From Eledone cirrhosa (taxonomy: Eukaryota): a DNA stretch of 64,000 bases. Each line of letters starts with the position of its first letter. Positions within the stretch are counted from its first letter, which is position 1. The stretch spans positions 87,048,001 through 87,112,000 of the forward strand of contig OZ024746.1 in assembly GCA_964016885.1 (NCBI GenBank), in the 5' to 3' direction. The notes under the pieces were generated by a model. It searched no databases. It saw only the letters and a list, made by a program, of their open reading frames with translations, and was not told the DNA's origin. Both the position numbers and the translations under genes were made by a program. Shown here one piece after another: positions 1 through 64,000 of the stretch.

Positions 1-16
1 TGCCCAATATGGTTAT

Positions 17-220
17 AGAGTGATGGATAGAGAATCGGACAACATGTTTATGGCATAGAGTTACAGCCTTTTACAATCTGAGTTCAAATTCTGCCGAGGT
101 TAACTTTGCCCTTCATCCTTATGGGGTCGATAAAATAAAGTACTAGTAATGCACTGGAGTTGATTTAATCGACTTTCCTTTCCTCAAAATTGTTGGGCTT
201 ATGCCTATATCATAAACCAA
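17..220 (+). mobile_element. tRNA-derived SINE, family A, long variant
   Basis: B-box GAGTTCAAATTC, conserved core CTTTGCCYTTCATCCTTAYGGGGTCGATAAAATAAAGTAC, and 3' end similar to the other copies. Confidence 0.85.
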
Positions 221-769
221 TATTTGCTTTGGTTTTAAAACTTATAATTTCAATGAGATTTATTTATTATCTCTATGATGTATAATTACCTGTCATCGTT
301 ATTTCTTTGGTAGAAAAGAACGCGCTTTTTTACCGAATTACATTGCGAAAAGTAAATCCAATATTCCGAAAAATGCAATTTTTAGACTCTCAATCTCGCA
401 TTCAAATACAGTAAAGCAAGTATTAATTGAATTTAACCCGTTGTAATCTTTGAACAAACGGTGCTATATTTCACAATATAACATTACAGCAACATCAAAA
501 TCAATAGCTGAAACGTTTCTTTTGAGAGATACATAAAGAAACCATGATGAAAAATATAAAATAAATGATGATAACCGATAACAGTTTCATAATTCTAGTA
601 ATCTCCTGGTTAATAATAATCACATACTGAATGTTATATTATTTATTTACTGACCCCATCAGATATTTTGGCATCCCATTATCTACAGGTTATTCATATA
701 TATTTCTACTATTGGTGAATGAAATAGCTGGATACATATCAGATATGCTGTTATGGTCTCTCACTATAT

Positions 770-990
770 GCATGTATATATATATACATATATATATAAA
801 TATATGTATAAATATATATGTCTGTGGAGAGAGAGATAGCGAGAGAGAGGGAGAGAGAGAAAGAAATAGAGATAAAGTGAGAGAGAGAAAGAGTGGGAGA
901 AAAAGAAAAAATAAGAGAAAGAGAAAGAGAGAGAAAGAAAGAGAGATAGGGAGTGAAAGAGAGAGTGAAAGAGAGAGAGAGTGAGATACA
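770..990. repeat. (TA)n followed by GA-rich simple repeat
   Basis: Directly visible. Explains ORFs 631-984, 690-1118 and 764-991. Confidence 0.9.
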
Positions 991-1402
991 TAGATTGGGT
1001 ATTTAGATTGTGAAAGATACAGTCTATTCCCTTTTCGTTCTCTATAATTCACCAATGCGGTCAACAGCATATCAGAATTTCTATAATCTTTACTGGATCC
1101 TGATTCCACGCTTTTCAATTTCTGGACAAAAGTAGACTATGCTTAGTCCAGGACAATATATAATTCATACGGCACAATGAAATCGATTCATATAGAGGAA
1201 GAGAGATATGTCCACTTTAGTATTTGGTTGATGCTTCATATATCGAACCCGCGCTGATGCAAATGTACCTACACTGGAATTTCAAGAGGAACCGTTGAGT
1301 CGATGACAGGTTACTCACTTTTCATCGCCTCATACTGGAAATCCAATAAGTTGAAAACATTAGCTATATTGGAGCGAATACCCTAATTTTATTTCTTGGA
1401 AG

Positions 1403-1406
<4 letters not shown>

Positions 1407-1498
<92 letters not shown>

Positions 1499-1526
1499 TA
1501 TATATATTTATATATTTATATATATA

Positions 1527-1576
<50 letters not shown>

Positions 1577-1934
1577 AATATGTATTTATAAATATATATT
1601 TATATATATATTTATAAATATATATTTATATATATATTTATTTATATATATATATATATTTATAAATATGTATTTATAAATATATATTTACAAATATATA
1701 TTTATATATATACTTATAAATATATATTTATATATATATATATAAATATATAAATATATATTTATATATATAAATATTTATATATATATATATTTATATA
1801 TATATATTTATATATATAAATATTTATATATATATATATTTATATATATATATTTATATATATATATATAAATATATAAATATATATATATATATATATT
1901 TATATATTTATATATATATATATATATATTTATA

Positions 1935-2027
<93 letters not shown>
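1407..2027. repeat. (TA)n microsatellite ending in (GA)n
   Basis: Directly visible. Confidence 0.95.
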
Positions 2028-2030
<3 letters not shown>

Positions 2031-2178
2031 CTTAAAGTGTACTAGTACTAAATACGTTTGAGATATGAGGATTTATCAATAAGTGCAAGTGTTAGACAAA
2101 GAGGAGATAAACAGACTGCTCATGACATAACTCGTACAAAATACTACTGAATATAAGTGGAGGGGTGACGAAATTATA

Positions 2179-3100
2179 TCTATATATATAAAACAGAGGA
2201 TGTTTGTCTGTGTGTGTCTGTGTGAGTTTGAATCTCTAAAACTCGAGAACCACCCAACCGACTGTTTTCAAATTGACACATGTAATTCTTATATTTTAGG
2301 GAGTGTTCTCAGCCAAAATAATTTCAAATTTTCAATGCCCTTAGGACCGCATTAGCCGATTTATCAATATCTCTCTATAATTCTTAGTCTTTCTCTTTTT
2401 AGATAGATACATACATAGAACGTCGCGCCCTTATAATATCTGTCTGTATGTCTGTTTCTCTGCAATACGTCACTTCCCTGAGGATGTCTGTCAGTGTGTG
2501 TGTGTATGTGTGAGTTTGAATCACTAACACTCGAGAAGTACCCAACCGACCTTTTTTCAAACTATACATTATGTATTACTTATGTTGAGGGAGTGTTATG
2601 CACATAACAAATTCAACATTTTGATCCCATTAGTTGAAAAACTGCGTATTTTCAGTTTTTTGGGGGTGTTTTGAGGCGTTACGTGAGACTGATTTCCTTG
2701 AAATTGTAACTATGTATTACTCAGTCTCTTCTTCATACCGTGAGCAAAGAAAATCCAACTTGTTTATGGCCTAGGGACCGCATTAGGTGAAAAACTTCAT
2801 TTTTTCAGCTTTTTAGGGCTTTTTTGAGGCGTTACGTCTAGCGGATTGTCCTGAAATTTCAAGCCATATTTTGCACATAAAAAAAAAATCATGTTCTTGA
2901 TTCTCTAGGGCCTGAATTACGTGAAAACCTGCATTTTTCCTGCTTCGTCGAGGAAAATCTTAAAGATTATCCATCCATCAGAGTATTCGGTTTATTTTCT
3001 TTACATATTGTCCACGCATGCAGTTTTTCCACGATTAGGTCTGTTGGCGGCCCGCATTCCAAAATACCTTATCCCGTGCAACGCCGGGTACCACTGCTAG
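2179..3100 (+). mobile_element. Non-autonomous Helitron with internal sub-repeats
   Basis: 5' A|TC-TATATATATAAAA; 3' hairpin CCCGTGCAACGCCGGG (3073-3088) then CTAG|T, matching the Helitron AT insertion rule. The internal unit (GAGGATGT..GTGAGTTTGAATC..CTCGAGAA..CCCAACCGAC) is duplicated at about 2197 and 2480. Confidence 0.8.
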
Positions 3101-3449
3101 TGCTATATATTAGAAGGCAGCAACCTACACACAGTAGCTTATCTTATTAAAACGGAATATATAAGCAGTCGATTGCTTATCTCATAGGAGTAGTTATTTT
3201 TCCCCCAAACCACACTTCACCGTCTTTAATAAAGGGATATACATAAAATATTGATCACGATAAAGAAAACGGACCACCACTTGAATATGAAAATTAGTAA
3301 TTTATGGCGATACAATATGAGCAGCTTCTATATTTCACACCCCTTTAATCAATGCAATATAAAAATGTAGACAACAAGCAGTCCCTCTTAACGATGGGAA
3401 GTGGGCTCGCCCAAAATTAACAAATAAGAACGTGTGTCACATCGAAAGC

Positions 3450-3576
3450 ATGCAATTAATTCATAAACTGTGACAATACAAATAAAAGCATCGACAAATC
3501 ATGCTAATTTGATTATGAATAATTAAGATGCAATTGACAGCTATACATATATAGTGGAAGTATAACCCCTTCAGTA
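3450..3576 (+). promoter_or_regulatory. Putative H2B core promoter: three octamer-like motifs, TATA-like element and TCAGT initiator
   Basis: ATGCAATT at 3450 and 3528 and ATGCTAAT at 3501, each one mismatch from ATGCAAAT. TATACATATATAG at 3542-3554 and TCAGT at 3571. The AT-rich background lowers significance. Confidence 0.4.
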
Positions 3577-3582
3577 CACACA

Positions 3583-3951
3583 ATGCAGCATCAAGTAAGT
3601 TCATCAGTTACTAAGAAACCTGCTAAAGGGAGACCGTCACGTCTTGGTGATAAGAGGCATAAGAAAAGACGCAAGGAAAGTTATGCCATCTACGTGTACA
3701 AAGTATTGAAGCAAGTGCAACCGGACATTGGTATTTCCAGTAAGGCGATGGCTATCATGAACAGCTTTGTCAATGACTTGTTCGAGAGGATCGCTGCCGA
3801 ATCTAGCCGCTTGGCTCAATATAACAAACGTTCCACCATTAGTAGTCGTGAGGTTCAGACTGCTGTGCGCCTTTTGCTTCCAGGAGAACTTGCTAAACAT
3901 GCTGTATCTGAAGGGACCAAGGCTGTTACCAAATATACCAGCAGCAAATAA
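3583..3951 (+). CDS. H2B: Histone H2B, intronless, divergent N-terminal tail, solitary copy
   Basis: 122 aa ORF with the H2B histone fold ([87 protein letters not shown]). No other histone gene in the window. Confidence 0.97.
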
Positions 3952-5574
3952 CCGGAGAGGAATCGATCTCTTTTCTGCTAATGTTCTGTTGAAAAATGAA
4001 GAAATTACGAAAATATCCCCTTGTGAAATATTCATATATATCCTCTTGTCTTACAGTCAAGCAGGTGCAAGTATTTTTGCTTTGATAATGTTATTTAAGG
4101 AATTAGATATTTCCTTTATTTTGACTTTTACAATAATCAAAATTTTCCCGAATCTCATTTTTTCCAGAATTAGGTTTTGCGTAACTTAATTTGTTTTTCC
4201 ATTCACCATATTTTTAGAGATCGTGAATACACATCTCCAAATATGCTATAATAAATCTAATTCTGGTGTGCTTTTACAATCCTCCTTTTGTTTTCGTTTT
4301 CAATTGAAATACTGTATATCCCGTCCTCGCGGGTTTAGCATTTAATGCTATTTTTCTGTTCCTTTGCATAAGATACACTATATATTCTTCCCTTACCATA
4401 ATGTTTTAAGCTCGCTCTAAAAATAACTTCAGAGGTTTCAAGATCATATTCTTTAGAAATTCTCTTGGTCCCTCTTTCAATTAACTTTCTCTAAATGTAA
4501 TCAAGAACTCATTAAAATTACTAAATACCTCATTTCTAGGTTTATCTGAAATATCTAGGTCGTGTAACGTTTATTTACTTTTTTATTTATTTTTTTTTTT
4601 TCTCTAAAATATTTGGACACACTCTTGTTCTTCAGTATTTGATATTTTTATACCTGCTACATATATAATTTGATTCTCACTACATTCCACTCACGTTTAG
4701 CATCGCTTATACAGCGCAGCGGTATTCCTTAAATTTAGTTTCTATCTCTCGTCGTAATTGTTAAGACTTGTTTTATGCAGTTAAAATATGAAGGGTCGAT
4801 GTCCGAGGTTAGCAAAAGAAAACAAAATAAAATTTCGTAATATTTCCCTCTGTCTACGTGCTAACTGAGTACTTAAACTAAAATTGAAGCTCTACTGAAA
4901 TTCACATGGCTCTGTGCCAGATTGACAGGCAAATTCTTGACGCTATTCATTTAGAATTATATGCTGTATTGAACTTGATGAATTTGATAAAGTACCGAGC
5001 GAGTTCTGACTCAAATAAATCGGCTTCACGCATTCACATAAATGCTGGCTTTACACCTAAATAATTACAGACTATAAGTTCCTAGTGAAGTAGAAAACTG
5101 GAGTTACATTCTAAACGCTGCGATACGCAGTGTTGTCTTAAGGAGTCCTGGCATGAATACGTTTGAGTACAGATTCTTTGTTTATTCATGACTGTTGATA
5201 GACTGCAAATAGTTAAGCTGTAACCTATCTACGGATATAATGGCTTTACATCAAATTGTTTCTGGGGCGCAATTTCAAACTTCATATCCATGAAATGTAA
5301 CTGTCGATATCGTTTCAAGCATGCATGTGATAAAGAATTATGAATTTTCCTTCTGCTCAATCCCCTTATTTAGATGCACCAAATATTTATGATCGTAAGA
5401 AAACTTCCACTTCCGGTAGGATTTGTCATGTTTAAACTTTTATCAGAATAATTGTTTTCATCCTCAGAACTGTCTTCAGATTAAATTGTATACTAGCAGC
5501 TGCTATACAGTTATTGGATAAGTGAAATATATGCGATCAATGTTTACATGCCAGGATAGGATATGAATTATAGG

Positions 5575-6820
5575 CAAAATATAAAGTATCAGTAATGCAC
5601 TGGGATAATTGCTGGCCTTGTGCCAAGAAAGAGTAGAAACAATTAATTGTAGCCTAGTTATGGCCATTTAAGTTCCTAGTTCAAATCTCGCTGAGGTGAG
5701 CTTTGGATTTCATCTTTACGGGTCGATAAAATGACGCACCAGCAATGCACTGGGGGTAATTGCTGGCGTTGTACAAAAACTAGAAATAATTATTTTATCA
5801 GTATCGGACACCATGATTTGCAGCATAAAATTACGACACTTTACGTTCTGAGTGCAAATCTTACCGAGGGTAGTTTTGCCTATTATCCTAAGGTCGATAA
5901 AATAAAGCACAAGTAATTCTCTGTAGTCGATTTAATCGACTTTCCCCTCCCCTCGAATAGGTGGCCATGTGTCTAAAGGATAAGTCATTATTGCATTGAC
6001 TAATTGTTTCTACTTTTGGCACAAGGCCAGCAATTATCTCGGTGAATTACTGTTACTTTATTTCATCTACCTCAAGGATGACATGCAAAGTTAACCTCGG
6101 CGGAATTTGAACTCGCACCGTAAACTAGTGTAACTATGCTACAAACCATGTTGTCCGACCCTCTACTGATACTGCAAATCCAACGCATTGACTAATAATT
6201 GTTTCTACTTTTGGCACAAGGCCAGCAAATACTCAGTGTATTACTGGTACTTTGTTATCGATCCCGTAAGGATGAAAGGCAAAGTTAACCTCGGCGGGAT
6301 TTAAAATGAGAATGGTAAGGGCCGTAACTCAATGTGTCAAAGCAGGACGTCCGACCATCTACCAATCCACCGCCCTAATAATGACTTCTAATTTCATTGA
6401 ATAATATGGGTGGTGGATTGGCATTATCGGTAGAGGATCGGACGCCTTGCTCTGACGCATAGTTACGGCCCTTTATGATCTGAGTTCAAATCCCGCCAAG
6501 GTTAATTTTGCCTATTATCCTTACGGTCGATAAAATAAAGTAAGTCGCGTACTGGAGTTGATTTAATCGACTTTCACTTCCACCAAAATTGCTGGCCTTG
6601 TGCCTTATAAGAAACCATTATTTCATTGAAGGGCGGTGGATTGGCAGTATCGGTAGAGGGTCGGACGCCATGCTTTTCAGCATAGTTACGTCCCTTTACG
6701 ATCTGAGTTCAAATCCCGCCGAGGTTGACTTTGCCTTTCATCCTTACGGGGTCGATAAAATAAAGTACCAGTAATGCACTGGGTAATTGCTGGCCTTGTG
6801 CCTAAAGTAGAAACAATTAT
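5575..6820. mobile_element. Cluster of about 7 family A SINE copies: + at about 5575-5645 (partial), 5650-5790 and 5795-5990; - at about 6001-6190 and 6196-6377; + at about 6407-6620 and 6630-6820
   Basis: Each copy carries the GAGTTCAAATCCCGCCGAGGT..TCATCCTTACGGGGTCGATAAAATAAAGTAC..GCTGGCCTTGTGCC..GTAGAAACAATTA signature or its reverse complement. Confidence 0.9.
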
Positions 6821-9554
6821 TTCATTGAATAATGTCGGGCTTCAGACTAATCCTAGGCTACCTATACGTTCTAGTAATGTTATCATTTCTATTAGCATTT
6901 TGCTGTCTGCAATATTTAACGTGTATCTCCAATCATTTTCTATATATCTGCCTCTCATTGTTTCTTAACTGTTCTAAAACTATATGCAAAAAATTGAATT
7001 TAAAGGGCCTTCCGACATGAGTGGACAGCGCTTCAATTTCTTTTCTTTAAAAAGTATTTAAAGAAAATTTTAAGACTTTAAGAATGCTACATTATATTTT
7101 AACTAACGTAACTAACATTAACATTGGTGTATCACTTTGTCATTTCTAGGTCTTCTAACAGAATTTACTATCAACTGACCACTACGTGACTCGTTTCTTT
7201 ATTCACAAAACAATTCCATTCCAGATTTTAATGTTTTTATTTACCGCTCAAGCATTGATTATCTCGTTTCTTTCAACGGCAATATACTGTGCACCACTTG
7301 GGTTTTTGTAATGATAGGTATTATAAATGAATGTTATTTGACTTTTTCTTCTAATTGGTAAAACCCCGAAAAAGCACATTTTAGCAAATACTGCCATTTC
7401 CCCTGTATTGTCGCTCAACTGTGGTACACTCAGTGTATATGACTTGCAGAAAATGACAATATAACGTCAGCGGTAAGCGCGGATATTGTCTGGGAATTTG
7501 TCGTCCACGAATTTAGTCGTAAAATCTGAACAGATTTATTGATCTACATCCTCTCCGTGATAAAAATGACTCTAGGATTTGTTGACGCCAGGATCTAAAC
7601 ACTTCCCTTCACACAATTTATACCCCACCCCGCTTAAAAATTGTACATATATTTTTGCTAATGTGTACATCTAAATGGCGTTAGATTATACAATATCTCT
7701 TCATTAGGAAGAATGGGGGGTACGTTGTATCTAAAATAAAATCAGTGTTTTGCCACTTTTTACTGAGTATGTTGTGACTCGGTGATATTTCTACTAGATT
7801 AAGAGAACATTTTGAAATCGCCTTGTGATGTTACAAAGTATTTCAAAAAAAATTATAAAGTTCACTTTGCTGATGTCTAGAGTAGTTTTAAAAGACACCC
7901 AAAGCAGTAAATTTCCTCCACCTAAGGAAATTTGAAATCAACGATTGCACTGTTTTCGAATGTTATAAATAAGAATCAGTGAAGGTGCGGGAAGTAGTGG
8001 TTATGTTGTTGTCCACATGTCTTGGGTTCAGTTCCTGGATAAATAAACTGGGATACATACGAATGTAGTCCAAATGTTTTTAACATGTTAATGTTATCCA
8101 TTATCAAATATTTGTTTCTTATGATTTATTGTTTAACATTCTAACCATGACCATCTCGAAATTTGTTCTAACAAAGTACATTTAGAACTATTCTCTTTCA
8201 CGTTTCTTTGTATTTTAAGATATCGGGGTATGATTACTGAATTTTGATACTTCTAGAAACCTGAGTAATTATAGAAATGTTCTCTTGCTCCCATTCTATC
8301 TACAACGGGTTACTGGAATGTGATAAATGAATACAAAACACAAGCCTTCAGTAAAAGAAATATACTAGTAATAACAATTATTTCTAACTTTGATAGGTTA
8401 ATTTTGAGTTTCATTTAATAGTATTGCACATGGCTGATGTCTCTGTCGAATTTGGTGGCAGTATAAATTCAATTCAAGCAAATTTTCAAATAAAAAAAAA
8501 AAAATAATAATGTCCATCAAACTATTGAAAATGTCATGCACTGCTTCAATAAGGAATAATAATGGTATTTTACAATTAGTGCGAGCGTTAGTTAAATGAA
8601 TTTATTCGAGCGTAAGGAAAATATAATTTCTTTCTCAATCAGAACATTTGAACACACAACGTTATTAATTTTACAAGGTATTTGTTCAGCACTTCATTAA
8701 GAAATTCCTTATTACATATGTCTATATGGGTGAGTGTGTGGTTAGATAAGATATTACCGATACAATTTGCCAGTGTCTTCGACAAAATATATATATTACG
8801 GTAGTTATTTCGTTTAATTTTATCAGTTAAACACTGAAATATGAAGATATGAAATGGTTGTGGAACAGCCTAAGTAAATCTCCCTGCACCGGTTTTTCTT
8901 TCCGACACTGATACACCTAGCCTCTAATAAATTCTACCACTCCCGACGATACTGTGGGCACTGCACTCTTTCTCATAATAGCTAAAACAAATATAGATAA
9001 AAAATATAAAAATAAAGCAATTCTATAGACGATTAATCATTTCAAATCTGTAATCGTAATTGACCTTCCGATATTGTTTCAAATAACCCCAAGAACTAAG
9101 TCATTCTTCTCAATTATTCACTGTTATAGGTCTTATATAATTATAAGTATTCTCATAGTTACATTAATCATCAAATTCGTTAAGTAACCTAACTCTTCTA
9201 TTTAAACTTAAATATGTTGGACAGAATAGAAGTAATTTACTACAACATTTACGAATCTGCTGAAATTCTTATTGACATATAGAAAGCTTTCAAGGAAAAT
9301 CGAAGTTTGGTTGTTTCGATGGAAGAAGGCTATAAGACAATAGGAAGATTCCAATTCGACTTTAATTGCTCATACATAGTAAACTTAGACATACAATTAG
9401 ATGCTGAATTTCAAGCGCACGCACACGCACACAAGCGTACACGCACTCCTACACGGATATAGTTTTCACCTAAAGCATGGCTCAGGAGAGGAATCCCACT
9501 ACAGAAGGGGAAAGAAACTCTCATGCGTGTTACTATAGGCATATATAGTTCTTT

Positions 9555-9604
<50 letters not shown>

Positions 9605-10149
9605 TGAGCTCATCCTCTTTGTAGACAATTAAGATACCTTGATCTGAACCACAAATACGTGTGCACCTGTATTTGTGTGAATTTATATACTTAGTACGTA
9701 CATTATGTATATATGTATGCGTTTATAAATGTATGTACGAGGGCGTATGTGTGCGTGCACTTTTATAGATGTATAAAATATTCATAAAATTTATATTTAA
9801 TGTAATTATACTTATAATTGTTCAATTAGACGTTTCCCATATGAACTGTAAGTTATTTCCATTATCATAGAGAGATAACACGAGTGATGAGCATATAAAA
9901 ACATAATTTCTTCTCAGCAGATGACAACTAAACAATATTAATATTTAGGAACATAACTATTGCAAAATTGTTGAGCAGGTTGTAAAAATACAGCTGAAAG
10001 GATAAATCTAAATTTGCATGACATATATGACGCAGCGTATTTAATCGAATAATATAGCATATTAGTTGTGGACAATATCCAAATATTCCCCACAGACAAA
10101 TTGATCATATTTTCATAAAGGATAAATAAAAGAAATAATGCAATAGCTC

Positions 10150-10790
10150 TTTCTTGCTACTAGATTCACACTATTGTTCTATCAAAGTAAGGACCAGATT
10201 ATTACTGAGATGTAATCAAAGCTAAGACGAAAAACATTTCATTTGACTGGTTTGCTCAATTTAGAACACCAGGAAAAATGATGCTGCTGAAAGGAGTAAC
10301 AGATACCATGCTCTACAAGACAGCTCTGTCAGGTCCAATGTATGAGCGCATAGTTTCAACATAAAAAGGCTACAGAATTCCACACGTATATATAGCGGCG
10401 GAAATCAAAGAAGGTCCTATAGGAAAACCACCAAGAATTAAAGGAAAGAATTAAAAAGTGCTCATTATATACACATGCTTCGTCCTGTTGGTAGAAATAA
10501 AAAGCTTGTAGTTGAAACTAAAAGAAAGTTACATAAGGAGAAATAACTACTGCACAATGGCCGCATACATAAAAAATCGAAGCTTGAGTAGAATATGATC
10601 AACGAAGTGATGGAAGAATGAAATCCAATCAAGATAAGATGAAAACTGAAAACCCCGAGGAAAGAGTTAATTGGTGGAAAGTGAGTTTTGAACGAGGAGC
10701 TGGTTGGAAACTCCCCAAATACCTTCAAATGAGTTGTATCTAAAGACAACGATGAATGGTGTATGTATGAAAGAAGATTGACATACTATA
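10150..10790 (+). pseudogene. Possible heavily decayed RTE-type LINE 3' fragment
   Basis: Purine-rich, coding-like stretch with a remnant 'KTPRK/PRGK' motif. Frames are broken and support is weak. Confidence 0.25.
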
Positions 10791-10901
10791 TACAGTAAAT
10801 TACAGAAGTACTTTGTCGCTAGTTGCAGTTATACTCCACCAGTCTGCTGCTAAACAGAATAAGACATCTAGTCACCCAGCATAAATCAGTCGCAAATATT
10901 G

Positions 10902-11122
10902 GTTTCTTATATATAGGCACAAGGCCAGCAAATTAAGGGGAGAGGAAAGGCGATTTAATCGACCCCAGTGCGTGACTGGTAATTTATTTTATCGACCCAG
11001 TAAGGATGAAAGGCAAAGTTAACCTCGGCGGGATTTGAACTCAGATCATAAAGGGCCGTAACTCTATGTTGCAGAGTATGGCGTCCAAACCTCTACAGAT
11101 ACTGCCAATCCACTGCCCTTCG
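10902..11122 (-). mobile_element. Family A SINE, long variant, with TSD
   Basis: Full reverse-complement copy flanked by AGTCGCAAATATTG and AGTCACAAATATTG. Confidence 0.9.
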
Positions 11123-11307
11123 AGTCACAAATATTGACATCACCGTGGATTGCCATAAAAAGCTAGGAGAGTACATTAAACTCGACTGGCATTATTTTGA
11201 TGGCGAAAACTTACAATTTGTAGTTTGGATTTCAAACATTTTTTAGCGATCCCAGTCTGTCTCGTAAATGATACTTCCCATACACAAACTATACACACAA
11301 CACCCCC

Positions 11308-11342
<35 letters not shown>

Positions 11343-11375
11343 CGAAGGAAATGTGGTAAGGAACCAGGTGGTTCC

Positions 11376-11402
<27 letters not shown>

Positions 11403-11406
<4 letters not shown>

Positions 11407-11590
11407 GTTTCTACTTTTGGCACAAGCCAGCAATTACCCAGTGCATTACTGGTACTTTATTTTATCGACCCCCATAAAGATGAAAGGCAATGTAAATCTC
11501 GGCGGGATTTGAACTCAGAATGGCAAAGGCCGTAACTCTATGCGTCAAAGCATGTTGTTCGACCCTTTAGCGTTACTGCCAATCCACCGC
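11403..11590 (-). mobile_element. Family A SINE, short variant
   Basis: Reverse complement of the family consensus. Confidence 0.9.
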
Positions 11591-11871
11591 ATATATGTAT
11601 ATATAATGTGTGTCTGCCTGCTTAATAAAGCAAATGTAGCTAATTAGTTCATTGTTTTACTATCGTTTTTGAGGGGTCATTTATCGGGGTAAACCGATAC
11701 TATTAACAGAGAGTAGTTACGCAGATTTCTTTTTTTTTTTTTTTTGTTTCAAAATCCCTGATCACTATCAGTCTCCCTCAAATAACAAGCTTTTCTAAGA
11801 CGGTGAGATTGATTTTTAGGTGTATTGTTCAAAACAAAAAAACGCACGCACACGGACGCACACTATATATA

Positions 11872-11914
<43 letters not shown>

Positions 11915-12417
11915 GGTTCTGTAATTGGTGCCGACTTTTCAAGGACCCTTGCCGGGATGTTCACCTACCACAAAAGTTATAGCGCTTATCTCACTGAAAC
12001 AATCTCTTCAAGAAGACATTGGTTTCTAGCAACGTTATTGGCCCCCACCACAAATGCATAGACACACATATATATATATTTATTAAAAATAACAGAGTAA
12101 AGTTTAAGCAAAGAATCGCTGCTTTCACCCTTAACGGGATCTTCTGAAATAAAAAAAAGTCAATCTGTGAACGCAGAAGTAAATATTTAAAAAAACGCTG
12201 CAACCGAAGGAAGACGATACGTTGGTTCGTGGCAAAGAACGGAAAAAAAAACGAAGATAATACGTCATTATTTGTTGCGGTGAAAACAATTACACGCAAA
12301 GACAAAACCAGGTTTATGGTATAAAAGAAGTTGTAGACTAATATTCTATTATGTGGTTCATGGAGATGTTCTCTGGAAATGAACGGAAAAAACGAAGATA
12401 TATATATATATATATAT

Positions 12418-13665
12418 CGACCGGTTTGAAAAAGACATCATAAGTCCTAACTTATTTAAGGTAAAAGCTAACAGTAGCCACCAACCTCTCTAGCGTAGAT
12501 TTCTCAGACATTAATTTAGACCTTCGCACACACACCCACAGACCCTTCCATAAGCTAAACGAGAAACTCAATTACATTCACAAGGACTCCTGCCACCCTC
12601 CCACTGTCTTTAGAAACTTCGTTAAAAATATCAGTACTAGAATCTCAAACCTCTCCTCTACTAAGGCTATCTTTGACAGGGCGGCACCCTACTATAACAC
12701 GGCGTTGGCTAACAGAGGCTTCTCACAACCTATCACTTACTTTCCCACTAGCAACAACACCATTAAGAAAAGTAAGCGCAAAGAAAGACAAACTATCTGG
12801 TTCTCCCCTACTTTCTAACTCAACGTTAAAACCAATGTATGAAAACATTGTATAGCCCTCTTGGATAGACACTTTCCCACAGTTCATAAATACCGCTGCA
12901 TCTTTAACCGACACAAAGTAAAACTAGGATACTCCTGCGCTAATAACATGGAGGCCCATATTACCAGCAGCCCTAGGACCAACATCCCACCAGGGTGCTC
13001 TTGCTGTAAGCCTGAAGCTTGCCCCCTTCAACAGCAATGCAACACACCAGCTGTATTTTTTGAAGCTGTGGTCACTTCCAAACGAACCACAGGAGGTCAA
13101 AGCCTATGTGGGCATGGCGGAGGGCCGATTTAAGGAACGTTTCCAGAACCACCAGTCTACCTTCAGGTTCCCGGACAGATGTTCATCCACGAAACTCGCG
13201 AGCCACGTATGGTCCCTCAAGGACTCAAGTATAGACTACTCCATTCAATGGAAAGCCATCACTAAGTCCAAGCCATACGCAAGGGGAAATCCGACGTGTG
13301 GCTTATGTATTGACGAACGAATAACTATTCTAAAGAGATTACGCAATAGTGATAGCCTAAACACGAGATATGAATTTTTCACACGTTGTCCACACGTCGC
13401 CAAACACCTATTGCATAACTACAGGGCTCCAGACTGATTCTTTGAAATATTAATTTCAACTAAAAACTTTTTGGACTTTCGCAGTTATCTCCCTTACACC
13501 TCTCGCACACATTCTAGTATTGCCTGTGTGAAGTGACCGGGTTTATGCGCCTGCGCATTCGTACGGTTGTCCTTCCTGTTCCTATAACCATGCCCATTCC
13601 GAGCTGAGGATCCGCTAAGGTGAAACAATTTTTCTCGCTATGGTGAACTAACTGTTGTGTAACGA

Positions 13666-13667
<2 letters not shown>
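12418..13667 (+). mobile_element. 5'-truncated Penelope-like retroelement (RT thumb, Cys-rich linker, GIY-YIG endonuclease, 3' pLTR), frameshifted, inserted in (TA)n
   Basis: Translations by eye: VDFSDINLDLRTHTHRPFHKLNEKLNYIHKDSCHPP..ISTRISNLSS..FDRAAPYYNTAL; HFPTVHKYRCIFNRHKVKLGYSC; CSCCKPEACPLQQQC; YVGMAEGRFKERFQNHQSTF..LASHVWSLK..IQWK..CGLCIDE..LN..CPH. (TA)n on both sides. Confidence 0.9.
13600..13637 (+). ncRNA. Minimal type I hammerhead ribozyme in the Penelope 3' pLTR, slightly degenerate
   Basis: CGAG-CTGAGGA-tCCgctaaGGt-GAAAC-AATT-TTT-CTCG. Stem I is CGAG/CTCG, extendable by ACCAT/ATGGT. The stem III loop is palindromic and the G expected before the cleavage UH is T. Confidence 0.75.
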
Positions 13668-13721
<54 letters not shown>

Positions 13722-14839
13722 TACATACATACATCTATATTTACTTCCATTTCAGCAAAGAAATTTTACTCGCGAAATTTTTGTATCAGCGACCGAATAT
13801 TTCATAGACATGGATAACGTGATAACGTTAACGGAAGTTACAGTGCGAATCGATGTGTCACGATGCAAGAGGGTCGGAGCTTTGAAGTTCGTATAGTATA
13901 AAGGGGAAAGACCGATCTATAGTGAAATCAAGCGACACGGTAAAGAAAATAACTAAGTACGGCCTAACATACCCGCAAATTAGTTCGTTGGGAAAACTAT
14001 TATTGCAATTCTGTTTCCGTCTGTACTTCTTAATGAATATTAGCTGTGCTGATATACAGAGCACTATTTCTTCTTTTTGATATTTTCTTAAGAATAATAC
14101 ACACGCACGTGTGAGTGGGTCGGAGAGGGAGATCGAAATACGTATGTGCGTATGTAGAAAGGAAATTATTGGTTTATCCTTCATCATTGCTATTCTTCTC
14201 AATTCTCATGTGTAGTTATTTCATTTATTTTTTCGACAGCTCGTTAATTCTTAAACAGCTTAGAATATCTGTCTTTGTCAATTCTAAGAGTCTATTAAAT
14301 CTTAGATATCCCCCATTCTTTACGACTTTTATTATCTATCTTGCCCTTGGGGGGATATTTCTTTCATTAACACGTTATAGACTTAATTTTTAATTCCGTT
14401 AAGCATAGATATCTATATATTTCACTATAACTTACAGTCCTGAACTAAGTGCAGACTAGTCTCTCTCTCACTCTATCTCTCATTATCATACAGAAACGCA
14501 AATAGTTATATAGATACATGTAACTAACATACATTTCTGTAGGTCTTCTAAATACAATAATCGCTTTAAATGCCATTGTATTCGGAGAAACCTCTAAGTA
14601 TATTTTTCTTGTGAGTTAGGTGAGATTTATATACACATATTAATCGCCGTTGAAGTTTCAAATTAAAAGAAATACAGAAAGTTTGTGCAGCCAATATACA
14701 ATTGGATTTCGATTTACACTGAACATAATAACATAGATCTATTCAAATATTTCTTTTAAAAAGAAAAATCATATAAATACAACAATCTAGCTTCACGTTT
14801 ACACAAGATATGTATCTCTTATATAGATATAAGAAATGA

Positions 14840-14874
<35 letters not shown>

Positions 14875-15226
14875 AAAAAGGAAAAGAATGCTAAACAATT
14901 AGATTTAATTTTATAATTTTATAATTTTATAATTTGGTAGATCTAGTAAGTTTTTTGGTAACTTCGGTGGGGAGATTTTTAAAGATTCCGGGTTAACTTT
15001 GCTGGAGAACTTTCTCGCATTCGTCGGTGGCGATTGTCGTGTGTCTGTACACATGTATGGATGTATGGATCTTGGATTGAAATAATTAAAGTAAAATCTC
15101 TCTATATGTGAACATAGAGGTAACAATATAATGTTATATAAAATACACTTTATAATACATATATATATATACAAATACACACACACGCACACACACACAC
15201 ACATATACATATACATATACACATAA

Positions 15227-15275
<49 letters not shown>

Positions 15276-15276
<1 letters not shown>

Positions 15277-15354
15277 CGAAGGAGTTGTGGTAAGGACTAG
15301 TCCAGAAATAGCCGTCGAAACGGCTTCAGCTCTGCCGTCGGGGTCATATATTTT

Positions 15355-15356
<2 letters not shown>
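15276..15356. mobile_element. Internally deleted copy of the short fold-back element (family P1)
   Basis: AACGAAGGAGTTGTGGTAAGG tail joined to ACTAGTCCAGAAATAGCCGTCGAAACGGC..GCCGTCGGGGTCATA, embedded in (TA)n. Confidence 0.75.
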
Positions 15357-15390
<34 letters not shown>

Positions 15391-16191
15391 GAAAGAAGAG
15401 TGACACGGTTTGCTATACAAAAAATGTTTTTAATCTCATTGCTGACAATTGGTTCTATGAACTGGTAGGTCTAGAGATCGCTACCCACTTATTTTCACGT
15501 TATTCGATCACCAATACAAAGTTATAACCAGTCAATTCATCGGAGCTTGTGAGAATGAAAAGAATATAGAGGCATGGCTACTATATATAGTAGTAATGGC
15601 ATTCGATCAGAACAATAACAACAATACTAACAATGCTAGCAATAAATTATTTGAAATAATCACAACATCAATCTAGGTGGGAAGTAGAGAATATCTACGA
15701 TTTTAGTGTGTAAAACTAGCTGACAATGAGGCAGATGTATAAAATTAACATGTAAAAGCTGTCATGGGGTGTATTATATCTAGTGTAAAGATAAGCCGGT
15801 GTCTTTAAACAATGTAGGTCTGGTGACCGTAAGAATCGTTTATTATCTGACAGATGAAGAATTTATCACTGTAGTCAGATTTGCGTGGTCTATATTAGAT
15901 GAAAGGGTTGTCTAGCTTTCTCATCATCAATAACATACATGTATAAGACAAAATTAACAGAGTAGCAATATAATGGGCAAGTTAATACAGAGGTTAAGGA
16001 GGCAATATATATATATATGTACATACATGCACACACACACACATATATATATATAATGAAATAAATATGGTTTTATAAATATAGTTTTCCATTTATTTAA
16101 TATTGTAAATATACTCCAAGTATTTGTCGAGTGCTTTTATATCAGTTATAAATATTTACTAGTTGTAACCCAACAATTTTAAATATAACTT

Positions 16192-16231
<40 letters not shown>

Positions 16232-16254
16232 CACATATATACATACATATAAAG

Positions 16255-18599
16255 AGAAAACCTGGTGATTATAATTATAACAGGAGGAAGGTAAAGTTCT
16301 GTTGTAGTAGTATTTTAAAATGTTCTTGGATTTAGGTTCAAGTGCTGACAGCAGCTGAGAAGAGATATGCTTATGGGTTGATGAGGTACTTACAGACATT
16401 AGTGTGGTATAGAACTAAGAAGGCTAGAATGTACTTAATGATTATATTTCTGTGGTGGTTCGTGCAGTGTAGTGGGTATCCTAAGTTGAAAGTTAGGTTA
16501 CGTCGGTTCGATTCACGGATGTTTAAATCTTGTGAATTTAGTGGCGATCCTGTGTCTGCAGAAGATAGATCTTTCTAACTTGTTGTTAAGTAGCCCTTTT
16601 ACATTTCTAAGGATATACAGTAATTCTAGATCACATAGCCTACAGTGGGACATACCGGTACTATAGGTCTTTGCGGCCGACAACCTCGACCAGTTGATAC
16701 TGTAGTCGGTGTTGTTGTCCTTAAGTTCCCAGATTTTTTTGGCGAGGGTTGTAGAACCGATAAGTGCACAATTTTACATCGAGTGTCTGTGCACATACCA
16801 TCTTTTTTTAAAGGTACCCGCGGTGGATCCAATGTAATGCCAAGTGGAGTTGTCTGAGCTGACCGTACACATGTACACTAGGCTCGAATAGAGGCATCTA
16901 TTCGCCAATGGGCACCTATCCGGTAGGTGACAGTTACAGTTTGAGGTGTTATTTCGTGCAACTTCTTTTGTACACTTGCTATAAGTGGGTTGTGATTCAT
17001 GGCCGTTGGGGTTTTGCTGCTGCGTGCTTGTATGCGCTTGCGGTTGTGATACTGTGATGTGTTTATGCTTATAATTTGGTGCTATTTTGCGCATAGGTGG
17101 GGCGGATTCCCTAGATATATTTCTGTGGTTGATCTTGCGTATGTGCGATTCTATATTTGCTGCCGTTGAGTATGAGAGTTTTATAGTGTTTCTATTGAGT
17201 ATTTTATTATATCTGTGTGAAATAGGGAAGTGTTTATTTATTAGTTTAAAGAATGTAGAAGGCAGTCTGGTTTTTACAGAGGAGTTGAAGATTCGGTTGA
17301 ACCATAGGTATTTTCTTTCTCTGATTCTTCTATTGTTTCTAGGGTTTACATTATTAGTGTTTGGACCGCTTGCTCTAGGTGCTACGTACCTAACCCTATG
17401 TCTAGTCCTGTTACCTCTATTTTTATGTGAGCGGTTGGTGTAATTGTTATTAGGTTTGTTTAAGTTGTCTTTATTCGCTATATACTGCAGTTTATCTTTA
17501 TGTCCAGCCCTATGTAATGTTGCGTTATAATAGTTAGCATGTTCATTAAAAATTTCTAGGTTTGAGGATAAGCGGCATATTCTAAGGGATATACTACGTG
17601 CTATGGATCTAATTATGGATTTGAGGTGGTTTGAGTTATAACTAATGTAGGGCAGATTTTCATTATTTTTGTGGAAAGGTTCTATTAATCCCGTATTTAG
17701 ATTTAGAGTCACATCTAGAAAGTTTACCTTCTTATGGTTCAGTTCGTAGGTAATACTTAGGCCTAGTTTTTTGAAGAATGATCTAATGTTTTTTTCTTAA
17801 TCTTTCCATCACTCTGGTTGTTTAAGTTCTTAGCTATAAGGAGCGTGTCGTCTCTATAAATCCCCCCTTGGAGGTTACTGAATTCCTTATGTAGGTTGTG
17901 TGCTATGAATAGCCCCACGATGTCAGTGATTTGCGCAGAGTCATTTGATCACATTGTTATATCGAAGCTGTTTATCCTATCTCTTCTTACCCAGTAGCTA
18001 TTTTCAAATTGTATGATAGTCTTTCTAGCCGCTATTATTATTTCAATTTCCTCAGGGGTAAGATCGGAGTTATTTTGGGCAAATATAAGCGTTTTATCTA
18101 GGGTGGCTGGGGATATGGATGCATAGTAGTCATTTATATCAAATTGTATGAAGTTACATATCTCCCTATTTCGTATTTTATTGAACCATTTAATCGCCTC
18201 GTTAGTGTTACCCCATAAATTGATTTCTAGTTTACCCTTTATTTGTGCGATTACTCTATCTAGAATGTTCTTGCTAATTTTACCTATATCTGATTTAGAT
18301 GGGCATATTAATATAATAGTAGGGTTTGTTTCAACATTATTTTTGTGATGTTTCAGGTTAAATGTGGGGTTGCATGGGGTTAGAGGCACGGTCCTATCAG
18401 GTATTCCGAGTTTATTTACTATCCTAAGACCCTCCACGTTAATGCTGGTGAGTGTGGATTCGTTTGTTTTTTTTTTGTATTTTTTATACTGTTTATGCTG
18501 GATAAAATACTTAGCCAAGCGTTGATCTCATCCACTACCCGGAGTACCATAACTGGACTACACTTAAGTGGACTACCTATAACAATAATGTGTTACCCC

Positions 18600-18600
<1 letters not shown>
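16255..18600 (-). mobile_element. Decayed Penelope-like retroelement (RT with YRDD, CNC..CPL..C linker, GIY-YIG), flanked by (TA)n
   Basis: ORF 17949-18518 has LICPSKSDIGKISK..FIQFDINDYYASI..FDITM*, continuing S-NDSAQITDIVGL..GGIYRDD. ORF 16774-17712 has HFPISHRYNKILNRNTIKLSYS..CNCHLPDRCPLANRCL..VYMCTV..YIGST..FKKRW. A shifted frame gives WELKDNNTDYSINW..CRLCDLE..CRH. Confidence 0.92.
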
Positions 18601-22490
<3,890 letters not shown>

Positions 22491-22825
22491 TAGAGAGAGA
22501 GAAAGGGAGAGGGCTGTTTCTGTGGGTATGTTTATATTTATGTCTCTCTGTATTTGTCAATACATTCGTACAGTTAAAGGAAATTACTTGCAATTGTTTC
22601 TATTAATCTATGTTTAATAATACTTATATTTCGAAATTAGCAATGATAATAGAAATATTTACCTGACGTGATTTTATTAGTACAATTTATTTAGATAAAT
22701 TCCATAGTGTATCATTTCAGTATAATCCCATTTCACACGCAAACACTATTGTCTTTAGTCAATATAAACAACCGTGCACTACTACAAACAGATATAGAAG
22801 TGAGAAGATATATATATATATATAT

Positions 22826-22870
<45 letters not shown>

Positions 22871-22923
22871 GTGTGCGTGCGTGCGTGCGTGCGTGCGTGT
22901 GTGTGTGTGCTTGTGTGTGTGTG

Positions 22924-23114
22924 TCCCCGGAGTTTCATCGGGCGCAAACACAGTAAGGTACTCAATACATAGAAGGGTATATACAATATTTAATAGAGAA
23001 ATGGCTTCTACATGACTAGACCTGTTTCCGTTGACGGAAATCACCAGGAAAGCCCTTTCCTGACGATTTCCTTCGAATGAAACAGTTCTAGTCCTTTAGA
23101 AGGTATTTTTATTC

Positions 23115-23121
<7 letters not shown>
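22924..23121 (-). mobile_element. Short fold-back element (family P2) with two inverted hammerhead-like motifs
   Basis: Imperfect inverted arms of about 75 bp (22977-23052 and 23055-23128). + arm: CTGACGA..GAAACAGTTCTAGTC; - arm: CTGGTGA..GAAACAGGTCTAGTC. The tail carries GTATTGAGTACC on the - strand. Microsatellites on both sides. Confidence 0.65.
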
Positions 23122-23155
<34 letters not shown>

Positions 23156-23245
23156 GAATTTTATTTCTAGCCCTAGCACAGCCACATGTTGATTGTTACT
23201 CAAAGCCACTGTTGAACAAATACACACACACACACACGCACACGC

Positions 23246-23310
<65 letters not shown>

Positions 23311-23313
<3 letters not shown>

Positions 23314-24253
23314 CAATATATTTAGAAACACACAGATACATGCGGACACACACATATATACATGAATGCATCCGCACCCAACTGTGAGTTCCTCTGGTCG
23401 AGCAATCTTTGAAGTGTGGGGACAACTGGAAAGCTTCCATTACTCATACTTCTAGCCTTCTTCACCACCTCTTCTGCGGCCTCGATATGAATACCCCCTC
23501 CGCCTCCGTGGTATTTTCTTCGTGGTTATAAGAGGCTTAGCTCTGTTTCTCGACCGTTATATCGCGTGACTATCTCCCCCTCCGCCTTTTGGGATTCTTT
23601 CTCACGTCGTGTAGACGCGTTCTTGAGACTAGTAAAATGAGGCATCCTCTTGATAAGTCGGCAGACCTCGCAGGGACTCTATATCTTTATGATATATTGT
23701 TTTTGTTTATGCCACGAAACTACGTAGTCATGTATTTTTAACTCTGATACTGGTTTAGTCTGGTTCAACTGAATTGGTCTGTCCCGGTCATTCATTGAGC
23801 AACATCGGTGAAGTTGGCACCCTTAACTCACAGTTGGGTGCGGATGCATTCATGTATATATGTGTGTGTCCGCATGTATCTGTGTGTTTCTAAATATATT
23901 GTTAATAACTCCCTCTGGTCGAGCAATCTTTGAAGTGTGGGGACAACTGGAAAGCTTCCATTACTCATACTTCTAGCCTTCTTCACCACCTCTTCTGCGG
24001 CCTCGATATGAATACCCCCTCCGCCTCCGTGGTATTTTCTTCGTGGTTATAAGAGGCTTAGCTCTGTTTCTCGACCGTTATATCGCGTGACTATCTCCCC
24101 CTCCGCCTTTTGGGATTCTTTCTCACGTCGTGTAGACGCGTTCTTGAGACTAGTAAAATGAGGTATCCTCTTGATAAGTCGGCAGACCTCGCAGGGACTC
24201 TATATCTTTATGATATATTGTTTTTGTTTATGCCACGAAACTACGTAGTCATG

Positions 24254-24258
<5 letters not shown>
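23311..24258 (+). mobile_element. Non-coding element with 347-bp direct repeats and an 80-bp inverted repeat (pLTR/retrozyme-like)
   Basis: 23391-23737 is nearly identical to 23912-24258. 23311-23390 is the reverse complement of 23825-23904. Each direct repeat ends in GCCAC-GAAAC-TACGTA-GTC. Flanked by (TA)n. Confidence 0.8.
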
Positions 24259-24284
<26 letters not shown>

Positions 24285-24616
24285 CATCAACAATTGTTTT
24301 ATGTTACCATATTTTCCGAAATATTACATTTTAATATGATAGAGCAACATATAGCTAAGTATGTAGTATTTCGACTCCATGAACTGTTATGAAATATCTA
24401 TGGTAAAGAGATTCGTTATTCACACTACGATAATCAAGCATGCCGTAAATATAGAGCCTAATTGGATTAATGAGGCCAAATCAACACAATCTGTGAAGAT
24501 ACGCATCAATTATATTTATCTAACATATTTGCTCAATGAATTCTATTTTCATTCACGTTTTTCAAATTTTAGATTGACTATAAGTAAAAAGAATCTCTAT
24601 TATTGTATGAATGAGG

Positions 24617-24802
24617 CGATGGATTGGCAGTATCGGTAGAGGGTCGGATGTCATGCTTTGCAGCAAAGTGTTACGGCTCATTATGGTCCAAGTTCAAATC
24701 CGCCGAGGTTAACTTTGCCTTTCATCCTTACGGGGTCGATAAAATAAAGTACCAGTAATACACTGAGATAATTGCTGGCCTTGTGCGAAATGTAGAAACA
24801 AT
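24617..24802 (+). mobile_element. Family A SINE with 16-bp TSD
   Basis: TATTGTATGAATGAGG on both sides (24601 and 24803). Confidence 0.9.
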
Positions 24803-24899
24803 TATTGTATGAATGAGGACCGATATTGCGTGCGTGTTTGGGGTAATCATTCATTTTATTTAGATACTATCTTAATTTGACAAGTATCGTTTTTAGTCA

Positions 24900-25573
24900 T
24901 CTATACTATAAAGCTGACGGCCGTATGTAGGTAACAAATTTCCACCAAACGGCTGGACCAAACAGCACCAAATTTGCACCATAGATGTAACTTTTTCCAA
25001 GTAAAAATGTGAGGGTATTTTTGTCTACTGAATTTTGTTAAAAGATTAAAGACATTATTTAAATGTTCACTTCTTTAAAATTTCAAATGTCAACACTTCC
25101 GGTTATACGTCATTCCTCACTTTTTCTTATGACGTCGCATAACAATCCCCTCTTTTTCATAGTCCGTCTTTTTAGATAGATACATAGCTATAATGTCGCG
25201 CACTTATAATGTCTCCGTTACTGCGTTCTCAGACGGATTTTTTTAGTTTAAGAAGAACCCGTTAAGGGTGAAAACAGCAATTCTTTGCTTAAACTTTAAT
25301 CTGTTATTTTAATATATATATATTCGTGTACAGATATTTTTGCATACACAAAAACAAAGCCTATTTATTTCACGAAATTTCTTTAACCTACTGGCTGCTG
25401 AACTGGGGAATCCTAAAAATTGTTCAAACCCAACATCAGAGCACGTTACCCCCCCCCCCCCCCACACTTACTTGAGGGGGCGTGCGGTATCGTTGCACTG
25501 GAGTGTAGGGGGGATTTCTGGAAAAATAAAATGCCGGTATACCTAGCCAGGTGCCAGCCGGACGGGCATATAG
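24900..25573 (+). mobile_element. Probable non-autonomous Helitron
   Basis: 5' A|TCTATACTATAAAG. Shares TTTAGATAGATACATA..GTCGCGC..TTATAAT with the 2179 Helitron. The 3' end has a GC-rich hairpin-like TGCCAGCCGGACGGGCA followed by ATAG|T. 25225-25320 is similar to the reverse complement of about 12065-12175. Confidence 0.5.
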
Positions 25574-25679
25574 TATTATATAAAGGCAAATTGGAATATC
25601 ACCGGAAATGGATTCAGAACATACATGGAAGTAACTAATGAGGAATAAAATCTCAACATTGCTCAACTTGTATTATTTC

Positions 25680-26297
25680 GGGGGATTGGCAGTATCGGTA
25701 AAGGGTCGGACGCCATGCTATGCAGTATAGAGTTACGGCCCTTTACGAACTGAGTACAAATCCTGCCGATGTTAATTTTGCCTTTCATCCTTACGGGGTC
25801 GATAAAATAAAGTACCAGTAATGTACTGGGAAATTGCTGGCCTTGTGTCAAAGTAGAAACAATTATTAGGGCGGTGGGTAGGCAGCATCGGTAGAGGGTC
25901 GGACGCCATGCTTTGCAGTATAGAGTTATGGCCCTTTACGATCTGAGTTCAAATCCCGCCGAGGTTAAATTTGCCTTTCATCGTTACGGGGTCGATAAAA
26001 TATAGTACCAGTAATGCACTGGTCTTGTGCCAGTAATGCTGGCCTTGTGCCAAATGTAGAAATAATTATTTCTCTCTCTTCCAGGGCAGTGGATTGGTTG
26101 GCAGTAACTGGTGAGTGTCTAACACACTGCTTCTCAGCATAGAGTTATGGTTGTTTACGTTTTGAGTTCAAATCCCACCGACTTTAGCTTTGCATTTCAT
26201 CTTTATGGGGTTGATAAAATAAAGTACCAGTAACATACTGTGGTCGATTTAATCAGCCTTACCCTCCCTTTCAAAAGGCTGGACTTGTGCAATTATT
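25680..26297 (+). mobile_element. Three tandem family A SINEs (about 25680-25865, 25868-26068, 26083-26297)
   Basis: Head-to-tail consensus matches. Confidence 0.9.
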
Positions 26298-27239
26298 TCT
26301 CTCTCTGATCTACTCTCTAATAGGAATGACTCTTAACATTTGCAAAAATGCCACTATATTAAACTGGTATTTACTTTATAGACCGTGGGACGTAGACTTG
26401 CAAAGACCTATTTTCCAGTAAACTAATCACTGGATATCTCTGAAAAAGGCAGTGTAAGCTATTTTTGTAACGTCAGTTTGAACCCTTTTCCTGATCTACA
26501 AACATAAGATATATGATACGATTCTAAATATATGTAGTTGAATGGATTCGAACGTTTAAATTTGAAAACTGGCATGTAATAACATTAATGTAACACGAAT
26601 TCATGTCATTCTGTCTAGCTGTCCCATTATCTTATCAACGTAGATAACAGTGCTCTTTGAATGGTGTAGAGTGGGTATGAATGAATTACTGATACTATGA
26701 AATCGGTGATCAGAGAGACATTTCGATTAAAGAAAACGTTTGAGAGAATAATACAGAACCATTTTCGCATTTTCCGAAGCTGTATTAAACAACTCGGAAA
26801 CAGTTATTTAGCTTTATATATATTCATTTTAGGTAGGGTTGCAGTTCGGTCGAAATAAAAGTACTATAATGATTGAAAATAAATGTACGTCCGAAGCTCT
26901 TTCATAGTGAAATTGCTGGATTTTTATAGCATTCATTCCCATAACAAAAACGTTGGTAATTAAAACTTCCCCGGTTTTATAGAGGAGCTCTCCTAACTAC
27001 CAATTGTCCCAATAGACCAATAGCGAATATAGCATTAATGATGGTTTTATGGCGCTATCTTGAAACAGAAATTAGATACCACATCGTTTCAATTTATTTT
27101 TTTTTTCTCAAATCAGATTTTAATAATTCTCTTAACCTCATCGCCATCGTGGCCATAGCCATCACCATCACCAGCATTACCAACATCAACATTTTTTCCT
27201 ACCTTTTCTTCTCGTTATTACTTTTATGGTTATTATTAT

Positions 27240-27600
27240 GCCTTCCGAGAGGTTTGGGAATTGGAAGAATTTGCAGAATATCGGTCTAAATTGCTACTGT
27301 AGCGAGTTATGTTTTGATTTCAATCCCCCTAAACGCAATGCTACCTTTTATTTAATTTAATTTGTTTTCAGGTGTGGCTAAAATATATTAACCAGTGAAG
27401 TACTAAAGTTAGGTTAATTAGCTATAGCCTTCATTAAAATGTGTGGCCATATTTCCTTGTTAAATCAAGCAATACAGCAGCAGGTACATCAAAGTATTGC
27501 GTGTTATTTAGATACACCTTCCACACCCTGAGTTCAAATTCTGCTACGTTCGACTTTACAACTTAGAATTTAGTGGTCGATAAAATAAGATCGAGTTAAC
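27240..27600 (+). mobile_element. Two old, degraded SINE copies
   Basis: Remnants such as CTGAGTTCAAATTCTGC..GGTCGATAAAATAAG. Confidence 0.5.
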
Positions 27601-27649
27601 CTGTAGAATGGATCATGATTTGCATAGACATCTCAAAATCTATCGTATG

Positions 27650-28140
27650 TACTGCGGTATTATAGCAATGAGTTTGCTTCTATACAGATTGGACAATCTG
27701 TAACGCTAAAGAAAAGTATGACTGTATGAGAAGAATGCTTGGAAAGACACGGTATGAGGAGCACAACTGAAATATATGAGAGGACTTGGAATTCATTGGA
27801 TTGCTTCTTCATCTAAAAGATGGTTATATAAATTATCCTTGATTTTGTGTCTGGGACGGTCGAGCAAATGTAATCATCTTATACGAAAGACATGGCCAGA
27901 CAGAACGGACTTCAACATTGGAGAGAATGGCTTGTTAATCCAATGAAACTTGCTTCCCATTGCATATCAAACGTGGGCTGATGAAGCAATTTGTGAATGA
28001 TTTGGCCAATTATGGTGACTGTTTCAAATACTTAAGCTAAGAAATGTTTGACTTGTCTTGTGAGATAATTAAGACTGGTGTGTTTACCAGATGAATCATC
28101 TATTGCATGACGACTAATTTTTGGAGACGATGTCTCCAAA
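27650..28140 (+). pseudogene. Decayed DNA transposase fragment (probably CMC/Chapaev3-type)
   Basis: GYINYP*FCVWDGRA..WPDRT..LPLHIKRGLMKQFVNDL..GDCFKYL, matching the recalled family motif GYTKYPCFLCLWDSRA..LPPLHIKLGLMKQFVKAL. Contains stops and frameshifts. Confidence 0.7.
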
Positions 28141-28280
28141 AGGTAAAATTCAAATAGTGTGTGTGATTCCACTGCAAACATTACCCTCGAAACATATATT
28201 AATATCATTTAAAACTTATGATTTCACTTCAAAACAAATAAAAGATATATATATATCAGAATGGATTCAGTTTGAAATTG

Positions 28281-28405
28281 GTTAGACCATTACTCAACAG
28301 AGTACTCGATCCTTGGGGTAGTAGATTATGGCTACATTAAAAAGACTCGGGACCCCGACGGCTAACCTCTTACCGAGCTCAGCCGTCGTGGTTCTGAAGT
28401 TTTTA
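28281..28405 (-). mobile_element. Diverged relative of fold-back family P1
   Basis: CAGAGTACTCGATCCTTGGGGTAGTAGA resembles the P1 tail. Short inverted repeat GACCCCGACGGCT..AGCCGTCGTGGTTC. Confidence 0.55.
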
Positions 28406-28430
28406 CATATATATATATACACGCACACGC

Positions 28431-28528
<98 letters not shown>

Positions 28529-29485
28529 TGTCTAAATGTAGGTTATAATGAACAATGGAAAATGATATTGTATAAAGTACGTGGGAGAAAACCGTTTACA
28601 TTCCAATGTATTCGGAGATTCCTGAAATTGTGTTCAGTTTATTCTCCATCTTTCAGCATATATACACACACATACATAGACACACACACTTGTACACATA
28701 CAGACACACACACAACACAACTTATATAGATATATACAAACGTAACACCCTTCTCTATATTAAAAAATAAAAGACCAGGGCTAAATATACTTCAACATAC
28801 GTTAATATGTTAACCTCTTAACATGCTAACCATATTACACACACATATACACACACACATAACACCCTCCTCCATTTCTAGTAATGAAATCATTTTTATT
28901 TCTATTATCAAGATAATAAACCGTTTTGCTACACACCCGCACACACACGCGAAAAAAATAAAATATTGTATTCCCCTTTTCTTCTCTGCCACCAAATAAC
29001 TGCAGCCACCACTAACGACACAAACATTCAATTTATTTCACTAGAGAATCTAAATTGTGACACCTCAGAATGACATCAGCTTTACCCACAGAACCAGAAC
29101 TATTTATCCCATTTCTTGACCACCATCTTTTGTTTCGCACATAACTTTCTATGACAAACCATCATTTTCTGGCACCTATATTATATGGCCAATCATGTGA
29201 CTGTGACCAATAATTAAAATGGCAATAAAGAACCTTCAAACACGAGATGGCACGAAATTGATTGTACTTATTTGCGTGAAAATCATCAACCAACCAAATT
29301 ACGCATATAATTGAGCCACATGTTTAAAGGTAAATACAATAAGATCTTTGTAACGCGAACGGACACGAAATGTATTATATATATTCACGTGACACCCATC
29401 AACCAAACGAATTTCTTTGGAAAAACTCGTTCAGCTTATAACACAAATAACTTTTGAATACCAACCACAAACCCTCCATCCCAAT

Positions 29486-29529
29486 TTTAATTTTGAAAAG
29501 CATAAAAACTGTGAAACCGGTAAAGTAAA
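29486..29529 (+). ncRNA. Degenerate minimal hammerhead motif within a dispersed repeat (about 29460-29585)
   Basis: TTTAATT-TTGAAAA-GCAtaaaaacTGT-GAAAC-CG-GTA-AAGTAAA. Stem I pairs 6/7, stem III is the palindrome ACCGGT, and the core has drifted from CTGAAGA. Second copy at 62538. Confidence 0.5.
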
Positions 29530-31964
29530 TAAAGAATATTCTTTAAAAGACTCCAGTTGAATTTTCAATTTCTTTTCCTTTTATATATATATATATATAT
29601 AAACATAAATTATCGAGATTCGCATTTCGGCCCACGAAATAACGAAAAACAACCTCCGAGATGTGCGGCAAGTGAAGTCTCTATATATATGTTACCGAAC
29701 ATATGTCATTCTATATTGAAGTCACTCAACTGTTGAACACGGGTCCCAAAAGTACTGCTCTGTGTACATATACTGCTCTACTTAGTCCTATGCTCTAACC
29801 TGGTATAATTTCACTAGTAACATGCCGATGACAGGCGTAGTGCTGAAGAATGTATCGTTTTTAGTAGACATTGAGTAGATAGATCTGCCATGGAACGTAC
29901 ATATTTGTAAGATCCAACTTGGCAGCTACCATCAAGCACCAATTTTCTGTGAAAGGTTTTTTAAAATGTTTAAGACTGTGATGAGGTGAGCTACAAGTCT
30001 GAAGTTGTAGATTATCCTGCTGACCTTGTTCCAGTGTTCCCTCGCATCTTAGTTACTCATATCAAGCTACCTGGAGTGTTACTAGCCTGTTCCTAGTTGC
30101 ATTAGACAGATCTCCAGATAGTAGTAGGTTTTACCAAAATATAACCTAGGATAGACCATCAAAAACCATCAAGACTTGGCAATACTTCCATTACTCAGCA
30201 ACCCAGCACAACCATAACGTCATTAGGTGAGATCAGTGTTTCATAGTTTTCTGTAGAGAGGAATCAATATATACCATCAATACAAACCATAAAAACATAA
30301 TTTACTTGTCGGAAATTTGCAGCTGAAGTTTCGAAACTAATTTCATGTAATCTAATCATATGTGTCCGCAGTAAACGTGTAATCAATCAAATCTATCAAC
30401 TTCTCGTTTAAACTAATGAATATCGTGGCTAAATCCGATCTGGAAAAAATGCTTCTGATTGTCCAAGTCAGTTGCGGTGTATTTGGGAAATCCACAAAAT
30501 ATACACATGCTCTATGTTTTTAGGAAGTTATCTAAACATCTGAATATAAACCGCTAATCCAGCCTTGTTGGAGCCTAAAAAAGAAAATACTGCCATCTTC
30601 ATTTCTATTCGCATCCAGGAGAACTAACCTCTCTTCCGGGTTCAATATCTACTCATGTCAAAATGTATGCCTCTTCAAAACACAACTGCTAAATCATACT
30701 ACCCGAGCCGATAGAAACAAACGTAACACGTTAGTTGCTTAGAAAGTAAACGAATAATTGTTTCAGAAAGTGTGATGTCATAGCGAAGGTCTTCTTCATC
30801 CATAGGCAGTCCACCTGCAACTATATATACCATTATAACTGCGATATGCTGGTAAGCCAGTCTACGGGAAACGCATAATAAGTTGTTTCAACGACTTGAG
30901 TTTGGTGGATTTAGTTGTATGAGCTAGACGATCCTGAAATGCCAGGACAGTAATTTTAATTTTCCTATAATCTTCCACATTACGTGTGCACGTCCTTGCA
31001 CCCTTTTTTCAGCTCTCTATCAGCTTTTCCCTTAACAGATAGTTCGTTTATTTGCCTCGCATCTGTTCTTAATTCCTTGTGTTAGTATATGTCTTCCCGC
31101 CAGATAGCTCTGAAATTAAGAAGAGCTGTTTTATTGTTGCTGTTACTACTGTTGCGTCTGCTGTATCTATTTATTTTGAGTACATTTTGCTACAGATATG
31201 TTTCAAGCTGCTTTTATTTCATTTCGTTTTGCCGCACTTATTGTAGTAGTGGTCTCTGAACGGACTTGAATTATCGCACACCCAACTATTGTTGTTGTTG
31301 ATATTTCTACAGATTTTGTACATTGTGTTGGTTTGGTCACTTAGTTGAATCCATTGCCCATCCATTTGTTGATTACTTCGCTTTGCCGATGTGGAGCGAT
31401 ATTGATCTTCCATTTATTTCCGGCATGAGGCTGGACATTTTCCCTGGCTTAATGCTATGTAGTTTTGTCAAATACACTATTTTCTATTTTTCCAACACTT
31501 CACTTTTCTTTGTCATTTTCTTCATTTACGGAATCAGAATGTGTTGCTGCCATATTCTGGTTTATTCTAATGTTTTCTCTGCTTACTTGAATATTTTGTT
31601 TTGATGGGGGGGGGGGGGGGGGTGTATTTCTTTGGGATCTTCTTTGATGGTAAGGTTCGTCTTTCTTTGTTTGTTGTTGCTACCTTCCAAGAGTGTTGCA
31701 TTTGGTCTGCTTGCCTTATCACCCTCATTTTTTCGCATGTTTCAAAGCAGAAAAATATTCGGTCAGCAGATTCGAAGAACCGATAGGTCGAATACCTCAT
31801 CCGTAGCATTTCTTTGCTTCTTTGTTTTATTGTCCCTGGCTGTTACATTTGTTTCTGAACAACATTCAACAGAAGAGGATTTGAACACAAAAGAACCAGA
31901 ACAAGAATTCTTAAGAAGCACGTTCCCTATACTTCATTCCATCTATCTTAAACTACTAAAATGT

Positions 31965-32074
31965 CTAACAACAACGTCAACAACAACAGCAGCAACATTA
32001 ACAATGATAATGACAACGACGACAACAACAGCAACAACAACAACAACCATAGTAATAATAATAATAATAATAAT
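31965..32074. repeat. (CAA)n/(TAA)n microsatellite
   Basis: Directly visible. Confidence 0.9.
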
Positions 32075-32348
32075 GCTCAATGTTGTACTGAAGGAGAAGA
32101 CAATAGACCAGGGGATATCCAAGGAAAAAATAACAACAAGGAGGAAGAGCCACCTTCATGAAAAATCCCTTCATGGCACCTTCTTTAAGAAAACGGAATC
32201 CAGAGATGCACAGAGATGGAACTGGTTAAAGAGACCTTTAAAAAGCTACAGAAGGAATGCTAATAGCTGCACAAGAACAAGCCCTCAGAACGAAGTGGGT
32301 GAAATACCATATTGACAAGGAGGAGGCTAGCTCACTGTGTAGGATCTG

Positions 32349-32422
<74 letters not shown>

Positions 32423-33031
32423 AGACTGTGGCTCACATTGTATCCAAGTGTAAACACTTAGCCCAGGCTCACTATAAAGGCTGGATACATGATATGATAG
32501 GAAATGTGATTGACTTGCATTTATGGAAACTAACCAATTTAACACATTCTGAGAAGTGGTATGAGCATAAGCCAGAGTCGTTGATAGAGAACGATCAAGA
32601 GAAGGTGCTATGGGATTTTAGGATACAGAGGGACAATAAATTAGGACACAATAGGCCTGACCTGGTGGTTTTTGACAAGGAAAAATGATCGTACCTGATT
32701 GTAGATATAGCCTGCCCATTTGACACGAGTGCGCAAGAAAAGGAGAGAGAGAAAATTAACAGATACCAAGATTTAAAGTAGGAGTTAAAAAAGATTCGGG
32801 ACTGTCATGAGATCAAGGTCATCCTGATTGTCATAGGAGCACTAGATACTATCTCAAAGAGTTTTCAACGATGGTTAAAGAAGATTAGTCCAGTCCCGTT
32901 TTTTGGAACACTTCAAAATACAGCAAGAACCCTCCGATACGTCCTGAGTAACTGAGGCTGCAGGTAGCGGCTTGATATTCATTTGAACAAACTTTCCAGT
33001 AAAATAACATCAATGACAGAGACTCAAAGAG
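32075..33031 (+). mobile_element. 5'-truncated non-LTR retrotransposon, R4/Dong clade (CCHC knuckle plus restriction-like endonuclease), inserted in (TAA)n
   Basis: LHGTFF..WNWLK; EGMLIAAQEQALRT..CRICG..TVAHIVSKC; KWYEHKPE..VLWDFRIQRDNKLGHNRPDLVVFDK; DIACPFD..KEREKINRYQDL; IVIGAL. (TAA)n on both flanks, the known Dong target. Confidence 0.88.
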
Positions 33032-33049
33032 TAATAATAATAGTAATAA

Positions 33050-33250
33050 TGGTTTCTTATATAGGCATAATGTCAGCAACTTGGGGGGAGGGGAAAATCG
33101 ATTAAATCGACCCTAGTACGTGACTGGTACTTTATTTTATCGACCCCATAACGATGAAAGGCAACGTTTATCTCGGTGGGATTTGAACTCATATAATAAA
33201 GGGCCGTAACTCTATGTTGCAAACCATGGCGTCCGCTCCTCTACCGATAG
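33050..33250 (-). mobile_element. Family A SINE, long variant
   Basis: Reverse-complement consensus match. Confidence 0.85.
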
Positions 33251-33309
33251 TAATAATAATAATAATAATAATGATGATAGTAGTAGTAGTAGTAGTAGTA
33301 ATAATAGTG

Positions 33310-33340
<31 letters not shown>

Positions 33341-35035
33341 CAATAAGAGTGGTAGAAATATAACAGAAGCTTTTGATCTTTTTCCGTTTATATTATGATG
33401 TGATATTAAATATTTCTCATTCCAACCCCACATTACAGAACAGACTGAAAATCGTTCAAGAAAATGTTATTTTCTCTACCCGAAGAGTGGGTTTAGCTTA
33501 ATTGTCTTTCGGAAGATAAACCTAGCCTCATGTAATTGCCTTTCCTTACTCCATTAAGTAGAACACTAATAAATCTATCATGTCTGAACACGATGTTAAC
33601 GTATCCACCTTTGAAGATTAGTTGATATTGTGCGTGTGTGGTACTATACCTGACCGTATGTTTCTGTGTACACACGTGTATTTCTATGTACGTTTATGTT
33701 TGAACATTTGTGCGTTTGTTTGCGTGTTTATTTCATATATTTCCCCATTAAATGCGTACGCGTTCGTGCTTGTAACGCTTGTGTACGATATGCAATTTTT
33801 GCTTTAAAACCCTCTTTACATGAGCGATCATTAAATGTTTCTGTATCAGTTTAGAGGAATCGATTAAGAAGGCATATGAAGACGGAGAAGAGAATGACAA
33901 GGACATTTGCTTCCATTTCATAAAATATGCCAAGGGGAATATATTTGCTCATATCAGATGCATATGAGACTTCAGAATTTCAGAAAACACACTGAAAAAA
34001 AGAGAAATATGAATAGAGATAGTAACAAATACAGACAGGGGGATGAGTAAGAGATAGAGAAGAGGGGACACGTTGAGAAATAATCAAATAGAAAGAAATA
34101 GAAATGGAAAAAGTGGTAGAGCGAAGAGAGGCAGATAATACTCAAGCGATGTTAATAGTTCCAGAACATATATAATATTACTATTATTTTTATTGCAAGC
34201 ATTGTAAGTAGGTAGTTCACGTAAAATCCACTTGTAAACATGGATTCTGAATAAATACTAATTGAATGTATGCAGAAAATCCTGCTCGAATGGGTTTTCT
34301 TGATTCTTCTTTAAATCAATTATGTACAAGACATTTAGTTTAGATAATATTAAGAACAAATCTAGTTTTCCATTTTATCGAGATATTAATGAACATACTG
34401 CAAGTAAGAAATGTTTATGTAACTGAACTTTTATATTGAGAACTGAGACAAACTACAGATTCCATGTGAGGATAATATGTTATTGTGTTTTACATGCATG
34501 TACCCAAAGAAAAGAAAACTAAAGTTAATATCTACAATTGAAAAAATTAAAACCAGCGGCAATCCTTGTTTACGAGCAGCATTTCATTTACACTAAACTA
34601 TGTATTATGGATTTATTCCTACCCGACATCAAGCGAAACCATGAAATGAGCACAACATACCATTGGTATAAATTATGCCAATGAGAGAGAGTGGGCGTCA
34701 ATAAATATTGTCAATATTTTTGCTAGAAATAAGAATAATTTACTCCACAGTACCCTATATAGAAAAGGGAAAAACACATTCCGTCCTTTAGCCTGAGTTA
34801 AAATATCTAGAAGGTCAGGAGTAGAATGGCATTGATGAAAACATATGTTAGATAAAGGTAGATCTATAAGCCAGCAGTTAAAATGACTGATATACACAAG
34901 TTATAAATTTTAAAGCGGGTGAAGGTTTTATGCAATGGTCGTAGGGTCAAATATAGATTCAAATGGATTGACTATAAAATATATATTCCAGGGTATCGAA
35001 TTTCTTCGAATGTTATATATTCTAATACGAGTATA

Positions 35036-35248
35036 GTTGTTCCTACTTTAGGCACAAGGCCAGCAATTCTGAGGGGATAGTCGATTAAATCGAACCCTTT
35101 ATCACTGGTGCTTTATATTATCGACCACGTAAGGATGAAAAGCAAAGCTAATCTCGGCGGAATTTGAACTCTGTACGTAAAGAACCATAACCCTATGCTG
35201 CAAAGCAAGGTGTCTGATGATCTACCGATTCTAAAATTCCAGCGCCAG
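35036..35248 (-). mobile_element. Family A SINE, long variant
   Basis: Reverse-complement consensus match. Confidence 0.85.
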
Positions 35249-35766
35249 ATTATAATATAGTTTTGATATAGTAACCACAAAATGTCTTCGGAACTGTCGA
35301 ACACACTCGCTTCAGTAGTTAACAGATAAATATGTCTGCAAAATATTTGACTTCAAAGTGAGAGAAAAATAGAAAAACACGTATCATAGTGTATTATCAA
35401 TCTCATGCGGTATTGAAACAGGTTTGCATCTCAAATGGAGAAGAATATATTTGCCAAAGACATTCTTAGAAATAAATTAAACAATTAAAACTGAGGATGT
35501 GTGCAATTGATAAGACTGGTCTACAAGGTTTTTGGTGTTTAGGAAATAGACATCATTCCTATACAAAATCGGTCTCCTGAATCCAAATATAACCTTCTCT
35601 TTGACCTATCAGATCTGGATTTTACGTTATTGAGCATCCCTATAGTCACTATATGTGTGTGTAGTCCAGTACGCAGTGTTTGTTACCTTATTCTAATTCT
35701 AACTTTTTTTTCTTTTTCCATACTTTTTAGATGTTGTGGTGAACTAAGCATTAGAAAATGAGAAAG

Positions 35767-36084
35767 ATGTCCTCTTCAAGAAAGGGTTGCATTAATTCTG
35801 CAAATGTGTATTGTTATGTTTGTGGAGAATACACATTACCTGAAAATCGAAAAGAAAACATCACTGATTTTGTTGAAAGAGCGTATATGGCATATTTTTG
35901 GGTCAAGCTGTGAGACCAAGAAAAATATTGTTGGGCACTGCATAGTGTCTGTAAATAATGTACAGAACATTTTTGATAATGGACTTAATGGGCAAGGAAA
36001 AGTATGAGGTTTGCTATACAAATGGTATGGCGGGAGCGCTATAAGCACGTGGACGACTGCTATTTTTGTAACCTAAATGAGACA
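35767..36084 (+). pseudogene. N-terminal zinc-binding region of a decayed Chapaev3-type transposase
   Basis: MSSSRKGCINSANVYCYVCGEY..AYMAYFWVKL*DQEK..WALHSVCK*C..MRFAIQMVWRERYKHVDDCYFC, matching the recalled C..FCYICG..YFG..GDQDK.WAPH..C..C..PMVWREP..H..DCYFC pattern. Confidence 0.75.
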
Positions 36085-36416
36085 ACTACACACACACACG
36101 CACACACACACACACAGTAGCATTCCACCATACGAACATACTACACTGCCAATACAGATGAACAAGGCAACAGCACACACACACACACTCAAGCGAGATA
36201 ACAACACACGCACACACACACACAGTAACATTTAACAAACAGGCAGAGAATGGCCTGAGAGCTAGCGCCATCCCACTCCCTCATTCGGCCGCTGACCTCT
36301 GTACGACCGACCCCATTTCACGCGCACGCGCGCTCTGCCGAATACCTCAGATATTCAAAACAACAAACAGCGAAAGACGCGTTCCGGACTCGTCCGACAG
36401 ACAACCTTTTCCCCCA

Positions 36417-36465
36417 CCCCTGAAAAAACCCCCAGTTGATGGATGTGAATCCGAAATATATAGGG
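36417..36465 (+). ncRNA. Degenerate hammerhead motif
   Basis: CCC-CTGAAAA..GGATgtgaATCC-GAAA-TAT-ATA-GGG. Stem I CCC/GGG, core G8 changed to A. Confidence 0.45.
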
Positions 36466-38009
36466 ACTATTAAATATCTCCCAAGGTAACTCTCTCTTGT
36501 GTCGTTATTTTTATTTTTATCCTTTATACTCTTCCCTTCATTCTACACATCTCACACATCTTATACACACCACGCATCTCAACGTACACCCACTTACATC
36601 TCTCTCTCCACCACCGGACCTTTTTACCCGGATATTTACCCATTTGCATTGTCGAGGCTTCCAAACGACTTAAAGATATTTACTTATTGTTCATATATAT
36701 ATATATATACATACGTATATATATATATATATATAACATTTCACACATAGTTAACAAATAAAAGAGAAACACCCACTATATATACAGAGCAATTCAACTG
36801 CAGCAGTTTCATAGCATATTTCGCCTGAAAATCTGTGTTGAGCTGCAAATTACTTGGCATTAATAACGTTAAATATTTTTAGGGTTTATAGATAGAATCG
36901 ATTTCATTGATATCAGTATTTCGTCTTAATTGCGCTATATTCACAAACAGGAACAATGTAAAATAAGAACTAAAACGAGGACGAGAGAGAGAAAAGACGC
37001 GGTAGAGAATTAAGTCAATTATACATGGCTGGATGTTGGATCTCAGTTGCACACCACAGATAGAATGAGGTATTCTTGGCCGGGGAGAGCGGCTGCTTAT
37101 ACCCACAGCATCAGCCATTCCACTTTAAGGTGCTTCATCCTCAAATGATGTAATACCATCCAATGAAATATCAACGTCATTCACTGACAGAAATGGTATT
37201 ACCCGCCTTTACTGAGGCTACCACCAAAATCTACCATAATTTAAACAGATTTTACGGTGGGACGCATATGTTTCGACCTTTATATCGAACCACATATAAT
37301 TAACTGCACTCAGCCGAAGTGCAATATAACTATTATATAACCGAAAAAATGCGGGATGCTTTTACTAATTCGACAATGACCATTCCATACTATATCTTGT
37401 GTGAATCTGACCTAGGTGTATTTAACAAGAACAGGATCAACACAATTCTGCAAGCCAGAATTGCAGTTTTGTTTATGTTTGTATAAAGTTTGCCAAGTCC
37501 TGAGGAAATGACATGATTGGAATCTTATCTCAGTGGAACATTATTTGATAGCCGTGTAAATCATCCGCTCTGAAGAGTTTTTTTCAACCAGGGAGAACAT
37601 GACACTTTTATGGATCTCGAACGACAAGGAAAAGTTAATTTTGTAGAACTTTTATGTTATATACAAATGGCAGGTCGACAATGGAATAAAAATAAATTCT
37701 GTAATAAATGGAATGGAATAGAATGGCACACAACGGATAAAAACAGTTAGAAATATTGTTGAAGTTCCATAAAAAGTTTCACACTAATACGCTATGTGGT
37801 AATTTTGAGTAACAAACCTATTTTTTATCAGAAACGTTTAATGGCAACAACAAAATGGATCTTATGAAGTTTAGCTGCTGTTTATTCCCAAGTTAACTCT
37901 TATCCAGTAAAATTATAATTCAAGCCGCACTAGCCATAATCACCTTGTAGTTCTTTACAGCATAGTGTATCTATGACTACATTATTCATACCCTCTGGTT
38001 ATTAATAAA

Positions 38010-38068
38010 TATATACATATACATACATGCATACATACATACCCATTTATATATATATACACACACAT

Positions 38069-38121
<53 letters not shown>

Positions 38122-38213
38122 CATACACACATATATATATATATATATATACACATATATATATATATATATATAATCTATATGTATGTATATATATAAA
38201 TATATATACACAC

Positions 38214-38248
<35 letters not shown>

Positions 38249-38249
38249 C

Positions 38250-38281
<32 letters not shown>

Positions 38282-39026
38282 ATATATGTATGAATGAAGT
38301 TATTACATAACTAATGTATATATATATATATATATATACTCATTCTCTCCACTATATATATTTAAGTGTGTGTGTGTGTGTGTACATATATTAATAATTA
38401 TTACAGAGCTATAACTTTATACAGAACGTATTACACACAAGCATTGAACAAACAATAAATTCACATTATGAGGGGAGACCATAAAAATTTCTTCCCAGAA
38501 AAATTCAGAAGATTAATTTTTAAGATCCCATATTATAAAACTATTTGAAAAATGTGTAGAGATCAAAACCATCTAACCTTCCCCAACACAATAAAATCAC
38601 CAACAACAAAAACAACTATTTTCTACGTGAGAACAAACATGGCTTCTTTCTTTGTGGTAGAAATTGCCTAGCACTGTTATTCAGCAAGAAATATTAAAAC
38701 TTATGGAAAATACTGATATTAAATAGTTTAGAAATGCTTTTGATCGTGCTGAAGTTATCGCTTTATCGTGTGTTTAATGAATATTTCTTTCGTTTTTTTT
38801 TCTCCGATGATTTCTATATTTCATTTATCTCCTCTTCCTTTAAATATACAACACTGTGTGTGTTTGTGTGTGTGTGTGTGTGTGTATGTCCGTCCAAGGG
38901 TGTGTGTACATTTGTTTGTGTAAGTTCGTATAGGATACAACACATGACAATATCTCGTTCATTCAACCACTTACTTTCTATCTCTCGATCTATCAGTTGA
39001 TAACCACCGCCATATATATATGTATG

Positions 39027-39067
<41 letters not shown>

Positions 39068-39095
39068 TTTGTTTAAACTTTAATCTGTTATTTTG

Positions 39096-39133
<38 letters not shown>

Positions 39134-39369
39134 CTATATATATATATACATATCTATATATATTATATATATATATTTATATTACATATTATATTATATA
39201 CATATTATATATATTATTATATATATATATATTATATATATATATTATTATATATATATATATTATATATATATATGATATATATATATATATGTTATAT
39301 ATATATTATATATCATATATATATATATATTTTATATATTTTATATATATTTCTATATTATTTATGTAC

Positions 39370-39403
<34 letters not shown>

Positions 39404-39588
39404 GCATATATTATATATATAATATATATATATATATATAATATAATATATATATATGTATATATATATAAATGCAATATAATATTATATATATATAAAT
39501 ATAATATAATTGTTTCTACTTTTGGCACAAGGACAGCAATTACCCAGTACATTACTAGTACTTTATTTTATCGACCCCGTGATAATAC

Positions 39589-39623
<35 letters not shown>

Positions 39624-39650
39624 TGTATAATATTATATTATATATAATTT
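38010..39650. repeat. TA/CA microsatellite-rich region with partial SINE remnants at about 39508-39580 (-) and just after it at 39650-39710 (+)
   Basis: Directly visible. Confidence 0.8.
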
Positions 39651-39721
39651 AAATCCCGCCGAGGTTAACTTTGCCTTTCATCCTTACGAGATCGATAAAA
39701 TAAAGTACCTATATATATATA

Positions 39722-39917
39722 GGAAAAAGTATGATCCCGACGGCAGAGCTCAAGCCGTTTCGACGGCTATTTCTGGGCATAGTCCAGAAACAGCTGTCGA
39801 AACGGCTTGAGCTTTGCCGTCGGGGTCATACTTTTTTCGATTACCAACTCTACTACCTTAAGTATTGAGTATCCTGGTGCGTTATGGTCCATCTGGTTCC
39901 TTACCACAACTCCTTCG

Positions 39918-39918
<1 letters not shown>
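39722..39918 (+). mobile_element. Short fold-back element (family P1): about 55-bp palindromic head plus about 80-bp tail, in (TA)n
   Basis: AAAAAGTATGATCCCGACGGC..TTCTGG / CCAGAAA..GCCGTCGGGGTCATACTTTTT. The arm contains GAAAC-GGC..GCC-GTC. Tail GTATTGAGTATCC..ACCACAACTCCTTCG. A reverse copy lies at 57137-57340. Confidence 0.85.
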
Positions 39919-39970
<52 letters not shown>

Positions 39971-39971
<1 letters not shown>

Positions 39972-40006
39972 ATAGGATGGCTGTACCGCCGTGTCTCATG
40001 GATGGT

Positions 40007-40038
<32 letters not shown>

Positions 40039-40074
40039 CAATAGGATGGCTGTACCGCCGTGTCTCATGGATGG

Positions 40075-40113
<39 letters not shown>

Positions 40114-40149
40114 CAATAGGATGGCTGTACCGCCGTGTCTCATGGATGG

Positions 40150-40201
<52 letters not shown>

Positions 40202-40939
40202 CCATCCATGAGACACGGCGGTACAGCCATCCTATTTTCGATACTCGATCTTTCTAATATATTTAGCTCTGGACATAGCTATCCACCAGTTAATTTTATT
40301 GCTCATTTTTTGTCGATTCTATTGAGTGATGAATAGCTTTTGTTTTATTTTAACATATCTATTGAGCACTCTAATTCGATATGTGTATTTCCACATTCAC
40401 TCGAATTGTTTTCGCGGATATAGGGGTTATCTCCCTTGTCTAATGCCATGTGCGTTTTTCACTGGTAGTTAGCTCCTCTACCGCCAGGAAAAAAGCTCGC
40501 TGAGAAAGTAAAACTCCGTTCCGCTTGCTCTAGTAGGCTTTTATAATTATATGTGAGCTGATAGAGTACAGTCTAAGGATTTACAGAAACCCATGAAGCT
40601 AGATTTAACACCTGTCTAGTGGGTCCGGGTATGATTTTACATTCATTTAAATTATTGACGTATTGTTTTATTGATATTTTTTATCTGTTTGTCCCGAATC
40701 TTCCTTTATCGATTTTATATCGTATGGTTGATTGTAGACTTGTTCTATATGTGACGGTATTTTAACGATAGTTATAGCTCTGATTCATCTGAATTATTGA
40801 GCCCTCTGCCACTCATGTCGAATCTCGTTTATCGTGAACTCGTGCGCCGATTTTTCGATACTCGATCTTTCTAATATATATATATATATATATAAATATA
40901 ATATAATAGGATGGCTGTACCGCCGTGTCTCATGGATGG

Positions 40940-40941
<2 letters not shown>
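39971..40941. mobile_element. (TA)n-embedded element with 37-bp terminal units (3 tandem direct, 1 inverted, 1 distal direct) and a 27-bp internal direct repeat
   Basis: AATAGGATGGCTGTACCGCCGTGTCTCATGGATGGTT at 39971, 40040, 40115 and 40905, with its reverse complement at 40200-40236. TTTTCGATACTCGATCTTTCTAATATA at 40235 and 40852. Confidence 0.8.
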
Positions 40942-40974
<33 letters not shown>

Positions 40975-40976
<2 letters not shown>

Positions 40977-41340
40977 CATCTCAATTTCTATTCTGTTCGA
41001 ACCGGAGGGAGAAACGTCAAAATTAATGTCAGTCTTTTGACAACTGTCTTTTTGAACTATCTTAATAAATGTACTCGTTTGTCTCCCTTGATCTATCCAA
41101 CCGTGTAGAGGCTTCCATAACACCAGATGTGAGGATATTGCGTCAGGAGTTTTCACAAAAAGACATCTTAACCGCAATCGCCGCTTAGGTATCGTTTGGG
41201 GTAACTCTGACAGAGCATCATAGATTAGTGTAGGTGAGGCTGTTTGAGTGATGTTCAGAATAATCCATTCTATCGGATTTTGTAATCCATGTGTCAGTGT
41301 CCATGTTTCAGAACATTATCCAAATCAGATTCGAACTTTG
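40975..41340 (-). mobile_element. RTE-clade LINE 3' fragment
   Basis: SSHLVLWKPLHGWIDQGRQTSTFIKIVQKD resembles the RTE C-terminal LW.P.HG...GRP..T(Y/F)I...L..D motif. An upstream SETWTLT motif is present on the - strand. Confidence 0.65.
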
Positions 41341-41894
41341 GTAAAAATTATCTGATCATAATACAGTTCTAAGTAGTGCATATCAAACACCCACACACAC
41401 ACAATGACTCACACACATATACTTAGACACACATACACATATACAAACACACACACATATTTGTGTAAATGCATATGATAGTCATATATTAGAGAGTGTA
41501 AACATTATTTCGTAGATGCAACGAGAAGACAGAATCAAGGAAATTGGGATAGACTTATATTTCCGTGTATTATAGATAAAAGCGTAAATATAGTATAACC
41601 CGATTCACAAGAGTAAACCAAATCAAAGAGTTCATACATGAAGATAATTATATAGGAATATTATATATATTTATCTATATATTCTATATATTTATCTTCT
41701 CTCGACAGAATGATGTCTTTCATACGATTACAATACACGATATGTCACATTTTGCTTCATCGGTATATGATATAATATAGGTAGCTTTCTAATGTTCCAT
41801 GTTTAATATCCGTTTGGTGTCGTTGGGATTAAAAACTCTGATATTTATTGAAAGAAACTAGACCCTCCATTCAGACTGATGACGTACCAATATG

Positions 41895-42270
41895 TGGGAT
41901 TGGCAGTGTCGGTAGAGGGTCGGACGCCATGCTTTGACGTATTTTGCCCTTGCCATTCTGAGTTCAAATCCCGCCGAGGTTAACCTTGCTTTTAATCCTT
42001 ACGGGATCGTTAAAATAAAGTACCAGTAATGTACTGGGTATTTGCTGGCCTTGTGCCAAAAGTAGAAACAATTATGTATAAGACGGTGGATTGGCAGTAT
42101 AGGTAGAGAGTCGGACGCCATGCTTTCCAGCATAGTTACGTCCCGTTACGGTCTGAGTTCAAATCCCACCGAGGTTCACTTTGCCTTTCATCGTTACGGG
42201 GTCGATAAAATAAAGTACCAGTAATGTACTGGGTATTTGCTGGCCTTGTGCTAAAAGAAGAAACAATTAT
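41895..42270 (+). mobile_element. Two tandem family A SINEs (about 41895-42073 and 42081-42270)
   Basis: Consensus matches. Confidence 0.9.
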
Positions 42271-43379
42271 ATTATGCTGTATGAATACAAATTTTCGCAA
42301 TAAAGTACACATCACAAAGCAGATAAATTTTGTTAGTGATTAGAGGAGTTCACAAGACACTAGGAATAAGTGTATTGTGTGTTCTTTGTTTTCAGTTATG
42401 ACAGTTAAAACAGTTATCAAATTTTCGCATATTTTGGGAAATATAAGTCTGTAGTTTGAATTTATTTACCATTTAGATCGAGTTTCTCACTGTCACCACA
42501 TAGAATTAACAACTAATCATCCATGTCTTTATGATTGTTTAGGTTTAACATTCGTCATTCGTAATTAATTGGTTTATGGTTAGGATAATATAAATTATTT
42601 TTATACATTTAATACTGTATGATAGAGCTTGATAGTTTGTAATGCTGATAATTACCTTTTGTGAGTTCCTATTCAAGAATTGTTTGAAATTTTGAGCAAT
42701 ACGTACAAGTTCTAGGAGACATTTCCCAACAGAGGAAATACTATTAACTACGCAATATATTATATTTCCGCTTTTAATTTTGAATCATTTTTCACTCATA
42801 ATGTTTAAATAATTTTACTTAAATCTCTTGATACCTAGTGTATTGTATTATAAGTTTCAATAAGGTTTACCTGTAATATATGCATTACATAAGATGGTAA
42901 TGTTTTACGAATACTTTCAATCAGTTGAAACTGTGTTAATGCTTGGAATGTATTGTTATCTAGATTAAAATCATACAAGTTAAAGCTAAACTAATTTAGA
43001 GTTACTACTTATGGAAATCTTTTCCTTCAATACATTAAATAACGTGATATCATTTTTAACAAGATTTCTGCATTTTCTCCATGGATGTTTCAGAAAATTA
43101 ATAAACCATAATCTCTGTGAGGTTTTTCTTGTAATGTTTAAACAAATCTAAATCAAAATTAGAATAATTAGAATATATAATCCAATGAAGTTTGAAATGT
43201 TTGCAGGAATGTTTGTTCATTAAAATATTCTGTACCATGTTTGTTTTTCGTCCATATATCATTCTGAAGACGAATGAAAATGATGAACAATTTAGTGTTT
43301 ATGATATTGAAAAATAATATGAATTACATTCTGTCTATTTCGAATATACCGCTGCCTAAATTAGTGGTCGTGGTAGAAG

Positions 43380-43850
43380 AAAGGTTTAAGGAACAATAGC
43401 AGACAAACACATACAATTATAAAGGGCAAACTCTCCAAGCATCGGTCGCTGTCCGACAGGTTTGCGGTCGTGCTCCTAGTAGTGGAGGCTTCTGGTGTCC
43501 TTGGCCCTAGGGCTACCTCCCTACACACCACCATATGCACTGAGCTGGCTAGCCGCAGGTGCGAGCCTCGCGAGATGGAATGGCTCTTCCAGCGCATATC
43601 CCTTACCATCCTCCGGGGAAACCCTTTCTCCATTTGGTCCTACGGGGCCGTGGGGCGGCCAGCACGTGGGACCCCATATGCTCACTATACAGCGAGATGG
43701 GGTGGGCGAGAGAGATGGAGTCAACGACAGTGGGAGTTTGGTTCTTTCGTGTTCGGATACATTTATCAATTCTATGTTGCTGGTGTCTATACAGATCTCT
43801 TTCTGTCTCTGACGTAAGCCAGGCCGTACTGGAAGATAAGCTGTAAATGT
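43380..43850 (+). mobile_element. CRE/SLACS-like non-LTR retrotransposon 3' fragment (end of the RLE domain)
   Basis: KLSKHRSLSDRFAVVLLVVEASGVLGPRA..CEPREMEWLFQRISLTILRGNPFSI resembles the CRE-clade F.P.AVET.G..GP.A...DPRE..WL.QRLS.AI.RGNA motif. GC-rich island. Confidence 0.7.
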
Positions 43851-43955
43851 TACTTCCGTGAATTGACCAGCTTTAGCAACCAGATATTGTTTAGTTTAGT
43901 CCTACCAAGTAGCTACTGATCAGTATCCACATGAGTATGATAAAGTATTTAATAT

Positions 43956-44144
43956 AATTGTTTCTACTTTAGGCCCAAGGCCAGCAATTACCCAGTGCAT
44001 TACTGGTACTTTATTCTATCGACCCCGTAAGGATGAAAGGCAAAGTCAACCTCGGTTGGATTTGAACTGAGATCGTAAAGGGACGTAACTATGCTGGAAA
44101 GCATGGCGTCCGACCCTCTACCGATACTGCCAATTCACCGCCCT
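43956..44144 (-). mobile_element. Family A SINE, short variant
   Basis: Consensus match with imperfect TSD (TATTTAATATAAT). Confidence 0.9.
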
Positions 44145-45240
44145 TTAAATATTTTAATATAATGATAGTTAACGTATCAAATTCATTATAAAGTAATTAA
44201 TTGTATGCCTTTAAAAGAGAATGAGGAGTGTTCAACTCTTCGAACTGTTTTCTGTCGTAAAGAAATTATGTGGAGATAATAGATTTACAATAAATTCTAT
44301 ATTTTGAAGGAATGCACAACTGAAGTATCTAGAATAAAGTGGTGTTTCCTGATAGAAAAAAGGTTTTCAGCCAAAGGAGTGAATGAGTGGGAACTTTGAT
44401 CTGATTCAGAACGTGACAGTTTTATTGATTCAAGTGACGCAAAGTGTGAGAATAGATTTTATTTTCTATAGATGTACTTTTCAGAGGGCGTGTCTTTTTG
44501 TGGAAGTTTTAGTTAGCATGTATGAATGTGCAGAATTAGGGGTGTACGGCTTTGCGATTGCTGTGTATATGGAATAATGTCATAAGATTCTATACCTAAA
44601 TTTGGTGCATCAAAATGTTTGCATATGTGAGAAAATGTGTGAGTATGAGGTGTGATGTGTATAGTCATGTGGGTACTGCTATATGAATGCAGCATAATAG
44701 TTCTATATTTGTATATAAGAGTGTGTAGATGTGATTAGTTTGTAAAACGTAACAGCACATCCACACGGGAGAATCAGGGTGAAAATGAGGTGCTGTAGCA
44801 GTAAGATCACAAAAAGACTGAAAAGCTTCAGATTGGCCATCGTATTGTATGCCACGCTAATAAAGATCATTATCATAGCGCAATTTATCCTTTCCCATAT
44901 CCTCTCCTCTACATCCATTAGTATATCATCTCCACACAATGCATCTATTCTATCTATCTCCTTCCAATGATTCACAAATCCAACACACACGGTCGCTACA
45001 AGTTTTCCACTTGCCAATTCCTCCCTTAACGCATCATAACCAGCTCTTCGCACCCTTAGTCACTGCTCTAACATCACACATCTGCGACCCTAACCACATA
45101 TTTAAATCATTTACCCTCCTTGGATTCTTTTGTTCCCTTCCCGCAAATTACAGCCACTCTATATATATCCGGACATTTCTATATATATATTTTTTTAATT
45201 TTGATGCCAGTACTTTAACTGTGCCCAATTGCTAGTTATA

Positions 45241-45368
45241 GTGGGTGGCCCAAAAGTTGAAATACATAGGATTTTTTTAAAAGTTTCCATATTTATTTAT
45301 TTTGAATAAATTGTTTCTTATAAAACCTATTTATATGTTTTATGTATCGCGACTTTTGGGCCACTCTG
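45241..45368. mobile_element. Tc1/mariner-type MITE of about 130 bp
   Basis: TIRs GGGTGGCCCAAAAGTTG and CGACTTTTGGGCCACTCTG, with TA flanks. Confidence 0.65.
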
Positions 45369-45457
45369 TACAAGTTGAGGCCCAAATATTTTGCAGCTGG
45401 AGGAAAAATATATGGGCCTGGCTGAAATGTTTGACTGCATTATTTTACTTTAAGAAA

Positions 45458-45560
45458 TCCCGCCGAGGTTAACTTTGCCTTTCAACCTTACGGGGTCGAT
45501 AAAATAAAGTACCAGTAATGCACTGGTTAATTGCTGGCCTTGTGCCAAAAGTAGAAACAA
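45458..45560 (+). mobile_element. 5'-truncated family A SINE with 18-bp TSD
   Basis: TTATTTTACTTTAAGAAA on both sides. The copy starts within the B-box. Confidence 0.9.
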
Positions 45561-46217
45561 TTATTTTACTTTAAGAAAACTGTCTCCTCACACACATTTT
45601 ACATTACATTAACTCCAATTCACATCCACAGACATACATCTTCCCCATTTCTTCTGCCCCTTAACACACAAAAACAATTAATACATTAACAAGAATAACA
45701 CAGTAGTAGACGCGTGCTTATACACACGCCTGCAATATTCATACTCACTACCATTTATGCATCAAAGGATTTACCTACTCACATACTGAACACATTTTTA
45801 CATCGCACCGAGCTAAAGTGAATAAATTATACGGACATGAAAACACATTCGATCTTATATAATTACGTAATTTCTATGTCAACTTCACAAAAGTATGTGC
45901 ACTTACACAATGCTTTATACATCTGCACACATAATTAACTTCATACAAAGTTACACGCATTTACAGAACATATTCTCGCACTGTAACCAGTTTGGCACCT
46001 TAAAATATACGCCCACATTATAAAATGCAAACTTATATATAAACAGTCTCAACCCTTTTTTTTATAACTCATTATACTATTCTTTTCTGCTATGAAATAC
46101 ATTCCCTTCTAAATACATCTGTAATTCATACAACAAGTAATATTATGGTTATTTCCACTGAACTTTCCCTTTCTTTTCTCCTGTTTTTAAGAATGAACAC
46201 GGTCACACAAGTTGAAC

Positions 46218-46266
46218 TCTTCTTCTTCTTCTTCTTATTCTTCTTCTTCTTCTTCTTCTTCTTCTT
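46218..46266. repeat. (TTC)n microsatellite
   Basis: Directly visible. Confidence 0.9.
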
Positions 46267-46847
46267 GCTCAACGAGGCCGGGGTCATCCTTAGCCAACGA
46301 TCCCAAAGTATCGTCATGCATAGACTTTTAGTTCATTTATTGTAGCGTAAAATTAATTAATTATTTTGTACATGTGGTTCTGTGATCATTGTTGGTCTTG
46401 GATATTTTGGGTTTTAATAGAATGAGCTAAGCAAGCTCTTATTCGATAAGATGGAATCATGTGAACATTTAATTTAGCTTCACAGAGATATTTCTAAATG
46501 GATTCACGATTGCTGTTCTATTATTCTGAATCAATTTATAGCTGATAGGTTATACAAAACCAATTTATAATTAATTATGTATCTTCCTTTCAGTTTTGTT
46601 GCTAATTCTATCTAAAATATATTTTCCTTGTGGTTACAAGTTCTGTTTATTTTGGCTTAATATTAGTTGCAAAGTTATTTTAAGAAATGTCGGCTAATGG
46701 TCCTGATGTTATAAAAGTATAAACGGTATTCTATCATCTATAGTTAGACGAAACGTTTATATTTTCGTCTTTACTGTTTCATGAACAATTCTAATTGTCT
46801 TAATTTATCAACTATTAGGAATACTGTTGGTTAGTAGGTTATTATAT

Positions 46848-47040
46848 GTCAGGTCGCTCTCAAGTGCTACTGGTAACATGTAACCCGGTACAACCAGTTT
46901 CACGGTCGCGTCGTCGGCGACTAAACCGGCAACCCCACCAAGCTAGCTTGGTGAGGAGGGTGATATTTGGGCACCCCGCAAAATAAAATACAAGACCCAG
47001 TAAAGGGCGGAGGAACTCAGCAGAGTCAACGGTCATCCAA
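46848..47040 (+). mobile_element. GC-rich fragment resembling a non-LTR retroelement 5' end, with a candidate HDV-like ribozyme
   Basis: GGTCGCT(46852)/GGCGACT(46916) and CCGGT(46885)/ACCGG(46925) pairings, plus a GTCG..CGAC-TAA motif. Confidence 0.3.
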
Positions 47041-47745
47041 ATAGTAGTTTTTTTTCTTTTTTCACCTGGGAGTGAAGGCGCCCCCCCCCCCCCCCAGTTG
47101 TTGTCACAGCACCTTTCTAGGAGAGGGATGATGTTGACTAGGTCTCCATTTCGGGTAGTGTTTTCGATGCTCAGAGAGTGTTAGGCCTTTCTCCACTTAA
47201 AACACATTTGAAGCACAGGCATTGCTTGTTCAGGATATGTTACAGGTTTGTGTGACTGGCCGTAGCCTGAAAGTACAGCAAACTCTATAATCTGACAAGC
47301 GATTACAGTACTCTTAGAAGAGTTTGCAGCCATCATATATCTGTTATAGCTTATTTCGTATGATTCAATTTAAAATGGTTTTTACAAATATTTTGTATAA
47401 TTCTGTGATATGCACAGGCTTCTCGCTAGTTTCTGCTGAAAGTGCTTTTAAATTCTGTTTTTAAAACTTTGAACACAACGATTGCGAAATATTCAATATT
47501 ATTTCCTGTTTGGATTCTGTGCAGAGCTTGGGGCATTCTCAGAGTTGATCATGATCAGCTAGAAAGAGTTAATATTTTCATTGGTACTTTGAATAAAGAA
47601 AATGCCTCATGCAATCGGGAGAAATGAAAAGTGATCGTACAACATTCATAAAGGAAAATGGAAATATATTATATATTTGTTCACTCTGGTAACTCTATCC
47701 TTACTGCACCAATATTTTGTAGTTATATCACAACGATTATATACA

Positions 47746-47891
<146 letters not shown>

Positions 47892-48430
47892 TACACACAT
47901 AAGGTGTGTGTGTGTGTATAGATGGATATAAAGAATATCTTGTACGTTTATACTTCAACTCAATGAATAAATTACCATTATGCGCATTTGCAAGATGCCC
48001 ACAAGTTATTTTATGAGAGAAAACCAACTAAGCGTCCAACCGTAATAAATGATTATTAACACCACTAATATCAGATGTGTGAGGGACTCCCTGCGACATA
48101 AGGTACATAAGCAAATGAATTCATCAGCATAAGTGTCTAGAAAGGTCAAGAATTGACTATCAGGCAGTTAGAAGTACTTTTGGACCAACTTCCATACTGA
48201 GAGCACGTCTACCAACACCCGGGAAGAAAGGTGGTGTTTACTAATATATGGGACAAGGAACATCCTTTGCCTTTTATCGTATCAACAAATTTATTTACCT
48301 GCAACAAGCATCTCGTGAAGACCAGCCCACCAAAATGAGTGGACAAATGCACATAGCAGTACCTATATTAAAAAATTGAATTCTATAAATTAGAATCCTG
48401 TTTACACATTCATTATTATATCAATACTAT

Positions 48431-48849
48431 AGGGAGGAGGATTGACAGTATCTGTAGTGCGCCAGACACCATGTTTTGCAACATAGAGTTACGGCCCTTT
48501 TACAATCAGAGTTCAAAACCTGCCGAGTTTGACTTTGCCTTTCATCCTTACGGGGTCGATAAAATAAAGCAACAGTAATGCGCTGGGATAATTGCTGGCC
48601 TTGTGCCAAACATAGAAACACATTTTATATCAATACTCTAAGTACACGACTCATAACATAGAAATAATTGTTTCTACTTTTGGCACAAGGCCAGTAATTA
48701 CCCAGTGCATTACTGGTACTTTATTTTATCGACCCCGTAAGGATGAAAGGCAAAGTTAACCTCGGCGGGATTTGAACTCAGAATGGCAAGGGCCGTAACT
48801 ATGCGTCAAAGCATGGCGTCCGACTCTCTACCGATACTGCCAATCCCCC
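48431..48849. mobile_element. Tail-to-tail inverted pair of family A SINEs (48431-48620 +, 48669-48849 -), each with its own TSD
   Basis: TSDs TTATATCAATACT (imperfect extension) and CTCATAACATAGAAATAAT. Confidence 0.9.
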
Positions 48850-49400
48850 CTCATAACATAGAAATAATCAACCGACGTAAAGTGCTTAAGCACGTTCTCA
48901 TCCGTGAATATGGATGGGCGTAAAGCAAAGAAATGGATGATGAATTAAACATTCAAATAAGGATATATAAACTCAATCCCATATATGGCTGCATGTATGA
49001 TCCACCTCACGCTGCTGAAACGCAGTCATGACTTCAGCGTCACCACGTTAATATTGCATTCACATTCTCTACGTATATGTGTGTGCGAGTTCAATCTCCA
49101 TGCGCATATATGTATATGTAACAACTGCATCCATTGTCTTATTACTACACTGTTATGTAGTATACGTCACACACACACACACGCACACACACACACACAT
49201 ATATATATCCATATATCCGGTTGTCTTGAACAACAACGCTGGCGTTGAGAGAGGAGACTGGCATGCATGGGCCAGTGTTGGTCTCCCACAAATAAACCTT
49301 GCACAGGCTTCTTCCTCGAAGAAGCGTTTTCCTGGTGTAAAATAATGATCACACACGACCGAGGGGGGCCCAATATACATATATACTGTATATGTAAATA

Positions 49401-49432
<32 letters not shown>

Positions 49433-49443
49433 TACACACACAT

Positions 49444-49475
<32 letters not shown>

Positions 49476-50175
49476 GCACTCACACACACAAGCACACATA
49501 CGTACACACATATACCCACATATATATATATATATATATATAGTTGTTATATTTACGGTATGTTTCTATCTTACTGTTTTAATTTTCATATTTTCACATT
49601 TTCGTATTTCATATTTTAAATTCGTAAATCATAATCTATTCACGTATTTCGTCATGAATATATGCAGCTGGTGGTCACTGGAATGAACGGAGATGTCTCT
49701 GTATGTGAAGACTGGTGCGGTTTTAACACATGCTACTACTTGATCCCAAGTATGGAAGTAGCGGGAGACATTACCACGATAGCCGCCATCGGCCATTATA
49801 TTCCATTAGATAAAGATAATTTTTCAGAAGTATCTAACCCAATAACCGCCATATCAAAGGTGGGAGGTTTGTGAAGAAATCCATAAATCAAGCAGAAAAC
49901 CCAATACAGAAAGCAATCGGGTAGTCGGGCGTTAATCAAACTTCCACTTCAATGCGTGCTAAAAAGTGTAAAACAGTGGAATTCATTTCATAAGCGGACT
50001 GGCTTTTATAAGTGCAACATCGAATACAATCCGTCATATATCAATAGCATGTATCCCCAAACAAATATATTCCCTAAGATGTAGTCTTATGAAGTCGTGT
50101 TAGTGATTGCAAGATAATGGCAATAGGTAATTAATAACCTCTACCACAGAAATACGTATTTCTGCAACATATATA

Positions 50176-50395
50176 ATTGTTTCTTATATAGGGACAAGGC
50201 CAGCGATATTTGTAGAGGGTAAAGTCGATTAAATCGACCCAGTGCGTAACTGGTCCTTTAATTTATCGACCACGTAAGGAGGAAAGGGAAAGTTAACCTC
50301 GGCAGGATTTGAACTCTAACTGTAAAAGGGCCGTTATTCTATGCGGCAAATCATGCAGTCTGACTCTCTAATAATACTGCCAATCCACCGCCCTT
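50176..50395 (-). mobile_element. Family A SINE, long variant
   Basis: Consensus match with flanks TGCAACATATATAAT and TGCAGTATATATAAT. Confidence 0.88.
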
Positions 50396-50599
50396 TGCAG
50401 TATATATAATAAAATGAATTATGTATATCCCATCCGCTTACTTTTATAGTTATGGTACGTACTCTTAAGCTTGGACTACCAAGCTAGATTTAAACGAATA
50501 GAAATGACGTCGGGTGCTTGATTTTAACTACATCATTTTCCATTGATTGGAATGTTGCAAACACAACCCCAGTTATTGAACACTTTATAATAAACATAC

Positions 50600-51970
<1,371 letters not shown>

Positions 51971-52883
51971 CAGAGGTTATATTTAATTTGTTGGGATTCA
52001 ACACGCTTAAACATTATTTTATGTATCTTTGCAGTTATTTGAGTTCTTAAAAAATCACTTCTAACTTCCTTTATACTTCCTTACTGTTTTTTATAATATA
52101 ATTAAGTAATAATTCCTTTGTAAACTCGTAAATTTTCATAAATTCGGAATTACTTGGGTGTTTAAGTTTTGAATTAATATAATTTTGCCAAACTTACTTT
52201 AATCAGATAGACTATAGTAGATTTTCTCTAATGTAAAATACTATATATTTATTTATATAATTTATAATCCATAACATACACATCTAAACGAATATATTAT
52301 TATTCATACATCCTAATATAATATAAATACTTCTGTTTTAATTTTAATTTTTAATATTAATATTAAATTAAATTTTTAATATTAAGGTAAATTTTAATCT
52401 TTAATTTTGATTTTTAATTTTTAATTTTTAATTTTAATTTGTTCAACTTATCATTATAAATATTATAATCACAACGTAATGAACCATACATTGTAAATAC
52501 TATTCTTCCACGTTCATCTTATTTCCTCTTTCACTTCTTCTTTCACTTAGATATATTTACGCTCTTCCATTAATATTTATTTCTTCGTTCACCTCTTGAG
52601 TATCTTCACTCTCACTTATGTATAATCGTTTTTTCTTTCCTCCTCTTTCTTTCTCCTTCCTTTTCTTTTTCTTTTTTCTTTTCTCTCTCCCTTACATATC
52701 CTTTTCTTCCAACAGTTTAATTTAAATAAACCGTTATCTTTTCAACTTTTTCGTCACTCATTTGCATACTCACTCATAACTTTGCATTACCTCAATAAAA
52801 TATTATCTCCACTATCCAGGAAGCTCCAACCGTTAAGGTTGTCTTTTTCCGGGTATGTCAATACTATTTATAAAACAAATCTG

Positions 52884-52949
52884 TATTTTATCTAATGAAA
52901 GCGCACCATAATTTGCCTTGGTTACCCTTGAAATATATATAATAAAATA
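52884..52949 (+). ncRNA. Degenerate type I hammerhead (G5A) in a pLTR-like remnant
   Basis: TATTTTAT-CTAATGA-AAG..ACCA..TGGT..CTT-GAAA-TATAT-ATA-ATAAAATA with an 8-bp stem I. The downstream tail resembles 16056-16107. Confidence 0.5.
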
Positions 52950-53000
52950 AATATGGTGTTTTAAATATAGTTTCCATTTATTATATATTGTATATATGTA

Positions 53001-53049
<49 letters not shown>

Positions 53050-53516
53050 TGTGTGTGTGCGCGCTTGTGCGTGTGTGTGCGTGAATGTGTAGGTGTATGT
53101 ACGCGAATGTGTGAGGGTTTTTAGTATTTATGTGGATATGTATTTGTGAATGTGTGTATTTGGGATTTTCAAATAGTAGGTTATTGATTAACGCAAAATA
53201 GTTACAATTGATGTATTATTGATTACATCTTTAAACATACTTTGGAAGCTAACCTTTTCAATATTCATATTCTAACTTTCTCAACATATGCACTCACATA
53301 TGAACACACACTGCCATATATGTGTGACTTATATACATGAACAGACAAAAACATACGCACACGCGCTCATATAAATATATATATATACACATCTTAACAA
53401 TACAATATGACAACCCCTTTGTGGTGGATTTGTTTGGAAAATGATAATGCATCTCACATTTTCAGTCAATTAAAACCTCATCTATATCTCTACATCAATC
53501 TAGCAATCAATATCTA

Positions 53517-53568
<52 letters not shown>

Positions 53569-53640
53569 TCTGTGCCCCCCCCCCCTCTCTCTCTCTCTCT
53601 CTCTATATATATATTTATCTTTCTATTATATATCTATTGA

Positions 53641-53828
53641 AGGGTGGTGGATTGGCAGTATCGGTATATGGTCGGACGCCGTGCTTTCCAGCATAGTTAC
53701 GTCCCTTTACGATCTGAGTTCAAATCCCGCCGAGGTTCACTTTGCCTTTCATCCTTACGGGGTCGATAAAATAAAGTACTAGTAATGCACTGGTAATTGC
53801 TGGCTTTGTGCCTAAAGTAGAAACAATT
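53641..53828 (+). mobile_element. Family A SINE, short variant
   Basis: Consensus match. Confidence 0.9.
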
Positions 53829-54817
53829 TTATATATATTGATCTACATATTTAGATATATATCCCCATCTCTCTCCCCCTTTCTCTCTACCAGTTTTAAT
53901 CTATCCATCTACCTATCTATGGAACTAATTCCCTCCCCGTCTATATATGCTTCTTTGTCAGTCAATCTATAGTTATTATCCTATGAGCATTTATGGATAT
54001 TTGTTCAGACCATGTCAACAATATCAACAAGATAGCCAGATAGAGACATTTGGAAGAACAATGTAATGGTAGTTTAGCTGAGATAATATTTTATTTAAAA
54101 TAAGTGTGTGCAGGGAGTTTTAAGCCAGACATTGTTATGTTACACGGTTAAGTGTCAATGAAGATTCATAATCCTGAAAATTGTTTAGACGGTTCAGGTG
54201 TTTACTGCTGGTGATTACATCTTTCACAGCGCCTAGCTAGGTCTCATTTTCATTTGATGGTGAGCGATACTCATTTATCGATCGTCTTCGTTGTGTTGTA
54301 GTTGATAAATGTCTACTGTTTAGGAAAGGGAATGAATTGTATTATGAGAAATTTCAGTATTCTTTTCTGCTGTACCAAAAAAACAGCTAGTTTATTTCAT
54401 TGGTAATAAGAGTTATAATAAGGTTTATGTGATCGTATTCATAGCTAATGATTTACAAGTATCTAATTGCATGGCATTAGCAGCTAATACCCACACACTA
54501 ATACGACGTTTAATAAATAATAATATGTTCATATATTTCAATCAAAAGGGATCGACTCCTATGTCATATTTATTTCTACACTAGTTAGATTTACATATTT
54601 CTAATTATATATATTACACGTTGGAAATCTTGACTGGATGGTTGCATTAAATTGGACAATTTAAAGATGCCCAATTATTCAATGTTGGTATTAGAGAGTG
54701 CGAGGAATTATGTTTAACTCACCAGAATATGTATACATATTTGGGAAAATTCCTGCAATGAATTAGATGGATGTTTTTGATAATCGACAAGAGAGTTAGA
54801 GAGAGAGGGAGAGAGAG

Positions 54818-54848
<31 letters not shown>

Positions 54849-55210
54849 GAGTGAGAGAGTGTGTGTGAGAGAGAGAGAGAGAGAGAAGAACGGAACGTGC
54901 GCAGAGTCTGTGTGTGCTTGTCGCCATCAGATATCTATTTATCCAAGAGACGATGTCACGGATAGATAATTAATTAGGATACTAGATATATAATATTTTA
55001 TAAGAATTAAATAAGGTCTGTGATACGTATTTATTTATTTTAATATCATACAATCAAATAAAAGAATACAATGCAATATGATAACATAAACAAATTATAT
55101 TATAACAACATATACAGAAATTTCGAAAGAAATACGATTTTAGGAAGCCGTAGCTAAGCGATGAACGGGGTTGTCCAGTAGAAGCCAAGGTGGGGGGGGG
55201 GGGGGGGGAA

Positions 55211-55252
55211 CTGTCTTTGCATTTCAGGCTTCACTGGCCATCGTCAGAACGA
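55211..55252 (-). ncRNA. Degenerate minimal hammerhead
   Basis: Minus strand reads CGTT-CTGACGA-tGGCcagtgaaGCCt-GAAA-TGC-AAA-GAC, with palindromic TGCA in stem III and U16.1 lost. Confidence 0.5.
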
Positions 55253-55766
55253 TCCCTCCCACTGCTCTGCGACTGTTGGACATGAAATCACCCGAGAATA
55301 TATGGTTTTCTCGTCTGTGTAAATGAGGTGATTAATCTCATTTGATTATGAAGCTGCTAAGGGTGAGAAATGAAATTTCGTTTCATTTTTTCAGTTTATC
55401 ATTTTAGGTGCGCCCTGCCGATTAACTCACTCGATATGCAAATTAGGCTGCTCAGCCGTTAATATGCATAGGGAAAGTATATACTTTCAGACGTTCAATC
55501 ATCTGGCAGGAAGGTATACGTTTCTGACGGTAGCTAATAAGCTTGAAACTAGTACGGCGTTCCTTTGTCAGTGTTGAACAAATGAGAAACGATGGTTGCT
55601 AGAGACTGTACGGCTTAATTCGGGATGTTTGTTTACAAACACACCGAGCATTATAATAAATGTTCGGTGAATCCATACGTACATATATATATGCGTGCAT
55701 GTATGTATATATATATACATACTACTGTACGTCTGTATACATATATCTAAGTACGTTTACATACTT

Positions 55767-55822
<56 letters not shown>

Positions 55823-56165
55823 CCCTCGAAACGACTTGAGTTCTGCCGTCGGCGTCTTGAACATTTTCCTATATATATATATATTTTTATACTTTGGTGG
55901 GAGGGTCGTGTTGCCGATAATAACACACGCTTCTGTTGGTTTTCACTTTAATTTAGTATACATTTCCGTTAGTTGGTTGATAAACAGAAGGTTGTTTATA
56001 TATTGTCAAAACTCTTTTGTCACACATTCTGAGATAAAATGGTGTAGGTCAGAACAAAGGATGGACACACAAAATAAAAACCTACTCACTGTGGAGGTCA
56101 CGGAACATTTGATGAAAGAGCTTTGACAATTTACAAACAACCTTCCGGTTATCGAACCAATTATT

Positions 56166-56223
56166 ATACAATGAACATTTCAATAACCGGGTTCAGTATG
56201 AATCCGGTGACATCATCAGGTAT
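56166..56223 (-). ncRNA. Type I hammerhead, inverted partner copy
   Basis: The reverse complement reads ATAC-CTGATGA-TGTCACCGG..CCGGTTATT-GAAA-TGTTC-ATT-GTAT. Confidence 0.65.
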
Positions 56224-56391
56224 TCGAAATTTAACAAAGGAATATAATAGATACAATCCATGGGCTGAACAGGCAAAGAGACAAGACGGCGACCACACAC
56301 TAGAAACTGCTATATGTTTGGTCACCTTCTTGTCTGTCTGCCTATTCAGCCCCATGGGTTGTGTCTATTATATTCCTTTGTTATATTTCGG

Positions 56392-56449
56392 ATACCTGAT
56401 GATGTCACCGGATTTATACTGAACCCGGTCATTGAAATGTTCATTGTAT
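56392..56449 (+). ncRNA. Type I hammerhead with intact core
   Basis: ATAC-CTGATGA-TGtcACCGG..CCGGTCAtt-GAAA-T-GTTC-ATT-GTAT. Confidence 0.7.
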
Positions 56450-56492
56450 AATAAACGTTTAAGGAATTACACCAGTCCTGCCTCCTGTTATT

Positions 56493-56547
<55 letters not shown>

Positions 56548-57002
56548 TACTGAACAAAGATAGAATACAAAAACAAAAACATATACACTCAAACAGGAAC
56601 ACTTACCCCAAACAGGAAAAGCACACGCATACACATGCACAAACAGAGACAGAGAAAGGACTAAATAAATAAATAAAATTAAAATGGCGTAGGCATTATA
56701 ATATAACGGGAGGAAATATAATAGTTCCACTGATGATGTCAACGATGTGTGATGAAATAACTTTCATAGACTATATATATATATATATTTATATCTGTAT
56801 TTTTAACCTTTAGTCGATCACTGATAAACATTGATTGCCAGATAAATCAACTATGAAGATATAAAAGATACAGAAGCTAAAACCAACTCAAACCAAACAC
56901 TGAGTGTGTTCTGTTATTATTTCTGGCAATATTATAAGAATATGACCCTCACCAAGCATACGCATATTTATTTCGACACACGATTTCATATAAGAAACCT
57001 TG

Positions 57003-57051
<49 letters not shown>

Positions 57052-57082
57052 AAATATATATATATATATATATATATGCAAA

Positions 57083-57125
<43 letters not shown>

Positions 57126-57136
57126 AATATATATAA

Positions 57137-57340
57137 AGAAGGAGTTGTGGTAAGAAACCAGATGGACCATAACGCACCAGAGTACTCAATACTTAGGGTA
57201 GTAGAGTGGGTAATAGGACATTGTATGACCCTGACGGCAGAGCTCAAGCCGTTTCGACGGCTATTTCTGGACTAAAAAGAATTTAGTCCAGAAATAGCCG
57301 TCGAAACGGCTTGAGCTCTGCCGTCCGGGTCATACATTTT
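57137..57340 (-). mobile_element. Short fold-back element (family P1), reverse copy
   Basis: Reverse complement of 39722-39918. Arms about 57222-57276 and 57282-57336, flanked by (TA)n and (TG)n. Confidence 0.85.
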
Positions 57341-57342
57341 GT

Positions 57343-57385
<43 letters not shown>

Positions 57386-57616
57386 TGTGTGTGTGTGTGT
57401 ATTGAAGTGAAATATCAGGTGGCCAAAGATGATGAATTTTCATAAATATTTATTTCTGCACACACTATGACGGCACGGCATAGTAAGTACATGATGCTTC
57501 GTTCACCTCTTAGTCAAAAACGAAAACATAAAACCATCTTTTCATCTCTGCTTTTTCTTTGCTTGTTCCCTTAAAGGTTATCTTCCTTCCGTTAGTATAC
57601 ATTTATTACGCAGTTT

Positions 57617-57675
57617 GGACCTGAAGATGTCACCGGGTTTTTACGCAACCTGGCCACTGAAATGTACATAAGGTT
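57617..57675 (+). ncRNA. Hammerhead related to the 56392 family
   Basis: CTGAAGA-TGTCACCGGG..CCTGGCCACT-GAAA-TGTAC-ATA, with palindromic TGTACA. Stem I is poor. Confidence 0.55.
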
Positions 57676-57901
57676 TGCTGAAATTATATATTTAAAGAAA
57701 TTCAATAGTTTTGGCATCCTGTTATTTCATTTTGTAATATATTTATTCCGTTACCTCCCGCACCACCAACGTGATTCAACATCTGAGATAAATGAGTTAC
57801 ATAACGTCGAGTGGTTTTCTCATATTACGTCACAGTTAACATTTCAGAATGACCAATTCTACCCAGTGTTAAAGCACCGAATTAAAACCTATATATATAC
57901 A

Positions 57902-57955
<54 letters not shown>

Positions 57956-58127
57956 ATATTAAGGATACTATTTATGGTTATGTATATACTATATCTTTTT
58001 ATAGTTATATATATTTTAAACCCTAAACAGTGAAGGTCAGTAATTTATTACTACCTTATTACCAGTAAGATAAGTAGCTCAATGTAATAACATTAGTTGT
58101 TCTACAGAGCAGTTATATATAATTCAC

Positions 58128-58350
58128 AAGAATGAAAGCTATGTTCAAGGCAATTATTCACTTACAATATAATATAATATATGTCACTCCACTGTACCTC
58201 AATATATACATATGTATATGTATGTCTCTTGCGTTGGAAAAGAGGTCAATTATGTGTACAAACATTGAAAAATTCTCCGTAGACTCCATGCCTAGGTTTG
58301 GATGAAACAATTGTAATTGAATAAATGCTTTGAACATAGCTTTGATTTTT
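58128..58350. repeat. 41-bp inverted repeat adjoining a degenerate hammerhead
   Basis: 58128-58168 pairs with 58310-58350 at about 36/41. GGAT-GAAAC-AATT-GTA lies at 58300-58315. Confidence 0.65.
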
Positions 58351-58803
58351 AACACCTTACTCCTCACTGATTAACCTAGATGTCACGTGATTGATTCTTT
58401 TGAATTTGCCACTGACCAGTAAGGCAGTGAAATTTTCAATGTCTTGGAATTTAGTCCGCGCTTGCTTTTTTTCCATCCACTGAATTATTTTTGTATGAGT
58501 TCCCTGTGACCGCGTATTGCCAGGAATCTTAGCCGAGAATGTCTCCCTGATGAAGAAAGGATTCTCCATGGTCTCCATTTGAAGACTATGTATATCTCCT
58601 TTCAGAAACTAATTCGTTGTAGTGAATTTTAGTAAGTAAGTTAATTACTATAATTTTCTTATTTTACGTCTTTTATATAATTGTTCTACATCTCTTTGTA
58701 TTGAACCACAAAGTTACTAAGACAAAACCTATATCTTTACTAGCGTAAGTATACATCTGTATAAATATGTTGGTAGATCTACTAATTCTTTATATATATA
58801 TTT

Positions 58804-58952
<149 letters not shown>

Positions 58953-59408
58953 GGATCGATCGACTTTCGTCAAATCGGACCAATATATATATATAAATAT
59001 ATATATATACACATAGATGACTTGTAATTATTTCTATATAGACTTCTGTTGCATAGCAATACGAAACAGCTTTCTAAAGTTGTACACCATATAAATTAAC
59101 AATTTATGTTATTTATTGTCAATTCAAACTATAATAACTCTATGAATTGACATAAAAACTGAAATTATTTTTTATGATTAAATGTAAACACGCGAAACGA
59201 TACAGAACAACCTATATGGTTGATTTATTTATATACCTATATTTATGTGGGAGATACATTTCGTGATTTTATATTTTGAATCTGGATTAAATCAAATATA
59301 TAATTATATTGTCTGGTGAAATATGCGCCAGAACTCATGGCAAAGAACTAACCCAGCCCACACTGACACACAAACGCATCCCCCCACACATACAAACACA
59401 CACACACA

Positions 59409-59440
<32 letters not shown>

Positions 59441-59454
59441 TTCACACCCACACA

Positions 59455-59533
<79 letters not shown>

Positions 59534-59685
59534 ACATATATATATATATATATATACACATATTTATTTAGTTCTCCAATTCTGTCGCTGTGTAACAACT
59601 GTTAAAACATATACTGAAAACAATGGTCGAGTATAGGCATGTTTATTATATATAGAAAAATACCATTTCTGACGATTTAATGCCA

Positions 59686-59845
<160 letters not shown>

Positions 59846-59847
59846 AA

Positions 59848-60230
59848 TCATCATCATCATCATCATCATTTTATGTCCGCCTTTCCTTGCATGCAAGGGT
59901 GGGACGGGTGCTATTCAGCACAGCATCTCTCCACTTGTCATGGTACTGCGTCAGATCATCCATGAGCTTCAGCGATGTGAGGTCCGCTCTAACCACCTCC
60001 GCCCATGTTTTTCGTGGTCTTCCTCTACTGCGTCCTCCTTCTACTGGGATTTCTTGACATTTCTTTCCCCAGCGATCATCCTCCATGCGCATCACATGTT
60101 CCTACCATCGCAGTCTTCTTTCCCGTTCACTACAACTTATCCCTCTTATACACAGTTTCTCTCTCAACTTATCTATGCTTGGTCGTTCACGCACATCACA
60201 CATACAACAGAGCATGCTTGCTTCATTTAT
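59848..60230 (-). mobile_element. RTE-type LINE 3' end with (ATG)n tail
   Basis: HVMRMEDDRWGKKC..VEGGRSRGRPRKTWAEVVRADL..DKWRDAV followed by TAA and an (ATG)n tail. Confidence 0.85.
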
Positions 60231-61179
60231 ATGTGGCTGAAACGATACTGGGGTACCGCCTTTCATATATATATATATCATAACATTTGTAATCTAGGCG
60301 CCACGAAATAGACTAAAATATCTCTATTATCACCAGAAAACAGCACTACGTTACACATCTAACATACTTTATCTTGCAAACATAGCGATTAATCTGCCAC
60401 TAATCGCAATAAAACAATTAAACCATGAATAATCAAAGTACTTAAGAAATCAATTGTACCAACCAATCAAACGGCACGAGTGGACGAACTCTTATCCAAT
60501 CAGATACAAGAGAAGGTGGCAATCTAAAGACACAGCTACAATGAATACGAGAACTCTCTCAGTATAACACCTTCTATTTTGTCTTCTCCTCGCATATGAT
60601 TATTTATATCAGTTATTTATTATTATTTTTATTTCATAACATACATTGTATACATCATTCTTCACTTTTATTACCTATCAGACATGTAAATCCCTAAGTT
60701 TATTTATTCTGTTTTTCATCTTGATGTTTATATTACTTAGTATAAATACATTGTACCGATGAATCCAAAATCAGTGTTTGTTACATTACTCCTTAAATCA
60801 TTAATGTATTATTTGTCTCCACCGGAGTTTACCGGGATACCAACTGCAGGATTGTTTAAATTTTACACTCGTTACATTAGATACTTTAAATATTACAAGA
60901 GGCCAGATTTTTCGATGGGGAGTCATAGCAAGTTAATATCCAGCTCTGAACCCAATCCCTAATACAAATATACACTTTAGCTAGTTAGATATTATTCTAA
61001 GCATATTGACTGTTGTGTAATTCTCTGGATTTCTAACTTTTAACTTTTAACGCCTGAAATTTCGAATTCATTTTGGTTTTGGAGGTTGCTAAACTTCAAA
61101 TATTTTCTATGATAAGTTATATTAATCATAGCAGTAGGGAACCTTCTCACTTTGGAGTTGATGGTCTGTATATTATCCC

Positions 61180-61314
<135 letters not shown>

Positions 61315-61319
61315 ATTTG

Positions 61320-62074
61320 TTGTTTGGTATGATGTCCTTAAACCGCTTTTTATTTTGTTGTCGCCTTTCTTCTCTTGTCAGCTCCCCATATAACTGTTTA
61401 GGCAGCCTTCCAGCTTCAATCCTGACAACAATCCTCCAATCAATACTGATGCTATCCGCTTTCTCAAGTACCTCAGCATCAGGTGGTGTGTACGAAGAAG
61501 ACTTGATGTTCAGGATGCGTCTTATATAAAGCTGAGTAAATCTTTCCAACTGCCTGATATGATGACTGGAACTTGTCTACCTTTCGGATCCATATAGCAT
61601 GGCTGTAATAATATAGGCCTCATACACTGAGAGTTTTGTGTTTTTCCTGATACCTCAATTTGACCAGACTCGCTTCTCAAGATTCCCGAGGGAAAGACTT
61701 GCTTTCGCAGCATTAGTGCCTTCTCTACTAATTGTCTTCCGAGATACACAAAGCTGTCAAACTCGTTAAGACCTTTTGCTATTACAAAAATGATTGGCTC
61801 CACGTACATTTTTTCCCAACTAGTGGAGTGTACATGGCTTTTGTATATTTTATACTAATATTTAACCCAAACGAAGTACACGAATTGGGAATGGTAACAC
61901 ATTTCAACTGCATGTCCTCTGCTGTGTGGGCCACACAAACTGAACCATCAGAATACATGAACTCCTCACCAAGAGGGACAAATGCTTTGGACTTGATGTT
62001 AAACCTTTTTAGGTTAAAACTTTTCCAGAGGTTCTAATTCGCAAATTTACACCAATTTCGATTTCTTGGAAAGC
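61320..62074 (-). mobile_element. RTE/BovB-like LINE RT region, decayed, inverted segment
   Basis: AFQEIEIGVNLRIRTSGK..NLKRF..EFMYSD..AHTAEDMQ; FVYLG; LYIRRILNIK..EVLEKA..RLPKQLYGEL..KKRFKDII. Confidence 0.85.
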
Positions 62075-62475
62075 TTTAAGACAAACTCAAGGCTCTGAAG
62101 ATTGATATGAAGAACTGGGAGTGATTGGCTGGAAGTGATATTTGAGAAAAAGTGAGGGGAGCATAACCTTTTAAAGAGTTCACTACTTAAGCGGGACTGA
62201 AGTGCAGTGCCGGCAAATATTCAGCAGGATTTGAGGTGCTATGTATGTGGCCGAATTCTTCTTGCAAGAATCTCATCAGTCAGTGAGAAATCGGGCCAAC
62301 TGTGAGATGTTTCTACAGCTACACACTCCCCCGTATATTTTCAGTGAGTGTGGCGTAATTTGCAATTCATCGGGTGGACTAACGAGACATGGCAAAATGA
62401 ATGAAAACCCAGCCCAGCCGGTTTTGCTAGGCGACAGACAGTTCAAATGTCCCATCTGTTAACGTACTTGCAACG
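62075..62475 (+). mobile_element. RTE/BovB-like LINE C-terminal segment with C2H2-like remnants
   Basis: LKALKIDMKNWE*LA; SECGVICNSSGGLTRH; FKCPIC*RTC. Confidence 0.75.
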
Positions 62476-62537
62476 TACACACACACACACATATATTGAT
62501 ACAAACCACAACAGAAACGCAAGCCATCCATACCAAT

Positions 62538-62581
62538 TTTATTTTTGAAAATAATACGAACTGTGAAACCGGTAAAGTAAA
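62538..62581 (+). ncRNA. Degenerate hammerhead motif, second copy of the 29486 repeat
   Basis: TTTATTT-TTGAAAA..TGT-GAAAC-CG-GTA-AAGTAAA. Confidence 0.4.
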
Positions 62582-62881
62582 TAAATATTCCTAAAAATTT
62601 CCAGTTGCAATTTCAATTTCTTTGCCTTATACATTTACCGGTGTGGGACATTAAATAAAACTTACTTTCTTTTATATATATATATAGCGTTTCTCAATTT
62701 GTTTAGCAAGATTCTTTATCTGAAAACATGTGTTGAAACCGATATTGTTATACTTATATCTGAATTATTAGAATATCCAAAGCTGCTAGTATACAACTAA
62801 AATACAGTTGTTACATCGAAGAAAATTTTGAAATTTGTATTTCATCTTCTTTCATTTTCACACACACAGACACACATGCAG

Positions 62882-62948
<67 letters not shown>

Positions 62949-62994
62949 GAGAGAGAGAGAGAGAAGAGAGAGAGACAGATAGAGAGAATGTGAA

Positions 62995-63106
62995 TGCGCG
63001 TGGGTGAGTCGTTAGAGAATTGGATTCGCCATCGTGAGGTTGTGAGTTCGATTCCCCGACCAGGGGATGCGTTATGTCCTTGGGCACGACACTTTATTCC
63101 ACTTGG
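62995..63106 (+). mobile_element. tRNA-derived SINE of a second family (CORE-like domain)
   Basis: A-box-like GTGGGTGAGTCGTTAG, B-box GAGTTCGATTCCC, then TGTCCTTGGGCACGACACTT. Confidence 0.65.
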
Positions 63107-63219
63107 AGTTACGATCGATAGCGAGTATTAACAATTGGAAAGACCAGCGGAAACATTGTTTACTCGGTCCAATTTATCGAAAGTCGATCGACTGTCTAAA
63201 TATATATATATATATGTAT

Positions 63220-63540
63220 ATATAAGTATGTATACGTACATACTTATATGTGTACAGACGCACAGTAGTATGTATATATATACATACATGCAGACATATA
63301 TATATATGTACGTATGGGTTTACCAAACATTCATTACAATGGTCAGTTTGTTTGTAAACAAACAGCCCGAATTACGAACATATATTTATATGTGTGCATG
63401 TATGTATATATATATATATATATATATACATACTACTGTGCGTCTGTACACATATTTGTGTGTACGTATACATAATTATATTTAGGTATCAGCCGTACCA
63501 AGAGTGAGAAATGAAATTTCGTTTCATTCTTTTCCATTTA
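63220..63540. repeat. Dispersed repeat with internal inverted repeat, shared with 55360-55770
   Basis: 63222-63275 pairs with 63428-63480. GTGAGAAATGAAATTTCGTTTCATT occurs at 55363 and 63504. 55627-55695 is similar to the reverse complement of 63297-63364. Confidence 0.6.
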
Positions 63541-63543
63541 TAC

Positions 63544-63577
<34 letters not shown>

Positions 63578-63864
63578 GGGGAGAGATGGTAGACATTTTC
63601 TGTTTCCCAATCCTGGGATGGCAGTCTGAGCAGAGTCATCCGACACGCCATCCAGAATATCGTATCAGATGCAAACACCTCAAATTGATCTGGATCTATC
63701 CCTAAGCAGGAACAATCGAGCTGATGGTATACTTAATGTGAAAACAGTACAAACTCAGACATATGTGTGTATGTATATAAACAAGTAAACAGAAATGACA
63801 AAGCAAACTACACAGTACATTGAAGAAATATATTAGTTTAACGCTTCAAATAGCAGGGAAAGAG

Positions 63865-63900
63865 CCTATACATTTCGGACACTCGTCATTCATCAGTAGA
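63865..63900 (-). ncRNA. Minimal type I hammerhead in a pLTR-like remnant
   Basis: Minus strand reads TCTA-CTGATGA-atGACgagtGTCc-GAAA-T-GTA-TAGG. Core intact, stem I TCTA/TAGG, loopless stem III (dimer type). Confidence 0.7.
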
Positions 63901-64000
63901 TAGATTTATAAATAATAGAACACAAACCTTTGAAATAGATCATTATGATAAAATTAAGGTGCAGTTAAAATACGCAGTTTATTTTTCTCACTGGTTTTTA

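What the first reader, a model, noticed from the sequence alone, without database searches (positions are those of the whole stretch)
39722..39918. Family P1: about 200-bp fold-back elements made of two inverted hammerhead 3' halves, repeatedly found in (TA)n
Seen: full copies at 39722 and 57137 (opposite orientation), and partial or diverged copies at 11341, 15276, 28281 and 55821. Each arm has GAAAC-GGC(ttgagctyt)GCC-GTC-GGGGTCATA, the stem III plus cleavage triplet of an HHR, but no CTGANGA. The inversion centre falls at the same place in both full copies (GGACTAGTCC-like, the apparent stem II apex) with different junction bases. Inference: reverse transcription or repair folds back at the ribozyme's stem II hairpin, producing a stereotyped palindromic mini-insertion. 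Inverted upstream pLTR pieces are known in PLEs, but I do not recall a fixed, hairpin-centred and high-copy form being described.
Basis: partly seen in the sequence, partly recalled or inferred. Interest (0 to 1): 0.75.

Follow-up and report, generated by a model that had tools for sequence, protein, structure and literature searches.

The report
Run-off stubs of a Penelope retroelement
These 200-base mirror-image inserts, present in thousands of copies, are the shortest leftovers of a Penelope-type jumping gene of a known kind, and most of them stop at nearly the same spot inside its ribozyme motif, likely because copying runs off the start of the RNA there.

Summary
The repeat is real: 15,951 exact arm matches in the genome. 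It is not a separate element. It is the shortest insertion class of a 3.1-kb, (TA)n-targeting, Hydra-type Penelope-like retroelement with RT and GIY-YIG motifs. The parent's hammerhead core reads UUGANAA (U3-A8 swap, already published for Schistosoma), so CTGANGA searches miss it. Each stub is two truncated 3' ends joined head to head, one with an 80-nt tail. This is the published PLE layout, and long copies share it. The centre is not a pre-existing hairpin, is not fixed (46 distinct junctions in 47 loci) and does not need fold-back. What remains unusual: 80 of 100 unselected arms stop 10-25 nt upstream of GAAAC, also without a mirror partner. The mode falls on an Initiator-like YAGTC, at the same position in a sister family, often with an extra G. 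My best reading is cDNA run-off at a capped RNA start (about even odds; no RNA data). Against it, most ORF-bearing copies pass that point. The scan noted similar stubs before, in a ray genome and elsewhere in this genome.

The parts
39722..39918 (+). Complete P1 stub: inverted tail-less arm, junction, direct arm and 80-nt tail, set in (TA)n
39722..39776 (-). Inverted arm: 3' end of the PLE ending at site A (TTCC|TA), truncated about 15 nt upstream of GAAAC
39780..39839 (+). Direct arm, truncated 19 nt upstream of GAAAC; the A at 39781 is position -18 of the Initiator-like YAGTC (predicted RNA start)
   Evidence: start site inferred
39799..39825 (+). Hammerhead 3' half: GAAA, helix III, GUC triplet (39819-39821), 3' strand of helix I
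   Evidence: constrained fold of parent copies
39840..39918 (+). Tail: first 80 nt of the parent's 5' UTR, ending at site B (CCTTCGT|TA)
   Evidence: the same sequence continues into the 5' UTR and ATG in ORF-bearing copies
57137..57340 (-). Second two-armed stub; arms reach -21 and -23, with a 5-nt spacer
15276..15356 (+). Short inverted piece of the tail end (site B) joined to a tail-less arm truncated at about -19
11342..11375 (-). Minimal stub: 30 nt of the site-B end followed by TTCC, read as 4 nt of the site-A end
   Evidence: the site-A reading is inferred
55819..55869 (+). Single tail-less arm, diverged, in (TA)n
28256..28407 (-). Stub of sister family P2 (tail plus two shortened arms); its parent has a canonical CTGATGA core

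Best explanation
P1 is the shortest insertion class of a (TA)n-targeting Hydra-type Penelope-like retroelement: two truncated 3' ends joined head to head, likely made when two cDNAs, primed from the two sides of a break in (TA)n at two fixed sites 80 nt apart, run off the predicted capped 5' end of the RNA about 18 nt upstream of the hammerhead's GAAA and are end-joined. Shown here: the parent element, its layout, the two fixed ends, the truncation cluster, and junctions that differ from locus to locus. Inferred from published PLE biochemistry: priming at two internal sites and extension from both strands (about 0.8). Inferred from sequence only: a transcription start at the YAGTC motif and run-off there (about 0.5). 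Longer copies would need a longer, tandem or circular template, or a jump to the RNA's 3' end. PLE origin alone: about 0.97.
For: Parent: a 27-mer just upstream of the arm has 953 exact matches; 24 of the first 30 such loci reach the ribozyme core, and 21 of these 24 read TTGANAA. Broken ORFs carry RWR, DKT, YRDD, CxCx5C, a GIY-YIG-like motif, CxxC and CxH. Unit: pLTR, tail, 5' UTR, ATG, ORF; period 3,101 bp. Same layout at all sizes: 13 inverted pairs 0.4-3.8 kb apart, picked by me from the 100 listed matches, 10 with the tail on one side only; 43 of 47 short pairs have exactly one tail. Ends in TA runs: 55 of 62 at site B and 58 of 68 at site A. Cluster: 80 of 100 unselected arms end 10-25 nt upstream of GAAAC and 11 reach 84 nt or more. 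The cluster is independent of a mirror arm: 63 of 67 with one, 10 of 11 with only a tail piece, 9 of 14 with no P1 partner. Made afresh: 46 distinct centres in 47 loci; both arms of the same subfamily in 42 of 44 typed pairs. Start-site signs: YAGTC has its A at -18 in both P1 and P2, and P1/P2 similarity falls off upstream of about -22. After a stop at -18 the next base is G 11 times and A twice, against 4 and 17 at neighbouring stops (Fisher p=0.0003). Literature: PAc RT starts at two internal sites bounding the tail, extends both strands, and gives shorter products on 5'-shortened RNA (PMC11167929). Untemplated G marks capped templates in L1 and SVA (PMC4859970).
Against: ORF-bearing copies mostly pass the predicted start: of 19 whose upstream repeat passes GAAAC, 4 end at -17 to -25 and 13 run to -129 or beyond; in an overlapping set 16 of 18 run to -54 or beyond. 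Among arms intact to -18, 43 of the first 100 continue as parent sequence (hand count). The G excess is partly confounded: the partner arm can supply 7 of 18 G in P1 and 10 of 20 in P2, T is as common or more common (29 and 19), and the Fisher test does not correct for this. About 40% of arms end short of -18, so trimming must be assumed. In D. virilis Penelope the start lies 46 nt upstream of an intron whose end maps to helix I, so upstream of the whole ribozyme (PMC2377424, PMC4209133). Another PLE family in this window keeps its full core on both arms. The Initiator consensus is recalled, not from a call.
Confidence: 0.5

Rival explanations
1. Same two-site priming, but the stop is set by RNA structure or by an RNA cut in the extended helix II (internal loop or distal hairpin), not by a transcription start.
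For: In P1 the stops overlap the internal loop and the 3' strand of a predicted 7-bp distal hairpin. Long and tandem copies show that templates extend upstream. An earlier scan note reports stubs ending at a hammerhead edge in another genome (not tested by me).
Against: RT passes helices I and III and the 9-bp proximal helix II before stopping. P2 has a different predicted distal fold yet the same stop and the same YAGTC register. It does not explain the G excess, or why upstream repeats of ORF-bearing copies mostly pass the site.
Confidence: 0.25
2. One reading: a single cDNA or repair strand folds back at a helix II hairpin and copies itself to make the second arm.
For: The arms of one locus are nearly always the same subfamily (42 of 44; 1.55 against 3.56 mismatches, 0 of 5000 shuffles). 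Some junctions contain short copied pieces. Self-priming was proposed for PLE junction palindromes (PMC3846280).
Against: The centre hairpin is absent from the parent. Tail-piece-plus-arm and solo arms stop at the same place. The tail-less end (site A) also occurs in solo and multi-kb copies. P1 arms are sometimes joined at this point to other families.
Confidence: 0.1
3. The palindromic stub is a self-propagating non-autonomous element copied from master stubs.
For: Stubs outnumber long copies (27-mer counts 15,951: 953: 41) and would contain the predicted start and both priming sites.
Against: Junctions are almost all unique (46 of 47). Stubs lack the 5' UTR beyond site B, including a 9-nt complement of the tail start; the analogous downstream region is needed for PAc activity.
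Confidence: 0.08
4. Longer inverted insertions collapsed later by palindrome-driven central deletion.
For: Long inverted copies exist; instability of palindrome centres is general knowledge (recalled).
Against: Non-palindromic copies stop at the same position; deletion would not be tied to one element coordinate in two families.
Confidence: 0.06
5. A MITE-like DNA transposon with TA target sites.
For: Fixed ends in TA, an inverted repeat and high copy number.
Against: The ends are asymmetric, the centre varies, and the arms continue into an RT plus GIY-YIG unit.
Confidence: 0.01

Closest known systems
Hydra-clade Penelope-like elements (Craig et al. 2021, PMC8557442; passages, Introduction and supplement searches seen), e.g. 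Hydra-1_Obim
   Same: C-terminal GIY-YIG, DKT, RW(K/R), CxCx5C linker, CxxC and CxH motifs, (TA)n targets, hammerhead near the 3' end, inverted 5'-truncated copy with a tail at one end.
   Different: Not Hydra-1_Obim: its listed ribozyme differs, and P1 motifs gave no matching hit in the supplement text (line breaks could hide a match). U3-A8 core, long helices II and III, 80-nt tail instead of 30-40, unit 3.1 kb, and a sharp truncation cluster not mentioned in the passages read.
PAc (Poseidon, Anolis) internal initiation (Frangieh et al. 2024, PMC11167929; parts 1-2 of 4 read, figures and supplements not seen)
   Same: Two RT start sites bound the tail; both strands are extended; product length follows the template's 5' end.
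   Different: Different clade; the start sites lie in the ORF there and in the 5' UTR here. The parts read describe no genomic class of run-off stubs; Fig. S2 could bear on this.
PLE hammerheads (Cervera and de la Pena 2014, PMC4209133; parts 1-2 of 4 read)
   Same: Type I ribozyme in the pLTR, short helix I, U3-A8 variant (about 1,300 hits in Schistosoma), paired motifs on opposite strands 100-700 bp apart.
   Different: Here helix III is 4-5 bp with a 9-nt loop, and most copies keep only the 3' half.
Adineta Penelope junction palindromes (Arkhipova et al. 2013, PMC3846280; passages)
   Same: Head-to-head inverted pLTRs, optional tail, palindromes at the inverted junction.
   Different: Explained there by self-priming on an antisense template; low copy number; no ribozyme-internal cluster in the passages read.
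Retroviral minus-strand strong-stop DNA (recalled, not from a call)
   Same: Priming near the RNA 5' end and run-off at the cap.
   Different: Target-DNA primed and integrated as paired stubs; a strand transfer is not shown here.

Membership tests
EN+ Penelope-like elements | Single ORF with RT followed by GIY-YIG endonuclease | tested here: met
   Motifs in broken ORFs of L165-L169. Library support is weak: Pfam GIY-YIG E=0.07, no RT hit; no PDB hit. No intact ORF was seen.
EN+ Penelope-like elements | Partial tandem forming a pLTR | tested here: met
   18 of 28 ORF-start copies carry a direct upstream 3' piece passing GAAAC; tandem period 3,101 bp.
EN+ Penelope-like elements | Inverted 5'-truncated copy and a tail at one end only | tested here: met
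   43 of 47 short pairs; 10 of 13 selected long pairs.
EN+ Penelope-like elements | Hammerhead in the pLTR | tested here: met
   TTGANAA...GAAA...GTC in 21 of 24 parent copies; three helices form in a constrained fold. Cleavage not tested.
Hydra clade | DKT, RWK, CxCx5C linker, CxxC and CxH, no CCHH | tested here: met
   HSDKTG, RLRWR (R for K), CNCPDRSTC, CNLC, CKH, compared with the text description.
Hydra clade | Insertion into (TA)n | tested here: met
   55 of 62 and 58 of 68 ends.
Hydra clade | Canonical hammerhead core | tested here: not met
   P1 has U3-A8. Sister P2 has CTGATGA in 15 of 32 readings from 30 older loci. A variant, not an exclusion.
Hydra clade | Placement in an RT phylogeny | not tested
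Type I hammerhead ribozyme (the stub itself) | Complete catalytic core on one strand | tested here: not met
   Stubs lack positions 3-9 and the 5' strands of helices I and II; no Rfam hammerhead hit in the window.
MITE / DNA transposon | Terminal inverted repeats at both ends and a transposase-coding partner | tested here: not met
   One end is an 80-nt unique tail, and the partner encodes RT plus GIY-YIG. A TSD cannot be read in (TA)n.
Run-off (strong-stop-like) cDNA | End coincides with the capped RNA 5' end | tested here: inconclusive
   Motif register and G excess support it; many copies pass the site; not mapped on RNA.

The most novel reading that the evidence does not exclude
The stubs are fossil strong-stop DNAs. 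The element is transcribed from an Initiator inside its own hammerhead, so the 5' copy of the ribozyme is incomplete and cannot cut. Reverse transcription starts near the RNA 5' end and must jump to the ribozyme-cut 3' end over a 41-nt terminal redundancy, as retroviruses do, to make long copies, tails and pLTRs. Thousands of failed jumps were sealed head to head.
Probability: 0.25. Interest if true: 0.75.

Novelty: new variant of a known kind. Interest (0 to 1): 0.42.

Why it matters
As an object it is ordinary PLE debris that repeat finders could mistake for a MITE or a miRNA-like hairpin. Its value is as a readout of mechanism. How PLEs regenerate pLTRs and what their hammerhead does is open (PMC2377424: 'no obvious mechanism'; PMC11167929: later steps not validated). 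A base-level stop in thousands of copies of two families gives one precise prediction, a capped RNA start 18 nt upstream of GAAA, which a single CAGE or RACE experiment can test.

Tried and rejected
CTGANGA parent of P1: 0 matches; 62 and 33 matches were unrelated neighbours, junction variants or chimeras with other families. Rfam found no hammerhead, only sub-threshold miRNA hits on repeats. Pfam and PDB gave no significant RT match. Unconstrained folds put the P1 core in an alternative pairing in several copies, so an active fold is not shown. Protein atlas gave no result. A splice-acceptor reading of the TTTAG/TCCAG stretch was dropped because junctions are imprecise and no common upstream exon appears. 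A downstream promoter element was checked by eye against recalled consensus and was inconclusive. RNA editing of stubs could not be tested because the sample required an exact arm. Values of 25 in the extension histograms are mostly chance similarity of the partner arm to the parent. Literature searches for a prior description of this truncation class found none; subscription journals, figures, Repbase and Dfam were not covered.

Full report
Observation. The arm motif occurs 6 times in the window and never in 100 shuffles. The copy at 39722-39918 is a palindrome of about 115 bp plus an 80-bp unique tail; 57137-57340 is the same on the other strand. The window lies in a 3.0-Gb animal genome; it looks octopus-like from repeats that I recall, which is an inference. 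The 30 best genome hits all show arm, inverted arm and tail between TA runs, with junctions that differ from copy to copy (read by eye). A 27-nt arm word has 15,951 exact matches.

Finding the parent. Searches for CTGANGA upstream of the arm found no parent (0, 62 and 33 matches). The 28281 copy led to a sister family, P2, whose longer and older copies carry CTGATGA about 52 nt upstream of GAAAC. Two P1 copies with longer arms gave a 27-mer lying 12-38 nt upstream of GAAAC, which has 953 exact matches. Of the first 30 such loci, 24 reach the core region and 21 of these read TTGANAA with position 7 variable. This is the U3-A8 swap published for Schistosoma PLE hammerheads (PMC4209133). Helices I, II and III form when the core is held unpaired; unconstrained folds often differ. 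The centre sequence proposed as the helix II apex is not in the parent.

The parent is a PLE. Thirteen inverted pairs 0.4-3.8 kb apart, which I picked from the 100 listed matches, have the stub's layout at larger size; 10 have the tail on one side only. Their broken ORFs carry RWR, DKT, YRDD, CxCx5C, a GIY-YIG-like motif, CxxC and CxH, matching the text description of the Hydra clade (PMC8557442). Pfam support is weak and no tree was built. ORF-start copies show the order pLTR, tail, rest of the 5' UTR, ATG, so the tail is the start of the 5' UTR. A tandem gives a 3,101-bp unit. The family is not Hydra-1_Obim as far as motif searches of the supplement show.

The cluster. I fetched all of the first 100 exact arm matches on contig C1 (84 loci). 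Eighty end 10-25 nt upstream of GAAAC, with a mode at 17-19, and 11 reach 84 nt or more. This sample favours young copies and one contig. The stop does not depend on a mirror arm: 63 of 67 arms with an inverted arm, 10 of 11 with only an inverted tail piece and 9 of 14 with no P1 partner end in that range; 8 long arms were set aside. In 47 loci with two arms, 43 have exactly one tail, 42 of 44 typed pairs are the same subfamily, and 46 centres are distinct. So stubs are most likely built at each insertion, from one RNA or from RNAs of one subfamily. Some arms are joined at the same point to pieces of other families.

Mechanism. PAc protein starts reverse transcription at two internal sites that bound the tail, extends both DNA strands, and makes shorter products on 5'-shortened RNA (PMC11167929). 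The two fixed P1 ends fit this. For the stop, the modal position is the A of a YAGTC motif, at -18 in both P1 and P2, and similarity between the two families falls off just upstream. This resembles the Initiator consensus (recalled). Arms that stop at -18 are followed by G 11 times and A twice, against 4 and 17 at neighbouring stops. Untemplated G is taken as the mark of a capped template in L1 and SVA (PMC4859970). Penelope has an internal promoter in its upstream pLTR (PMC2377424). My best reading is therefore run-off at a capped 5' end, trimming, and end-joining of the two cDNAs.

Evidence against. By hand count of the first 100 of 7,313 P1 arms intact to -18, 43 continue as parent, and the base at -19 in the rest is G 18, A 2, C 8, T 29; the partner can supply 7 of the G. 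In the first 100 of 205 P2 arms about 22 continue; G is 20 (10 partner-compatible), A 5, T 19. The G signal is thus suggestive only. Among 30 of the 41 copies with 5' UTR beyond the tail, 19 pass GAAAC going upstream: 4 stop at -17 to -25, 2 at -31 and -43, and 13 at -129 or beyond. An overlapping set gave 16 of 18 beyond -54 (2 of 30 loci printed no row). Longer, tandem or circular templates, or an efficient jump, must therefore exist. In D. virilis the start lies upstream of the whole ribozyme. A stall or cut in helix II remains a serious rival.

Comparison and novelty. The inverted truncated copy, one-sided tail, (TA)n targeting, junction palindromes, opposite-strand hammerhead pairs and U3-A8 core are all in print (PMC8557442, PMC3846280, PMC4209133). 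I found no description of a dominant stub class ending inside helix II; figures, most supplements (notably PAc Fig. S2), Repbase and Dfam were not seen. Earlier scan notes describe similar stubs in a ray genome and two-armed PLE ends elsewhere in this genome; I reached the PLE reading before opening them. Verdict: a real feature and a new variant of a known kind. The object is ordinary; the sharp stop is a useful, testable clue to PLE replication. Interest 0.42.

Noticed in passing
window 56130-56490 and 57621: Inverted pair of another PLE-like family with a complete canonical hammerhead on both strands (cores at 56219 - and 56396 +); this family truncates upstream of its core, unlike P1.
   Followed up: no
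window 39972-40290: A 36-nt unit repeated three times between TA runs, then once inverted and continuing into further sequence; probably the ends of another (TA)n-targeting element.
   Followed up: no
window 28140-28500 and L047 (G000:C3:80.57 Mb): The P2 stub and both its flanks are duplicated on another contig: a segmental duplication, not an independent insertion.
   Followed up: partly
L032, L033, L036, L040, L043, L045: P1 arms joined at the truncation cluster to pieces of other repeat families, some hammerhead-like and themselves folded back; suggests joining of cDNAs from different RNAs at one break.
   Followed up: partly
L294:1360-1480 and other ORF-start copies: Nine bases at the start of the tail are complementary to a stretch about 20 nt past site B. 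The helix would enclose the tail and is absent from stubs. It was not recovered in the one fold run.
   Followed up: partly
L233, L234, L265: Three copies leave the reference parent at exactly -201 and share the upstream sequence: probably a subfamily variant of the 3' UTR.
   Followed up: no
L001-L030: One substitution in the G run after the cleavage triplet recurs in the terminal arm of 13 of 30 best hits (query-biased) and in the inner arm of 2; mutation hot spot or template polymorphism, unexplained.
   Followed up: no
window 20001-22000: A stretch with GC fraction 0.002, probably pure (TA)n, at least 2 kb long.
   Followed up: no
window 4858-4956: Weak U6 snRNA match (29 bits, below the 44-bit cut-off, E=0.003); possible pseudogene fragment.
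   Followed up: no

What the first reader, a model, noticed from the sequence alone, without database searches (positions are those of the whole stretch)
56161..56497. 294-bp hairpin carrying an intact-core hammerhead on each strand
Seen: two arms of about 140 bp around a loop of about 14 nt, each with CTGATGA, a long stem II (ACCGG..CCGGT), GAAA, a short stem III and an ATT triplet. A 40-nt tail on one side runs to (TA)n, and a related single HHR lies 1.2 kb away (57617). Many arm mismatches are transitions. Inference: an inverted pLTR pair. A transcript from either strand would be a rod-like RNA containing a ribozyme and its antisense, reminiscent of ambisense viroid-like RNAs, and could self-inhibit or feed Dicer/ADAR.
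Basis: partly seen in the sequence, partly recalled or inferred. Interest (0 to 1): 0.75.

Follow-up and report, generated by a model that had tools for sequence, protein, structure and literature searches.

The report
Penelope retrotransposon hairpin, copied whole
This hairpin is two head-to-head stubs of a Penelope-type jumping gene, a common and already described leftover that likely forms when the element's RNA is copied from both sides of a DNA break; it is not viroid-like, but it has a near-twin on another chromosome, so it was likely copied once as a whole.

Summary
The hairpin is real (z -25.9). It is a cut-down copy of a dispersed, non-coding Penelope-like family: 1,992 exact cores, ~2.07-kb monomers in partial tandems, (TA)n targets. 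Dual opposite-strand hammerheads and inverted 5' copies of Penelope elements are published, and this scan noted the same architecture in other families of this genome. The '40-nt tail' is outer arm whose partner was deleted. The ribozyme is a minimal, dimer-type variant (U-U at 10.1-11.1; derived AUU site; no Rfam match); the hairpin would lock it shut by ~80 kcal/mol. No circular monomer, no editing footprint, no expression data. Mechanistic signals: pairs are one long plus one short arm (36 of 38), 5' ends cluster at one start, and copies joined there carry an extra G (30 of 30 G copies start there), predicted cap copying. Peculiar to this locus: a sister hairpin on another contig shares the junction (2 hits genome-wide) and rare arm-specific changes, so a finished hairpin was likely copied whole, by RNA or DNA; five other junctions tested were unique.

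The parts
56161..56299 (-). Left arm: inverted pLTR stub, cut at its outer end 8 nt past the predicted cleavage site; by its arm-specific variant it corresponds to the long (tail-bearing) arm of the sister hairpin
56300..56497 (+). Right arm: pLTR stub that carries the loop and ends at the family's short 3' end
56293..56308 (.). Arm-to-arm junction inside the element's own 5' stem-loop; found at only two places in the genome (here and G000:C3:255956886)
56300..56314 (+). Hairpin loop = loop of the predicted 5'-terminal stem-loop of the element RNA, kept once
56392..56449 (+). Minimal type I hammerhead variant (helix I 4 bp, core 56396-56402, long helix II, GAAA 56434, predicted cut after 56445)
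56166..56223 (-). Mirror-image hammerhead variant (core starts 56219, predicted cut between 56170 and 56169)
56455..56497 (+).
56499..56542 (.). (TA)n target microsatellite at the short end
   Evidence: same flank in nearly all copies
55870..56160 (.). Older head-to-head pLTR pair of a different Penelope family (B); its right arm is cut mid-pLTR where the hairpin begins (locus-specific junction)
57607..57888 (+).

Best explanation
The hairpin is a truncated head-to-head pair of pseudo-LTR stubs of a non-coding Penelope-like family inserted in (TA)n, likely made when a borrowed Penelope RT/endonuclease copied the element RNA from both sides of a break, and this particular hairpin was then likely copied once as a whole. 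Steps: (1, shown) the parent is a ~2.07-kb non-coding monomer in partial tandems with two 3' ends ~145 nt apart. (2, inferred) transcription starts at a fixed site ~116 nt upstream of the HHR core, and the RNA opens with a GC-rich stem-loop. (3, inferred from PAc biochemistry) a Penelope protein supplied in trans cuts both strands of (TA)n; one end is primed from the short start site, the other from the long one. (4, inferred) both cDNAs run to or near the cap, often adding a cap-templated base, and join through the stem halves or by microhomology, giving one long and one short arm with the loop kept once. (5, shown as relationship, route inferred) a finished hairpin whose arms had already diverged gave rise to the copies at C6 (this window) and C3; a deletion removed the left end here. 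(6, predicted) the HHR works, if at all, as a protein-assisted dimer on tandem RNA; in hairpin read-through RNA it would be locked shut. The hairpin is most likely a by-product with no job.
For: Family size and dispersal: 84 matches from 40 scored of 1,599 candidates; 1,992 exact cores, control 0; 34 head-to-head loci, control 0. Partial tandems and non-coding monomer. Long+short pairing: 36 of 38 classifiable pairs vs 0.48 expected, p 5e-10; 64 of 70 in all held loci; in the first 53 cores of C1, 17 of 19 hits with a partner were long+short, none long-long or short-short. An ORF-bearing family-B element shows the same asymmetry (L129/L130). Arms share subfamily markers at 361 of 389 sites vs 63% shuffled. 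23 of 53 5' ends fall at -118..-95. Of 184 copies with the start motif, 35 have G before it; 30 of 30 examined start there and 19 are joined to a partner, against 4 of 30 A/T copies (Fisher p 1.4e-4). 37 distinct junction signatures among 40 pairs and 5 of 5 tested junctions unique show hairpins mostly arise anew. Sister: junction at 2 places only, rare arm-specific changes shared in the same arms, unrelated flanks. Literature: PMC8557442, PMC3846280, PMC4209133, PMC11167929.
Against: No autonomous partner sharing this pLTR was found. The tail is ~145 nt, not the 30-40 nt described. 5 long-long and 1 short-short pairs exist among 79. The G could come from RT terminal addition or junction microhomology rather than a cap; the 19 of 19 C copies that run into the body were partly found with a body query. 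No RNA evidence at all. The sister relationship rests on one pair of loci; two insertions from a master with two slightly different pLTRs are not formally excluded.
Confidence: 0.68

Rival explanations
1. Same element, but the inverted arm is made by snap-back self-priming of a single cDNA at the 5' stem-loop, which then copies itself back to a TA-rich site.
For: Junctions concentrate in the internal stem; self-priming is the published proposal (PMC3846280); arms share subfamily.
Against: The loop is carried by the long arm in some pairs and the short arm in others; short-ended single copies are common (16 of 48); partner arms of any length are joined to a G-started arm with no palindrome at the joint.
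Confidence: 0.17
2. The hairpin is a DNA-level product: a foldback/MITE-like element or a replication fold-back inversion of a single pLTR after insertion.
For: This one hairpin was copied whole, and (TA)n on both flanks would allow templated repair or ectopic conversion; neither copy shows editing; one arm-to-arm conversion is implied in the sister (C3>U in both arms).
Against: Variable 5' truncation over >1.6 kb, partial tandems, fixed long/short asymmetry and an extra G at a fixed start all point to reverse transcription; junctions are mostly unique. A DNA route stays open only for the secondary copying step.
Confidence: 0.07
3. A viroid-like ambisense RNA: the hairpin is transcribed, cleaves in both polarities and replicates as a rod-like circle.
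For: One HHR motif on each strand and a rod-like fold.
Against: One HHR per strand gives no unit-length monomer; no tandem hairpins among 79 pairs; the HHR is locked by 79-86 kcal/mol and needs a same-strand partner (PMC4209133); such agents have no DNA counterpart (PMC10162972); no relative among 41 viral-contig motif hits.
Confidence: 0.02
4. A host-selected hairpin RNA source feeding Dicer or ADAR to silence the family.
For: About a third of sampled cores have an inverted partner (19 of 53), so read-through would give long dsRNA; earlier notes report edited hairpins in other families.
Against: Arms decay at the neutral rate (4.6% within locus; 73 one-arm vs 7 both-arm private changes); no polarised A>G (49 vs 225 other changes, at most 4 on one strand in a locus).
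Confidence: 0.06

Closest known systems
Canonical EN+ Penelope-like element insertions with an inverted 5'-truncated copy and a tail at one end (Craig et al. 2021, PMC8557442, passages; Arkhipova et al. 2013, PMC3846280, passages)
   Same: Head-to-head pLTRs, partial tandems, 5' truncation, tail on one arm, palindrome at the inverted junction, (TA)n targets, non-autonomous derivatives moved in trans.
   Different: No ORF in the 2.07-kb monomer; tail ~145 nt rather than 30-40; asymmetry and fixed G-marked start quantified here; one hairpin recopied whole.
Minimal hammerheads of metazoan PLEs (Cervera and de la Pena 2014, PMC4209133, text parts 1-2 of 4)
   Same: Long helix II, 4-bp helix I, palindromic helix III/loop 3, predicted dimer; that paper already reports dual min-HHRs 100-700 bp apart on opposite strands.
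   Different: U at 11.1 with U (or G/A) opposite instead of the conserved G10.1-C11.1; this copy has AUU and a weakened palindrome (-1.8 vs -7.2 kcal/mol). A natural U10.1-U11.1 variant is known to cleave (PMC3088659, passage).
Poseidon_Ac (PAc) in vitro (Frangieh et al. 2024, PMC11167929, text parts 1-2 of 4)
   Same: Two RT start sites that define the tail; both target strands cut and extended; AT-rich targets; HHR protein-assisted and not needed for insertion.
   Different: That work does not explain inverted copies; the start sites here are ~145 nt apart and the element is non-coding.
Metazoan non-LTR retrozymes (bioRxiv 10.64898/2026.07.22.740005, part 1 of 5; PMC7229834, listing only)
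   Same: Non-coding, type I HHR, derived from PLE pLTRs.
   Different: Retrozymes are head-to-tail arrays of short units; this is an inverted pair of stubs of a 2-kb monomer.
Ambisense viroid-like circular RNAs (PMC10162972, passages)
   Same: Rod-like fold with a ribozyme motif in each polarity.
   Different: No circle, no unit-length monomer, arms are mirror copies, resides in chromosomal DNA.

Membership tests
Penelope-like element (EN+, canonical structure) | Partial tandem forming pLTRs | tested here: met
   pLTR-body-pLTR in L084, L086 and most of L143-L163
Penelope-like element (EN+, canonical structure) | Variable 5' truncation and inverted 5' copy | tested here: met
Penelope-like element (EN+, canonical structure) | Tail at one end only (two 3' ends) | tested here: met
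   36 of 38 pairs long+short; (TA)n loose ends at both sites in runs X1, X2; tail is ~145 nt, longer than described
Penelope-like element (EN+, canonical structure) | (TA)n target and HHR in the pLTR | tested here: met
Penelope-like element (EN+, canonical structure) | RT plus GIY-YIG ORF (autonomy) | tested here: not met
   Longest ORF 124 aa; no tblastn match to three local Penelope-type ORFs. Filed as a non-autonomous derivative; partner and clade not identified
Penelope-like element (EN+, canonical structure) | Target-site duplication | not testable with these tools
   Ends lie inside (TA)n
PLE minimal hammerhead | CUGANGA, GAAA, UH core | tested here: met
PLE minimal hammerhead | Helix I 4-5 bp and long helix II, conserved as structure | tested here: met
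   87% cells paired vs 26-39% in slid controls; helix I U-A/C-G swap between sister families; few independent events
PLE minimal hammerhead | G10.1-C11.1 closing pair after one extra base | tested here: not met
   U-U in 42 of 49, G-U or A-U in 7; next pair G-U in this family and G-C in the sister
PLE minimal hammerhead | Palindromic helix III/loop 3 for dimer | tested here: inconclusive
   Perfect in older subfamilies (-7.2 kcal/mol), two U-U mismatches in this copy (-1.8)
PLE minimal hammerhead | Self-cleavage | not testable with these tools
   Needs assay; related single motifs did not cleave (PMC4209133)
Viroid-like ambisense circular RNA | Unit-length monomer cut out by same-polarity ribozymes | tested here: not met
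   One HHR per strand; no tandem hairpins among 79 pairs
Viroid-like ambisense circular RNA | No DNA counterpart | tested here: not met
   Chromosomal repeat family
Viroid-like ambisense circular RNA | Circles of both polarities in vivo | not testable with these tools
   No RNA run listed
Non-LTR retrozyme | Head-to-tail array of short HHR units | tested here: not met
   Inverted pair; parent monomer 2.07 kb
MITE / foldback DNA transposon | Symmetric terminal inverted repeats and a fixed internal junction | tested here: not met
   Asymmetric ends; 37 junction signatures in 40 pairs

The most novel reading that the evidence does not exclude
Penelope's long-unexplained inverted ends come from two-ended copying of one capped RNA from two fixed start sites, joined through the RNA's 5' stem-loop; and the finished hairpin stubs can themselves be re-mobilised through RNA by the Penelope RT, as a second generation of palindromic non-autonomous elements, of which this locus and its C3 sister are a first pair.
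Probability: 0.3. Interest if true: 0.55.

Novelty: new member of a known kind. Interest (0 to 1): 0.32.

Why it matters
The structure itself is published and abundant. Its value is as a test bed: how Penelope elements make inverted ends is called an open question in PMC8557442, and this family gives countable predictions (fixed start with an extra G, long+short pairing, stem-mediated joints) that one 5'-RACE and one in-vitro reaction can test. The sister pair shows that a finished hairpin can move again and that arms can convert each other, which matters for dating such insertions by arm divergence.

Tried and rejected
Rfam at gathering (whole window) and at E<=10 (two stretches): no hammerhead; only generic hairpin matches. 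No RNA holder listed; X1 and X2 are contigs of unknown kind from one sample, did not cover the loop and say nothing on expression. A covariance model was built but this genome cannot be searched with one, so diverged HHR families were not surveyed. Autonomous partner: none found beside long copies or among local Penelope ORFs. Pfam and PDB gave almost nothing for the local ORFs (RVT_1 at E 0.002 only); their Penelope identity rests on motifs read by eye and on homologues named RT- or GIY-YIG-containing. An apparent 5' hot spot 29 nt upstream of the core was an artefact of a deletion in my reference copy and was dropped (vs 71). General concerted evolution of arms: rejected (partner nearest for both arms in 4 of 39). 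ADAR footprint: not found. Twin small hairpins behind the two 3' ends (earlier notes): a weak stem follows the long end and a variable fold follows the short end; inconclusive. 5' ends at the HHR cut: two partner arms begin within about 2 nt of it, too few to count. Assembly fold-back artefact: rejected, arms differ by 6.6% and the family recurs. Viral contigs: 41 16-mer hits, none extends beyond 23 nt. Supplements of the papers were not opened; PMC4209133 and PMC8557442 supplements may list this HHR variant or family.

Full report
Observation. The hairpin is there: arms 56161-56299 and 56315-56454, a 15-nt centre, MFE -215.7 kcal/mol, z -25.9 against 100 shuffles. The arms differ at 11 positions in 134 columns, 8 of them transitions. 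Each strand carries CUGAUGA, a long helix II, GAAA and AUU. Rfam finds no hammerhead at gathering score in the window or at E<=10 in two stretches, so ribozyme status rests on anatomy.

It is a family. The window is G000:C6:87048001-87112000 in a 3.0-Gb genome; the best homologue of a Penelope-type protein from it is an Octopus vulgaris protein at 66%. The 337-nt query gave 84 matches from 40 scored of 1,599 candidates. A 16-mer of the core occurs 1,992 times (control 0), and 34 loci hold two exact cores head-to-head 165-195 nt apart (control 0). In the first 53 cores listed on C1, taken without choice, 19 had an inverted partner within 700 bp; short partners were missed, so this is a floor. 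At 56160/56161 an older pLTR pair of another family (B) is cut mid-arm; none of the other 39 scored places has this joint.

Parent element. Upstream of the loop the unit runs on with variable truncation to a ~2.07-kb monomer that stands in partial tandems, pLTR-body-pLTR. It has no ORF above 124 aa and no tblastn match to three local Penelope-type ORFs. Ends lie on (TA)n at two fixed sites ~145 nt apart, in the assembly and in loose ends of two public runs of unknown kind. These are the features given for Penelope-like insertions in PMC8557442 (passages) and PMC3846280 (passages): partial tandems, an inverted 5' copy, a tail at one end, palindromes at the joint. PMC4209133 (parts 1-2 of 4) already reports dual minimal hammerheads 100-700 bp apart on opposite strands. 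No autonomous partner was found, so the clade is not assigned.

The ribozyme. Across 49 copies of this family and its ~70%-identical sister (the 57621 motif), 87% of cells pair against 26-39% in slid controls, with a U-A/C-G swap in helix I; these are few independent events. The closing pair of helix II is U-U in 42 of 49, not G10.1-C11.1; such a natural variant cleaves (PMC3088659, passage). Helix III is the palindromic dimer type: -7.2 kcal/mol in older subfamilies, -1.8 in this copy. AUU is derived from AUA and occurs in 6 exact hits at 5 loci. Related single motifs did not cleave in vitro, and the PAc hammerhead needs protein and is dispensable for insertion (PMC11167929, parts 1-2 of 4). 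In hairpin RNA the antisense arm is made first on either strand, and opening the ribozyme costs 79-86 kcal/mol against 8 in the lone arm. Self-inhibition is thus predicted, but only if the locus is read through, for which there are no data.

How the hairpins form. Of 40 pairs, 36 were long+short, 1 long-long, 1 short-short and 2 truncated; 48 single hits were 25 long, 16 short, 7 other (three of the 48 were sister-family hits); independent choice predicts 0.48, p 5e-10. All held loci gave 64, 5, 1 and 9. An ORF-bearing family-B element shows the same pattern. Arms match in subfamily at 361 of 389 sites against 63% shuffled and differ by 4.6% within against 8.5% between loci. The unit has its own GC-rich stem-loop exactly at the hairpin centre, and 23 of 53 5' ends fall in its 5' half. 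Following earlier notes on other families, I tested for a capped start: of 184 copies with the start motif, 35 have G before it, 36 A or T, hence 113 C. All 30 G copies examined begin there and 19 join a partner arm; of 30 A/T copies 27 scored as beginning there, mostly on (TA)n, and 4 join a partner (p 1.4e-4). The 19 held C copies all continue into the body, a set biased by my body query. The loop sits on the long arm in some pairs and the short arm in others. With PAc's two start sites and extension of both strands, the simplest model is two cDNAs primed from the two sides of a break, one per start site, running to the cap and joining through the stem or by microhomology. Snap-back self-priming fits the stem but not the other points as well. 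That Penelope RT lacks RNase H, so one RNA could serve twice, is recalled, not from a call.

What is peculiar here. Junctions are mostly one-offs: 37 signatures in 40 pairs, and five idiosyncratic junctions searched with one mismatch each returned only their own locus. The window's junction occurs twice, here and at C3:255956886. The two hairpins are 93% alike, share two rare changes in both arms, and share rare changes confined to the same single arm (two seen in no other held locus, one in two); their flanks are unrelated. Among 6,006 locus-pair comparisons only one other reached three shared arm differences, in flipped order and with a different junction. The other three loci with the AUU change are unrelated subfamilies. 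So a hairpin whose arms had already diverged was likely copied whole. The sister also has one core change in both arms that the window lacks, implying arm-to-arm conversion afterwards. The route is open: RNA copied in trans, or DNA repair templated through the flanking (TA)n. Neither copy shows polarised A>G, nor does the family (49 against 225 other changes). My literature searches turned up no report of cap-marked two-ended priming or of recopied Penelope hairpins; supplements were not read. Earlier scan notes describe the two-ended, capped-start model and hairpins carried in RNA for other families; none lies near this locus or matches its sequence.

Viroid analogy. Ambisense viroid-like RNAs are circles cut from multimers by ribozymes of each polarity and have no DNA form (PMC10162972, passages). 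Here each strand has one motif, no tandem hairpins were seen, and the element is chromosomal. It does not work like one.

Verdict. A real but known kind of structure: a new non-autonomous Penelope-like family member. The mechanistic counts repeat what this scan has seen in other families and confirm it in this one; the recopied hairpin is the one local surprise. Interest 0.32.

Noticed in passing
window 55870-56160: Older head-to-head pLTR pair of Penelope family B with a decayed classic min-HHR; arms about 81% alike; right arm cut where the finding begins.
   Followed up: yes
window 56676-56997: Single pLTR of a family-B relative with HHR at 56730 and its long 3' end at (TA)n.
   Followed up: partly
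window 57139-57331 (also near 15311, 39767-39793, 55822): A third palindrome-plus-extension family between microsatellites, near-perfect 100-bp hairpin, HHR-like but non-canonical core.
   Followed up: no
L129:5231-9899 with L130 (G000:C1:21.39 Mb): Penelope-type element with a 1,019+ aa open frame, an Asn-rich insert, and an inverted 5' copy; the inverted copy ends at the long site and the main copy at the short site. Best homologue is an Octopus vulgaris protein at 66%.
   Followed up: partly
window 12928-13437 (+), 16774-18527 (-): Broken Penelope-type RT/GIY-YIG remnants; an HHR-like motif at 13604.
   Followed up: no
window 3538-3951 (+): Intronless histone H2B-like frame.
   Followed up: no
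window about 18550-22450: A ~4-kb nearly pure TA tract (GC 0.2% over 20001-22000).
   Followed up: no
L084:8290-8515 and 8600-8830: The 2.07-kb monomer holds an internal ~230-bp GC-richer direct repeat at 77% identity, function unexamined.
   Followed up: no
L251-L253 (G000:C2:338.37-338.46 Mb): One copy repeated with its flank every ~44 kb, i.e. inside a large tandem duplication.
   Followed up: no
L088/L090 (G000:C2:149.05-149.08 Mb): Two inverted copies flanking kilobases of degenerate telomere-like hexamer repeat.
   Followed up: no
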